A DNA stretch of 50,182 nt, from positions 1-50,182 of the forward strand of contig JAZDOG010000045.1 in NCBI GenBank assembly GCA_043798915.1, read 5' to 3'. The notes under the pieces were generated by a model that was not told the origin of the DNA, did no database searches, and saw nothing but the letters and a program-made list of their open reading frames with translations. This DNA comes from Pseudomonadota bacterium (lineage in GTDB: Bacteria; UBA10199; 2-02-FULL-44-16; JAAZCA01). Shown here piece by piece: positions 1 through 50,182 of the stretch. Every line of letters starts with the position of its first letter. Within the stretch, counting starts at the first letter, position 1. The translations under genes and the position numbers were made by a program.

Positions 1-1
1 T

Positions 2-34
2 CCGATCGAGCGCATACACGAAAAATATTATTAG
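2..34 (+). CDS. Possible 3' end of a gene entering from the left (…PIERIHEKYY*), product unknown
   Basis: Frame 2 is open from the window edge to TAG at 32-34. Only 10 codons are visible. Confidence 0.3.
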   Translation, partial: PIERIHEKYY

Positions 35-44
35 AACCTTGGCG

Positions 45-164
45 TATTCAGCCAGGGAGTCGTCTGTTGATGGACATAACTTCGGAGGGGGTAACCCCCT
101 CCCCACGCCTATCGGCGCGGTTCCCCTCCCCATGTCCTGCAACAGACGACTCCCTGGCTGAATA
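45..164. mobile_element. MITE-like non-autonomous element with long terminal inverted repeats
   Basis: 45-69 TATTCAGCCAGGGAGTCGTCTGTTG is the exact reverse complement of 140-164. The repeat extends to 33 bp (45-77/132-164) with 2 mismatches. Both outer ends are TA. Internal hairpin GGAGGGGG-TAA-CCCCCTCC at 84-102. No ORF. Confidence 0.65.
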
Positions 165-168
165 GGAA

Positions 169-777
169 TTATCGCAGCTTTTCTGCCACAAGTTCGTATC
201 GGCCCGGCTCATCTCTGTAATGAACGACTCGAAGGCCCGCGTCCTGCATCATGACAGTCATTTCCCTCTCATCGGGGAGCACGTCGTTCCTTACGGGTCC
301 AGAACAGCCCGCGTGGAATGCGTTGACCTCTTTGCGGCTGGACGCATGGGCAATGACGAGCCTGCGTCCAGTTTTCAACATCCTTTCAACGTTGGCAAGC
401 GCAGCTGGCTTGTCCGATAGATGAGGGAAACATGAAAAACAGATGATGGCGTCGAGCGATGAATCATCGAACGAGCTATTCTCCATAGTTTCGCATCGCA
501 CTTCTATTCTATGGTCGCGATATTTGTCCTGCAGGATATCCAGCATCTTTTGCGCCGGATCGATTGCCTTGATCCTGCCTGAGTCGCCCACCGCTTCGAG
601 GAGAGCGGGAAGCAAAATGCCTGTCCCGCATCCTGCATCAAGGACCGTTGCAGATCGTTTGATTCCGGAGAGCGAAATAATTGCCGAAAGATGGCTTGGC
701 GGCAACGATTCAGACATCTCGTTCCAATCGGCAGCGAGATTATTGAAAAAATCTATCTTAACATCTACATGTTTCAT
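169..777 (-). CDS. Class I SAM-dependent methyltransferase
   Basis: Motif I VLDAGCGTG, acidic AIDPA after beta2, and SLDAIICFSCFPH. The start at 777 overlaps the upstream stop (ATGA). Confidence 0.9.
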   Translation of the reverse strand: MKHVDVKIDFFNNLAADWNEMSESLPPSHLSAIISLSGIKRSATVLDAGCGTGILLPALLEAVGDSGRIKAIDPAQKMLDILQDKYRDHRIEVRCETMENSSFDDSSLDAIICFSCFPHLSDKPAALANVERMLKTGRRLVIAHASSRKEVNAFHAGCSGPVRNDVLPDEREMTVMMQDAGLRVVHYRDEPGRYELVAEKLR

Positions 778-1331
778 ACATCGGCCCTGCTGAGATAATC
801 CCCTATCTTCGACACCATCACAGGCAGCAGTAGCAACTGGGCTGCTATTCCGGGAAGGCCGACCAGAAAGAGATTCCTGATCAAAACCTGAGATGATGGC
901 GCGCTGCCAAACCCTGCGGCGAAAAACACTAGCGACACGGCGCGCCCGGCGAGCATCGCACAGACGAGCGCCGTGATAATCCTGGCATGGCGGTGATGAA
1001 CGAGCCATCCGGCAACAGCCGCGTACACAGCAAGCTCAGCCATCATTGGCAACAGCGCGCCGACAGGCGGCATCCCTGAAAGGGAAAAACTCACCAAGGG
1101 GCTCGCCAGCGCCGTGAGCACGCCACCTCGAAGCCCCATCACCATCGCCGCAAAGATGACCGCGAAATGCATGGGGAGAATGACCTGTCCTGCCAGCCCA
1201 AACTGATGGCAGAGATAGGGGGCCGCTACCGCAAATGTTGTGAAGGCAGCCAAAAACAGCAACCAACGCATACCGCTCAGCCGATACGGCATGACAGGTG
1301 CAAAACCCAACGTCCCGGCAATTGCGTTCAT
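774..1331 (-). CDS. ECF transporter S component (LPMH-type), substrate unknown
   Basis: About 185 aa with ~6 hydrophobic helices and GQVILPMHFAVIFAAMVMG…SPLVSFSLSGMPP. Strong RBS AAGGAGGA before the ATG at 1331. Confidence 0.8.
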   Translation of the reverse strand: MNAIAGTLGFAPVMPYRLSGMRWLLFLAAFTTFAVAAPYLCHQFGLAGQVILPMHFAVIFAAMVMGLRGGVLTALASPLVSFSLSGMPPVGALLPMMAELAVYAAVAGWLVHHRHARIITALVCAMLAGRAVSLVFFAAGFGSAPSSQVLIRNLFLVGLPGIAAQLLLLPVMVSKIGDYLSRADV

Positions 1332-1350
1332 ATATCCTCCTTTTGATATT

Positions 1351-1572
1351 CTACCTACAAAGAACTCTCCAGCGATATGCCGGATGTTCTGGTGTAAACT
1401 CGTCCTTGATCTCACACTGGCTGAACGGAGAGCCCGATCCATCGAGAGACCAATCGCGAAATCGAACAGCGTCCTCCCTGTTATTAAATCTATTTTCCTT
1501 AAAAGGACTCAGGGCAGATCCAAATAGATAATTTATTATACCGGGATATGGGTAAAATGCCGTGCCATTCAC
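1351..1572 (-). CDS. Small hypothetical protein (73 aa)
   Basis: GGAGG lies 5 nt before the GTG start, and the stop falls just upstream of the S-component RBS. No recognisable domain. Confidence 0.5.
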   Translation of the reverse strand: MNGTAFYPYPGIINYLFGSALSPFKENRFNNREDAVRFRDWSLDGSGSPFSQCEIKDEFTPEHPAYRWRVLCR

Positions 1573-1638
1573 AGGGGCCTCCGTTCCAAGTTTGAGACTG
1601 GACGCCTATCAAATCACGGACGCCATGGCAACGATAAA

Positions 1639-1665
1639 GTGGCACGAAATAGATAAACGTGCCAT
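1639..1665. promoter_or_regulatory. Putative NikR operator GTGGCAC-N13-GTGCCAT
   Basis: Inverted repeat TGGCACG/CGTGCCA around an AT-rich spacer, in the divergent intergenic region next to nikR. Confidence 0.65.
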
Positions 1666-1678
1666 TTCACATTATAGT
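1650..1678 (+). promoter_or_regulatory. Putative sigma70 promoter of nikR (TAGATA-17-TATAGT)
   Basis: -35 at 1650-1655 and -10 at 1673-1678 with a 17-bp spacer. It overlaps a minus-strand TATAAT (1671-1676). Confidence 0.4.
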
Positions 1679-1724
1679 CCTAGCTTGTTGCAATGCGGCT
1701 CTCTTTCATGTTAGGGGGGGCGCC

Positions 1725-2138
1725 ATGGACTCGCTTATTCGTTTTGGCGTTTCGCTCCCTGAGCGCTTGCTCAAAAAATTCGATCTTTTCTTAAGCTCCC
1801 ACGGATACGGAAACCGCTCCGAGGCAATCCGCGACATGATCCGCCAGCGGCTGCTCGATGAATCGTGGGATGTCGGCAAGAATGCCTGCGGCGTCATTTC
1901 CCTCGTCTACGATCACCACCAGCGAAATCTTTTAGACCGGCTGACTGATATTCAGCACGACGCCGGAGAGATCATCCTCTCCTCAACCCACATCCACATC
2001 GATCATCATCACTGCCTCGAGGTCATCATCGTCCGGGGGCCGGTAGGGCGCGTGAAAAAGCTCGCCGACCGCCTGATCGCCCTCAAGGGCGTCCTCCACG
2101 GTTCGTTCTCAAAGGCGCCCACCGGGTCGGAGTATTGA
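1725..2138 (+). CDS. nikR: Nickel-responsive transcriptional regulator NikR
   Basis: Ribbon-helix-helix N-terminus RFGVSL…NRSEAIRDMIR and metal site IQHD…THIHIDHHHCLEVI. Start moved to the ATG at 1725, after a G-rich RBS. Confidence 0.95.
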   Translation: MDSLIRFGVSLPERLLKKFDLFLSSHGYGNRSEAIRDMIRQRLLDESWDVGKNACGVISLVYDHHQRNLLDRLTDIQHDAGEIILSSTHIHIDHHHCLEVIIVRGPVGRVKKLADRLIALKGVLHGSFSKAPTGSEY

Positions 2139-2178
2139 TAGCGGTCAAACTTCGCTATTAAGAAAAGGGGGGAACCTT

Positions 2179-2982
2179 ATGGAACGCAGACCGGTGGTGG
2201 CAGGGCAGTTTTATCCCGGGAGCAGGTCGGCCCTGGAGGAAGAGGTCGAAAAGCTCCTGAATACCGGGGCCAAACCGAGAAAAGTCCTGGCGGCCATCGC
2301 GCCGCACGCGGGCTATGTCTACTCCGGCGCTGTAGCCGGAGCGGTCTTCGCAAGCGCGGAGGTGCCGAAGCGCTGCATCGTGCTCTCGCCCAACCACACT
2401 GGGTTAGGGACGCGCGCGGCCGTCTGGACGCGCGGGTCGTGGGGCATCCCCACCGGGACGATCGCCGTGGACGAACCGCTCGCGGGGGCCCTCATGAGGC
2501 GCTGCTCGGAACTCTCGGAGGATACCTCGGCGCATGCCGGCGAACACTCGCTTGAAGTCCTGCTCCCCTTCCTGCTCGCGAGGCAGCCGAAGCTCTCGAT
2601 CGTGCCCATCACGCTCTCGCACCTCAATGTATCGTCGTGCAAAAAGATCGGCGACGCTATTGCAGGCGCGATTCGCGAAGAGAAGGAAGACATACTCATC
2701 GTCGCCTCGACCGACATGAACCACTACGAAGAGCAGGAGCGCACGATGAAGAAAGACAGGATGGCGATAGAGCGCGTCCTGGCGCTGGATGCGGAGGGGC
2801 TCCTCACGACCTGCGGCGAGAACCGCATCTCGATGTGCGGCGTGGTGCCGACCGCAGTGGCCATCTATGCATGCAAGGAGCTCGGCGCCAAAAAGGCGAC
2901 CCTCATCAAGCACACGACCTCCGGCGAGGTCTCGGGCGACTTCAGCGCGGTAGTTGGATATGCGGGATTTGTGATCGAGTGA
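2179..2982 (+). CDS. amrB: AmmeMemoRadiSam system protein B (MEMO1 family)
   Basis: RRPVVAGQFYP, PHAGYVYSG, PNHTG, EHSLEV, STDMNHY, SMCG and VVGYAG motifs. Confidence 0.92.
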   Translation: MERRPVVAGQFYPGSRSALEEEVEKLLNTGAKPRKVLAAIAPHAGYVYSGAVAGAVFASAEVPKRCIVLSPNHTGLGTRAAVWTRGSWGIPTGTIAVDEPLAGALMRRCSELSEDTSAHAGEHSLEVLLPFLLARQPKLSIVPITLSHLNVSSCKKIGDAIAGAIREEKEDILIVASTDMNHYEEQERTMKKDRMAIERVLALDAEGLLTTCGENRISMCGVVPTAVAIYACKELGAKKATLIKHTTSGEVSGDFSAVVGYAGFVIE

Positions 2983-4005
2983 CTAAGACACTTCCTGCCA
3001 TGTGCCAAAGGTCATGGGCTCAGCCCCCTCGCCGCCGGTAAAGCCGGGCACCGTGTCTCCGGGTGAAGTAAAGGTCACGTTCGCGTCCGTGTTGCCGATG
3101 AGCGTGATGTCTTCCCCGGCAATCATTCCTCCAGTGACATCGACGTCCGAGTTTCCCGTCATCGTGAGGGTGGAGACCGTAAAGATATACCCCGAGATCG
3201 TCGAATCGGAGGTCCCGGTGAACGTCACCGAGCCCCCTGCGATGATCGCCGGGTTCGGCAACGTCGCGGTGATGTGGATGTTGGAATTGCTCCCGAAGCT
3301 CACGGAACCCAGGGTGGCAATGGTGCCGTTGAGCGTGACGTTCGTGGAAAAACCCACATCCCCGGTGATATAGTAGATGCCGCTGTACGTGCCTGAAGGG
3401 AAGGTGTAGCTGCCAGAGATCGTGGTATTGGCAACGCTCTGCCAGTACGACCATATCGGCTGTGGAACTGCCGCGTCCGGGTCGTTCTGATTTGTGGCGC
3501 CGTTTATCTCCAGCCCGCCGCCGGCAGTGACGGTCCCTTTGGCGGTGACATCGCCGTTTATTACGCCGGATGAGGAGCCGCCAGATGATATGTTGTTTCC
3601 GGAATAAAACGCGTCCGTGAAGGCGTCGGCCAGCCCTGACCCCTGCGTCAGCGACTGCTGTGCCGATCGCGTGATCCCGCCCACCGTGCCGTCGGACCGG
3701 ACGGTCACAGAGGTGCATGGGTCGGCGCAGGTGATCGTCGTGGTAAAACTCCCCGGGCCAAAAGTCTTGGTGACGCCGGTCTGCGTCGACCAATCGGCGA
3801 CGCCCGAGAGGGTCTCTGCGGTATAGGACACGCCGGCATTTGCAACGGATATTGCCTGCTGGGTGAGCTCTTCGTCCATGGCCGTCTGCGACGAGGTGGA
3901 GATGATGCTCACCGTCGCAACCCCTAAAATGGCGAAGACCACCATGACGAAGACGACCGTCAGGATGGCAAAACCCTCATTCCCCGCAAAAAATATCTTT
4001 TTCAT
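2983..4005 (-). CDS. PilX/MshP-like minor pilin with extended Gly/Thr-rich C-terminal domain
   Basis: Prepilin-like G|FAILTVVF lacking Glu5 (a PilX/GspK/MshP hallmark), plus QQAISVANAGV. Last gene of a four-pilin cluster. Confidence 0.75.
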   Translation of the reverse strand: MKKIFFAGNEGFAILTVVFVMVVFAILGVATVSIISTSSQTAMDEELTQQAISVANAGVSYTAETLSGVADWSTQTGVTKTFGPGSFTTTITCADPCTSVTVRSDGTVGGITRSAQQSLTQGSGLADAFTDAFYSGNNISSGGSSSGVINGDVTAKGTVTAGGGLEINGATNQNDPDAAVPQPIWSYWQSVANTTISGSYTFPSGTYSGIYYITGDVGFSTNVTLNGTIATLGSVSFGSNSNIHITATLPNPAIIAGGSVTFTGTSDSTISGYIFTVSTLTMTGNSDVDVTGGMIAGEDITLIGNTDANVTFTSPGDTVPGFTGGEGAEPMTFGTWQEVS

Positions 4006-4007
4006 AG

Positions 4008-4478
4008 TTAAACTCCGTTCTTGATCTGGGCCGCAGACTGGAGCCTGACCGTCTGCTGGCCGGCTGTGATCACGATCGTCACCCTCACCGTCCGGATGTC
4101 AGCCGCGGCAGCCGCGGCGGTCGCGTCCTTTTTGAGGTACTCAAAGGTGAGCGACTGCACGTTGCGCGCCAGCGCATCGGTGCCGCGCAGGAGGTCCGTC
4201 CCGGTGAGCGAGAAGTCGACCGCCTGGTCGTCGATGTCCACGAAGGTAAGATGGGTGGAGGTAAATACGGTGATATCCTCCGGCGATTTGATCCGCCCCG
4301 CCTCGAGGATCAGGCGCGTGGTCGCAAGCTCCGCCTCCGCCATGCCGCTGCGCCGCTCCATGATATGGACCCAGTTCTGGGCCGGCATCAGCAGAAAGAC
4401 CGCGACGAGCGAAACGACCGCTCCCGCCGTCATCCCGATGATCAGCTCCACCAATGTGAACCCTTGCGCCCTCTTCAT
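4008..4478 (-). CDS. Minor pilin, PilW/MshO/GspJ-like
   Basis: Class III signal peptide QG|FTLVEL, and LARNVQSLTFEY…VRVTIVI. Confidence 0.82.
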   Translation of the reverse strand: MKRAQGFTLVELIIGMTAGAVVSLVAVFLLMPAQNWVHIMERRSGMAEAELATTRLILEAGRIKSPEDITVFTSTHLTFVDIDDQAVDFSLTGTDLLRGTDALARNVQSLTFEYLKKDATAAAAAADIRTVRVTIVITAGQQTVRLQSAAQIKNGV

Positions 4479-4873
4479 AGATTCACCTTCAGATCATAGA
4501 CGTGGACAGCGCCGGCAAGGCCGGTATAAGTGACGCTCACGTCGACCTTCTTGAAATCTGTGGTCCCGGCCGCAATCGAATCCGGATCGGTCGAATCGGC
4601 ATAATTCACCGTCACGCTGTAGCTGTAGCCGCTGAAATTGCCTGTGAAAGGCGTGGTGACGACGTTCGCTATCGAATCGAAGTCATTCGCCATCACCTCG
4701 GCCAGCTTTCCCCGGGCAAGCATCACGGAGGTCGTCGAGACATCGAGCCGGATGTTGCCGATCGTCGTGTTCGAGATGACGAGCATGAGAGCCAGGAAAC
4801 AGGACGATATTATGACCACGGCGAGGATGGCCTCTATGATCGAGAAACCGCTCTTTCCGAGACGCGACCTCAT
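4475..4873 (-). CDS. Minor pilin, PilV/MshD/GspI-like
   Basis: SG|FSIIEAI and MLARGKLAEV. Start set at ATG 4873 because the upstream in-frame extension translates a repeat element. Confidence 0.8.
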   Translation of the reverse strand: MRSRLGKSGFSIIEAILAVVIISSCFLALMLVISNTTIGNIRLDVSTTSVMLARGKLAEVMANDFDSIANVVTTPFTGNFSGYSYSVTVNYADSTDPDSIAAGTTDFKKVDVSVTYTGLAGAVHVYDLKVNL

Positions 4874-4883
4874 ATGGCATCCC

Positions 4884-4985
4884 TCCCCCCTCCTTTGTAA
4901 GGAGGGGCTGGGGGAGGTAGATCCTCGATGAATCTGTTTCAGATATCTACCCCACCCTAACCCTCCCCTTACAAAGGGGAGGGGA
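4884..4985. repeat. REP-like palindrome doublet, copy 1
   Basis: Hairpin CCCCTCCTT-TGT-AAGGAGGGG followed by an inverted unit CCCTCCCCTT-ACA-AAGGGGAGGG. A near-identical copy lies at 7071-7164. Confidence 0.85.
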
Positions 4986-4995
4986 TTTAATTTTC

Positions 4996-5532
4996 CTAAT
5001 TCCACGGCGTGTCGACCCTGCCCGTGGACTTGCTGATACTGATCGTCTTCGTCTTGGTACCGGCCACAATTGAGAGAGATCCGTCCAGCGCAATGGCCGA
5101 ACCGTTCTTGTCGGTGTAGGGCTCGCCCATCGGGCTGAACTCCACCTTCGTCCCGCCGTCGATGTTGACGGCGCTGATCACCGCATCATAACTGGTTTTG
5201 AGATTTACCACGAGCGTTGCCCCGCGGCTCGACGGGTCCGTCACGTTCGTGTCTGTGGTGCCATCGGTCGAATAGACACTATACTGGTTCACGGGATCGG
5301 CCGAGAACGAGATCCCGTACCATCCGTTGTGGCTCATGGCCTGCTGCTGGGCAAACCTGATGTCGTGCACCACCTTCGCGGAGGCGGAGCTTAGGCGAAA
5401 GGTGTAGACCGCACTCCAGATGGAGACCGCCGCAAAGATCGCAAGCGCTGATACGATCAAAAAGGTGAGGATGACCTCGAGCAGCGTGAAGCCGCTCTCC
5501 CCCCCGAGGCGATATGTGCGCAAAATATCCAT
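4996..5532 (-). CDS. Minor pilin, FimT/GspH/MshC-like
   Basis: SG|FTLLEV, DIRFAQQQAMS, VEFSPMGEP and C-terminal ISKSTGRV, all typical of FimT/GspH. Confidence 0.85.
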   Translation of the reverse strand: MDILRTYRLGGESGFTLLEVILTFLIVSALAIFAAVSIWSAVYTFRLSSASAKVVHDIRFAQQQAMSHNGWYGISFSADPVNQYSVYSTDGTTDTNVTDPSSRGATLVVNLKTSYDAVISAVNIDGGTKVEFSPMGEPYTDKNGSAIALDGSLSIVAGTKTKTISISKSTGRVDTPWN

Positions 5533-5602
5533 ATATTCAAACTGGTTACAAAAACACCCCCCCTTGAATTAAAGGAAATTCTTAATTCCCCCAGTATAAG
5601 TA

Positions 5603-5631
5603 ATTTTACACCTCAACGGGTTGTGTGTCCA
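5603..5631 (-). promoter_or_regulatory. Putative sigma70 promoter of the minor-pilin operon (TGGACA-17-TAAAAT)
   Basis: 5/6 match to both consensus hexamers with an exact 17-bp spacer, about 70 bp upstream of the start. Confidence 0.55.
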
Positions 5632-5688
5632 ATGCCTCCTTTTTGTTGTCCTTGACGCTTGGGGTGTCATCCAATAGTCAGACATACC

Positions 5689-7086
5689 ATGAAACCACGC
5701 GTCAGATTCGCACCATCTCCCACCGGGAGCCTCCACATCGGCGGGGCGCGCACTGCCCTCTTCAACTGGCTCTTCGCGCGCCACAGCGGAGGCACGTTCA
5801 TCCTGCGCGTAGAGGACACCGACCTCGAGCGCTCCACGAAGGAATTCGAGAAGTCGATCCTCGACGGGATGAAGTGGCTCGGGATGGATTGGGACGAGGG
5901 ACCTTATTATCAGACACAGAGGATGGACCTCTACAAGGAGCATGTGGGCAAGCTCCTGGGCAGCGGGAAGGCTTATCGGTGCAGCTGCACGCAGGAGGAG
6001 ATCGAGGCGATGCGCCAGAAGGCGATGGCCGTCGGCGGCAAGCCAAAATATGACGGCACCTGCAGGGGCGGTCAGAAGCATCCTGACAAACCTTCCGTCG
6101 TGAGGTTCAAGGCCCCCACGGACGGCGCAACGGAGTTTCACGATATCTGCCGTGGAACGGTACGGACCGAGAATGCGGAGCTCGACGACCTCATCATCGC
6201 CCGCAGCGATGGGTCCCCGACTTACAACTTCACGGTCGTCGTCGACGACGTCACCATGGGCATCACGCACGTGATCCGGGGCGATGACCACATCAACAAC
6301 ACGCCGCGGCAGGTCCTGCTCTATGAGGCGCTGGGCTTCCCGGCGCCGGAGTTCGCGCACCTGCCGATGATCCACGGACCGGACAAGAAGAAGCTCTCGA
6401 AGCGTCACGGCGCGACATCGGTGATCGAATACGAGAAGATGGGTTACCTGCCGGATGCGATGGTCAACTATCTGGCCAGGCTCGGCTGGGCGCACGGCGA
6501 TCAGGAGATATTCACGCGCGAGGAGCTGATCGCGAAATTCGATATGCCTGCGGTGGGCAGCGCGGCGTCGATATTCGATGCCGAGAAACTCGGCTGGGTA
6601 AACAGCCAGCACCTGCTGAAGCTCCCGAACGAAACCCTCGTCGAGTTGACGCGCCCATTCTGGAGCGAGCTGGGGATTTCGATCGACGACGCAGCCTATG
6701 CCGCGCGCGCGATGGCGACGGTCCGCGTGCGCGGCGACACGCTCAAGAAGCTCGCCGAGCTCTCGGCCTTTTATTTCCGGGATGCGATCGAGATCGACCC
6801 CAAGGCAGCCGCGAAGTGGCTCGGCGGCGAGTACGCAGCGCGACTCAAGGAGCTTCACACAAAGCTCGCCTCGGAGGAGGAGTTCAGCGAGGCGTCGCTC
6901 TCGAAGATATTCGACGCCGAAATCGCCAAGGCAGGCATCAAGATGACTGAGATCGCTCAGCCCGTGAGGGTCGCGCTCACCGGGGGCACGGCGAGCCCGG
7001 GGCTCTTCGAGGTGATGGCGGTCTTGGGGAAGGATCGCGTCTTAAAGAGGCTGGGTGCTGTCTTATTAAATCCCCCTCCTTTGTAA
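5689..7086 (+). CDS. gltX: Glutamate--tRNA ligase
   Basis: RFAPSPTG, HIGG, RVEDTD, IRGDDH and KKLSKR motifs. Confidence 0.97.
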   Translation: MKPRVRFAPSPTGSLHIGGARTALFNWLFARHSGGTFILRVEDTDLERSTKEFEKSILDGMKWLGMDWDEGPYYQTQRMDLYKEHVGKLLGSGKAYRCSCTQEEIEAMRQKAMAVGGKPKYDGTCRGGQKHPDKPSVVRFKAPTDGATEFHDICRGTVRTENAELDDLIIARSDGSPTYNFTVVVDDVTMGITHVIRGDDHINNTPRQVLLYEALGFPAPEFAHLPMIHGPDKKKLSKRHGATSVIEYEKMGYLPDAMVNYLARLGWAHGDQEIFTREELIAKFDMPAVGSAASIFDAEKLGWVNSQHLLKLPNETLVELTRPFWSELGISIDDAAYAARAMATVRVRGDTLKKLAELSAFYFRDAIEIDPKAAAKWLGGEYAARLKELHTKLASEEEFSEASLSKIFDAEIAKAGIKMTEIAQPVRVALTGGTASPGLFEVMAVLGKDRVLKRLGAVLLNPPPL

Positions 7087-7164
7087 GGAGGGGCAAGGGG
7101 AGGTAGATCAGCATTGAATCAGTAGTCTACCCCACCCTGACCCTCCCCTTACAAAGGGGAGGGA
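7071..7164. repeat. REP-like palindrome doublet, copy 2
   Basis: Same two hairpins and GGTAGA/TCTACC inner ends as 4884-4985, with a different central spacer. Contains the gltX stop codon. Confidence 0.85.
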
Positions 7165-7185
7165 ATTTGCTGAAAGGAATTCACG

Positions 7186-8870
<1,685 letters not shown>

Positions 8871-8874
<4 letters not shown>

Positions 8875-9227
8875 TATATCTTCATTCTGCTTACTCTCAG
8901 GCCATGCGATGTCCAGGAGACATCATAGCCCACGCGGCAGCCGGCGGCGATGTAGCGGCGATGCCGCTTGGGACCGGCGAGATCCATCTCAGCCACGCGA
9001 AAGATGAGGGACTGCCCACGCGCCGTGCGGATATATCCATAACCCTGTTGCGGATAATAGGAAGCGATTTCACCCTTGGGGAAGAGATCGCTCTCGTCCA
9101 CATGGGGGAACTCCTGCAGAGAACCAATCTTATCACCCGGCACAGGCAGCCAGTTGGGCGGCCGCGATGCGACGGCGCTGTCGGTCATCATATGTAGTGT
9201 CATAAGGGAATCTGCTGAATTCGGCAA
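8871..9227 (-). CDS. Cold-shock-domain-like (OB-fold) protein with N-terminal extension
   Basis: [18 protein letters not shown] resembles the CSD RNP1 region (KGxVKWFNxxKGYGFI). Start uncertain (TTG 9227 or ATG 9203/9191). Confidence 0.6.
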
Positions 9228-9229
9228 CT

Positions 9230-10732
9230 CTATTTCACATACTTGTTCCCGTACCTCTTTTTCGCAAGTTCCTCCTTCTTCTCAGCCTTCTCGGCATCCT
9301 TCTGCGGATTGAGAATCGGCTCCAGTTCCATGGCCGCCCTGCGCTCCTCAAACTCGCGCACGCGCATCTGGGCCGGCTCCTGCCCTTCGACCCGGATGAT
9401 GGTGGGCTTGATGAAGACCATGAGTTGGTTGTTTTCCCTGGTGCGCGTCTTCGACTTGAAGAGATTGCCCAGCACAGGGATCCGCGAAAAGTAGGGGACT
9501 CTATTTTTACCCAGCGCATCGAAGTAGCGCGTGAGCCCCCCGATGACCGTTGTCTCACCGTCCTTGACGAGCACGACCGTGGCGGCGGTGTTGTCCACTA
9601 TGACAGGCACGCCCTGGACTGCCCGCGCGAAATCCGGCTCGGAGGTTGTCGCCTTGATGTCGAGCTTGACGAAATCGTGGATCGTGATCTGCGGCGTCAC
9701 GGTGAGCTGGATGCCGGTCTCGATCTGCTGCAGGCCGTTGCTGGCCTGCGTCTGCCCCCCCGCGGATGTGCCTATGTTGACCGTGCTCGATCCCTGCACG
9801 AGCAGCGTGGTGCCGCTCCTTATGTTGGCGCTCTTGCCGTTGGAGGTGACGATCGACGGATCCGACACGATGTACACATCGCCGCGCTGCTCCGCGGCCA
9901 GAATCTGGACATCGAGATTGGCGCCTTTAAAGAACGACCCGATGAGCAGACCGCTGGTCGGATCGGTGGCAGGGAGATTGACGTTCAAGTTCCGGCCCGA
10001 ATCCGCCTGCCCGACGCTTGTGACGCCGGCGACCCGCACCTTCGATGTGTCCCCGCCCTTGGTGAGCCCCCACTGGATGCCGAGCGAACGGCTGAACGTG
10101 CGCGTCGCCTCAAGTATCTTCGACTCGATCAGGACCTGAGCGTCCTTGATGTCGACGTCGCTGACGAAACGGCGGACGTTCTCCAGGTTTGCGGGAAGCT
10201 CCCTCACTGTCAGGGAGTTTGTCCGCTCATCTGAAACCACCGAACCCCGGGCGGAGAGGAGAGACTTCACCTTTTCCTGCATATCCTTGGCGTTGGCATA
10301 GCGAAGCCTGAAGGTCTCGGTCTTCAGATCCTCTCCGCCCTCCTTGAATTGCTCGCTCTTGCCGACCCTGATGACCCGGCCCTCCACCGTGTACTCGAGC
10401 GCATTAGCCTTCACGATGGCGGCCAGCGCATCGCCGATGGCTATGTCGCGAAAGCTGACGTTGACCATCCCCTCGACGCCCTCCGGGATGACTATGTTGA
10501 CCCCGCCAACCCACGCGAGGAACTGGAAGGCCTCGCGGAGGGAGGCCTGCCGAAACGAAACATCATATTTCTCGCTGCCGCCCATGCCGGCACGGTCGTC
10601 AGTCGCCATGCGGCTCGCTGTGCCCGTATCGAGGGGAATTTGCCCTCTTGCGCTCGAGGCGGCGAGGAGCCCCACCGAGAGCGACAGGGCCAGCGCAACC
10701 GCGATCCCGATCAGCCGGTTTCTTTTGTCCAC
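9230..10732 (-). CDS. pilQ: Secretin, PilQ-like (short form without AMIN domains)
   Basis: Signal peptide, N0/N1 domains (SFRQASLR, SDERTNSL), QVLIESKILE, GIQLTVTPQI, DGETTVIGGL and IPVLGNLFK. Confidence 0.88.
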   Translation of the reverse strand: MDKRNRLIGIAVALALSLSVGLLAASSARGQIPLDTGTASRMATDDRAGMGGSEKYDVSFRQASLREAFQFLAWVGGVNIVIPEGVEGMVNVSFRDIAIGDALAAIVKANALEYTVEGRVIRVGKSEQFKEGGEDLKTETFRLRYANAKDMQEKVKSLLSARGSVVSDERTNSLTVRELPANLENVRRFVSDVDIKDAQVLIESKILEATRTFSRSLGIQWGLTKGGDTSKVRVAGVTSVGQADSGRNLNVNLPATDPTSGLLIGSFFKGANLDVQILAAEQRGDVYIVSDPSIVTSNGKSANIRSGTTLLVQGSSTVNIGTSAGGQTQASNGLQQIETGIQLTVTPQITIHDFVKLDIKATTSEPDFARAVQGVPVIVDNTAATVVLVKDGETTVIGGLTRYFDALGKNRVPYFSRIPVLGNLFKSKTRTRENNQLMVFIKPTIIRVEGQEPAQMRVREFEERRAAMELEPILNPQKDAEKAEKKEELAKKRYGNKYVK

Positions 10733-10733
10733 G

Positions 10734-11111
10734 TCAGATACCTCCCCCCAGGGAGAGGACGATGACCTCGTCCAGCCTCCTGAGCTTCACCTTGCTCTTC
10801 TCGATGGTGTCGACTTTATAGCCGGCTATCCTGTCGCCCGGGCGGACGAGGTAGCCGCTGACGAGCGCGTATGCATTCCCCTCGTTCCTGTAGATGATGC
10901 CCGTGAGCTGAAGGTCCTCGGGCGCCATCTCCTCCGCTGAGGGCGCGCCCTTTGAGAACGGGTTCGAGTGCAATTTGCCCTCGTGGCCGGAGGTCTGGCT
11001 CTCGAGGCTCGACATGTCCATATCTGAAAGGGACTGGGCGACAAGAGTGGCACCGAAAAATATCATCGCCAAGCCGAGCGCCCCGGCAAATAAGCATCTT
11101 TTGAGTCTCAT
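10734..11111 (-). CDS. PilP/MshK-like periplasmic assembly protein
   Basis: Signal peptide, NPF motif and LQLTGII…ALVSG…GDRI (PilP/GspC-HR fold pattern). Sits between PilO-like and the secretin. Confidence 0.7.
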   Translation of the reverse strand: MRLKRCLFAGALGLAMIFFGATLVAQSLSDMDMSSLESQTSGHEGKLHSNPFSKGAPSAEEMAPEDLQLTGIIYRNEGNAYALVSGYLVRPGDRIAGYKVDTIEKSKVKLRRLDEVIVLSLGGGI

Positions 11112-11159
11112 AGACGCACCCTTTCCTGTTGATCTTTAACTAATAATGAATACGTCTTT

Positions 11160-11224
11160 TGTCATTCCTGCGAAAGCAGGAATCTCATTGTATACACGGG
11201 ATTCCCGCTTTCGCGGGAATGACA
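11160..11224. repeat. dRS3-like palindromic repeat doublet
   Basis: TGTCATTCCTGCGAAAGCAGGAATC…GATTCCCGCTTTCGCGGGAATGACA. The second unit matches ATTCCC-N8-GGGAAT exactly (11201-11220). Confidence 0.85.
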
Positions 11225-11266
11225 GCACGTGCATCCATTACTAGTGAAAGCTCAATAAGCCCTCCT

Positions 11267-11863
11267 TCAGTGCTTCACTATATAGAGCTCTATACTCAGT
11301 ATGGTGTTCAAGTTCGAATGCGAATCCTTGTCGCTCTTCACGCCAATCGACTTGACTACCAAGGGGCGATCTATGGCTTCGATCGCCTCCATATAATTCT
11401 GGATGCTGGAATATTGTCCGGCGAAATCGATGCCGACCGGCACCACCAGGTAAGTCGCCTTGTCAATGCGGTTGCCGACCGTGACATTCTTTATCTTCAC
11501 GCGTTTTGCCAGGAGGCCGGTGGCCATCATCCCGACGACCGAGTTTATCTCCTCAGACGGATCGGAGACACGCCGCTCGAGCACGCCCTTTGCGCGCGCG
11601 TCGCCCTTCGGTGACGCCTTGGGTTCGCTCTGCCGTTTGGAGAGCTGCGTCTGTGTCGCGTCGATGAGCTTCTTGACCGCATCCGCTTGCTGCTCCAGAC
11701 CCGCAAGCTCAGAGCCCAAAAGCTTCGTCTTCTTCACGTGCGGCGACCAGAGGTAGTTGGAAAAGATGATGAAGATGCCAAGGAGCACCGCCGCAAAGAG
11801 GACCTTTTCCCGAAGCACCGGCTCCTGATCCAGCTTTATCTTTGGCAATTGAACCTGAGGCAT
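11267..11863 (-). CDS. pilO: PilO/MshJ-like inner-membrane assembly protein
   Basis: REKVL plus one TM helix, a coiled coil, and a ferredoxin-like C-terminus (VPVGIDFAGQYSSIQNYM). Gene order agrees. Confidence 0.78.
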   Translation of the reverse strand: MPQVQLPKIKLDQEPVLREKVLFAAVLLGIFIIFSNYLWSPHVKKTKLLGSELAGLEQQADAVKKLIDATQTQLSKRQSEPKASPKGDARAKGVLERRVSDPSEEINSVVGMMATGLLAKRVKIKNVTVGNRIDKATYLVVPVGIDFAGQYSSIQNYMEAIEAIDRPLVVKSIGVKSDKDSHSNLNTILSIELYIVKH

Positions 11864-11867
11864 CGCT

Positions 11868-12449
11868 TTAGAAACTCCCTTGCTGAAATTTCTTCATGAC
11901 GGGCACCGTGAATATCTCGTACTCGAAAAAACCCCCGGCCACAGTTGCCATCTTGGCGCTTGCCAGCTCGGTCTGTTTAAACGCACCGCCGGACTCGAGC
12001 TGCATGATGAAGGAGCTGAGCGCCCGCTGGGACTTCGCCTTCACCCTGATGTCGAGCTTGGGTTCCCCATCCTTCTCCTGCTTTACCTCGATCGACTCCA
12101 GCCACATCTGCGGCGGAACGTCTCGCGCCAGGGCCTTCAGAACCCTGGACCAGAGAACCCTCTTCGCCAGAATGGCGGTCAGGTCATCCTGCGTCGCAGT
12201 TCCCATATTCTCCTTCCCAAGCACAGAAAGCAATTCCAGCTGCCTGTTCTTCTGCTCGGTAAGCTTTTCGATCGCCTTCTTGGCGACAGAGACGTCGCCG
12301 CCGACGCTCATCTCCCGAAGGAAGAGAAAGGCATAGAAGATGCACAGGAACGCCCCCCACCCTATCAGTATGAGCAGCATGCTCCTGTAGGTGAAGGCGC
12401 CCTGCCTCATCTTCAAAAAATTCATCCTCCTGTCTTCCAGTCCCTTCAC
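11868..12449 (-). CDS. pilN: PilN-like protein
   Basis: One TM helix, a coiled coil, and the WSRVLKALARDVPPQMWLESI PilN motif. Confidence 0.82.
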   Translation of the reverse strand: MKGLEDRRMNFLKMRQGAFTYRSMLLILIGWGAFLCIFYAFLFLREMSVGGDVSVAKKAIEKLTEQKNRQLELLSVLGKENMGTATQDDLTAILAKRVLWSRVLKALARDVPPQMWLESIEVKQEKDGEPKLDIRVKAKSQRALSSFIMQLESGGAFKQTELASAKMATVAGGFFEYEIFTVPVMKKFQQGSF

Positions 12450-12458
12450 GCATCCACC

Positions 12459-13568
12459 TCACGCAATGGCCAGCCCTACCGCCACCGCATACAGCGGCGC
12501 CCTTCGGACGACGTCTGCGGTCTGGCGTTCGGGCGGCAGGAGCCTCTTGAACGGGTTGAATATCCTCGTCTCGATCCCAAGCGTCTTCTGCATGTGAGTC
12601 ACGAGCCCAGGGTAATAGACGCCGCTGCCGCAGACATAGAGATCCTCGACGCGATCGACGGCATACATGATGCAGAAGGCATCCACCGACCGCTGCACTT
12701 CTATGACCATCAGGCTGAGCAGCTGCCCTACCGTCGCATCCATGATGCGATCCTGCTCGGAGAGCCCTGCCGCCTCCCCCGGAAGCGCACCTTCCGCCGA
12801 TTCTTCGGCCTTGCCCTTCATCCATGACGACAGCGCCTCCCTCGCGTGGCCTTCGTCAAGATTGAGATTCTGCATCACCAGCTTCAGCAGGGCTTCGCCG
12901 TTGATCCCGGAGAGAGGACGGGAGAAGAGCAGCGACCTGCCGCGCATCACTATGAACTGCGTGACCATATTTCCGAAGGCGACGCACACGTGGCAATTGC
13001 CATCGCTCAAGATTCCGTTCATGTGGAACGATGCCAGGAGCGCCGTCGCCACCGGCTCCAGCGACACGGCCTTGAGCCCGAGCGATTTCATGAGGGCGAT
13101 ATGCTCCTTGATCGCCTCCTGCGAAAGGCCGAAGGCCATCAAGGCAATCCTGTTCGCCTCGGAGTACTCGTCGAGCGGGGTGAAGCCGACGACGTACTGA
13201 TCGATCGAACCTTCGACCTGCTCCCTAAAATTCCAGCGGATCGCCTCGCGGAGGTCCGAGTCCGGCATCTTCGCGAACACCATCTTTCTGATGCACAGCG
13301 TCGGGTGCTCTATGCTGACCGCCACGCGGGTGAGCCCGCCGCCGATCTGGCGCATGGCGGAGCGGAAGCGCTGCTGCTCCATGACGCTCGCGTGTCTGAG
13401 ATCGATGTCCAGATCGCCGAAGGAAGAGAGCACAAAGCCCCCGTCGCTGCCCTCCACCACCCTTGCTATCCTGACCGACCTCCCCTCGACCTCGAGACCT
13501 ATCCGCTCCGGCTCCTTGCGGAAAAGCGCCTTCCACTGCTTGAGGTCGAGTGAACTGAAATCGATCAA
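12459..13568 (-). CDS. pilM: PilM-like actin-fold assembly protein
   Basis: IGLEV…, LREAIRW, EVQRSVDAF, YVCGSG and NPF…YAVAVGLA follow the PilM pattern. Confidence 0.85.
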   Translation of the reverse strand: MIDFSSLDLKQWKALFRKEPERIGLEVEGRSVRIARVVEGSDGGFVLSSFGDLDIDLRHASVMEQQRFRSAMRQIGGGLTRVAVSIEHPTLCIRKMVFAKMPDSDLREAIRWNFREQVEGSIDQYVVGFTPLDEYSEANRIALMAFGLSQEAIKEHIALMKSLGLKAVSLEPVATALLASFHMNGILSDGNCHVCVAFGNMVTQFIVMRGRSLLFSRPLSGINGEALLKLVMQNLNLDEGHAREALSSWMKGKAEESAEGALPGEAAGLSEQDRIMDATVGQLLSLMVIEVQRSVDAFCIMYAVDRVEDLYVCGSGVYYPGLVTHMQKTLGIETRIFNPFKRLLPPERQTADVVRRAPLYAVAVGLAIA

Positions 13569-14278
13569 GGTTCCATCTCCATTACATGATCGCGAACGGA
13601 ATCCATGGTTCCGCTCGGCAGATTCTTGCCGACCTCCAGGAAGCGCTTGTAGTATTCGATAGCCTTTGTCTTCTCACCCTTCTGCTCGAGGAGCAGTGCC
13701 ATGTGAAAATTTGCCTCAGGATAGGCCGGCGTAAGTTTGATCGCCTTCTCAAGGAGATCCTTTGCCCTGGCGTTGTTGCCGGACTGCATCTCCAGGACAG
13801 CCAGGTTGTTGAACGCCTCCGGGTAATCGGCCTTGAGCTCCAGGGCCTTTTCGTATGACTCGCGCGCCTTCACGACGTCGCCGCGCTTGCGCGCCACGAG
13901 CCCCAAGTTGTTCCGCAGCTCCGGATCGTTGGGAGAGAGCTGCAGAGCCGCGGAGAGGCTCGCCCACGCGGCGTCCATGTCGTCGGCGTTATAGGCGTCG
14001 ATGGCGCTCTTCTTCAGGCGCCCCACATCCTGTTCGCCGATGCTCTGTTGCGCGGCCGGTGACGTCGGCGGCGCCGCCTCCGGTTTCTTGGTGGGCGAAA
14101 GTTTTGTGTATGCGAATATCGCCACAGCGACAAACAGGAGGGCCCCCAGGATGATCGCCCTCCTGTTTGCGCTTCCGCCGGATGCGCCGATGGGGTCATT
14201 GAGCGAAGCAAAACCGGAACCGATCGGCGCCTTTGCCTGGTCCTGCGCCTTTTTGAGGGCATCGTGGATAAGCGACAT
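13565..14278 (-). CDS. Membrane-anchored TPR protein (MshN/ExeB-like N-terminus)
   Basis: MSLIHDALKKA N-terminus, one TM helix, and about 4 TPR repeats (NNLG, NNLA, YPEA). Confidence 0.82.
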   Translation of the reverse strand: MSLIHDALKKAQDQAKAPIGSGFASLNDPIGASGGSANRRAIILGALLFVAVAIFAYTKLSPTKKPEAAPPTSPAAQQSIGEQDVGRLKKSAIDAYNADDMDAAWASLSAALQLSPNDPELRNNLGLVARKRGDVVKARESYEKALELKADYPEAFNNLAVLEMQSGNNARAKDLLEKAIKLTPAYPEANFHMALLLEQKGEKTKAIEYYKRFLEVGKNLPSGTMDSVRDHVMEMEP

Positions 14279-14304
14279 TGTCTATCCTTCTCGCGTTTTT
14301 GCTT

Positions 14305-15156
14305 TCAGGAAAATACCAGTCTCCTGAAAAACTGCCACGGCGACGAAACTCTCCGGCCCTTCCAGTCGGCGATGGCGGCCTTCATAGCCTGGCGATCCAC
14401 AATATAGCTTTCGCGCACAAAGGCGGACATCAGCGCGCGATCGCACAAAAGATTTATGAGTCTCGGATAGCCTCTGGTCTCCACGTAGATCAATTTATAT
14501 GCCTTAGACTCGAAAAAAATCTTGCCACTGCCCCCTGCGATACTGATGCGATGGTTGATATAGCGCATCATCTCAATCATCGTGAGAGGCATGAGATGAC
14601 AGCGCGTAGTGATGCGCTGGTCCAGCTGTCTCAGCTCATGAGTCGAAAGCCTCTTCTGTAGCTCCGGCTGGCCGACCAGCAGTATCTGGAGCAGCTTCTT
14701 CTTGTCGGTCTCGAGGTTGGTGAGCATGCGCAGCGCCTCGAGCGACTCATTCGAAAGATTCTGCGCCTCGTCTACGACGACGAGGGCATTGCGGTTTTCA
14801 GCCGCTATCTTGATCAGGAAGCGGTTGAGCGCATCGATCTGTTTCTGGGGAGAATTGTAGCGGACCGGGATGCCGAAATCCTTGGTGATTGCCTTGAGCA
14901 ACTCCGGCACCGACAGCAGGGGATTCACGAGCAGCGCCGTCGCGATGGAGCTGTCTAACCGCGAGAGGAGCGCGCGAGAGAGCGTCGTCTTACCCGCGCC
15001 GACCTCGCCGGTGAGCAGCAGAAAACCCATGCGCTCCTTGACGCCATACATGAGCATGTCGAGCGCCCGCTCGTGCTGCTTACCTAAGTATAAATACTGT
15101 ATATCAGGCGTAATAGAGAAGGGACGCTCGTTAAGCCCGAAGAATTTCAAATACAT
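14305..15156 (-). CDS. ExeA/MshM-family AAA ATPase (no peptidoglycan-binding domain)
   Basis: MYLKFFGLNERPFSITPD, Walker A GEVGAGKT, Walker B VVVDEAQ, LVGQPEL and GYPRLIN. Confidence 0.9.
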   Translation of the reverse strand: MYLKFFGLNERPFSITPDIQYLYLGKQHERALDMLMYGVKERMGFLLLTGEVGAGKTTLSRALLSRLDSSIATALLVNPLLSVPELLKAITKDFGIPVRYNSPQKQIDALNRFLIKIAAENRNALVVVDEAQNLSNESLEALRMLTNLETDKKKLLQILLVGQPELQKRLSTHELRQLDQRITTRCHLMPLTMIEMMRYINHRISIAGGSGKIFFESKAYKLIYVETRGYPRLINLLCDRALMSAFVRESYIVDRQAMKAAIADWKGRRVSSPWQFFRRLVFS

Positions 15157-15177
15157 ACCCCCCCCGGTTTGGGACGA

Positions 15178-15206
15178 ATTATACTGATTTCATGCATGGA
15201 AGGCAA
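15178..15206 (-). promoter_or_regulatory. Putative sigma70 promoter of the pilus assembly operon (TTGCCT-17-TATAAT)
   Basis: Perfect -10 box and 17-bp spacer, about 21 nt upstream of the ATG. Confidence 0.6.
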
Positions 15207-15250
15207 AGAAAAACAGCTAGATAATTCCGGGGATTATCAACAATTTGTCT

Positions 15251-17431
15251 CTACATGATCGCGAGGCCCGCGAATTCGGCGATGAGCCTTTTCACGTCGC
15301 CGCTGGCAAAATGGACCGTCACTTTATGGCCGGAGCTGGTGCGCTCGCAGGAAGCGACGGTCCCCACGCCGAAGGTTGGGTGGCGAACACGGGCGCCCTT
15401 GGCAAAGCCCGCCGCCTGCTCCTCAGCAGGACGCTGGTCGAAGTCAAAGTCAGACCCGAAACTCGTGCGCTTCGGGGAGACTCCTCCTCGCAAGGTTTTT
15501 GTCTGCACTGCCACCCGGCTCCGCGACACATACTCGCCGGGTATCTCGTTTAAGAATCTCGACGCCACGTTGTATTTCTCCGCTCCGAATACGCGTCGGA
15601 GAAAGGCATGGGTGAGCGTCAGCTCTTCCTTGGCCCGCGTCATTCCGACGTAGCAGAGCCTTCGCTCCTCCTCCAGTTCATCCGGGTCATCCTGAGAACG
15701 TGCATGAGGAAAGAGCCCCTCCTCCATGCCGACCATGAAGACCTGCGGGTACTCAAGCCCCTTCGCGAGATGCAGTGTCATCATCGTCACAAAGCCCTTC
15801 TCTTCATCAATATCGTCCGAGCCGGAGACAAGCGCCACCTGATCTAAAAACTCCGCCGTGGGCGAAGTTTCGCCTGAAGGCCGGAATTCCGCCGCTGCCG
15901 TGAGGAGTTCATTTATATTCTCCAGTTTGGCCTCTGATTCAATGGACGATACCGTCGCAAGCGATTCGATGTAGCCGCTCTTGTCCAATACCGCGCGCAC
16001 GACGGCTTCAAGCTCCAGAGTCTGAGATCCGGCCCGCAAAGTCTCCATCATCCCACCGAACGCAACAAGCTTCTTTATCGCAGCGTTACGAATGACGTCC
16101 GACGACCCTGTCTGAGACACAGCTGAAAGAAGCGAAAGCCCGCGTTCGCGCGCAAAGAGCTCAAGCCTCTCGATGGTCGTCTTTCCTATGCCGCGCGCGG
16201 GGACATTGACAACGCGTTTGAAACTTATATCGTCTTCCGGTCTCACGATAAGCTTCAGGTATGCAAGGACATCCTTCACCTCAGCGCGCTCATAGAAACG
16301 CATCCCGCCGAAGATGCGATATGGAATTCCTTCGACGCGGAAAGCGTCCTCAAAAGGACGAGACTGCGCGTTTATGCGGTAGAAGATGGCGATATCACCA
16401 AACTTCCGCGTCCCAGTGCATGCCGAACTGATCTTTCTTGCCACACTTTCCGCCTCGCGCCGTTCCGATTCGCATGTGAGAACGGTTATCTTCGAACCTT
16501 CGGCATTATCGGTCCAGATGCTCTTCGGTTTCCTGCCAGCATTATTTGCAACGACCGAACTCGCGGCGCCAATAATCGTTTTCGTGGAGCGATAGTTCTG
16601 TTCAAGCTTTACAACCGTCGCGCCGGGGAAATCTTTTTCAAAACGCAGAATGTTCGATATGTCAGCCCCTCGCCATCTGTAAATCGCCTGTTCGTCGTCG
16701 CCGACAACACATAGATTGCCGGTTGCCGCCACCAGATGTCTGATGAGCCTGTACTGCGCATGGTTTGTGTCCTGATATTCGTCGACGAGGATATATTTCC
16801 ATCTGCGCCGGTGGAACTCGATCAATTCGGGATTCTCCTCGAACAGCTTCACCGCAAGTCTTATCAGGTCTCCAAAGTCAGCCGCGCCGAGTTCCCCAAG
16901 CCTTGCCTGGTATCTCTCGTATACGCGTGCGACTCGTTCAAGGTAAGGATTTCCCTTCGCAGTCGCGGCAAATTCCAGAGGGCCCGCGCACGCGTCCTTT
17001 GCCCTGCTTATTCTCTCAAGCGCGGATTGCGGCGTAAAACGTTCGCTGTCTATGTTGAGCGCAACCAGGCATTCCCTGATGAGCGCCTTCTGATCTGCAT
17101 CATCATAGACCAGAAAATCTGGACCCAAGCCCACCACCTCAGAATTCTTTCTCAGCCAGCGAAGGCACACTGAATGGAACGTCCCGGCAGTCAGTTCACG
17201 CGCAACGGGCCCGATCAGAGATTCGATGCGGCGCCGCATCTCATCGGCCGCCTTGTTCGTGAACGTCACCGCAAGGATCTGCGACGGATAGGCCGCGCCC
17301 CGCTCGATCAGGCGCGCGATCCGGTGGACGAGCACGCGCGTCTTGCCGCTGCCGGGGCCTGCGAGAACGAGCAAAGGCCCATCGACGTGCTCGACCGCCT
17401 CTTGCTGCTGGGGATTGAGATTCATCGTCAT
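15251..17431 (-). CDS. pcrA: ATP-dependent DNA helicase PcrA/UvrD
   Basis: AGPGSGKT, VDEYQD, QNYRS, TLHLAKGLE, EERRLCYVGMTRA, and the C-terminal RVRHPTFG domain. Confidence 0.95.
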   Translation of the reverse strand: MTMNLNPQQQEAVEHVDGPLLVLAGPGSGKTRVLVHRIARLIERGAAYPSQILAVTFTNKAADEMRRRIESLIGPVARELTAGTFHSVCLRWLRKNSEVVGLGPDFLVYDDADQKALIRECLVALNIDSERFTPQSALERISRAKDACAGPLEFAATAKGNPYLERVARVYERYQARLGELGAADFGDLIRLAVKLFEENPELIEFHRRRWKYILVDEYQDTNHAQYRLIRHLVAATGNLCVVGDDEQAIYRWRGADISNILRFEKDFPGATVVKLEQNYRSTKTIIGAASSVVANNAGRKPKSIWTDNAEGSKITVLTCESERREAESVARKISSACTGTRKFGDIAIFYRINAQSRPFEDAFRVEGIPYRIFGGMRFYERAEVKDVLAYLKLIVRPEDDISFKRVVNVPARGIGKTTIERLELFARERGLSLLSAVSQTGSSDVIRNAAIKKLVAFGGMMETLRAGSQTLELEAVVRAVLDKSGYIESLATVSSIESEAKLENINELLTAAAEFRPSGETSPTAEFLDQVALVSGSDDIDEEKGFVTMMTLHLAKGLEYPQVFMVGMEEGLFPHARSQDDPDELEEERRLCYVGMTRAKEELTLTHAFLRRVFGAEKYNVASRFLNEIPGEYVSRSRVAVQTKTLRGGVSPKRTSFGSDFDFDQRPAEEQAAGFAKGARVRHPTFGVGTVASCERTSSGHKVTVHFASGDVKRLIAEFAGLAIM

Positions 17432-19263
17432 TCTACGGTCACGCTCTTGGCCAGGTTTCTCGGCTGATCGACATCGGTGCCCTTGTGGTCGGCGACGTAA
17501 TAGGCCAAAAGCTGGAGCGGGACGGCCGCGAGGATGGGCGTGAGATAAGGGCTCGTCCTGGGAAGCGAGATCACGTCCTGCGACTTCTGCCGGATGATGT
17601 CGTCTCCCTCCGTGGCGAGGGCATAGACCTCCGCGCCGCGGGCCCTCACCTCCTCGATATTCGAGAGAAGCTTTTCATATGTAGCATCGCGCGGCGCGAT
17701 CGCCACCACCGGCACGCCGTAGTCGATGAGGGCGATGGGGCCGTGCTTGAGCTCGCCGGCCGCAAAACCCTCGGCGTGGACGTAGGATATCTCCTTGAGC
17801 TTCAGAGCGCCCTCCAGCGCCACGGGGAAGTTGGCGCCGCGGCCGATGAAGAGGACGTGAGTCGCATCCGAGATGCGCTCCGCCATGGCGCGGATCGCGC
17901 CGGAACGGGCGAGCATTCCCTTGACCAGTCGCGGGAGCGCGAGCAGCTCCTCCGTCCGCTCCGAGAGAGTGGCTGCATCGATCTTCCCCATCACCGCGCC
18001 AAGATGAAGCGCGAAGAGATAGAGGGCAGCCAGCTGCGCAGTGAATGCCTTGGTCGAGGCGACCCCGATCTCCGGCCCAGCGTGCGTGTAGAGCACGCTG
18101 TCTGCGTGCCTGGCCAGCGAGCTCCCGACGACGTTGCATATGGCCAGCACCTTTGAGCCCATCTCGCGCGACATGGTCTCTGCAGCAAGGGTGTCCGCGG
18201 TCTCGCCCGACTGCGAGATGGCGAGCACGAGCGTGCGTTTGTCTATCAGCGGCTCGCGGTATCGAAACTCCGACGCGAGATCGACCATGACCGGCATCCG
18301 CGCAAGCGACTCGATGAAATATTTGCCGACCATCCCGGCGTGCCACGATGTGCCGCATGCCACGATGGCAATCCGGTCGAACGCAGGTTTGCCGCCCACG
18401 AAGAGCGAGGAGAGCTCATTGAGCACGACCCTGCCTTGCTTCCTGTCAAGGCGGCCCGTCATTGTGTCCTCGATGCCCTGAGGCTGTTCGAATATCTCCT
18501 TGAGCATGAAGTGCTTGAAGCCGCCGCGCTCGGCCATGAGCGGCGTCCACGGGATGTGCTGCGGCTTCCGCACGATCTCCTTCCCGTCCTCGCCATAGAT
18601 CTGCATGCCGCCGGCGGAGAGGACCGCGTGGTCGCCGTCCTCCAGAAAGATCATATCCTTGGTGTAGGGGAGGAGCGCCGGGATGTCGGAGGCAGCGAAG
18701 CTCTCGCCCTTGCCCTGCCCCAGGACCATGGGGCTGCCGCGCTTGACCACATAAAGCCTGTCCTTGTCCCGCGCGTTCATGACGACGATAGCATATGAAC
18801 CGGTGAGTTTGTCGATCGCCTTCCTCACCGCTTCGAGCATCGGGGTAGCGCCGCCGCCATGGAAGTGATTGATGAGGTGGCAGATGACCTCGGTGTCGGT
18901 CTCGGAGGTGAACGCGTAGTCCTTGCCGCTCAGGAACTTTCTGAGTTCCATGTAGTTCTCGATGATGCCGTTGTGGACGACAACGATGTCGCCCGAGCGG
19001 TGCGGGTGGGCGTTCTCCTCAGAGGGCCTTCCATGTGTGGCCCAGCGCGTGTGGCCAATGCCGATCCTGCCTTCCATGGGGTTGGCCGCCACAAGTTTTT
19101 CAAGATTATCGAGCTTCCCTTCGGCGCGCTGGACCTCGATGCCGCGCGCTCCTATGACCGCGATGCCTGCGGAGTCATATCCGCGGTATTCGAGCCGCTT
19201 CAAGCCATCGAGGATGATGGGCGTCGCTTCGCTGCCGCCGACATAACCTATTATTCCGCACAT
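17428..19263 (-). CDS. glmS: Glutamine--fructose-6-phosphate transaminase (isomerizing)
   Basis: MCGIIG, GHTRWATHG, SQSGET, VASTK and PRNLAKSVTVE. Confidence 0.98.
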   Translation of the reverse strand: MCGIIGYVGGSEATPIILDGLKRLEYRGYDSAGIAVIGARGIEVQRAEGKLDNLEKLVAANPMEGRIGIGHTRWATHGRPSEENAHPHRSGDIVVVHNGIIENYMELRKFLSGKDYAFTSETDTEVICHLINHFHGGGATPMLEAVRKAIDKLTGSYAIVVMNARDKDRLYVVKRGSPMVLGQGKGESFAASDIPALLPYTKDMIFLEDGDHAVLSAGGMQIYGEDGKEIVRKPQHIPWTPLMAERGGFKHFMLKEIFEQPQGIEDTMTGRLDRKQGRVVLNELSSLFVGGKPAFDRIAIVACGTSWHAGMVGKYFIESLARMPVMVDLASEFRYREPLIDKRTLVLAISQSGETADTLAAETMSREMGSKVLAICNVVGSSLARHADSVLYTHAGPEIGVASTKAFTAQLAALYLFALHLGAVMGKIDAATLSERTEELLALPRLVKGMLARSGAIRAMAERISDATHVLFIGRGANFPVALEGALKLKEISYVHAEGFAAGELKHGPIALIDYGVPVVAIAPRDATYEKLLSNIEEVRARGAEVYALATEGDDIIRQKSQDVISLPRTSPYLTPILAAVPLQLLAYYVADHKGTDVDQPRNLAKSVTVE

Positions 19264-19276
19264 ATAAAACCTCCGC

Positions 19277-20656
19277 TTACCCCTTGCCCCTGCGCTTTTT
19301 CGCCCAGCCCTTTATGTTCTTCTGCTCTGCGCGCGTGACGGCGAGCGAATCCGCCGGGACATCCTTTGTGATGACGGAGCCCGCGCCTATTACCGAACCC
19401 CGGCCGATTTTGACCGGCGCGATGAACTGCACGTCGCTCCCCACGAACGCCTCCTCGCCGATCACCGTGAGGTGCTTGGCCTTCCCGTCGTAATTGCAGG
19501 TGATCGTCCCGCAGCCGATGTTCGCCCGCGCCCCTACGGATGCGTCGCCGAGATAGGTGAGGTGGTTGGCCTTGGCGCCGGCCTTGAGTTCGCATTTCTT
19601 GAGTTCGACGAAATTGCCGACGCGCGCCGAGGGACCCACCTTCGAACCGGGCCTTATCCGGGCAAACGGCCCTACGCGCGCGCCATCTGCGACAGCGCTC
19701 TTCTCAATGATGCTCATGGCATTTATGCGCACGCCATCACCCACGACCGCGTCGCGCAGCACCACGCCGTTTTCTATCGTGCAATCGGCCCCGACACGCG
19801 TCTCGCCCAGGAGAAACGAGTACGGCATGATCGTCGTGTCGGCGCCGATCTCAACGCCGGCGTCTATCGTGGTATTGAACTGATCTTCAATCCCCACGCC
19901 GGCAAGCATGTGACGGACGTTGATTCGTTCGCGCATGATCCGCGCCGCGTTTGCCAGATCGACGCGCGTGTTGATGCCGAGAAAATCCTCCGGGGGCCCT
20001 GCGTTGAAGCCGACAGCGCGGAGTCCCTCCCCCACCGCCGCGGCAACGAGATCCGTGAGGTAGAACTCCCCCTTTGCGTTTTTGCATCCCACCCGTTTGA
20101 GCGAGCGGAAGAGCCACGCGCGATCCGCGCATATGATCCCGGAGTTGGCTTCGCAAATCTCCTTCTCCTTTTCCGAGGCGTCCTTGTCCTCCACGATGCG
20201 GATCATCTCGCCGTCCAGGTCGCGCACGATCCTGCCGTAGCTCGACGGATCGCGAAGCGTCATGGTGAGGACGCCGACGACCGCGCCCTTTGACTTGACC
20301 TCCGCGACGAAGGCCTTGAGCGTCTGAGGCCTGATCAGCGGCACGTCGCCGCAGAGCACGAGGACGAGGCCGGAGAAAGAGGCGAGCACACCCGATGCCG
20401 CCTGCACTGCATTGGCCGTGCCAAACGCCTGCCTCTGCACGACATCCCTGACGCCGGCCGACTTGAGGTATTCCCTCAAGTCATCCTGCCCGGGACCGCG
20501 CACCACGAGCACCCTGTCGGCCCCGCATCCCTTTGCAGCGGCTATCGACCAGGAAACGACCGGCCGCCCGGCCAGCGGATACATGACCTTCGACCGTTTC
20601 GACTTCATGCGAGTGCTCTGCCCCGCGGCAAGAATGACGGCTGCCAGTCCGCCCAT
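19277..20656 (-). CDS. glmU: Bifunctional UDP-GlcNAc pyrophosphorylase/glucosamine-1-P acetyltransferase
   Basis: ILAAG..TRMKS, EFYLTD, hexapeptide repeats, GNFVELK, HLTYLGD and ITCNYDG. Confidence 0.97.
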   Translation of the reverse strand: MGGLAAVILAAGQSTRMKSKRSKVMYPLAGRPVVSWSIAAAKGCGADRVLVVRGPGQDDLREYLKSAGVRDVVQRQAFGTANAVQAASGVLASFSGLVLVLCGDVPLIRPQTLKAFVAEVKSKGAVVGVLTMTLRDPSSYGRIVRDLDGEMIRIVEDKDASEKEKEICEANSGIICADRAWLFRSLKRVGCKNAKGEFYLTDLVAAAVGEGLRAVGFNAGPPEDFLGINTRVDLANAARIMRERINVRHMLAGVGIEDQFNTTIDAGVEIGADTTIMPYSFLLGETRVGADCTIENGVVLRDAVVGDGVRINAMSIIEKSAVADGARVGPFARIRPGSKVGPSARVGNFVELKKCELKAGAKANHLTYLGDASVGARANIGCGTITCNYDGKAKHLTVIGEEAFVGSDVQFIAPVKIGRGSVIGAGSVITKDVPADSLAVTRAEQKNIKGWAKKRRGKG

Positions 20657-20718
20657 CCGGACCTCCCGTGTAACATGTTGATATTAAAAGAAAAATTTAG
20701 TGAAGCAAAAGTCGCGAG

Positions 20719-20747
20719 AATATATCCCCCGCCACCCTCAAATACAA
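20719..20747 (-). promoter_or_regulatory. Putative sigma70 promoter of glmU-glmS-pcrA (TTGTAT-17-TATATT)
   Basis: Hexamers at 20742-20747 and 20719-20724 with a 17-bp spacer. A divergent TTGACA lies at 20770-20775. Confidence 0.45.
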
Positions 20748-20838
20748 GCCCATTTTGGGCCTCCGGTTTTTGACAAGCGGCAAAGGCCTGTGGTAGTTGA
20801 TAGCTGCGGTCAAACCGGGGGAGAAAGCGAGGATTAAG

Positions 20839-21456
20839 ATGAAGGAAAAAAGACACTGGCTGTGGCACTTGTGGGATATGCTTCCTGCACCTTCGATCAC
20901 TAACTTCGCTGCGCTCGCCCTCCTGTTCACCGCGATATTCCTGCTCGATCACTTTGGGCAGGGCCTGCGCCCGACGCCTGCCGCAAAATCCAACTCGACC
21001 ATCAACAAGGCCGCATGGAAGGCGCTCACTGGAATCGGAGGAGAAAAAAATGCTCAGATGCCCCCCGTGACCATAACGCCTCCGGCAGCTCCTGCCCCTG
21101 TCGAATTTATGCCTCAACCACCCAAGCAAGAGATCGCACCGGTCGACAACGCGGCGCAAACGGCGAAGGAAGCCGCGGTTGAGACAAAGCCCGGCAAAGA
21201 GGCGAAAGAGGAAAAACCCGTCGCCAAAAGCATCTCCCGCAGGAATCCGGTCAGCCACGCAAAAGTGGCAGCGCTCCCCGATGCGCGCGATATCCCCGTG
21301 GAGGAGTTGGACAGCGAAAACGCCAGACAGGGATATCTGGCAGCGAACCGCGGGAAGTCAAAGACCGGCAAACGGAAAGCGATAATCGAAAAACCAAAGG
21401 CCGAGCCCAGTGCGGCGGCAGATGATTACTTCATCCCCTTTGAAAAGAGGCGCTGA
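20839..21456 (+). CDS. Hypothetical membrane-anchored Pro/Ala/Lys-rich protein
   Basis: RBS GAGGA before ATG 20839, one N-terminal TM helix, and a long low-complexity linker. Ends 8 nt before tldD. Confidence 0.7.
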   Translation: MKEKRHWLWHLWDMLPAPSITNFAALALLFTAIFLLDHFGQGLRPTPAAKSNSTINKAAWKALTGIGGEKNAQMPPVTITPPAAPAPVEFMPQPPKQEIAPVDNAAQTAKEAAVETKPGKEAKEEKPVAKSISRRNPVSHAKVAALPDARDIPVEELDSENARQGYLAANRGKSKTGKRKAIIEKPKAEPSAAADDYFIPFEKRR

Positions 21457-21464
21457 AGCGATCG

Positions 21465-22859
21465 ATGCCCAACGACCTCCCTATCGAAAAGATGATTCAG
21501 ATCGCGAAGCGCTATGGCGCCGACTTCGCCGAGGTCTTCGTCGAAGAGACGCGCCAGACGACCATCGTGTGCGATGACCACAAGCTCGAACGCGCAGCAA
21601 CCTTCGACGATGCGGGAGTCGGCATCCGCGTCCTCAAGGACGGCCGCGCCTCCTACGGTTCCACAAACGACTTCACGCAGCGGGAGCTCTTCGATCTCGC
21701 CAGGCAGGTCGGCCGGGCATCGCGCGCAAAGCGCGCAAGATCGGGGCCGATCGTCCTCTGCGAGCGACGGCCCCAAACGACCGCGACCGTCAGGCAACAC
21801 CCCTTCGGCATCGCGCTGGAGGAAAAATGCGGCGTGGTCGTGAGGGCGAACGACGTCGCCTGGGCAAAAGGGGCGTCGGTCAGACAGGTGAAGGTCATCT
21901 ATCGCGACAACGTGCGCCGCGTCCGGGTGGCCTCCTCCGACGGATCGTGCACAGAGGATGAACAGGTGGACACGCTCTTCGCAGTCCACGTCGTGGCAAA
22001 CAACGGTATCGTCCTTCAGACGGGCTACGAGCCCGAGGCCGGGGCAAAGGGGTTCGAGATCTTCGACGAGGTCCCGCCGGAAGAGATAGCGGAGCTGGCC
22101 TCCGGCCGCGCGATCGCGATGCTCAAGGCCCGTCCGGCCCCGGCCGGAACGATGGCAGTCGTGCTCTCCGCTGAAGCCGGCGGCACGATGATCCACGAGG
22201 CGGTGGGCCATGGCCTCGAAGCGGATCTGGCGCTCGACGGGATGTCCGTATACTCAGGCAAGCTGGGGCAGAAGGTCGCCTCCGATCTCATAACGGTGGT
22301 CGACGACGCAACGCTACCGGGGAGGCGTGGCTCCTTCACGTTCGACGACGAAGGTCTGCCCGCACAGCGCACGCTCCTGATCGATCGCGGCGTGCTCCGA
22401 TCATACCTCACTGATCGCCGAAGTGCCGCACGCCTCGGGCTCCCTTCCACCGGCAACGGACGGCGCCAGAGCTACGAGCATCAGCCGATCGTGAGGATGA
22501 CCAACACGATGATCATGCCCGGGAAGGGCGATCCTGCGCGAATTCTCACCGACACGCCATCGGGCCTCTTCGTGCGCAAGATGGGCGGCGGACAGGTGAA
22601 CACGATCAACGGGGATTTTGTCTTCGAAGTTCAGGAGGGATATCTGATCGAGGGCGGCAAAGCGGGCGAGCCGGTCCGGGGGGCGACGCTCATCGGCAAC
22701 GGCCCCAAAGTCCTCGCTGCGATAGATCGAGTGGGCAACGATCTGGGATTTTCAATCGGGACGTGCGGCAAGGGAGGACAGGAGGCGCCGGTATCCGCAG
22801 GCCAGCCGACGATCAGGATACCGGAGATGGTGGTGGGAGGGACTAGAAATATTTACTAA
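21465..22859 (+). CDS. tldD: TldD-family metalloprotease
   Basis: HEAVGHGLEAD, FDDEG, GNGRR, RMTNT and GTCGK. Confidence 0.93.
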   Translation: MPNDLPIEKMIQIAKRYGADFAEVFVEETRQTTIVCDDHKLERAATFDDAGVGIRVLKDGRASYGSTNDFTQRELFDLARQVGRASRAKRARSGPIVLCERRPQTTATVRQHPFGIALEEKCGVVVRANDVAWAKGASVRQVKVIYRDNVRRVRVASSDGSCTEDEQVDTLFAVHVVANNGIVLQTGYEPEAGAKGFEIFDEVPPEEIAELASGRAIAMLKARPAPAGTMAVVLSAEAGGTMIHEAVGHGLEADLALDGMSVYSGKLGQKVASDLITVVDDATLPGRRGSFTFDDEGLPAQRTLLIDRGVLRSYLTDRRSAARLGLPSTGNGRRQSYEHQPIVRMTNTMIMPGKGDPARILTDTPSGLFVRKMGGGQVNTINGDFVFEVQEGYLIEGGKAGEPVRGATLIGNGPKVLAAIDRVGNDLGFSIGTCGKGGQEAPVSAGQPTIRIPEMVVGGTRNIY

Positions 22860-23553
22860 TTATAAAGCTGAACTGCCGTTCGCCCTTTTTGCCATCGCGG
22901 CGCCAGGAGGCGAAGGTTGCGTCGCAACAGGTGCACTGCGGGAGGATGGCAATGTTGCGCTGAGGCACGCCGGCGCGTTCAAGCAGGAGGCGACAGGCCT
23001 TCCCCAGGTCGACGCGGGCCGGGCCTGCGCGCCAGCCATCCCCTATCGCAAGTGCCTCGAAGGCACGAATGACCTCCACGCCAACTTCATAGCATCCGCC
23101 ACATATGCGCGGGCCTATGGCAGCGGCGCAATCCCCTGGATCGGTCCCGAAGGCATCGCCCATCGCACGGATGGTCTCACCCGCGACATCGAGCGAGGTC
23201 CCCCGCCAGCCGGCATGGACAGCGGCGACGGCGCCGCGCTTCGAGTCGGCGATGAGGATGGGGACGCAATCGGCGCTCCGCACGAAGCAGACGGTGCCGG
23301 GGCAATCCGTGATGAAGGAGTCCCCCTTGAGTGTCCCTTCGGAACCCGCCGCGGGAAGGCGATGGACGCGCCTGCCGTGAATCTGATCGGTCCGAGCGAG
23401 ATATCGTTCCCCTATGCCCATCGCGTCGAGATAGACGGCCGCCGCAACGCCACGCACGCCAAACCCATGCACGGTACCCGGGACAGAGTCGATCAGGCGG
23501 GATCTGACTATCGCGCCAGCTATGGTGTTATCGATATGCATTTGCGCTTGCAC
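22843..23553 (-). CDS. pgeF: PgeF/YfiH (laccase-domain) family protein
   Basis: QIHG, SADCVPIL, HAGWRG, IGPRI..CYEV and CT..FASWRR. The start may be ATG 23541. Confidence 0.9.
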   Translation of the reverse strand: MQAQMHIDNTIAGAIVRSRLIDSVPGTVHGFGVRGVAAAVYLDAMGIGERYLARTDQIHGRRVHRLPAAGSEGTLKGDSFITDCPGTVCFVRSADCVPILIADSKRGAVAAVHAGWRGTSLDVAGETIRAMGDAFGTDPGDCAAAIGPRICGGCYEVGVEVIRAFEALAIGDGWRAGPARVDLGKACRLLLERAGVPQRNIAILPQCTCCDATFASWRRDGKKGERQFSFIISKYF

Positions 23554-23597
23554 TGGGCAGTCGCCTTGCTAAACTGGCCAGCCTCCGTGGGGGCAAT

Positions 23598-23843
23598 ATG
23601 GATTTCAACTTCTTCTTGCAGACGACGGGCCTCTTTCAACCCTTTTCCGGACTTTTCCAGCGCACCCTCCATGCCTTCTTCGAATCGCTGGCGATGCTCC
23701 TCGTGATCCTGGCTGCAGCGATCCCCTGGATAGGTCTTCTTCTCCTCATGTCGTGGCTCTCGCTCAAATTCCTGCGCTGGTGGGTGAGGAAAAAACGCGA
23801 GGCGAAGGCCAAGAAGCTGCCGCCGAACAACGTCCCCCTCTAA
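23598..23843 (+). CDS. Small membrane protein (81 aa)
   Basis: Amphipathic helix, TM segment LLVILAAAIPWIGLLLL, and a basic tail. Fills the gap between pgeF and yitT. Confidence 0.6.
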   Translation: MDFNFFLQTTGLFQPFSGLFQRTLHAFFESLAMLLVILAAAIPWIGLLLLMSWLSLKFLRWWVRKKREAKAKKLPPNNVPL

Positions 23844-24715
23844 ATTGGCACCGCCTTGAATCCCTTTCCCAGCACCTCGTTCACCTCGGCGATTGTGAGA
23901 AATGCCTGCGGATCCGTGCTCTGGACATAGTGCTTCACGCGCGCCAGCTGCGAAAGCAAGACAACGCAGTAGATCACGCGCTGGCGCCTGCCCAGGTACG
24001 CGCCCTCGCCATCGAGAAACGTCACCCCCCTGCCCAGCTTCTTCGTGATCAGGTCAGCTATCTTCTGAGGCTCCGAGCTGATGATGAAGACCGCCCTGCT
24101 CGTATCCAGACCCATCAACACCTTATCGAGGGTCATCGAGGAGACGAACTGCGCGACGATCGTGTAGAGCGCCACGTGAAGGCCGAATATAAGGGCCAGG
24201 ATCGATACGATCAGGGCGTTCGACATGAAGACGACCGTCCCGATCGAGATCGACCATCTCTTTTTCACGGCGGCCGCTATGATATCGACGCCGCCATGCG
24301 AGCTGTTCGCCCTGAAGACGAGCCCTGTTCCACCGCCGGAGAGCGCACCGCCGATGAGGGCCGAGAGCATCTTCTCAGGCGCCCATCCCGTGTGCGCCAT
24401 CCAGGAGGTCCCCCAGAGGCTGAGCGTGAAGGCGGTGAGCCCGACCAGGCTTCCCAGGACGAAGACGCGTCCAACGTATCTAAACCCAAAGATGAAGACC
24501 GGGATGTTGAGCAGGAGGACACAGGTGCCTACGGACACCGGCGAGACATAGGACAGAAGCTGTGAAAGCCCTGAGACGCCGCCCGAGAGGAACTTGTGCG
24601 GCACGAGGAACGCGTTGATCCCCGTGGCGCTGATGAAGGAGCCCGAGGCGATCAGCAAGATGTTCCAGGTCATCGTGCGGAGGTCTATTTTTTCGATGCC
24701 GAGAAGGGTCCTCAT
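23840..24715 (-). CDS. YitT family membrane protein
   Basis: FLSGGVSG, LNIPVF, SSHGGVDII, GRGVT…G.GAY and DPQAF. The start overlaps the upstream stop (TGATG). Confidence 0.9.
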   Translation of the reverse strand: MRTLLGIEKIDLRTMTWNILLIASGSFISATGINAFLVPHKFLSGGVSGLSQLLSYVSPVSVGTCVLLLNIPVFIFGFRYVGRVFVLGSLVGLTAFTLSLWGTSWMAHTGWAPEKMLSALIGGALSGGGTGLVFRANSSHGGVDIIAAAVKKRWSISIGTVVFMSNALIVSILALIFGLHVALYTIVAQFVSSMTLDKVLMGLDTSRAVFIISSEPQKIADLITKKLGRGVTFLDGEGAYLGRRQRVIYCVVLLSQLARVKHYVQSTDPQAFLTIAEVNEVLGKGFKAVPI

Positions 24716-27414
24716 CACGCGCCGATCATGCCATCTTTTTCCCCGGATGACAATGGATGGCGATGTCCCCATTGGAACCACCGGGCGACTGGGGGCGTGA
24801 CCACGATGGCAGCGACAAGGCAGCAAAGGCACCCAAGGGCGAGGATGGCACCAAGGCTCGCCACGCCACGGTGGTGGGCGAGCATCATCGTGCCAAAGCC
24901 GATGCCATTGGCCATGACTGTCATCAAAAGAGCACGGCCGGTGGAGGTCCCCATGGCCGAAAACGAGCGCTCCTGCCGCAGGCGGTGCACGACCTGGACG
25001 CCATAATCGATCCCAGTGCCAATGAGGATCGGGATGGCGAAAAAGTTGGCCATGTTGAACTGAATTCCGAAGATACCCATCGCCCCAAAGAGCAGGAACA
25101 TCCCTGACACGAGCGTGAGGACCGCGAGCGCCGAGGCGCGGAGGGTCCGAAAGTCAAGCCAGACAAGGCAACAAATGACGATGAAAGCGAGCAGCGCCGA
25201 ACGCAGGAAAGTCGTGCGCATGAGCTTTCCGGATTCATGCACTTCGATCGGCGTGCCGATCGCGCCGGAATCGACGCTCCGAATCTCCTCGACGAACCGC
25301 GCGAGCGCCGGCGGGTCCCAGATGTTCTCCCGTGGATAGATATAGAGCGAATAGCGCCCGGAATTCGGGCTCACGAAACGCCCCGCCACGTCCGGCGGCA
25401 GGTCGCCGAGCGCGATGGCATTGGGATGCATTCCGCTCGCCAGGATCTCGAGATTTTTCCTCAGGTCGCCGAAGAATGCCCGCTGCATCCGGCCCAGATT
25501 AGCTAGTTTGTCGTCGCCGGCGCCATCGATCATGTCGACGAGCCGGCGCATCTTTGCGGCGAATTTTCCCAGCTCATCCACGGCGTCGGTGCGGCCGCTG
25601 GTGAAGGCCTGCGCCTCCAGCCGCTCAAGGCCAGACGCCAGACGCCCGAGTTCGAACATGAGCCGGCGTGATTCGACAGCATCACCCACCGGCGTGAAGG
25701 TGAGGCCACCGAAGGCCGGGGCCATCCGCTCGACGATCGCGGCCTTGGACTTTTGGTTCTCTGGGACGATCCGCTCCACGTCGTCGACGCGCCGCACGCT
25801 CGGAAGCGCGCGGAAGGCCTGCGCCTTGTCGTGCGACGCCTGCGGGGTATCGGCGATCGCGCGCGCAAACCAGGTGGTCTCGCTCGATTTTTCGATGATG
25901 AGATGCTCGTATTTGACCGACTCAAGCCCCCGCGCCTGGAGGTTCAAAAGGTTATTGTCGAATCCTATCCGCAGGGCGAACAGGGCGATGGGGGCGACAA
26001 CGATGAAGGCCCCAGCGAAGAGCCAGTTGGGACGCCGGTAGATGTGGCCTAGTCCCGGAAGATCGAACGAGCGCACCTTTTTGAGCCGAGCCGCCGGGAA
26101 AACGCGGTCGTGCAGCACGAGCAGCGCCGGCAACACGACGACCATCGCGACAAAGCAGAGCAAAATACCGGCCGCCGAGATGATGCCGAGCTGCGCTATC
26201 GCCAGAAAGTCCGTCCACAAGAGCGTGAGGAACGCGCCAGCCGTGGTGAGCGCGCTAGTGAGCTGCGCCATCACCGTCGTCATGAGCGTGCGGCGGATCG
26301 CATCAGCCACGACCCCAGTCCGGGCGAGCTCCTCTTCATAGCGCGCAACGATATAGATCGAGTATTCGATGGAGGCGCCTATGAGAAGCAGCGCAAAGAC
26401 GCTCGAGAGAATATTGAGAGTGCCCACCGCGATTGCGATGAACCCGAACGTCCAGGCGATGCCCATCACGAGCGTGGCCACCGCGCACAGCGGCCGCACG
26501 ATGCCGCGGAAGAAGAGGACGAAGACGGCTGCAACGAGGACGAGCGCGAGAATCGTGGCAAAGGTCATGTCCTTGTTGGATGTCTCCATCTCGTCGGCAT
26601 TGAGGACCGGGCGCCCGGTGAGACCGGCGTCGATCCCCGGAAAACCGGCCTTCGTCGCATCGATCGCACTGCGGATCTCGCGGAGCGGCTCTTCGATCAC
26701 CGCCGCCGTCGTGTAGTCCTTCTGCGGCATGATGAGCATGAAGAGCAAACCGCCGTTCTTGAGGAAGCCGTCCGGGTCGAAGCTCTCACCGTCGCCGAAG
26801 AAGAGAGACTGCAGGCGGGAGCGGTATGGATCGCCCTTCTCGATCGCCGCGGTCATGTCGTCCAGAAGCCCGTCGATGAACGTGAAGCCGGTGGAAAGCT
26901 CGGACTCATCGCTTGTCGACACTGGGGCGGCAATGCGGCTTGCCAGCGCCCCGAACATCGGCGCGAAGCCGTCCCACGAGGCTATGTTCTTCGCGGCAAA
27001 CGGCCCCTGCGTGAGCATCATCCCGAGGACCTTGAGCTGATCGGGGGTCAGGTAGAGGAGGAAACTGCGCTCGAGCGCCGGGTTCTCGATCTTCCAGATC
27101 ACCTGCGTGAGGTCGGGCTTCCCCTTGAGGCGCGCGCCCAGCGATTCGAGAAAGAGCTTGGCCTTCGGGAGATCGCTCGACGCATCGACGACGACGTAAA
27201 GATACTCCTCGTCGCCAAACTCCTTCAGAAAATCCATGTAGCGCTTGTGGTAATCGAGTTTCTCGGAGACGAGCTCGTCGAGGTTAGAGTTGAGCCTGAT
27301 ATGTGCCGCTGCGTAGAAGCCAGAGACGATGGCGAGGATCACGGCAACAGCGACGATTTTTTTCGGATGCGCCGTGGCGAGGTGGGCTATGAACTCAAAT
27401 AATCGTTTTCGCAT
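24715..27414 (-). CDS. MMPL/RND transporter (HpnN-like)
   Basis: About 900 aa with two TM blocks separated by large periplasmic loops. Motifs GLTGRPVL..DE, IVARYEEE and GTGIDYGVQVVHR. Confidence 0.88.
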   Translation of the reverse strand: MRKRLFEFIAHLATAHPKKIVAVAVILAIVSGFYAAAHIRLNSNLDELVSEKLDYHKRYMDFLKEFGDEEYLYVVVDASSDLPKAKLFLESLGARLKGKPDLTQVIWKIENPALERSFLLYLTPDQLKVLGMMLTQGPFAAKNIASWDGFAPMFGALASRIAAPVSTSDESELSTGFTFIDGLLDDMTAAIEKGDPYRSRLQSLFFGDGESFDPDGFLKNGGLLFMLIMPQKDYTTAAVIEEPLREIRSAIDATKAGFPGIDAGLTGRPVLNADEMETSNKDMTFATILALVLVAAVFVLFFRGIVRPLCAVATLVMGIAWTFGFIAIAVGTLNILSSVFALLLIGASIEYSIYIVARYEEELARTGVVADAIRRTLMTTVMAQLTSALTTAGAFLTLLWTDFLAIAQLGIISAAGILLCFVAMVVVLPALLVLHDRVFPAARLKKVRSFDLPGLGHIYRRPNWLFAGAFIVVAPIALFALRIGFDNNLLNLQARGLESVKYEHLIIEKSSETTWFARAIADTPQASHDKAQAFRALPSVRRVDDVERIVPENQKSKAAIVERMAPAFGGLTFTPVGDAVESRRLMFELGRLASGLERLEAQAFTSGRTDAVDELGKFAAKMRRLVDMIDGAGDDKLANLGRMQRAFFGDLRKNLEILASGMHPNAIALGDLPPDVAGRFVSPNSGRYSLYIYPRENIWDPPALARFVEEIRSVDSGAIGTPIEVHESGKLMRTTFLRSALLAFIVICCLVWLDFRTLRASALAVLTLVSGMFLLFGAMGIFGIQFNMANFFAIPILIGTGIDYGVQVVHRLRQERSFSAMGTSTGRALLMTVMANGIGFGTMMLAHHRGVASLGAILALGCLCCLVAAIVVTPPVARWFQWGHRHPLSSGEKDGMIGA

Positions 27415-27419
27415 AAATT

Positions 27420-29126
27420 TTAGTTGGCAGTAAGGGCAAAACGCCGGTCGAAATCCCATTTAAGGGCCACTGCCGCAAGCCAGTTGTTCCGATTGTTGCC
27501 GTAGACAAAGCCCAGGTTTCGCGCGCGTTCGTAGCCGGCTGCGACGTGCAAGCGGAGAGTATCATTCAGGCGCCAGTCGACGCCCAGGACGCCGCGGTAG
27601 CGCTGTTCTCGCGGCCCCCAGCTGATTTTGACGACGGGACCGACGGTGCCGTCGGGGTTGGTGAGCTCCGTGTACCCATCTGAACGGCGGTAGTCCCAAG
27701 CGAGCGTGAGGCCGGCCCACAGGCGCGGCGAGACAGTCTGACGCAGCTGGACATAGGCCGCGTCCGCATCGAGGCCGGCGTCCGTGCCCAAAAGCTTCCG
27801 ATCGATCGTGAAGCCATCTGTGAAAAGGCTGTGACGATACTGGAGCGGGCTCGTGCGAACGAACTCAGCCCGCATATCGAGAGATCCCGATGAATTGAGG
27901 GCTGGCAGATAAAATCCCGCCAGATAAGAACAACCCTGATTGAGCGTCTTCCCGATCGAATTCCACCATTTGTCATCTATCGATATCTTCCCATAGAGTT
28001 CAAAACCGCGGAGTCTGGGAATCCTGACGAGGGCATCGATATCGAAAATGTGATTCGTGAGATTGGGAGAATTCCGGGCGACTCCCGCCGGACGGAAACC
28101 GAAGAACTCACCGATGACATCGACGGCGGAAGGCGCGGGCGCACCCTCTCCGCCTATCTGCACGGCGTGGCCAAGTCCCAGTTCGACGTATTTTGCGGGA
28201 GAGAGGCTGACCTTATATCCCATGACCCAGCTCCAGGGGTGGCTGTACTGCGGACCCTGGTTGACACCGTAGAGCGTATACCGCCAGCGCCCGAGGTGTT
28301 TGAAAACCCATGGCAAGCGCGCAGGGGTGGGGTTGGTGACCCAGATGCCGTCGAGCGGCCGCGGGTTCGTCGAAAAAAGGAGACTATCGCGGTCGCCCAA
28401 GCCCCAGAACATCGAGTCCCGGCCAAATTCGACGCTGAAGTTTCCAGCGCGGAAAGTTCCGTTGGCGTTCTGAACCGTGGCCATCGCCGTCATCTCGCCT
28501 GAACGAAAGGTGTTTTCCTCAAAGCGAGGTCTCACCAGGCCCGAAAAAAATCGCCCTGCCCCGAACCAGCTCGTGAATTCCTGCGCCACTTGCATTCCGT
28601 CGGTCGCCTGTCGGCCGAGGTTATAGTCCCCCAACGGATTGATGACGGCATTGATAGGGCCTCGTCCATTGTTTGCGGGAACCGCGATCGAAGGGCTGTC
28701 GAGATATGTGCCGAAGATCGTAAAATCCTTCATGGGATGAATGCGGTATCTCATCCGTTCGCCTTCAACAGCACCCATGTCGACGAGCTCGTCATGAAAC
28801 TCCTCCTTGAGCCTGTCGATCGCTATGGTGATTTGGCGACGGCGCGCCCCCTGGCGAAGGGAACCCTTGAATGAATCGTCACCTGTTTCCTCCTGTTTCG
28901 AGAGATTCGACACGGCCTCGGCAACCATGCGCGCAAATTCCCCGCGCGGCCAGGGGCGCTGGCCTCGGATAGGCGGCTCCACAAGCCCAAAGGCGATGAG
29001 CTTATCGAGATCGCGATAGAGGCCGCTGTCCGGAGGAACGTTGGGGCTAGATCGCTCCCATGCGGATGAAGGGGCGGACAAACAGACAAAAGCCATGCAC
29101 AGGGCTATAAAAAGACATCGTTTCAT
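27420..29126 (-). CDS. wzi: Capsule assembly Wzi family outer-membrane protein
   Basis: Signal peptide, RPWPRGEFARM helical N-domain, FGRDSMFWG…LLFSTNPRP, and beta-barrel-like strands. Confidence 0.82.
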   Translation of the reverse strand: MKRCLFIALCMAFVCLSAPSSAWERSSPNVPPDSGLYRDLDKLIAFGLVEPPIRGQRPWPRGEFARMVAEAVSNLSKQEETGDDSFKGSLRQGARRRQITIAIDRLKEEFHDELVDMGAVEGERMRYRIHPMKDFTIFGTYLDSPSIAVPANNGRGPINAVINPLGDYNLGRQATDGMQVAQEFTSWFGAGRFFSGLVRPRFEENTFRSGEMTAMATVQNANGTFRAGNFSVEFGRDSMFWGLGDRDSLLFSTNPRPLDGIWVTNPTPARLPWVFKHLGRWRYTLYGVNQGPQYSHPWSWVMGYKVSLSPAKYVELGLGHAVQIGGEGAPAPSAVDVIGEFFGFRPAGVARNSPNLTNHIFDIDALVRIPRLRGFELYGKISIDDKWWNSIGKTLNQGCSYLAGFYLPALNSSGSLDMRAEFVRTSPLQYRHSLFTDGFTIDRKLLGTDAGLDADAAYVQLRQTVSPRLWAGLTLAWDYRRSDGYTELTNPDGTVGPVVKISWGPREQRYRGVLGVDWRLNDTLRLHVAAGYERARNLGFVYGNNRNNWLAAVALKWDFDRRFALTAN

Positions 29127-29319
29127 GCAAAGGCCTGTTTGAATACGGGAATTATTCAAATTATTGTCCGGATCAAGATCGGAGCGGAGTGTATACAAAC
29201 GGCATGAAATGACAAGGCCTGGAAAGTTATGTGTCGAGAATGGATTGAAGCTACGGGAAGGAAGCAAAGCGCGTTTTGGAAGGGAGATTGAGGCAAGAGA
29301 TAGGAAAAATCACCGCATG

Positions 29320-29343
29320 CCCGCCGAGGAGGAGCTCAGCGGG
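29320..29343 (-). terminator. Stem-loop after the polysaccharide locus, followed by a C/T-rich tract
   Basis: Minus strand CCCGCTGAG-CTCCTC-CTCGGCGGG (9 bp including one G-U pair), 24 nt after the stop. The U-tract is not immediately adjacent. Confidence 0.35.
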
Positions 29344-29366
29344 GCCTGGCACAGGGGCTTAAAACC

Positions 29367-30611
29367 CTAGAGGTTTCTTGCTGCATCCAGCGCCTTCATC
29401 CGAGCCAAGTATTCGAGGAAGAACACCAACAAGATTGCGCCTAAGAGAGAGGCTATGAATGCCGTCCAGCAGATATGGGCGCGCTTAGGTTTGAATTTTT
29501 TTACAGGTGGCACCGCCTTGTCGATTACTTGAAACGCCAAGTCTTCCTTTGACTCCTCAATCTTGGCCATCTCATATTGTGACGTTAGCAAAGCATTGAC
29601 CTTTGCCAGCAACTCGCGCCTGAGCATGAGATAAGTGAGATAAACCTGTTGGGGCACATCCTTCACCGTTTTTGCCACCGTGATCTTTTTCTCGAGATCA
29701 GACTTTTGGGCCAACAGGCCATCCAACTCCCCTTCGTGACCCCCAATCAATGGCACGTCACCGGAAACGCCACTTCCATTTGTCTCGGTTTCGGGGTCAT
29801 TGCTGGCCAAGAACGCGCCACCAGTGACTGACGATCCACCAGGCGTGCCACTCGTCACGTGTGACGTGCCACGGTTGATGGGGACATCCACCTTCGCTTC
29901 GGCGCTGGAGATACGGCCACCCTTGTAGAACTGATTGATCTCCTTGCCAGCCTCCAGAAGTTCCTGCTTATTCTGTTCCAACTGACCTTCGACAAACAGG
30001 CGATTGCGCTTGGCCATCGTAAAGGCATTGTCATTGATGAACTTCTGAAGTTCGTCCAGATAGGCGTTAACGACGCGAGCGGCAAGCTCCGGCGCATTGA
30101 ATTCACCGCTTATCTTAATCGACTTGTTCTTCTTGTCATCCATAATAGCAACATGACCCTTCATGATCCCGACCGCAGTCTCCATATTCGGCTGTTTTTT
30201 TGGATCGTCACTCTTCCACCTGCCTGTTTCCTTGTCCCACGAATTTTCGAATAATACCGGCATGAGATTTTCTCGGCCGATAACGTTCTCGGTGAGTGTG
30301 CGGCTATTGAGGAAAGTCACAAATTTCGACGTTTCATCCGCACCGCCCGGAAGACTCACGCCTGCCAGTAATGCAAGACTGCCAAACTGCGACGAAAGCG
30401 AGGATGCCCCTCCACCGCCCCTGGCTGGCACCGGGATGATCAGCGCCTCCGCCCTGTAGGATTTCGGGAGGTGGAGGCTCCAGACGACAGCGAGCACCGA
30501 CGCCACAGCGACGATCACAGTGATCATTCGGCGGCGTTTCTTGATGATGCGCCAATAGTCGAGGAAGTTGATCTCGCCGTCGTGACTCGTGATTGGCACA
30601 TTGTCTAACAT
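29367..30611 (-). CDS. Polysaccharide co-polymerase / chain-length determinant (Wzz/GNVR type)
   Basis: EINFLDYWRII, N-terminal TM, PELAARVVNAY, coiled coils, VIDKAVPP…KPKR and a C-terminal TM. No kinase domain. Confidence 0.88.
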   Translation of the reverse strand: MLDNVPITSHDGEINFLDYWRIIKKRRRMITVIVAVASVLAVVWSLHLPKSYRAEALIIPVPARGGGGASSLSSQFGSLALLAGVSLPGGADETSKFVTFLNSRTLTENVIGRENLMPVLFENSWDKETGRWKSDDPKKQPNMETAVGIMKGHVAIMDDKKNKSIKISGEFNAPELAARVVNAYLDELQKFINDNAFTMAKRNRLFVEGQLEQNKQELLEAGKEINQFYKGGRISSAEAKVDVPINRGTSHVTSGTPGGSSVTGGAFLASNDPETETNGSGVSGDVPLIGGHEGELDGLLAQKSDLEKKITVAKTVKDVPQQVYLTYLMLRRELLAKVNALLTSQYEMAKIEESKEDLAFQVIDKAVPPVKKFKPKRAHICWTAFIASLLGAILLVFFLEYLARMKALDAARNL

Positions 30612-30673
30612 GCTATCACCCCTTTTTCATCGATGGATTTTCATGCTGCTGACAAGTCGCGAGTTGCGAAACA

Positions 30674-31834
30674 TCATCTCTGCAGGGCGATAATCGTCGA
30701 ACTCGCCGAAAGGCCGAAGCTGGCGATGGAGAGGGCAAAAGCAGCCCACCCAGCAGGGCTCATCCATCGCTGCCCGATCATAATCGTATCGCCGGGGTTG
30801 ACGCGGTCGTTCGGTTTGGCCCTGCGGCTTTTACCGCTGATCGTAGTCACCCTGTATTTCTCTTTGCCGCGATCGTTTAACCCCCCTGCGAGAGAAATGT
30901 ATTGATTCACCATGTAGTAGGGGCTGAAGGGATAGGCCCCGGGGAAGGCAACTCCACCGAGGACAAATACGCGATCTTCGTAAGAGGGATAAAAAACCTG
31001 ATCGCCGGGAATGGAAGCAACATTATAGTCAAACGAAGTCTCCTTAGTCACCAGATTGGGCACAACTATCACATCCCCATTTTGAACGACAAAATCTTTC
31101 ATGTTTTTTTCATCGATCGGCACCTCATCCACGCTCTTCTTGCCATCTTTGAAACGAATCACTCTGATTGGCTCATCCACGGAGGTTGCAGCATTGAAGC
31201 CACCTGAAAGCTCCATAACATCTTCAAGCGACTTTTCGCTCGTCAGTTCATACGTCTCGGGCCTTTTCACCGCACCGACAACCTGCACCACCTTGCTCCT
31301 GAGCGGAACAAAGACAACATCGTTGTCGGTGAGATAGGGATTATCTTGAAGCTTGCCGAGAAGCGAATAACCCAGCAGATCAACGTGCTGAACACCGCCC
31401 CCTTTGCGCCTGAGTTCGATATTTCGCTCTGATCCGTTTACCGTCAGGCCCCCGGCTCGCCTGATTACTTCTGAAAGCCGCTCAGACGCAGCCACACGAT
31501 ACGTCCCCGGTTGTATCACCTCGCCGAGGATATGGACCTGGTATCCCATCGAAATCATTGCCGCATCACCTATAGTCGTTCCACCAGCCCCACTCGCCGC
31601 CCCTGCTGTACCGGACGAGGGCATCTGCATCAATACGCCAGCACCCACCCCCTGACCAACGCCATTAGGCCCCGGCACCCCTCCCTGATTTCCACCACGA
31701 AAACTCGGCGCAGACCCCGGGTCCTGAGCACCCGCCTGCGTCTGCATACGATAACGCGATGACTGAGCAGAGACTTGAGAAAACGGCAGGATAACCAGGA
31801 CAAATGACAGCACAACCGCGACGATTCTTTTCAT
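30674..31834 (-). CDS. SLBB-domain polysaccharide export protein (OPX-like)
   Basis: Three SLBB repeats (VHILGEV..PG.Y, VVGAVKRP..Y, VLGGV..PG.Y with AGG/GD motifs), a signal peptide and a C-terminal helix. Confidence 0.85.
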   Translation of the reverse strand: MKRIVAVVLSFVLVILPFSQVSAQSSRYRMQTQAGAQDPGSAPSFRGGNQGGVPGPNGVGQGVGAGVLMQMPSSGTAGAASGAGGTTIGDAAMISMGYQVHILGEVIQPGTYRVAASERLSEVIRRAGGLTVNGSERNIELRRKGGGVQHVDLLGYSLLGKLQDNPYLTDNDVVFVPLRSKVVQVVGAVKRPETYELTSEKSLEDVMELSGGFNAATSVDEPIRVIRFKDGKKSVDEVPIDEKNMKDFVVQNGDVIVVPNLVTKETSFDYNVASIPGDQVFYPSYEDRVFVLGGVAFPGAYPFSPYYMVNQYISLAGGLNDRGKEKYRVTTISGKSRRAKPNDRVNPGDTIMIGQRWMSPAGWAAFALSIASFGLSASSTIIALQR

Positions 31835-33684
31835 AACGACGAAATCCTTTCCATTTGCTCTGATATCTTCTGCTCCGCATATTCAGGGACCATCCCTCTG
31901 ATCATTTCTTTGAGTTTCGAAGGCTCGCCTTCCGCCTCGGCGTATGACAAGATCATATCAAGCTGTCGCTCGAACACCCCAACATCGACCTTCCTCACTC
32001 GGCCTACGCTTATATCCTGAAATTGCGTCGGACGCTCGATCTCACCGAAGAACAACTCCTCGTGAAGCTTTTCTCCGGGACGCAGTCCGGTAAACGATAT
32101 CGGTATCCCTGCGTTCGGAACGTGCCCCATGAGCGATATCAGATCCTCAGCCATCTCGGCGATGCGAACAGGCTTCCCCATATCAAGGACGAAAACCTCG
32201 CCTCCCTCACCGATGCTTGCCGCCTGAAGCACGAGTTCCACAGCCTCCGGTATCAACATGAAGTATCTCGTCACGTCAGGATGAGTTACCGTCACCGGCC
32301 CGCCTGCCTTGATCTGATCGATGAACTTTGGAACCACGCTCCCGGAGCTGGCCAGCACATTGCCAAATCGCACGCTCACGCACCGCATGCCGCCTTTGCC
32401 ATTTGCGGCCTGGACTATGCATTCCCCTATCCTCTTTGTCGCCCCCATCACGTTCGTAGGCCGCACCGCCTTGTCCGTCGATACGAAGACGAACATTGAG
32501 ACACCGTTATCAACGGCGGAGTTCACGACATTGTTGAGCCCTTTCACATTATTCAGCACTGCCTGGCGCACATCTTGCTCGAGGATCGGCACATGTTTAT
32601 ATGCCGCCGCATGAAACACGACATCCGGCTTGAATTTCCTGATCGCCCCGTTCACAAGCTCCGCGACTTTGACATCGACGAGGGAGAAAAAACAGCGTGT
32701 TTTGAGCGGGTGTTTCGCAAACTCCTCATCCAAGCGATAGAGCGCATACTCAGAATGATCTAGCGCAGCAACGGCTACAGGGTTGAAAGTCAGGACCTGT
32801 CTGAATATCTCCGTACCGATCGAACCGGCAGCGCCTGTGATCAACACACGGCGGCCTCGCAGAAAACCCTCTACCATCTTCTTGTCCAACATACGCTGGG
32901 GCCTGCGCATGAGGTCTGCGATGTCGATATTTCGCACCACTTCGCCGCCAGCGATGACTTCGTTCATTCCAGGGACGATCCTGCATCGGACCCCATGTTC
33001 GCGGCACGCGCGGAAAACCCTCCGGACGACTTCACCGTCAGGATTTGCAAACGTCATAACCATTTCCTCGGCACTGTACTCCTTGAGCCTTTGAGGAAGA
33101 GAATTCAAATCACCGACAACAGAAATCCCTTTGATCTTCTTGCCCTGCTTTTCCGGGCTGTCGTCGATGAAGCCAACAACCCTATGGCCCAGATTTGCAT
33201 TGAGGACAAGATGGCGGGCCATCGCCGCTCCGTGTTCTCCAGCGCCGTAGAGAAACGTATTCTTTCCCTCTGGGCGCGACAGGCGTCCTTCCTGCACATA
33301 TCTCAAACCAAAGCGAGAGAGTCCAATCAGTATACAGCTCGCCATCCAGTCCACCACTACCACCGCCAGCTCGACTTCCGGCCGGACGATGTGAATAATG
33401 CTCACCGCGATCAGGGACCCAAAGATCGTGTTCTTGACGATCTTGACGGCGAAGCCCATGCTCACATAACGAATGATCTCCTTATAAAGACCGGTCTGAA
33501 TAAAAATGAAGAGCTTGACGCCCAGGAGAACGCCAATCATCCAGAGATATTCGTACCACCTGTAGCGAATATCCACTATCTCGCGGCCAGCCACCTGGAG
33601 GGCCAGATAAAACGACAGAGCGATGATGACGGAATCCGTCACCATCAAAACCCCCTGTTTTAGCTGTTCGCGATTTACAGTCAT
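31831..33684 (-). CDS. Membrane-bound UDP-GlcNAc 4,6-dehydratase (WbpM/PglF/CapD family)
   Basis: 4 TM helices, YGAG, TGAAGSIG, HAAAYKHVP, STDKAV, RFGNVL and RPGEKLHEEL. Confidence 0.93.
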   Translation of the reverse strand: MTVNREQLKQGVLMVTDSVIIALSFYLALQVAGREIVDIRYRWYEYLWMIGVLLGVKLFIFIQTGLYKEIIRYVSMGFAVKIVKNTIFGSLIAVSIIHIVRPEVELAVVVVDWMASCILIGLSRFGLRYVQEGRLSRPEGKNTFLYGAGEHGAAMARHLVLNANLGHRVVGFIDDSPEKQGKKIKGISVVGDLNSLPQRLKEYSAEEMVMTFANPDGEVVRRVFRACREHGVRCRIVPGMNEVIAGGEVVRNIDIADLMRRPQRMLDKKMVEGFLRGRRVLITGAAGSIGTEIFRQVLTFNPVAVAALDHSEYALYRLDEEFAKHPLKTRCFFSLVDVKVAELVNGAIRKFKPDVVFHAAAYKHVPILEQDVRQAVLNNVKGLNNVVNSAVDNGVSMFVFVSTDKAVRPTNVMGATKRIGECIVQAANGKGGMRCVSVRFGNVLASSGSVVPKFIDQIKAGGPVTVTHPDVTRYFMLIPEAVELVLQAASIGEGGEVFVLDMGKPVRIAEMAEDLISLMGHVPNAGIPISFTGLRPGEKLHEELFFGEIERPTQFQDISVGRVRKVDVGVFERQLDMILSYAEAEGEPSKLKEMIRGMVPEYAEQKISEQMERISSL

Positions 33685-33760
33685 TAATAAAAATCGTGAT
33701 TTAGTGATTGGCGATCAGGAACCTGAATGAGGCGAGTAAAGCAGATCGGGGGTGCGCCTG

Positions 33761-34762
33761 TCAACCCTTTCCAGCACCGAGCTTAAATGCACCCCAAACC
33801 AGCGGCGCAAAAGCAATTGCAGCAAACAAAGGGCCCAGATGAGGCAAGCGCCAGGCTGCAATGGCCCACGGCAACAGCCAGAGAACATTGATAGCAAAGA
33901 CCGCCATCGTCACCTTCCCATGGCTGTTCCATCGCTGCGCCGCATGCTGATAAGCATGGCTGCGATGGGCCTCGAACCATCTGGTTCCGCGCGCCATTCG
34001 CCTGGCCACCGTCAACGTCGCATCAACGAGAAAAACTCCAAGCAAGATGAGCCACACCCATATATTTACCGAACTGCCCTTGATCCCGGCAAGGGCCAAC
34101 ATCCCGATCATGACACCTAAAAAACCGCTCCCTGCATCACCCATGAAGACACGGGCAGGCGGCAGATTCCAGACGAGAAAACCGGCGGTTGAAACCACAA
34201 GAAGGATCGAAAACAACGCAAGACCGGTCGCCCCGCTCGCATAAAAAAAAGCCGCAGCGCTTCCTCCGACAAATATTGCTTCAGCGGCCGCAATGCTGTC
34301 GATGCCATCCATAAAATTGTAGAGGTTCAGCACCCACACAACGCTCACCACCAAAAAGACATTAAAAAACCACCCGAGGAGCGAAAGATGGAAGAATGAC
34401 ACCGAACCGCTGACAAAACACAATGCCCAGATCGCCGCTATGAAATGCATGGCGACCCGCCTCTTGGGCGGCACGTGTCCATGATCGTCCCAGAAACCGA
34501 CAGCAGCAACGAGAAAACCGGCCCCTGCGAACGCCACCGCCAGGTTCAGCGCCACATAGCTAGAGATACCGAGGACCACCAAACCGAGCATACAACTGAT
34601 GCCAATGGACAACCCTCCACCGCGCGGCGTTGGGATGACGTGCGAACTGCGTTCATTGGGGCAGTCGATGAGGCTCTGTCGCAATGCATACCAGATAAGG
34701 AATCGCGTCATGAGCATCGACATCATCAACGCAACAAGCATTAGCACCATTGGACCCGTCAT
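33761..34762 (-). CDS. Undecaprenyl-phosphate HexNAc-1-P transferase (WbpL/MraY-like family)
   Basis: PNERSSH..PTPRGGG, GFWDD, NLYNFMDGID, FMGDAGS and AHRSHAYQ. The start overlaps the upstream stop (ATGA). Confidence 0.92.
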   Translation of the reverse strand: MTGPMVLMLVALMMSMLMTRFLIWYALRQSLIDCPNERSSHVIPTPRGGGLSIGISCMLGLVVLGISSYVALNLAVAFAGAGFLVAAVGFWDDHGHVPPKRRVAMHFIAAIWALCFVSGSVSFFHLSLLGWFFNVFLVVSVVWVLNLYNFMDGIDSIAAAEAIFVGGSAAAFFYASGATGLALFSILLVVSTAGFLVWNLPPARVFMGDAGSGFLGVMIGMLALAGIKGSSVNIWVWLILLGVFLVDATLTVARRMARGTRWFEAHRSHAYQHAAQRWNSHGKVTMAVFAINVLWLLPWAIAAWRLPHLGPLFAAIAFAPLVWGAFKLGAGKG

Positions 34763-35757
34763 CGATGTTTTTTCCTTCTGTACTCCTCGACATACCAACC
34801 AGTTGTGCGTTCCAAACCCTCATCCAATGACATCAAAGGCTTCCACCCGAGCAGGCGGATGGCCTTGCCCGCATCGACCTGCAGACAATTGCAAAGCCTG
34901 TCCAGGACATCTTCCTGACCGAACACCTTTGCACCCCAACGCAAAAAACTGACAGGAAACGGAACTATTCTAGCCGGCCGCCCGAGGAGCTTTGCAACTC
35001 GCCGCATCAAATCCGGCGTCGACAGGTCCCCGCCATCTGCCACAAGGAAGGTCTCTCCGGCTGCACGCGGATGCTCAACGCAGCGAACGAGCAGTTCTAC
35101 CAGATTTTCGATTCCGATAAAACTCCTCAAGTTATGAACCCTGCCAAGAGGCAAAGGAAACCCTTTATCCGCCCACTTCATGAGGCGAAGAAAATTCCCT
35201 CCGACACCTGGACCATAGACGAGCGGAGGCCGAACAATGACGAGCTCGAACCCGGTTTTTTCCGCCACATTCCGCAGCGCAAGCTCTCCCTCCCACTTTG
35301 ACACAGCATATGGGCTGTGAGGCTGGGCCTCATCCCCCTCGACATAGGCCCTCTCGCCAGTCGAGTTTCCATGGATGCTTATGGAACTGATATACACAAA
35401 TCGTCTGATGCCTCGTCTTGCGGCTTCCTCCGCCAGTTTTTTTGACCCCAGCACATTCACCGAGCGGAAGGATTCCAGAGGGTTCTTAGACATCTCCTGC
35501 ATGATGTGGACGCGGGCGGCGAGATGAACTACGACCTCTACGTTTTTGAGCGCATCCGACCAGACGGTATCGGAACCGATATCCCCAACCGCAACCACAT
35601 CGCTGACGGATAAACGATCATGATGGGCAACTGCAGCTTCGTTTCTCTCCGCGTGACACCGTATTGCAGCCCGGACATCGCAACCCCTCATTTGCAGGAC
35701 GCTGCAAAGCTTGCGTCCTACAAAACCATTCGCGCCTGTTACCAATATTTTAGCCAT
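34759..35757 (-). CDS. NAD-dependent epimerase/4-reductase (WbpV/WbpK-like)
   Basis: TGANGFVG, HLAARVH, YAVSK and RPPLVYGPGV. Adjacent to WbpL-like and WbpM-like genes. Confidence 0.88.
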   Translation of the reverse strand: MAKILVTGANGFVGRKLCSVLQMRGCDVRAAIRCHAERNEAAVAHHDRLSVSDVVAVGDIGSDTVWSDALKNVEVVVHLAARVHIMQEMSKNPLESFRSVNVLGSKKLAEEAARRGIRRFVYISSISIHGNSTGERAYVEGDEAQPHSPYAVSKWEGELALRNVAEKTGFELVIVRPPLVYGPGVGGNFLRLMKWADKGFPLPLGRVHNLRSFIGIENLVELLVRCVEHPRAAGETFLVADGGDLSTPDLMRRVAKLLGRPARIVPFPVSFLRWGAKVFGQEDVLDRLCNCLQVDAGKAIRLLGWKPLMSLDEGLERTTGWYVEEYRRKKHR

Positions 35758-35813
35758 ATCACCCCTTGCGCCTGATCATAACCGAGGCACGCGAGAAATA
35801 CCAATACAGGTTC

Positions 35814-37061
35814 CTAGACAGCAAAATCCACACCCGATTTTTCATCGTCAATAGCCTTCTGTAAAACAGACAGTGTTCCTTCCGCCTGTCGCTCTCTGGA
35901 ATAATTGCATGCGGAGGAAAAACTGTTATCGGCAAACTCGGCACATCGGCGTTCATCCAGCGACAAAGACATGACCGCCCCTGCAAGCGCCTGAGGATTA
36001 TCAGGTGGCACCCATACCCCGGCGCCATGTCTTTCCACTATTGATGACCCCTCGCCTGCCGGTCCCGCATATATAATCGGGAGCCCCATTGCCATAGCCT
36101 CAAATATCTTCGAGGGCACAACCTTTGTGAAGACCTCTTGATCTCGAAGATGGATCAAGGCAGCATCACATACGCTCCAATATCCTGGCATATTCTCCTT
36201 CAGCTGTCGCGAAACAAAAACGACATTACTCAACCCGTGATCACGCGCCATCATTTCCAGCGATAATTTTGCCGCTCCGACGCCGACAAACAGAAAAACA
36301 GCATTCGAATTCTTTAATATCTCAGCTGTTTTGAGCACATTTTCTAATCCATGCGCCAAACCCATGGTGCCGAGATATCCAACCACAAATCTGCCGCACA
36401 AGCCGTGCATGTCTTCTATTGAACGGTCTCTCGAACGACGTGAAAACAGTTTCAAATTTGCGCCGCCCAGCACCACATCGATTTTGTCTCTGCTGACACC
36501 TCTCGAGACCAGATCTTCGGCAAAAGACCGGGTGAACGACAATATCCTCTTGGATTTTTTATAGAGGAACAGCTCCAGCCGCTCAAGCATTCTATAGAAC
36601 AGACCGGGCTTAATCTTTACAACCGACGCAATTGACGCGGGCCACAAATCCCTCAACTCAAACACGTGCGGGACCCTCTTTACGATTGAACAAGCGACTC
36701 CCGCCATCGGCACAAATAAATGCGGCGACGTCGATATTACAACGTCCGGCTTCTTCTCGAACAGCGAATTGATGAACGATGACAGCATATAGGAGATATA
36801 ATCGATGATCCGCAAGACGAATCCTTCGTTGCGCGCGATAAACGTCTTTACCCTGACGACGCGGACGCCGTCCATATACTCGACAAAGCGCCACTTGTTT
36901 TTATAGCCCGCATAAACCTTTCCTTCGGGGAAATTAGGAGCGCCGCACAAAACGGTGACGTCATGACCAAGCCGGGACCACATTTGGGCCCTTTCATAGA
37001 CATGCGCGGCCGGGGCACTGGGTTCGGGCTTGAAATGGTCGGTAAAGAATAATATTTTCAT
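35814..37061 (-). CDS. GT4 glycosyltransferase (WbuB-like)
   Basis: HF.PE, PNFPEG, ELRDLWP and PSKIFEAMAMGLP. Confidence 0.9.
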   Translation of the reverse strand: MKILFFTDHFKPEPSAPAAHVYERAQMWSRLGHDVTVLCGAPNFPEGKVYAGYKNKWRFVEYMDGVRVVRVKTFIARNEGFVLRIIDYISYMLSSFINSLFEKKPDVVISTSPHLFVPMAGVACSIVKRVPHVFELRDLWPASIASVVKIKPGLFYRMLERLELFLYKKSKRILSFTRSFAEDLVSRGVSRDKIDVVLGGANLKLFSRRSRDRSIEDMHGLCGRFVVGYLGTMGLAHGLENVLKTAEILKNSNAVFLFVGVGAAKLSLEMMARDHGLSNVVFVSRQLKENMPGYWSVCDAALIHLRDQEVFTKVVPSKIFEAMAMGLPIIYAGPAGEGSSIVERHGAGVWVPPDNPQALAGAVMSLSLDERRCAEFADNSFSSACNYSRERQAEGTLSVLQKAIDDEKSGVDFAV

Positions 37062-37103
37062 GGTTATCACAGACGCAATCTGCAAAGCATATTTCGTTAT
37101 TGC

Positions 37104-38144
37104 TCATAAATGTATATCGTACGCCATGCGCGTATTCCACTTATTCACGTCCCTGGCGCTCATCAGCGTAGCCTTGATGAGATGCCACCGCCAGCCTATT
37201 CGTCTACAGTAGGCTTTATAGGATTCGTTTCTCCAGTCAAAATCATCCTTCCAAAACCGGCGTGGGGATACATATCTCAGCACTTCATCCGATATGCTGG
37301 CCGCCGGACTTGCTGAACTGAATGTTGGATCCGCGGTATTGGCTAAAAAAATCAAGCCTCTCTGTTTACACTCAGCTGCAAGTTGACCGATGATCTTGCC
37401 ATATTCACTCAGAGTGTTGGACAAATCCTTATGTGGATATGCGATATTTCCCAGGTCGACAATAGGCCTTACCTGCAATACCTTTGCATCGTACCTGCCG
37501 AAAACAGCAAAAAAACCCTTCAATTCATCCAGATTCTCTTGATTGACGGTATAATTGATTCTCAATATCGGGATAGCTGAATTTCGCCGTTTCTTCACCG
37601 ATTCAATGGTCTCCAACGCCTTCAGCAATTTGTCGAAGGATGCCCCGACCATCAGTTTTTCGTAGGTTTCTTTTTTTACCCCGTGAGTGGATATGACAAG
37701 CTCATCGAGCTTATGAGTTATCATCCTGTCCACATGTTCCTCTTTCAACAGTTGCGCATTAGTGACGAAACTTACGTAAGGAATTCCATATTTTTTACCT
37801 GTGGCTAAAATATCTATGTAGTTCTTATATAATGTTGGCTCCGCCTCACAACCTATGACCAGCTGGACGGCCTTTGGAAACAACATCTCTGCAATGCGAT
37901 CAACCTCCTCTTTTTTGAGTATCGCATAGTTGCTCTTTCGCCAATCCTCATTACTGAATCTACACATCTGACATCGTATATTGCAATCGATCACAGGGTC
38001 GATCCTGACAGAGAGGTACCGAAACCCAAGGATGTCCGCCGCCAGCAGAGTTGCAAACTTGATGCGATGGTTTTTAACAATCCTGTTATACCTGAGCAGC
38101 CTGTAGACGCCATTCATCTCAACCGCCTCCAATTCATTGCTCAA
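37104..38144 (-). CDS. Radical SAM protein
   Basis: CNIRCQMC (CxxxCxxC), GCEAEP, VTNAQLL and ISTHG. No SPASM cysteine cluster at the C-terminus. Confidence 0.85.
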   Translation of the reverse strand: MSNELEAVEMNGVYRLLRYNRIVKNHRIKFATLLAADILGFRYLSVRIDPVIDCNIRCQMCRFSNEDWRKSNYAILKKEEVDRIAEMLFPKAVQLVIGCEAEPTLYKNYIDILATGKKYGIPYVSFVTNAQLLKEEHVDRMITHKLDELVISTHGVKKETYEKLMVGASFDKLLKALETIESVKKRRNSAIPILRINYTVNQENLDELKGFFAVFGRYDAKVLQVRPIVDLGNIAYPHKDLSNTLSEYGKIIGQLAAECKQRGLIFLANTADPTFSSASPAASISDEVLRYVSPRRFWKDDFDWRNESYKAYCRRIGWRWHLIKATLMSARDVNKWNTRMAYDIHL

Positions 38145-39109
38145 TAATGCGTGAGCTTAAATGCAACCTTGAAAACCTGAGCAGCAGACCGGTTGAACAC
38201 CCGGTCCTGATAGGCTTTCCATTTTGCCGAATAGACCCTGAATCGATCTTCGTCTGTTAAATGATACATGATTTCCAACTGCGCTATGTGAAGACGGTGG
38301 TAATAGGTGCTCGCTATATTTTTAAACCTGAGCGGGGTCATCTCATAGAGAGACCAGAACCCATTGTCGTACCGCCGCAGGTTATCGACTATCGTTTTGG
38401 TGCATGCCTCAAAGAGGCCCCTTGCCTCGTCCGACCTCGTGAGGAGATAATAATCGTGCACCCCCCACAATGCCCAGATGAATCCATTCAAAATATGCGT
38501 CGGCGGCGTCACGATATATTCTTCAATCCAACAATATCCTTCCGGATCACGATGGAGAACCCCGCCATCCTCGATGGGAAGCGCCAGCGACCGGAATACC
38601 TCCTCAGCAGCCGCGAGATATGCTGGATCTTTCGTCTCGGCGTAGGCACGCACAAGCACTGACAGGCCCTGACCCTGAGCCAAGCCAGAAAACCAGGGAG
38701 CCTTCAACAGCCGAAAATACTCGAAATCAAAATGATGCGGCCAGAGCAATAAGCCTTTCCCGTTGGCAACCCGGTTATTCAAAAGCCAGCGAGCGTTGGT
38801 CAAAAAAACATCCCATCGCTTTGTTTCGCCCTTCACCGCCAGATTGTAATTTGCGAGCGCGTATTGAGCAATTGCGATCGGGTTGTATTGTCTTCCGATT
38901 TTGCCATGGTAATCCAAAAACGGCACGCCTTCATCATCGAACGGGCCCTCATAGCGGGCCTTGCCCGCAAAAGTCATATAGTACGGACCCACGGCATCCT
39001 CGACCGCATCCGGATTGATCTCCGGCTCCTCATGCCAGAACGACAGCTGGCTGTTCTTTCTCAGAAGATACGAGGAAACAACTCTTCGATAGTAGTGGAT
39101 CCGATTCAT
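38141..39109 (-). CDS. D-glucuronyl C5-epimerase family protein
   Basis: YNPIAIAQYAL, WFSGLAQGQGLSVL.RAY, WIEEY, HILNGFIWAL, WSLY and YHRLHIAQL match the C5-epimerase C-terminal domain. Confidence 0.85.
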   Translation of the reverse strand: MNRIHYYRRVVSSYLLRKNSQLSFWHEEPEINPDAVEDAVGPYYMTFAGKARYEGPFDDEGVPFLDYHGKIGRQYNPIAIAQYALANYNLAVKGETKRWDVFLTNARWLLNNRVANGKGLLLWPHHFDFEYFRLLKAPWFSGLAQGQGLSVLVRAYAETKDPAYLAAAEEVFRSLALPIEDGGVLHRDPEGYCWIEEYIVTPPTHILNGFIWALWGVHDYYLLTRSDEARGLFEACTKTIVDNLRRYDNGFWSLYEMTPLRFKNIASTYYHRLHIAQLEIMYHLTDEDRFRVYSAKWKAYQDRVFNRSAAQVFKVAFKLTHY

Positions 39110-39128
39110 CTCTTCGCCTCGATATGCC

Positions 39129-40235
39129 TCATCGCCTGTCCATAAGCCATTCAGCGACTATCTTCGCAATTCGCTCGCCGGCTCCGCCATCCCACAATGG
39201 CGGGATCGCCCCTTTTTTCCATCCGCCGCGCAGTGCCCGCCCAACCTCATCTTTGAGCCGCGCAATATCGGCGCCGACCAGCATGTTCGTCCCCACCGTC
39301 ACCGTTGTCGGCCTCTCCGTGTTCTCCCTGACCGTCATACACGGTATTCCGAGATACGTTGTCTCCTCCTGAATACCGCCTGAATCAGTGATTACCGCGG
39401 CGGCATTCAGCTGGAGGTTGAGAAAATCGAGATACCCGACCGGCTCTATGAAGCGAATGCGGGTTTGATCTGTCTGCTCGATTGCAAGCCCTTCAATTCT
39501 CGCCCGAGTTCTCGGATGGACTGGAAACACAACGGGGCATCCCCGCGCAATCGCAAACAGAGAATCCAGAAGACCTCTTAATATGGCAGAATCATCAACG
39601 TTCGATGGGCGGTGCATCGTTACAAGAACATAGCCGCCCTTTTTCAAACCCTGACTGCTGCCATACCCACCGCTTTCGGCCATGGGAAGATGCCGCACGA
39701 GTGTATCGATCATCACGTTGCCGACTCGATGTATGCGCGCAGCGTCCACGCCTTCGCGCAGCAGATTGTCATCGCCATCCTGCGACGGCGTGAAAAGAAG
39801 CTCTGCAAGCTGGTCGGTCACGACGCGATTGACCTCTTCCGGCATTGTCCGGTCAAATGAACGCAGACCAGCTTCTACGTGGCCGAATGGGATGTTGAGT
39901 TTTGCACAGACGAGAGCCGCAGCGAGGGTCGAATTGACATCCCCATAGACCAGGACGAGATCGGGGCGCGATTCTACAAACTCTCCCTCAAGGCGCGTCA
40001 TGATCTGTGCAGTCTGCGCGGCATGGCTTGCCGATCCCACCTCGAGATTGATATCCGGGACCGGAATCGACAGCTCTTTGAAGAAAACATCGGACATCGA
40101 GCGATCGTAATGCTGCCCCGTATGAATCAGCCGTTGAGGCAAATGCAATCGCGCCAAGGCCGCATATGTCGGAGCCGCCTTCATAAAATTCGGGCGCGCG
40201 CCAATGACATGAGAGATGCGAGATGCTCTGCTCAT
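39129..40235 (-). CDS. wecB: UDP-N-acetylglucosamine 2-epimerase (non-hydrolysing)
   Basis: GARPNFMK, HTGQHYD, HVEAGLRS, PEEVNR and TDSGGIQEE. Confidence 0.93.
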   Translation of the reverse strand: MSRASRISHVIGARPNFMKAAPTYAALARLHLPQRLIHTGQHYDRSMSDVFFKELSIPVPDINLEVGSASHAAQTAQIMTRLEGEFVESRPDLVLVYGDVNSTLAAALVCAKLNIPFGHVEAGLRSFDRTMPEEVNRVVTDQLAELLFTPSQDGDDNLLREGVDAARIHRVGNVMIDTLVRHLPMAESGGYGSSQGLKKGGYVLVTMHRPSNVDDSAILRGLLDSLFAIARGCPVVFPVHPRTRARIEGLAIEQTDQTRIRFIEPVGYLDFLNLQLNAAAVITDSGGIQEETTYLGIPCMTVRENTERPTTVTVGTNMLVGADIARLKDEVGRALRGGWKKGAIPPLWDGGAGERIAKIVAEWLMDRR

Positions 40236-42367
40236 TTTACCTCACAGAGTTCAATGGTCACCCGGGCGACCTCCTCGACTTCCGCCATGGGGATTGGACT
40301 CGGAGCAGAAGTTCGGACGGCATCGATAAACGCCGCCGCACAGGCATCCTGGCCCTTGTCCTGGCGCCACAGGTTCATCTTCTTGAATCCGGGCCACCCG
40401 TATCCCTGCATCCGGCGATAATTATCCAGCTGCAACACCCTGCCTGAACAAAAAACTTCAAGCCTCTCCTTTGGAAAAGACCGGTGGCCATTGGCTAAAT
40501 AATGAATTGTGCCCAGAGAGCCGTCGTTGAAATGGATGGCAATCGTCACCTTGTCCTTCAGAGTTTCACCCCCCAGATAAAACGAGTGCGCATCTTTTAT
40601 CTGCGATCCCGCCAGATGGCGCAGCAGATCGATGAAATGACAGGCCTCGCCGATGATTCGCCCTCCACCTATTTTTTCATCCTGAGTCCAGTGATCGGCC
40701 GGGATGGCACCAGCGTTTATGGTCATAATGAACGCCTTCGGCTCCGCCACCTTATCGAGCAAGTATTTCATTTTACGGATATGGGGCGCAAACCGTCTGT
40801 TGAACCCGACCATAAGAATCTGTCGCCTGCCCGCCGCGACACCCTTTCGGTACTCTCCGAATATCGCATCGAGTTCATCATGCGTGAGGCAGAGTGGTTT
40901 CTCTACGAACACATGCTTTCCTGCAGCGAGAGCCTGGCCCACAAAATGTGCGTGCGAATCGTGGCGCGTGGCCACCACGACAGCCTGTGATTCCGCGTCT
41001 GCCAGGAGCTTACAGGTGTCCGTCGTCGCCTCTTCAAATCCATATTTTTTCCCGAAGTGAACGCCATTAACTCCGCCGCTAGTCGCAATCGACTTTAACT
41101 TCACCCCCGCTTTTTTAAATGCAGGGATCAATATTCTCCCTGCATAATTGCCGGCCCCGATAAAGCTTACAGTCGCCGTCTCATGCGCCGCCGAACGGGC
41201 CGGCACGGACCGTTCTGCAGTCACCTGTTTAAGACGGACAGTGCTCTCAGCGGACGCATGTCCGTAGGTAAGCATGACGCCCAGATATGGATCTTTATTA
41301 CCGACTATCAGATCATAGGCTCTTGTCGCTTCCTCAAGCGGAAATTTATGGCTGACGAGCTGTTTGGCGTTCATCCTTCCATCGGCGAACAGCTGCAGAA
41401 TCGCCTCGAAATTGCGCTGTTCCGTCCATCGGACATAGCCCAAGGGATAATCATGCCCCTTTTCTTCGTATGCCGGATCGTACCTCCCAGGCCCATAGGA
41501 ACAGGAGACTTTAAATGTAAGCTCCTTTTTAAAGAAGATACCCCTATCCAGCTCCATGCCTGTAACGCCGACGAGAGTGACGCGGCCCTTCTTGCGGCAC
41601 ATGAGGGCGGCCTGCCGCAGCGGTTCGCTGTTGTCCGCCGCTGCAGTGATAATCACGCCATCCACACCGCGACCATTCGAAAATGCCTCCACTGCCTCCA
41701 CTGGATCTTCGCCCTGAGAGAGATCCACGGCAGATGCGCCGAACTCTCGCGCCAACCCAAGGCGCATCGGGTCATAATCAGCGCCGATGACGCGGCAACC
41801 GTTCGCCCTAAGGATCTGGACCGTCAGGAGCCCGAGCAGGCCGAGGCCGACTACGGCAAAAGACTCACCCAACGTCGGCTCGGAAAGACGAACTCCTTGA
41901 AGGGCAATGGCTCCAAGCACTGCAAACGACGCCTCCTCGTCGGAAACCCCATCGGGAATGCGCGCACACAGGTTTTTGGGGACGCACACAAGCTCAGCAT
42001 GATTGCCATTCGATGCCACTCTGTCGCCAGGGCTGAATCCTTCAACTTCACTGCCTACATCCACTACCTCGCCTGCATTGCAATATCCCAGCGGCAACGG
42101 CTGTTCCATCTTATCACGAACTGCGCCGATCGCAGGCGCAACACCATCCGTCCTGATCTTGTCGAAGAGCTGTCGCACTTTATCGGGCTGCTGCCTTGCC
42201 TTATCAATCAGCCCCGATCTGCCGAACTCGATGAGCATGCGCTCCGTGCCCGCGGAAATAAGACTCGCGCGAGTTCTGATAAGCACATGACCTGGCTTGA
42301 TCCGTGGGGCAGGAATATCAACCAATTTCACTGTCCCATTTTTCAACGACTGAATGATCTGCCTCAT
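40232..42367 (-). CDS. Bi-domain oxidoreductase (MDR/Zn-ADH-like plus Gfo/Idh/MocA)
   Basis: SLISAGTE, GLGLLG, SYGPGRYD…RWTEQRN, IGAGNY, VEKP, GFNRRF and GEACHFID. Confidence 0.9.
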   Translation of the reverse strand: MRQIIQSLKNGTVKLVDIPAPRIKPGHVLIRTRASLISAGTERMLIEFGRSGLIDKARQQPDKVRQLFDKIRTDGVAPAIGAVRDKMEQPLPLGYCNAGEVVDVGSEVEGFSPGDRVASNGNHAELVCVPKNLCARIPDGVSDEEASFAVLGAIALQGVRLSEPTLGESFAVVGLGLLGLLTVQILRANGCRVIGADYDPMRLGLAREFGASAVDLSQGEDPVEAVEAFSNGRGVDGVIITAAADNSEPLRQAALMCRKKGRVTLVGVTGMELDRGIFFKKELTFKVSCSYGPGRYDPAYEEKGHDYPLGYVRWTEQRNFEAILQLFADGRMNAKQLVSHKFPLEEATRAYDLIVGNKDPYLGVMLTYGHASAESTVRLKQVTAERSVPARSAAHETATVSFIGAGNYAGRILIPAFKKAGVKLKSIATSGGVNGVHFGKKYGFEEATTDTCKLLADAESQAVVVATRHDSHAHFVGQALAAGKHVFVEKPLCLTHDELDAIFGEYRKGVAAGRRQILMVGFNRRFAPHIRKMKYLLDKVAEPKAFIMTINAGAIPADHWTQDEKIGGGRIIGEACHFIDLLRHLAGSQIKDAHSFYLGGETLKDKVTIAIHFNDGSLGTIHYLANGHRSFPKERLEVFCSGRVLQLDNYRRMQGYGWPGFKKMNLWRQDKGQDACAAAFIDAVRTSAPSPIPMAEVEEVARVTIELCEVK

Positions 42368-42415
42368 AGTGTCACCTTGTCGCCCTGATAAGCATGAACA
42401 AACCACACTTGCTTT

Positions 42416-44419
42416 TTAGTCATATTCATACACCTCTCCTCGTTTATCGACGAACATCCGGCACCACATTTCTATGCATACAAGGGACAGTATAGTGTAT
42501 GACGCATCGATCCTACTATTCCACTCAAGCTTGAGAAGCCGCTCGACTGCATTCGGATCAAAGAGTCCGCGATTGCGAATCGACTTTTCTGAAAGCAGCT
42601 CGCCGATGAGCGGCTTTAGCTCCTGATGCACCCAACGTCGAACCGGCGCACAAAATCCGGCTTTCGGTCTGTAGATTACCTCTCGCGGCAAACACGATTC
42701 CATCGCTTTTTTGAAGATTGCCTTTCCGGTGCGCCTGGTCTGTTTCATGTGAGGAGGAATTGTCGTTGCAAATTCCACCAAGTCCCTGTCCAGGAGGGGA
42801 ACCCGCACCTCGATACCGGCCGCCATAGACACCTTGTCCGTATAATTCAAATTATGATCTGCCAAGAAATGCTTCGTTTCAAGATATAGCATGGAGTTCA
42901 GGCGATTTCGTTCTTTAGGTATTCTCTTCAGGCTGTTCAAGAGAGGCTCCGCCGTGTCCAGCTTTTCCAGCTCCCTCTTAACATCCTCTGAGTACAATGA
43001 ACGCCTGAGGCATTCCGTGCTCCAGTAAAAATAACTCACGAGTCGCCTGTCCTCCGGAGAGTCCACAAACGACAAGGCCTTTGAAAAGCGCCTGGCAATG
43101 GGATTTTTTGACAACCCCCCCATGATTCGACCGTCCATCATTCCGCGGGCCGTGGCTGCAATGTATTTTCGTGCAAAACCAGGAAGCCATGTCCACATCG
43201 GTTCCATAATGAGCGCCCGATGCCGCCTGTATCCAGAGAAGATATCGTCGCCGCCGACCCCCGACATGAGCACCTTGACACCATCTGACCTTGCCTGCTG
43301 TGAAATGAGATAAGCATTTATCGGGGCGAGGTCTGCTTGTGGTTCATCCAGATGGTAAAGCATTCTGCCTAAATGCTTGATGATATCCGGCTTTATTACC
43401 AAAACGCTAAGATCGACTCCCATATGAGCCGCAACCCGTCTTGCATAAGGCAAATCCAGCGGATTGTCTTCAACATCCTCCGAACCCTCAAACCCGATGC
43501 AGTAACAGCGCAGATCATCATTCTTCTTTATCTTGCGCATCATAGCTACAATCGAACTTGAATCCAATCCTCCCGAAAGGAACGCCCCTATTGGGACATC
43601 CGCAATCAACTGCCTCTGAACGGCAGCATGCAGCTTCTCAGTCAGCGCCTCCGCTATTTTTTCCTCGTTCCATTCAGTCTGCTGTTGCCCGTATGGAATG
43701 TCATAGAAGTGCCACCTCTTGACGATTTTCCCCCCGTTAATGATCAACGCCTGGCCAGGCTCCATTTTTTTTACGGATTTCAGAGGCGTCAATGGCGCCG
43801 GGCACCACAGATACGCCAGATAATGATGAATACCAACCAGATCCAATTCCGCGTCAACTTCAGGACATTTCCTCAACGCCTTCAGCTCCGACGCAAACAC
43901 AAACCCCTTCGTCGTCTCACTGTAATAAAGCGGTTTGACACCCAACCCGTCGCGCGCAAGGAACAGCTCACAATTTGTTTCGTTTTGGTTCTTCCTGCGT
44001 CCATCGTATATAGCAAATGCGAAGATTCCGTTCAGCCGTTCCAGCATCTGCGGCCCAAGCTCAGCATACAGATGCAGGAGCACTTCCGTGTCCGTCGCGC
44101 TCTGAAACCGATGCCCCTTGGACTCAAGTTCAGAGCGCAATTCGCGGTAATTATAAATCTCGCCATTGTAGACTACTGTTAAATCGCCATCCGCACCGCC
44201 ACCCCTGCCACCGTTGCAACGGTCGCAACATGTCGACATAGGTTGCCTTCCATTGCTAGACAAATCGATAATCGAGAGGCGCCGATGGGCAAGACCAACC
44301 AACCCGCTACGATCTTGAAATATCCCAGAATCGTCCGGCCCCCGATGCACTATCGAAGCGCTCATTGCGCTCAACAGCTCGCGGTCATACTCGCCATAAT
44401 ATCCGCAGATTCCGCACAT
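42416..44419 (-). CDS. asnB: Asparagine synthase-like glutamine amidotransferase (glycan amidation)
   Basis: MCGICG, HRGPD, NGEIYN, LSGGLDSS, SGVGGDD and EVRVPLLD. Located inside a polysaccharide locus. Confidence 0.92.
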   Translation of the reverse strand: MCGICGYYGEYDRELLSAMSASIVHRGPDDSGIFQDRSGLVGLAHRRLSIIDLSSNGRQPMSTCCDRCNGGRGGGADGDLTVVYNGEIYNYRELRSELESKGHRFQSATDTEVLLHLYAELGPQMLERLNGIFAFAIYDGRRKNQNETNCELFLARDGLGVKPLYYSETTKGFVFASELKALRKCPEVDAELDLVGIHHYLAYLWCPAPLTPLKSVKKMEPGQALIINGGKIVKRWHFYDIPYGQQQTEWNEEKIAEALTEKLHAAVQRQLIADVPIGAFLSGGLDSSSIVAMMRKIKKNDDLRCYCIGFEGSEDVEDNPLDLPYARRVAAHMGVDLSVLVIKPDIIKHLGRMLYHLDEPQADLAPINAYLISQQARSDGVKVLMSGVGGDDIFSGYRRHRALIMEPMWTWLPGFARKYIAATARGMMDGRIMGGLSKNPIARRFSKALSFVDSPEDRRLVSYFYWSTECLRRSLYSEDVKRELEKLDTAEPLLNSLKRIPKERNRLNSMLYLETKHFLADHNLNYTDKVSMAAGIEVRVPLLDRDLVEFATTIPPHMKQTRRTGKAIFKKAMESCLPREVIYRPKAGFCAPVRRWVHQELKPLIGELLSEKSIRNRGLFDPNAVERLLKLEWNSRIDASYTILSLVCIEMWCRMFVDKRGEVYEYD

Positions 44420-44612
44420 AGTGTAGTGATTTTCCAGTCACTTTATAACAGGTAAAATCAGCAGGTATCATTCTTACTTCACAGATTACGCAACTCGACC
44501 ATGGCTCTGCGGAGTTAGCTATCGCGATATTACAACTGCCATTCCAGCGTCAGAACTCACGACTTCCATGTCCCTGATATATATTAGGATGCTCACCCGC
44601 GATAAGTAAGCG

Positions 44613-45419
44613 TTATGGATTAACCACCTTAACAAACCAGCGACAGGAAAGTTCTAAAATGCTTTTGCATATAGCTTTTGTAGCATACACTTTATGTTTG
44701 AAAGTAAATAGTTTTCTATCAAATAATATTTGAATAAGTTCGGACAGAAGGCAAATTCTATTCTTCGTAACGTTACCCTCATGAAGACGGTACTGAATCA
44801 AAGAGTCGTTGAGAAAATAGAAATCCACCTCTTCAGCCATTCGGATAAAATATTCAAAATCCGTACTCGCAGCATATTTCCTATTTGCATATCCAGTCTT
44901 TTCAATCAATTGCTTCCTAAAAAGAACTGACGAACATATTACAAAACTTCCCCAAAGAAGCTTGCTGTACGTATCAATGATCATTCCCTCTCTTAAATTG
45001 TTGTTTGAGGCAATATTCAGTCTTTCAATCTTTTCGCCAACGGTTTCGCCATCGGTGATGATAACCTGAACATCAGGATTGGCCATCATGATCTTCATCT
45101 GCTTTTCTAGTTTATCAGTTTTCCATAAATCGTCCTGGTCTATAAATGCGATGAACTCGCCACTGCTGTTGCTCATACCATAGTTTCTTGCATCAGAAAG
45201 ACCGCCATTGGGTTTATAGTGATATTTTAGCCGACAATCATCATAGCTTTCCATGAGCCGCCTTACATATTCAGAATGCTGACCAACCGACGACCCATCA
45301 TCGACCAACAACAGCTCAAAGTCTTCATGCGTTTGCGCCAGAATTGATTCAATCGTCTCCTTGATATACTTTTTTCCGTTGTAATATGGGAGAACAATGC
45401 TCACGAGTCTATTATCCAT
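44613..45419 (-). CDS. GT2 glycosyltransferase
   Basis: VSIVLP.YN, VDDGS, NGGLS.ARN.G and FIDQDD. Confidence 0.92.
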   Translation of the reverse strand: MDNRLVSIVLPYYNGKKYIKETIESILAQTHEDFELLLVDDGSSVGQHSEYVRRLMESYDDCRLKYHYKPNGGLSDARNYGMSNSSGEFIAFIDQDDLWKTDKLEKQMKIMMANPDVQVIITDGETVGEKIERLNIASNNNLREGMIIDTYSKLLWGSFVICSSVLFRKQLIEKTGYANRKYAASTDFEYFIRMAEEVDFYFLNDSLIQYRLHEGNVTKNRICLLSELIQILFDRKLFTFKHKVYATKAICKSILELSCRWFVKVVNP

Positions 45420-47428
45420 TAATCCCCCGCTGCAACGCTAGAACCGCATGCATTCGACAACAAACCACTCCACCTCTTCATATCCCCATCAAGATTCCAG
45501 TACTTCCGCACAAATAGCCTGCCCACCTCCGAAGAACCCATTACCCTTCCCGCAAGGATTTTATCCATTACACTGACAAGGCCCTCAGCAGAGTACACTG
45601 TCTGGCAAATGCCGTCAGTTTCTGCAAGCGGATTCATATTGATACAGTTAGGGAATACAGGAACCAACACTTCACAACCATATGCAAGGGCCTCAATTGA
45701 CACCGAGCTGGAAGGAACAAGAACCACCCAAGCTGATAAAAGGCACTTTGCGATATCGTCGTTACTTACTTCATAGCCGGCATGTTCTACATCTATTTCA
45801 AGCTCACAAAATATATCTTTGAGCGGCATCGCAGGATGTCCCTTGCATACAATATCAAAACGTCCTGCTTTTGGAAACGCCTGGTGAAGTAAGGATAACG
45901 TGGCGCGCGTTTCGGTGCGGTCGACCGACCCAGCAACGAGCAATTGCGGTTTGAGTGATTTCGGACGCATCGGCTTATCAATGATCTCTCCCAAGTAGAG
46001 ATATCGTAGTGCCTCGACAACAGTCACATTAGGATAGCCACATCGTTCAAACATCTCCTTCAACCCTTCACCGCAGCAAGCAAAAATGCTCGGCAGAGGA
46101 AGATCTGTACTATTCATTTCGGGGGCGATCTCCTGCGGATCACTAAAATAGCTAAATAGATTTTTTGGCGCAATCGAGTGTTGATATCCAACAGTGATCA
46201 TCTGGGGAGCCACAGCTCTACGAGCTGCATTCAACGCACGCTCCCACGCGTGCATCTCAGAAAAATAAATACACATCTTCTGATCACGCAAGGACTCAAT
46301 AGCACGTCGATATGCTGCCGTAAACAGAATCCCTTCCATACTGACGGCACCTCTAAATGAGCTGTACCAGAGAGAGTCAATAAAGGCGGCACATTCCTGA
46401 CCTATCGGCCGTCGATGCACAATGTCATCCCTGACAACATCGAATACCTTATTGGAAACAATAATTTGCCTCACCCACAACATGAACACCACGAACATAT
46501 CAGACAGAGAAATGAATTCCTCCAATAAGCATAGTCTTTCTCCGCTGGCAATCAAACTACGTGCGAGTTTAACGCTGCTGCGATACGTGTGACCCTCCAA
46601 GGGCAGACACATGAGCAACCAGAAAGCGCTTTTGCCCATATCATGCAACTTATCCTGCAGCGGCCCCGCTTGTTTGTTTCTAAATATGCCGCATTCCGAT
46701 GCCGGACGCTCTAGCATCGGAAAACAGCTTACAATCAACGGGGACAATCCCTTCGGAAGCCTTCTGCTCAAGGATCCAAGTTGAATTCGGGCCCACAGTA
46801 CGCGCGAAACGAATCGTACAAACACCAGCAAGGCAGCTGCAATATCGCTCACTACACCCAGCTGCCTAAATCGTTCCTTAAACCATTGCCTCCGGGTGCA
46901 TTTTCTTTCTGTCTTGAGAAGATGAATGCGAACATTAAACCTGCGCATCAATACAACAAACGCACTGCGACTCCTGCGATCAGATTGTGCAACGACAACG
47001 GCGTCGAATCGCCCGACGCTCAGAACCTCCTCTATGGCATGAACTTGCGCAATCCTGAGAAACGCATCCGTCTTAGCCGTATTGCGCTCAGCCAGAAGCC
47101 CTAGCCACCAGGAACTGATCGCGTATCGCTGCAGCAGAAACCACCTTTTTACTGAACGACCATGAACAATGGTGTTTCCGACGGCGGCAGCCCAAGGACC
47201 TATTTGCTCGCGCAATATTTCAACGTGACGCGCGACAAGCGTTGCCGACGAAACGCATGATACGGATCCTGCGCCAGCGGAGACAACAATCTCCCGTACA
47301 CACTTCTTAAGCGCAGCATCTTCCATAAGCGGAAACAAGACCACAGATGCACCATCGCCAACGGGCGGCGCCTTTCGTAACGAAGCAGCACTGATTCCCT
47401 CATCGAAAACAATCAAGCATCTCATCAT
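45419..47428 (-). CDS. Surface-carbohydrate biosynthesis protein (LIC13510/TIGR04326-like, GT-B-type C-terminus)
   Basis: SWWLGLLAERN, EMHAWE, GYQHS, EALRY, KGHP and SSVSIEA. Family assignment is from memory of these motifs. Confidence 0.6.
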   Translation of the reverse strand: MMRCLIVFDEGISAASLRKAPPVGDGASVVLFPLMEDAALKKCVREIVVSAGAGSVSCVSSATLVARHVEILREQIGPWAAAVGNTIVHGRSVKRWFLLQRYAISSWWLGLLAERNTAKTDAFLRIAQVHAIEEVLSVGRFDAVVVAQSDRRSRSAFVVLMRRFNVRIHLLKTERKCTRRQWFKERFRQLGVVSDIAAALLVFVRFVSRVLWARIQLGSLSRRLPKGLSPLIVSCFPMLERPASECGIFRNKQAGPLQDKLHDMGKSAFWLLMCLPLEGHTYRSSVKLARSLIASGERLCLLEEFISLSDMFVVFMLWVRQIIVSNKVFDVVRDDIVHRRPIGQECAAFIDSLWYSSFRGAVSMEGILFTAAYRRAIESLRDQKMCIYFSEMHAWERALNAARRAVAPQMITVGYQHSIAPKNLFSYFSDPQEIAPEMNSTDLPLPSIFACCGEGLKEMFERCGYPNVTVVEALRYLYLGEIIDKPMRPKSLKPQLLVAGSVDRTETRATLSLLHQAFPKAGRFDIVCKGHPAMPLKDIFCELEIDVEHAGYEVSNDDIAKCLLSAWVVLVPSSSVSIEALAYGCEVLVPVFPNCINMNPLAETDGICQTVYSAEGLVSVMDKILAGRVMGSSEVGRLFVRKYWNLDGDMKRWSGLLSNACGSSVAAGD

Positions 47429-47533
47429 AAAATCACTTTTTACTTAGAAATTGAATACCTTAGGAAGGCTTTAACCACAACTACACGTACAATAATCCAG
47501 AATAGCCATATACCAGTAGAGGCGCTCTCTATC

Positions 47534-48937
47534 CTACCATTTAGTTCTCAGGAAACTCATCGCATCAGAAACAAAGGTCCCGTTTCGCATGCCGCTTAGA
47601 ATCTTCTTTGCAACAACCGAGGGCCGGAAATAAAACTCTCGATAAAAAGCGGAGAATTGTGCATTTATCGTTGACCATGGAAGTGTTTCATGGTCATAAA
47701 TTTCGTCAGCCGGCAAGTAGAGGTTGTACTTATCCCAATCGCAAAGTTTTATCTTTCCCGCCTTTTCAAGCTCCTGAAATATTTTTGTAGCTGGCAACGG
47801 CACCATAATGCTGGCCTTTGCCCAGTCGAGGCCCAGCGAGCAGGCCAGCCGGGTGGTCTTTTTCATGGTTTCTTCTGTTTCACCCGGCAATCCAAACATA
47901 AAGAAACCGCAAGTCTCAAGATTCGCTTTTTTTGCCATGGCAATGGCCCCTACCACTTGTTCAAGCGATATCTTTTTTCCAATACCATTGAGAACATTCT
48001 GGTCGCCAGACTCTATTCCGAAATATACCCTGTAGCACCCAGCACTCCTCATCAAATCGAACATCTCCTGATCGCCCTTGTCGACGCGGATGCCGGTGAC
48101 GGTTGCCCACGGAAATTCCAGCTTTTCGCCGATTATTTCATCACATATTGCCTTCACTCTCGACACGTCGGTCGTGAACATGTCGTCGACAATGTGGATT
48201 TCCTTAAAACCGGATGACAGCATGTGTTTAATTTCCACAATGACGCGCGCAGGGGATTTTGAGCGAAACCTCCGCCCGAAAACACTCTTATTGCAATAGC
48301 AGCATTCAAACGGGCAGCCCCGGCTCGTCTCAAGCCATCCCGCCGGATTTCTGCGTGCCATAAATCGGGGGGAAACGTACCGGCTTAGATCAAATAAATC
48401 CCAGGCCGGCAGCGGAAGTAAATCCATATCCTCAATGATAGCGCTGGGGCCGGTCAGTTTAATGCCACCCAGACTTTTATACCCTATTCCCTTTATGTCC
48501 GAAATATTATGAGACAAGATGATCTGTGATAAAGTGCGATCGCCTTCACCAATCACCACAATATCGATCAATGTGCTATTGAGGGTGTCTTCGGGCATCG
48601 CCGATGCGTGAGCCCCGCCGGCGACAACCGTAATAGCCTTATTATGTGCTTTGATCGTAGAAACAACTTCCCGCATGACGCCATAGAGAGGCGTAACAAA
48701 AGTGATCCCCGCAAACTCAGGTTCATACTCGTCTAATGTTCTTTTGAGCTCCCGTTTATAGTCAACGCAAAGATTGAGATCCAGAATACGCACCGAGATC
48801 CCATGGCTGCGCAGATCGGAAGCAATAATAGCCATATTAAGGAACGGCGAACCAGGCACCCCAGCTTTTATCTTTGAATGGCTGTAAATGATATCTGTAA
48901 ACGGCGGGATGATTAGGAGTGTATTATTCTTTTTCAC
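47534..48937 (-). CDS. B12-binding radical SAM protein (class B methylase-like)
   Basis: N-terminal cobalamin domain (AGGAHAS, IGEGD), TSRGCPFECCYC, DDMF, GIESG and FMFGLPGET. GTG start with a GGAG RBS. Confidence 0.9.
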   Translation of the reverse strand: MKKNNTLLIIPPFTDIIYSHSKIKAGVPGSPFLNMAIIASDLRSHGISVRILDLNLCVDYKRELKRTLDEYEPEFAGITFVTPLYGVMREVVSTIKAHNKAITVVAGGAHASAMPEDTLNSTLIDIVVIGEGDRTLSQIILSHNISDIKGIGYKSLGGIKLTGPSAIIEDMDLLPLPAWDLFDLSRYVSPRFMARRNPAGWLETSRGCPFECCYCNKSVFGRRFRSKSPARVIVEIKHMLSSGFKEIHIVDDMFTTDVSRVKAICDEIIGEKLEFPWATVTGIRVDKGDQEMFDLMRSAGCYRVYFGIESGDQNVLNGIGKKISLEQVVGAIAMAKKANLETCGFFMFGLPGETEETMKKTTRLACSLGLDWAKASIMVPLPATKIFQELEKAGKIKLCDWDKYNLYLPADEIYDHETLPWSTINAQFSAFYREFYFRPSVVAKKILSGMRNGTFVSDAMSFLRTKW

Positions 48938-49892
48938 ACAGGATCTCCAAGGAACCGGACTTCTTGAACAATGCTGCCACTGATGTAACCGCAAGAGCTA
49001 CTACCAAATACGGTATAGCAAGACACATATGCAACAGCATATCCTTGAGTGTTATTCCAATGCTTTTATCTTTGCGGGCTCCGCTTCCGCGCTTAAGCCA
49101 GTAGTAGAGGGCATTAGTGGTACATCCTGACAGATTGAATAGGGTTTGATACACACCAAAGAAAGCATACCAGTTGAACGGTATTTTACAGCGAAGAACC
49201 TTCATGCCGTTGCGCGCCAACACCGCAGCCATCCCACGCTGGCTATAGTGAAACATATGACGCGGCACATCGAGATGAAACCATAACGGCCCCCCGATAC
49301 TCGAATCGATGCTGGCGAAATTAGGAACCGATAAAAAAAGTTTCCCTTCAACACCAAGCAGGGAAGCTATCTTTGCGAGTTCCTCGTCAGGGTTGTCAAA
49401 ATGCTCAAAGACATGCCACAGAGTTATGAGGTCGTAGGCACCGGTAGAAATATTTGAGCTTATGAATTCACAATCGGAACGTGCATTAGGCTCAAAACCA
49501 TAACACTGATATCCTGCCCTTCGCATCGCTTTGACAAATTCGCCGTTGCCACACCCGTAATCCAGAATAACCGAGGTTTTTGAAATACACGCAGCCATAT
49601 TTTTGACGCGCTGACGCAGAAAAACATCGGTCAGCATGTTCTTTAGACGCCCCTGGTATCGTGTCTTCCTGCTGCCCCAATATTCTTTGAAATAAAGTTT
49701 CTGATGTACAACGCAGTCCGGCGCCGCACCTGTCTGAGCGCTGCCGCATTCGCCGCACTTGAAAACCGCAATTTGTTTCAGCGATGTTTTGTCCGGTGGG
49801 GTTGCGCAAAACAATAGTGAGGGCATTGCCGCACCGCAGACGCCGCATTTTATCGGACTATCGTTTTTACCCGATAGGTTAGGATAAGCCAT
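48924..49892 (-). CDS. Class I SAM-dependent methyltransferase with N-terminal Zn-ribbon
   Basis: CGVC…CGEC, LDYGCGNG, WHVFEH, SVPN and DVPRH. Confidence 0.87.
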   Translation of the reverse strand: MAYPNLSGKNDSPIKCGVCGAAMPSLLFCATPPDKTSLKQIAVFKCGECGSAQTGAAPDCVVHQKLYFKEYWGSRKTRYQGRLKNMLTDVFLRQRVKNMAACISKTSVILDYGCGNGEFVKAMRRAGYQCYGFEPNARSDCEFISSNISTGAYDLITLWHVFEHFDNPDEELAKIASLLGVEGKLFLSVPNFASIDSSIGGPLWFHLDVPRHMFHYSQRGMAAVLARNGMKVLRCKIPFNWYAFFGVYQTLFNLSGCTTNALYYWLKRGSGARKDKSIGITLKDMLLHMCLAIPYLVVALAVTSVAALFKKSGSLEILCEKE

Positions 49893-50182
49893 ATCATTTT
49901 CATTCCAAGAAAAACCGCATTAAAAATATTTTTCGTTCCCATGGATTTTCCAACACGCCTCTTGTAATTGACCGGTATCTCGATGAATCGCACACCGTTA
50001 ACCCTGGCCGCCATTACCATCTCCGGGTTGAAGCACGACCCCGTCACCCTGAATTTATCCAAAATCGTGCCGAGCGTGGCCTTTTTAATCAGGCGCATTG
50101 TACAGCCAACATCAGAAAGAGAGGCCGTATCAAAAAGGATTTCAAGTAATTTTGCCACCAGATAATTTCCTAAACGGAGTGG
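49850..50182 (-). CDS. GT2 glycosyltransferase (DPM1-like), 5' end outside the window
   Basis: LSDVGCTMRL, FNPEM and EIPVNY..RVG.S C-terminal motifs. The frame stays open to the window edge. Confidence 0.8.
   Translation of the reverse strand, partial: PLRLGNYLVAKLLEILFDTASLSDVGCTMRLIKKATLGTILDKFRVTGSCFNPEMVMAARVNGVRFIEIPVNYKRRVGKSMGTKNIFNAVFLGMKMIWLILTYRVKTIVR

Follow-up and report, generated by a model that had tools for sequence, protein, structure and literature searches.

The three leftward genes beside nikR in the DNA analysed here (the window, a stretch of 50,182 nt) may constitute a NikR-repressed cassette for the uptake of nickel or a nickel chelate, in which a membrane protein with the S-component fold works without an ECF motor and a methyltransferase traps the cargo or releases the metal. 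We advance this explanation tentatively, as a serious possibility that falls just short of being probable. It builds on an earlier note that had proposed an uncharacterised importer at this locus. The solitary fold, the link to NikR and the coupled methyltransferase speak for that proposal, whereas the occurrence of the LPMH motif outside the nickel-linked clade and the existence of cassettes in genomes without NikR speak against it. The carrier-methyltransferase pairing, a second genus in which nikR is adjacent and the shared NikR-type boxes are new here.

Organization of the nikR-divergent locus

The three leftward genes were confirmed to be divergent from a true nikR, and every element of the proposed layout was recovered:

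169–777, minus strand: class I SAM methyltransferase, 202 aa, with an intact motif I (DAGCGTG) and matches to Methyltransf_25/11
774–1331, minus strand: membrane protein with a predicted S-component fold (hereafter the carrier), 185 aa, assigned by predicted fold and not by Pfam
1351–1572, minus strand: conserved small protein, 73 aa, GTG start, no fold assigned, two invariant Cys
1639–1665, no strand: putative NikR-type operator GTGGCAC-N13-GTGCCAT, with 7-bp inverted half-sites and an A+T-rich spacer
1671–1676, minus strand: TATAAT hexamer, a candidate −10 element of the leftward operon by pattern only
1725–2138, plus strand: nikR, encoding a nickel-responsive ribbon-helix-helix repressor, 137 aa

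Together, the three genes of the cassette occupy 1.4 kb. On the minus strand, the TGA stop codon of the carrier gene (774–776) overlaps the ATG of the methyltransferase gene (775–777) in an ATGA. GGAGG is found 4 nt upstream of the carrier ATG and also ahead of the GTG start codon of the small-protein gene. The TATAAT hexamer lies 5 nt upstream of the NikR-type box, and a consensus scan placed a promoter-like TAGATA-17-TATAGT on the plus strand at 1650–1678, with its −35 element within the box. A Memo-like gene is located downstream of nikR.

The reported absence of ECF A/T and NikMNQO genes from the window was borne out, as none of the 36 large ORFs matched ABC_tran, CbiQ or CbiM. An Rfam search of positions 1–3000 (E ≤ 1) for a riboswitch upstream of the carrier gene returned only a chance snoRNA match and no cobalamin riboswitch, and gathering-threshold Rfam scans of 26 loci identified tRNAs only. 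Additionally, no vitamin regulator was found at any of the loci scanned and no btuR-like neighbour near the window cassette.

The carrier is predicted to have an S-component fold

The AlphaFold model of the carrier reached a pLDDT of 89.1 and a pTM of 0.86. Searched against the PDB with Foldseek, it was most similar to the ECF S-components RibU, FolT, PanT, BioY and ThiT (probability 1.0; TM 0.5–0.67; best E 1.4e-3, with none ≤ 0.001), BioY (4dve) being at rank 11, and the Atlas model of the carrier matched S-component clusters with TM values of 0.77–0.85. These models assign the carrier a predicted six-helix ECF S-component fold. Its classification as an S-component by HMM was sustained only in part: the fold agreed, whereas PF12822 scored 26.1 bits, below the cut-off of 30.7. 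Among the homologues, PF12822 scored above this cut-off in L009 (34.3) and L012 (54.7) and below it in L008 (29.0) and L025 (30.5). The carrier is the sole PF12822-like gene in its own genome. At the sequence level, the carrier profile matched no PDB chain, and no NCBIfam model scored over its cut-off.

Close homologues of the carrier (n = 19; 41–75% identity) share, among others, the invariant residues C41, H42, L52, P53, H55, M87, P88, P89, E99, Y103, R130 and Q165. The LPMH motif described earlier is present at residues 52–55, with L52, P53 and H55 invariant and M54 conserved as Met in 17 of the 19. Cys41, next to His42, marks the clade, being Cys in all 19 close homologues and in none of 24 others. 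Loop 3 reads GMPP and contains no Cys. The Ala-x-x-x-Ala motif of S-component helix 1 docks on EcfT. In helix 1 of the window carrier, the corresponding motif is A28-x-x-x-T32; both Ala residues occur in 4 of the 19 close homologues, and a small-xxx-Ala motif occurs in all 24 distant relatives.

The methyltransferase and the small protein

The coupling of the methyltransferase to the carrier, proposed from the window, extends to 10 of the 11 assessable loci, which come from several lineages; the two genes are adjacent there, and often the stop codon of one overlaps the start codon of the other. Because the partner is conserved and translationally coupled, a methyltransferase modifying the imported cargo is an idea that fits. 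We are not aware of any methyltransferase that takes part in nickel uptake, and a literature search for such a role found none.

The methyltransferase matched Methyltransf_25 (E 1e-19) and Methyltransf_11 (E 2e-18) in Pfam. Its best NCBIfam match was the DVU_1556 family (NF045667) with 57.6 bits, far under the equivalog cut-off of 155, which places it outside that family; a Zixibacteria homologue scored 75.9 bits against the same model and cut-off. A literature search on DVU1556 gave no match. The structural model (pLDDT 94.5) matched generic small-molecule and other class I methyltransferases in Foldseek, and only 3dh0 and 5wp4 were matched by sequence in the PDB. The residues F10, F11, A15, W18, D47, G49, G51, T52, G53, D73, D109, F114, F117, P118, H119, H144, S147, F154, H155, L167 and P168 are invariant in the alignment (A3). 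An identity as ArsM was considered and rejected: ArsM-type NCBIfam models scored 38.8–46 bits against cut-offs of 263–575, and the conserved Cys triad is missing, with only C113 near-invariant.

Methyltransferase orthologues also occur without the carrier, in G003 and G004. Such carrier-less orthologues are also found in metal contexts: in G003, FeoB and a DtxR-FeoA fusion are encoded divergently from the methyltransferase, and a NicO-like gene lies close by.

Judged from sequence comparison, the small ORF at 1351–1572 is a real gene. Its homologues follow the methyltransferase gene in L023 and L024 (39–47% identity; tblastn E 1e-11 and 9e-14, respectively), in ORFs that overlap the methyltransferase stop codon. 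An exhaustive profile search of 1.84 billion proteins yielded seven representatives of 70–82 aa, and A35, C53, E58 and C72 are invariant in their alignment (A5). No Pfam or NCBIfam match was obtained, a word-index search was empty, and the Atlas held no usable match. The small protein was not found in five other carrier-bearing genomes, and we regard it as an optional third member of the cassette.

NikR and its predicted operator

The nikR product matched NikR_C (E 4.5e-33, 113.7 bits) and the NCBIfam NikR equivalog NF003381 (168 bits; cut-off 105), while its RHH_1 domain scored 19.7 bits, slightly below 20.5. It is the sole NikR_C match in its own genome. The C-terminal stretch THIHIDHHHC contains His and Cys residues, which we take to be the equivalents of the E. 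coli NikR nickel ligands.

The palindrome between nikR and the cassette proved to be more than a chance repeat, being the only inverted site of its kind in its own genome. It resembles in architecture (7-N13-7) the delta-proteobacterial NikR signal, GTGTTAC-[N13/14]-GTAACAC, and the site list given for that signal (Table 4 of PMC545781) contains a half-site of the form GTGccAC as well as reversed sites. Based on this, 119 kb of loci were scanned with a model allowing half-sites GTGTTAC or GTGCCAC in either orientation, N13/14 and ≤ 2 mismatches. The half-site GTGCCAC was picked partly for its likeness to the window's own site; the matches in L007 and L006 are independent of this choice. Seven matches were obtained:

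Window, 1639–1665: 1 mismatch
L007, 6166–6192: 1 mismatch; in the gap from the nikR stop codon to the carrier start codon, where it overlaps a promoter-like TTGACA-18-TAGTAA
L006 (genome G040), 739–765: 2 mismatches; 27 nt ahead of the carrier ATG
G056 and G089, other genomes of the phylum: perfect boxes preceding nikR-nikM(N)QO
G004: 16 nt ahead of the gene for a TonB-dependent receptor adjoining nikR
L052: probably a chance match

The same scan found no NikR-type box in L008, L009, L012 or L022–L026. Wherever NikR and the cassette occur in one genome, which is the case in three, a box lies just upstream of the cassette. In the window's own genome, the model found 2 sites per 2.34 Mb at ≤ 1 mismatch, the other one being a direct repeat within an ORF, and 29 sites per 2.34 Mb at ≤ 2 mismatches; from these background rates, about 1e-4 and 2e-3 sites, respectively, are expected per 160-bp upstream region. 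For the canonical GTGTTAC-N13/14-GTAACAC, the best site in that genome had 2 mismatches, and none looked meaningful. TGGCA/TGCCA repeats upstream of nikR in L007 were also considered as an operator and set aside in favour of the 7-N13-7 box, as their spacing is unlike that of the window site.

These sequence patterns provide good support for control of the cassette by NikR, presumably by repression. A NikR site has also been predicted before an Fe-only hydrogenase operon, so NikR targets may be non-importers (PMC545781). A literature search on NikR in Geobacter uraniireducens returned nothing useful.

Distribution and nickel context

The association of the homologues with nikR, anticipated in the earlier note, recurs in a second genus, where nikR adjoins the pair. 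In G008, the gene order is nikR-carrier-methyltransferase-DUF364 on one strand. In G040, nikR is located on a different contig from the cassette. Among the 93 genomes of the phylum, NikR was detected in 6, the carrier in 5 and both in 3 (hypergeometric P = 0.0015, for genomes that are related and not independent). Two of the genomes lacking NikR have the cassette (G026) or the carrier alone, without the methyltransferase (G005), and the pair in L025/L027 is flanked by unrelated genes.

The claim that the S-component is solitary was upheld as far as EcfT/CbiQ, both covered by the PF02361 search, which gave no match in the window's own genome (2.34 Mb, 97.2% complete). This genome (G000) is one of four among the five carrier genomes of the phylum that had no PF02361 match, the others being G005, G008 and G026; the fifth, G040, has a match, as does the Zixibacteria genome. 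In addition to the cassette, G040 contains CbiM/CbiQ. In none of 13 genomes of family f1 does the carrier (G000, G005 and G008) occur together with CbiM (G003, G007, G009, G010 and G012). The slot after nikR is taken by NikM(N)QO in G056 and G089.

The window's own genome had no PF01891 (CbiM), NiCoT or HupE/UreJ match. It encodes three SBP_bac_5 solute-binding proteins, which could be part of a NikABCDE-type system, and the absence of other nickel importers is therefore uncertain. It also encodes a [NiFe]-hydrogenase large subunit and LarC (412 bits). A [NiFe] hydrogenase was found in 4 of the 5 carrier genomes versus 22 of the 88 others (P = 0.02); across the phylum (n = 93), this enzyme exceeded the family cut-off in 26 genomes, and CbiM was present in 14.

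Clostridial relatives and the nature of the cargo

The nearest relatives of the carrier outside the clade are clostridial (about 29–37% identity in the alignment). They share H42, LPMH, GMPP, E99 and R130, lack Cys41 and keep the small-xxx-Ala motif. Since P53, H55, GMPP, E99 and R130 are equally kept in these proteins, nickel ligation by Met-His, as the earlier note had suggested, is unproven; LPMH is not peculiar to the nickel-linked clade. The clostridial carrier operons contain TM1506/DUF1893, an aldo-keto reductase with an Fe-S domain, an NmlR-like MerR regulator and DUF362, and no metal gene was found near the relatives at the scanned loci. A gene for a soluble protein overlaps the carrier stop codon in 5 of the 7 clostridial loci scanned, a count that leaves out L021. 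[quoted passage not shown] In the clostridial operons, the partner is TM1506 and the regulators are NmlR-like, whereas the window clade has the methyltransferase and NikR.

Because the pocket residues except Cys41 are common to these non-metal operons, the carrier pocket may bind an organic molecule. The cargo might then be, in place of the metal, a micronutrient or cofactor precursor of organic nature, such as a pyridine or niacin-type compound, which the methyltransferase would trap. NikR control would reflect nickel only indirectly, for instance through a nickel-sparing response or the need to supply the nickel-pincer cofactor, which derives from nicotinate. We consider this unlikely. In its favour, organic cofactors are, to our knowledge, the cargo of those S-components that have been characterised outside the CbiM/NikM family, LarC is encoded in the window's own genome, and the relative in Peptococcus simiae (L020) directly follows a gene for a nickel-pincer-dependent isomerase (NF052515, 462 bits; cut-off 400). 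Two homologues (P0010 and P0015) are labelled 'niacin transporter' by JGI, which would point to the niacin S-component NiaX, but this name is automatic. Against this reading, the loci scanned lack riboswitches and vitamin regulators, it is hard to see why a cell well supplied with nickel should shut off precursor import, related genomes have nikR-nikMNQO in the corresponding place, and the gain of Cys41 is specific to the clade.

It is quite unlikely that the link to NikR is fortuitous, with NikR acting only on its own gene and on the Memo-like gene downstream, and the pair being unrelated to nickel. The non-metal neighbourhoods of the pair in L025/L027 and L006 and the presence of the pair in G026 and of the carrier alone in G005, both without NikR, would fit such a reading, and both nikR-adjacent cases belong to family f1 and could share ancestry. 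However, the gene order differs between them (divergent in the window, co-directional in G008), and the box lies directly ahead of the carrier gene in L007 and in L006; nikR of G040 is on another contig. The chance expectation of 1e-4 to 2e-3 per upstream region also argues against it.

The membrane protein might instead be an anchor or ligand sensor for a methyltransferase acting on a lipid, quinone or protein, and not a transporter, which we regard as very unlikely. The S-component fold also serves receptors (PMC11109136). The methyltransferase is structurally like UbiE, UbiG, Coq5 and phosphatidylethanolamine N-methyltransferase, and a close structural neighbour, 6f5z, is a Trm112-activated methyltransferase, offering a parallel for a small partner protein. 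Against this reading, each protein occurs without the other (the carrier in G005; the methyltransferase in G003 and G004), the conserved polar residues would cluster at the substrate site if general S-component topology applies, and control by NikR would be left without a reason. As weak evidence in the same direction, no fused carrier-enzyme protein was found among 8000 candidates in a search for longer proteins.

A detoxification pair, in which a toxic soft metal, a metalloid or an electrophile would be methylated and the product would leave through the S-fold protein, is highly improbable: the ArsM-type similarity (45–46 bits here and 58–66 bits in the Zixibacteria homologue, all far below cut-off; ArsM at rank 37 of the structural matches), the ArsP_1 permease divergent from nikR in L007, the marginal MerC matches of the carrier (E 0.015) and the NmlR-like stress regulators beside the clostridial relatives would suit it, but the scores are generic to class I methyltransferases, the Cys triad is missing, S-components are importers in every characterised case that we know of, and the NikR box over the L007 promoter implies that high nickel turns the operon off, where detoxification would demand the reverse.

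A proposed model for nickel uptake by the cassette

Under the favoured explanation, nickel uptake, the genes for the small protein, the carrier and the methyltransferase would form one operon that is repressed by NikR when nickel is plentiful and serves nickel acquisition. Working without an ECF motor, the carrier would bind its cargo at the outer face and then topple, so that the cargo enters the cell by facilitated diffusion. A complex of nickel with a ligand is a more likely cargo than Ni(II) itself. Residues expected to line the pocket are Cys41-His42, Met54-His55, those of the Met87-Pro-Pro loop, Glu99 and Arg130; placement of the conserved residues at the outer face follows general S-component topology. 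Through the overlapping stop and start codons, the methyltransferase would be made in step with the carrier, and cytoplasmic methylation of the imported ligand or cargo might cause trapping or metal release, making uptake one-way. The 73-aa protein may be an optional helper of the methyltransferase. The gene layout, the predicted fold, the lack of an EcfT match, the conserved pairing and the NikR-type boxes of three genomes are observed; repression by NikR, which way the carrier transports, what it carries, what the methyltransferase acts on and the outer-face position of the conserved residues are inferred.

A bolder form of the model, which we hold to be doubtful, is a new importer class in which a motor-less S-component carries a nickel chelate and a dedicated methyltransferase methylates the chelator inside, setting the metal free and making uptake irreversible (group translocation by methylation). 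The DUF364 enzyme that would extend the cassette in some genomes could build the chelator. The only DUF364 enzyme characterised so far forms an azetidine amino acid from a SAM derivative by cyclisation (PMC12930334).

Among known systems, BtuM of Thiobacillus denitrificans is a solitary vitamin B12 S-component co-localised with btuR, for which metabolic trapping was proposed (PMC6072759). Its likeness to the cassette lies in the S-component fold, hosts without an ECF module and an adjoining gene for a cytoplasmic enzyme, which modifies the cargo in the case of BtuR and is proposed to do so here. Both BtuM and the carrier have a Cys near the binding site, but C41 of the carrier ends helix 1, whereas the Cys of BtuM is located in loop 3. 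The partner enzyme is a methyltransferase instead of an adenosyltransferase, and a NikR box takes the place of the B12 riboswitch. The carrier shows neither the loop-3 Cys nor the btuB/btuR/riboswitch context of BtuM, and BtuM was absent among the carrier's Foldseek matches listed. Solitary BioY proteins have also been reported to transport without an ECF module (PMC6072759, PMC11109136); unlike the cassette, BioY carries biotin and has neither a coupled enzyme gene nor a metal regulator.

With NikMNQO/CbiMNQO, the cassette shares NikR with a 7-N13/14-7 box, and nikR-nikM(N)QO occupies the position of the G008 cassette. In contrast, the carrier has no PF01891 match, no N-terminal Met-His (its N-terminus reads MNAIAG) and no NikN/PDGLE domain, and its genome has no Q match; it is not a NikM/CbiM protein.

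In many anaerobes that have [NiFe] hydrogenases, no nickel importer can be recognised. If the model is correct, a NikR-controlled, motor-less S-component would enlarge the small set of nickel uptake systems and, next to BioY and BtuM, would be just the third kind of S-component to act alone. The coupling to TM1506 in the clostridial relatives suggests that a carrier with a trapping enzyme is a general design, and the coupling to a methyltransferase would provide a testable answer to how solitary S-components achieve net uptake.

Gene organization at the left end of the window

Window and contig share their left end, where three genes lie on the minus strand and nikR runs in the opposite direction.

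Genes at the left end of the window
169-777, minus strand: methyltransferase, 202 aa; its ATG overlaps the TGA of the carrier gene (ATGA at 777-774)
774-1331, minus strand: membrane protein (the proposed carrier, called the carrier below), 185 aa; GGAGG 4 nt upstream of the ATG
1351-1572, minus strand: small ORF, 73 aa; GTG start with GGAGG upstream
1725-2138, plus strand: nikR
2179-2982, plus strand: AmmeMemoRadiSam system protein B/Memo gene (309 bits), starting 40 bp past nikR

The small ORF and nikR are separated by 152 bp of A+T-rich sequence containing the inverted repeat GTGGCAC-N13-GTGCCAT at 1639-1665, and an Rfam search of this region returned no family match. The AmmeMemoRadiSam system protein B gene may be co-transcribed with nikR. 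In another genome of the phylum, G056, the gene immediately 5' of nikR is one for a radical SAM protein (locus L053, 3705-4736).

Just 3' of the methyltransferase stop codon is a 33-nt inverted repeat (45-77 and 132-164, 94% complementary, 54-nt loop), one arm of which shares a 20-nt core with the beginning of contig C8 (position 78). The repeat could be a terminator or an element that recurs where contigs end. Further into the window, 2983-6858 holds a run of five minus-strand ORFs without a Pfam match. Several ORFs at 4008-5532 have pilin-type N-termini (GFTLVELI, GFSIIEAI or GFTLLEV), and secretin, PilN and PilM genes adjoin; the run therefore probably encodes components of a type IV pilus or pseudopilins.

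A solitary protein with the predicted S-component fold

Despite a Pfam ECF_trnsprt score below the cut-off (26.1 versus 30.7 bits), the carrier is clearly predicted to have the ECF S-component fold. The model, built from a 43-sequence alignment, reached a pLDDT of 89 and a pTM of 0.86. A sequence search of PDB chains gave no match; the best structural matches in the PDB were the ECF S-components RibU, FolT, PanT, BioY and ThiT, and the Atlas model of the carrier matched S-component clusters with TM values of 0.77-0.85.

The family is small: 5.8 billion clusters yielded 19 homologues with identities of 41-75%, and the next relatives, clostridial S-components, align at about 29-37% identity. Residues invariant in the 19 close homologues include C41, H42, L52, P53, H55, M87, P88, P89, E99, Y103, R130 and Q165. 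From S-component topology, we assume that the invariant residues fall in the substrate-binding region of such proteins: helix 1 at its end, loops 1 and 3, and the outer half of each of helices 4-6. Cys41 was present in all 19 close homologues versus none of the 24 distant relatives.

The earlier note had described a solitary S-component, with no ECF T or CbiM gene in the window, and both points held at the genome level. In its own genome (2.34 Mb, 97.2% complete), the carrier is the sole PF12822-like sequence, and no match to PF02361 (EcfT/CbiQ) or PF01891 (CbiM) was found. EcfT/CbiQ was likewise absent from three of the four other carrier genomes of the phylum (G005, G008 and G026) and present in G040. 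The small-xxx-Ala motif of helix 1 serves EcfT docking. This motif was found in 24/24 distant relatives, and Ala-xxx-Ala in 4/19 close homologues.

The carrier and methyltransferase genes form a conserved pair

Loci were taken from related genomes, species-representative genomes and metagenomes, and adjacency was judged on 11 distinct loci with enough sequence (L006 duplicates L011, and L009 duplicates L010; L025 and L027 cover a common region; L028 is cut off). The methyltransferase gene lies beside the carrier gene in all of these but one, or 10 of 11; L008 (G005) has the carrier alone. The ATGA junction occurs in the window, L009, L022, L026 and L012; in the last, from Zixibacteria, the order of the pair is reversed and the overlap kept. 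The two genes also overlap in L007, and the gap at other loci is 0-7 nt. Methyltransferase orthologues without a carrier were found in G003 (251 bits) and G004 (149 bits); the core genes are therefore separable.

The small protein was also found in L023 and L024, there after the methyltransferase and overlapping its stop codon. Its family has seven representatives among 1.84 billion proteins, with C53, E58 and C72 invariant. Because it was not found in the five other carrier-bearing genomes, the small protein counts as an optional addition to a core of carrier and methyltransferase.

The methyltransferase has an intact SAM motif I with an acidic post-I residue and the family signature FFxxxAxxW, FxxFPH, IxHxxS, FH and LP. 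Its NCBIfam matches were all far under the cut-off (top, the DVU_1556 family, 57.6 versus 155). The model (pLDDT 94.5) matched class I methyltransferases of many kinds and indicated no substrate; the matches were an Aquifex protein of unknown function, a Trm112-activated archaeal enzyme, MitM, Coq5, UbiG and CypM.

NikR and NikR-type boxes

Few genomes of this single-class phylum have NikR, which occurs in 6 of 93 species genomes (G000, the window's own, and G004, G008, G040, G056 and G089), and the carrier occurs in five (G000, G005, G008, G026 and G040). Both were found together in three genomes (P = 0.0015, a value for related genomes that are not independent). The association that the earlier note drew from the window, where nikR is divergent from the cassette, reappeared in G008, whose order on one strand is nikR-carrier-methyltransferase-DUF364. 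In G040, nikR lies among unrelated genes and the cassette on a separate short contig. In G056 and G089, the neighbourhood is nikR-nikM(N)-nikQ(-nikO), with a perfect GTGTTAC-N14-GTAACAC in front of it. These perfect boxes are identical to the delta-proteobacterial NikR signal, GTGTTAC-[N13/14]-GTAACAC, given in PMC545781, where the listed sites also include GTGccAC-[N13]-GTAACAC in Desulfuromonas and reversed half-sites in Desulfotalea.

A scan of 119 kb of fetched loci for GTGTTAC or GTGCCAC half-sites, in either orientation and with up to two mismatches, gave seven matches; the GTGCCAC half-site was chosen partly for its likeness to the window's own site, and the L007 and L006 matches are independent of this choice.

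NikR-type boxes in the fetched loci
Window, 1639-1665: one mismatch
L007, 6166-6192: coding strand GTGCCAT-N13-GTAACAC, one mismatch; after the stop codon of nikR and before the carrier gene, overlapping TTGACA-18-TAGTAA
L006 (G040), 739-765: GTAGCAC-N13-GTGGCAC, two mismatches; carrier ATG 27 nt downstream
G056 and G089: two perfect boxes, before nikMNQO
L055 (G004): ATAACAC-N13-GTGACAC, 16 nt before a receptor gene
L052: one match, probably chance

The background in the own genome (2.34 Mb) was 2 sites with at most one mismatch and 29 with at most two, corresponding to 1e-4 to 2e-3 boxes expected by chance per 160-bp upstream region. The second one-mismatch site, GTGCCAC-N14-GTGCCAC at 29845-29872 of the window, is a direct repeat within a Wzz-like ORF (29367-30611) and is probably a chance occurrence. 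Since the boxes stand in three independent placements, the sequences make NikR control of the cassette likely.

The NikR beta-strand reads RFGVSLP in G000, G008 and G004 and RFS(L/I)SMP in G056 and G089, a difference that may explain the variant half-site. In G004, nikR and the gene for a TonB-dependent receptor point towards each other (L055, 1-2455), and the latter protein is a candidate outer-membrane receptor for nickel under NikR control.

Nickel demand and supply

Among the genes of the own genome are those for a [NiFe]-hydrogenase large subunit and for LarC (412 bits). Searches of this genome for NiCoT, HupE/UreJ, CbiM and DUF364 gave no match; its three SBP_bac_5 proteins could belong to a NikABCDE-type system. 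Within family f1 (13 genomes), to which G000, G005 and G008 belong, the carrier was found in three genomes, CbiM in five and both in none. G040 has both, and the 500 bp upstream of its CbiM gene showed no box. [NiFe] hydrogenase scored over the cut-off in 4/5 carrier genomes versus 22/88 others.

L007 also encodes an ABC-3 metal transporter, an ArsP_1 permease and a DUF364/DUF4213 protein, and the genes upstream in L009 are DUF364, DUF134 and two NifX-like genes. DUF364 genes are part of a molybdate-uptake operon in Methanococcus (bioRxiv 10.1101/2024.03.05.583561), and the first characterised member forms an azetidine amino acid by cyclising a methylated SAM (PMC12930334). In G003 (L057, 4294-11185), the carrier-less methyltransferase orthologue and, across a gap of 75 bp, a DtxR-FeoA fusion gene with feoB are transcribed divergently, and a 447-aa NicO/DsbD_2-like membrane protein is encoded nearby. 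In L025/L027, the pair is flanked by a YchF GTPase gene and a HEPN/nucleotidyltransferase pair.

Distant clostridial relatives

The clostridial relatives are a reason for caution. All pocket residues of the carrier but Cys41 are common to them; on alignment evidence, either the pocket would bind a common organic scaffold or the shared residues would be structural. An overlapping TM1506/DUF1893 gene directly follows the S-component gene in five of seven clostridial loci scanned. The operon is conserved (about 7850-10400 in L013, L015, L018 and L029; about 4100-6100 in L019) and further comprises an NmlR-like MerR regulator together with either a DUF362 protein or an aldo-keto reductase carrying an Fe-S domain. 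The Atlas also contains fused S-component-DUF1893 proteins (186 members). In Peptococcus simiae (L020, 6666-8495), an S-component relative lies 19 bp beyond a gene for a nickel-pincer-cofactor-dependent isomerase (group 22, 462 bits), with an altronate/galactarate-dehydratase-like gene upstream and a LysR regulator gene downstream.

Proposed function of the cassette

Nickel or a nickel complex is a plausible cargo. Of the readings considered, a NikR-repressed uptake cassette has the most support; taken as a whole, with such a cargo, it is put forward tentatively, at slightly less than even chances. At low nickel, the operon would be transcribed; the motor-less S-component would take up the cargo outside, topple and release it inside; and the methyltransferase, produced in step with the carrier, would modify either the cargo or the ligand of the cargo and thereby confine flux to the inward direction. 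The same logic is proposed for BtuM and BtuR in PMC6072759. Within the literature collection searched, we found no description of an S-component-methyltransferase system or of a NikR-linked S-component. Rather than forming a new category, the cassette combines two known kinds, a solitary S-component transporter and a member of a NikR regulon.
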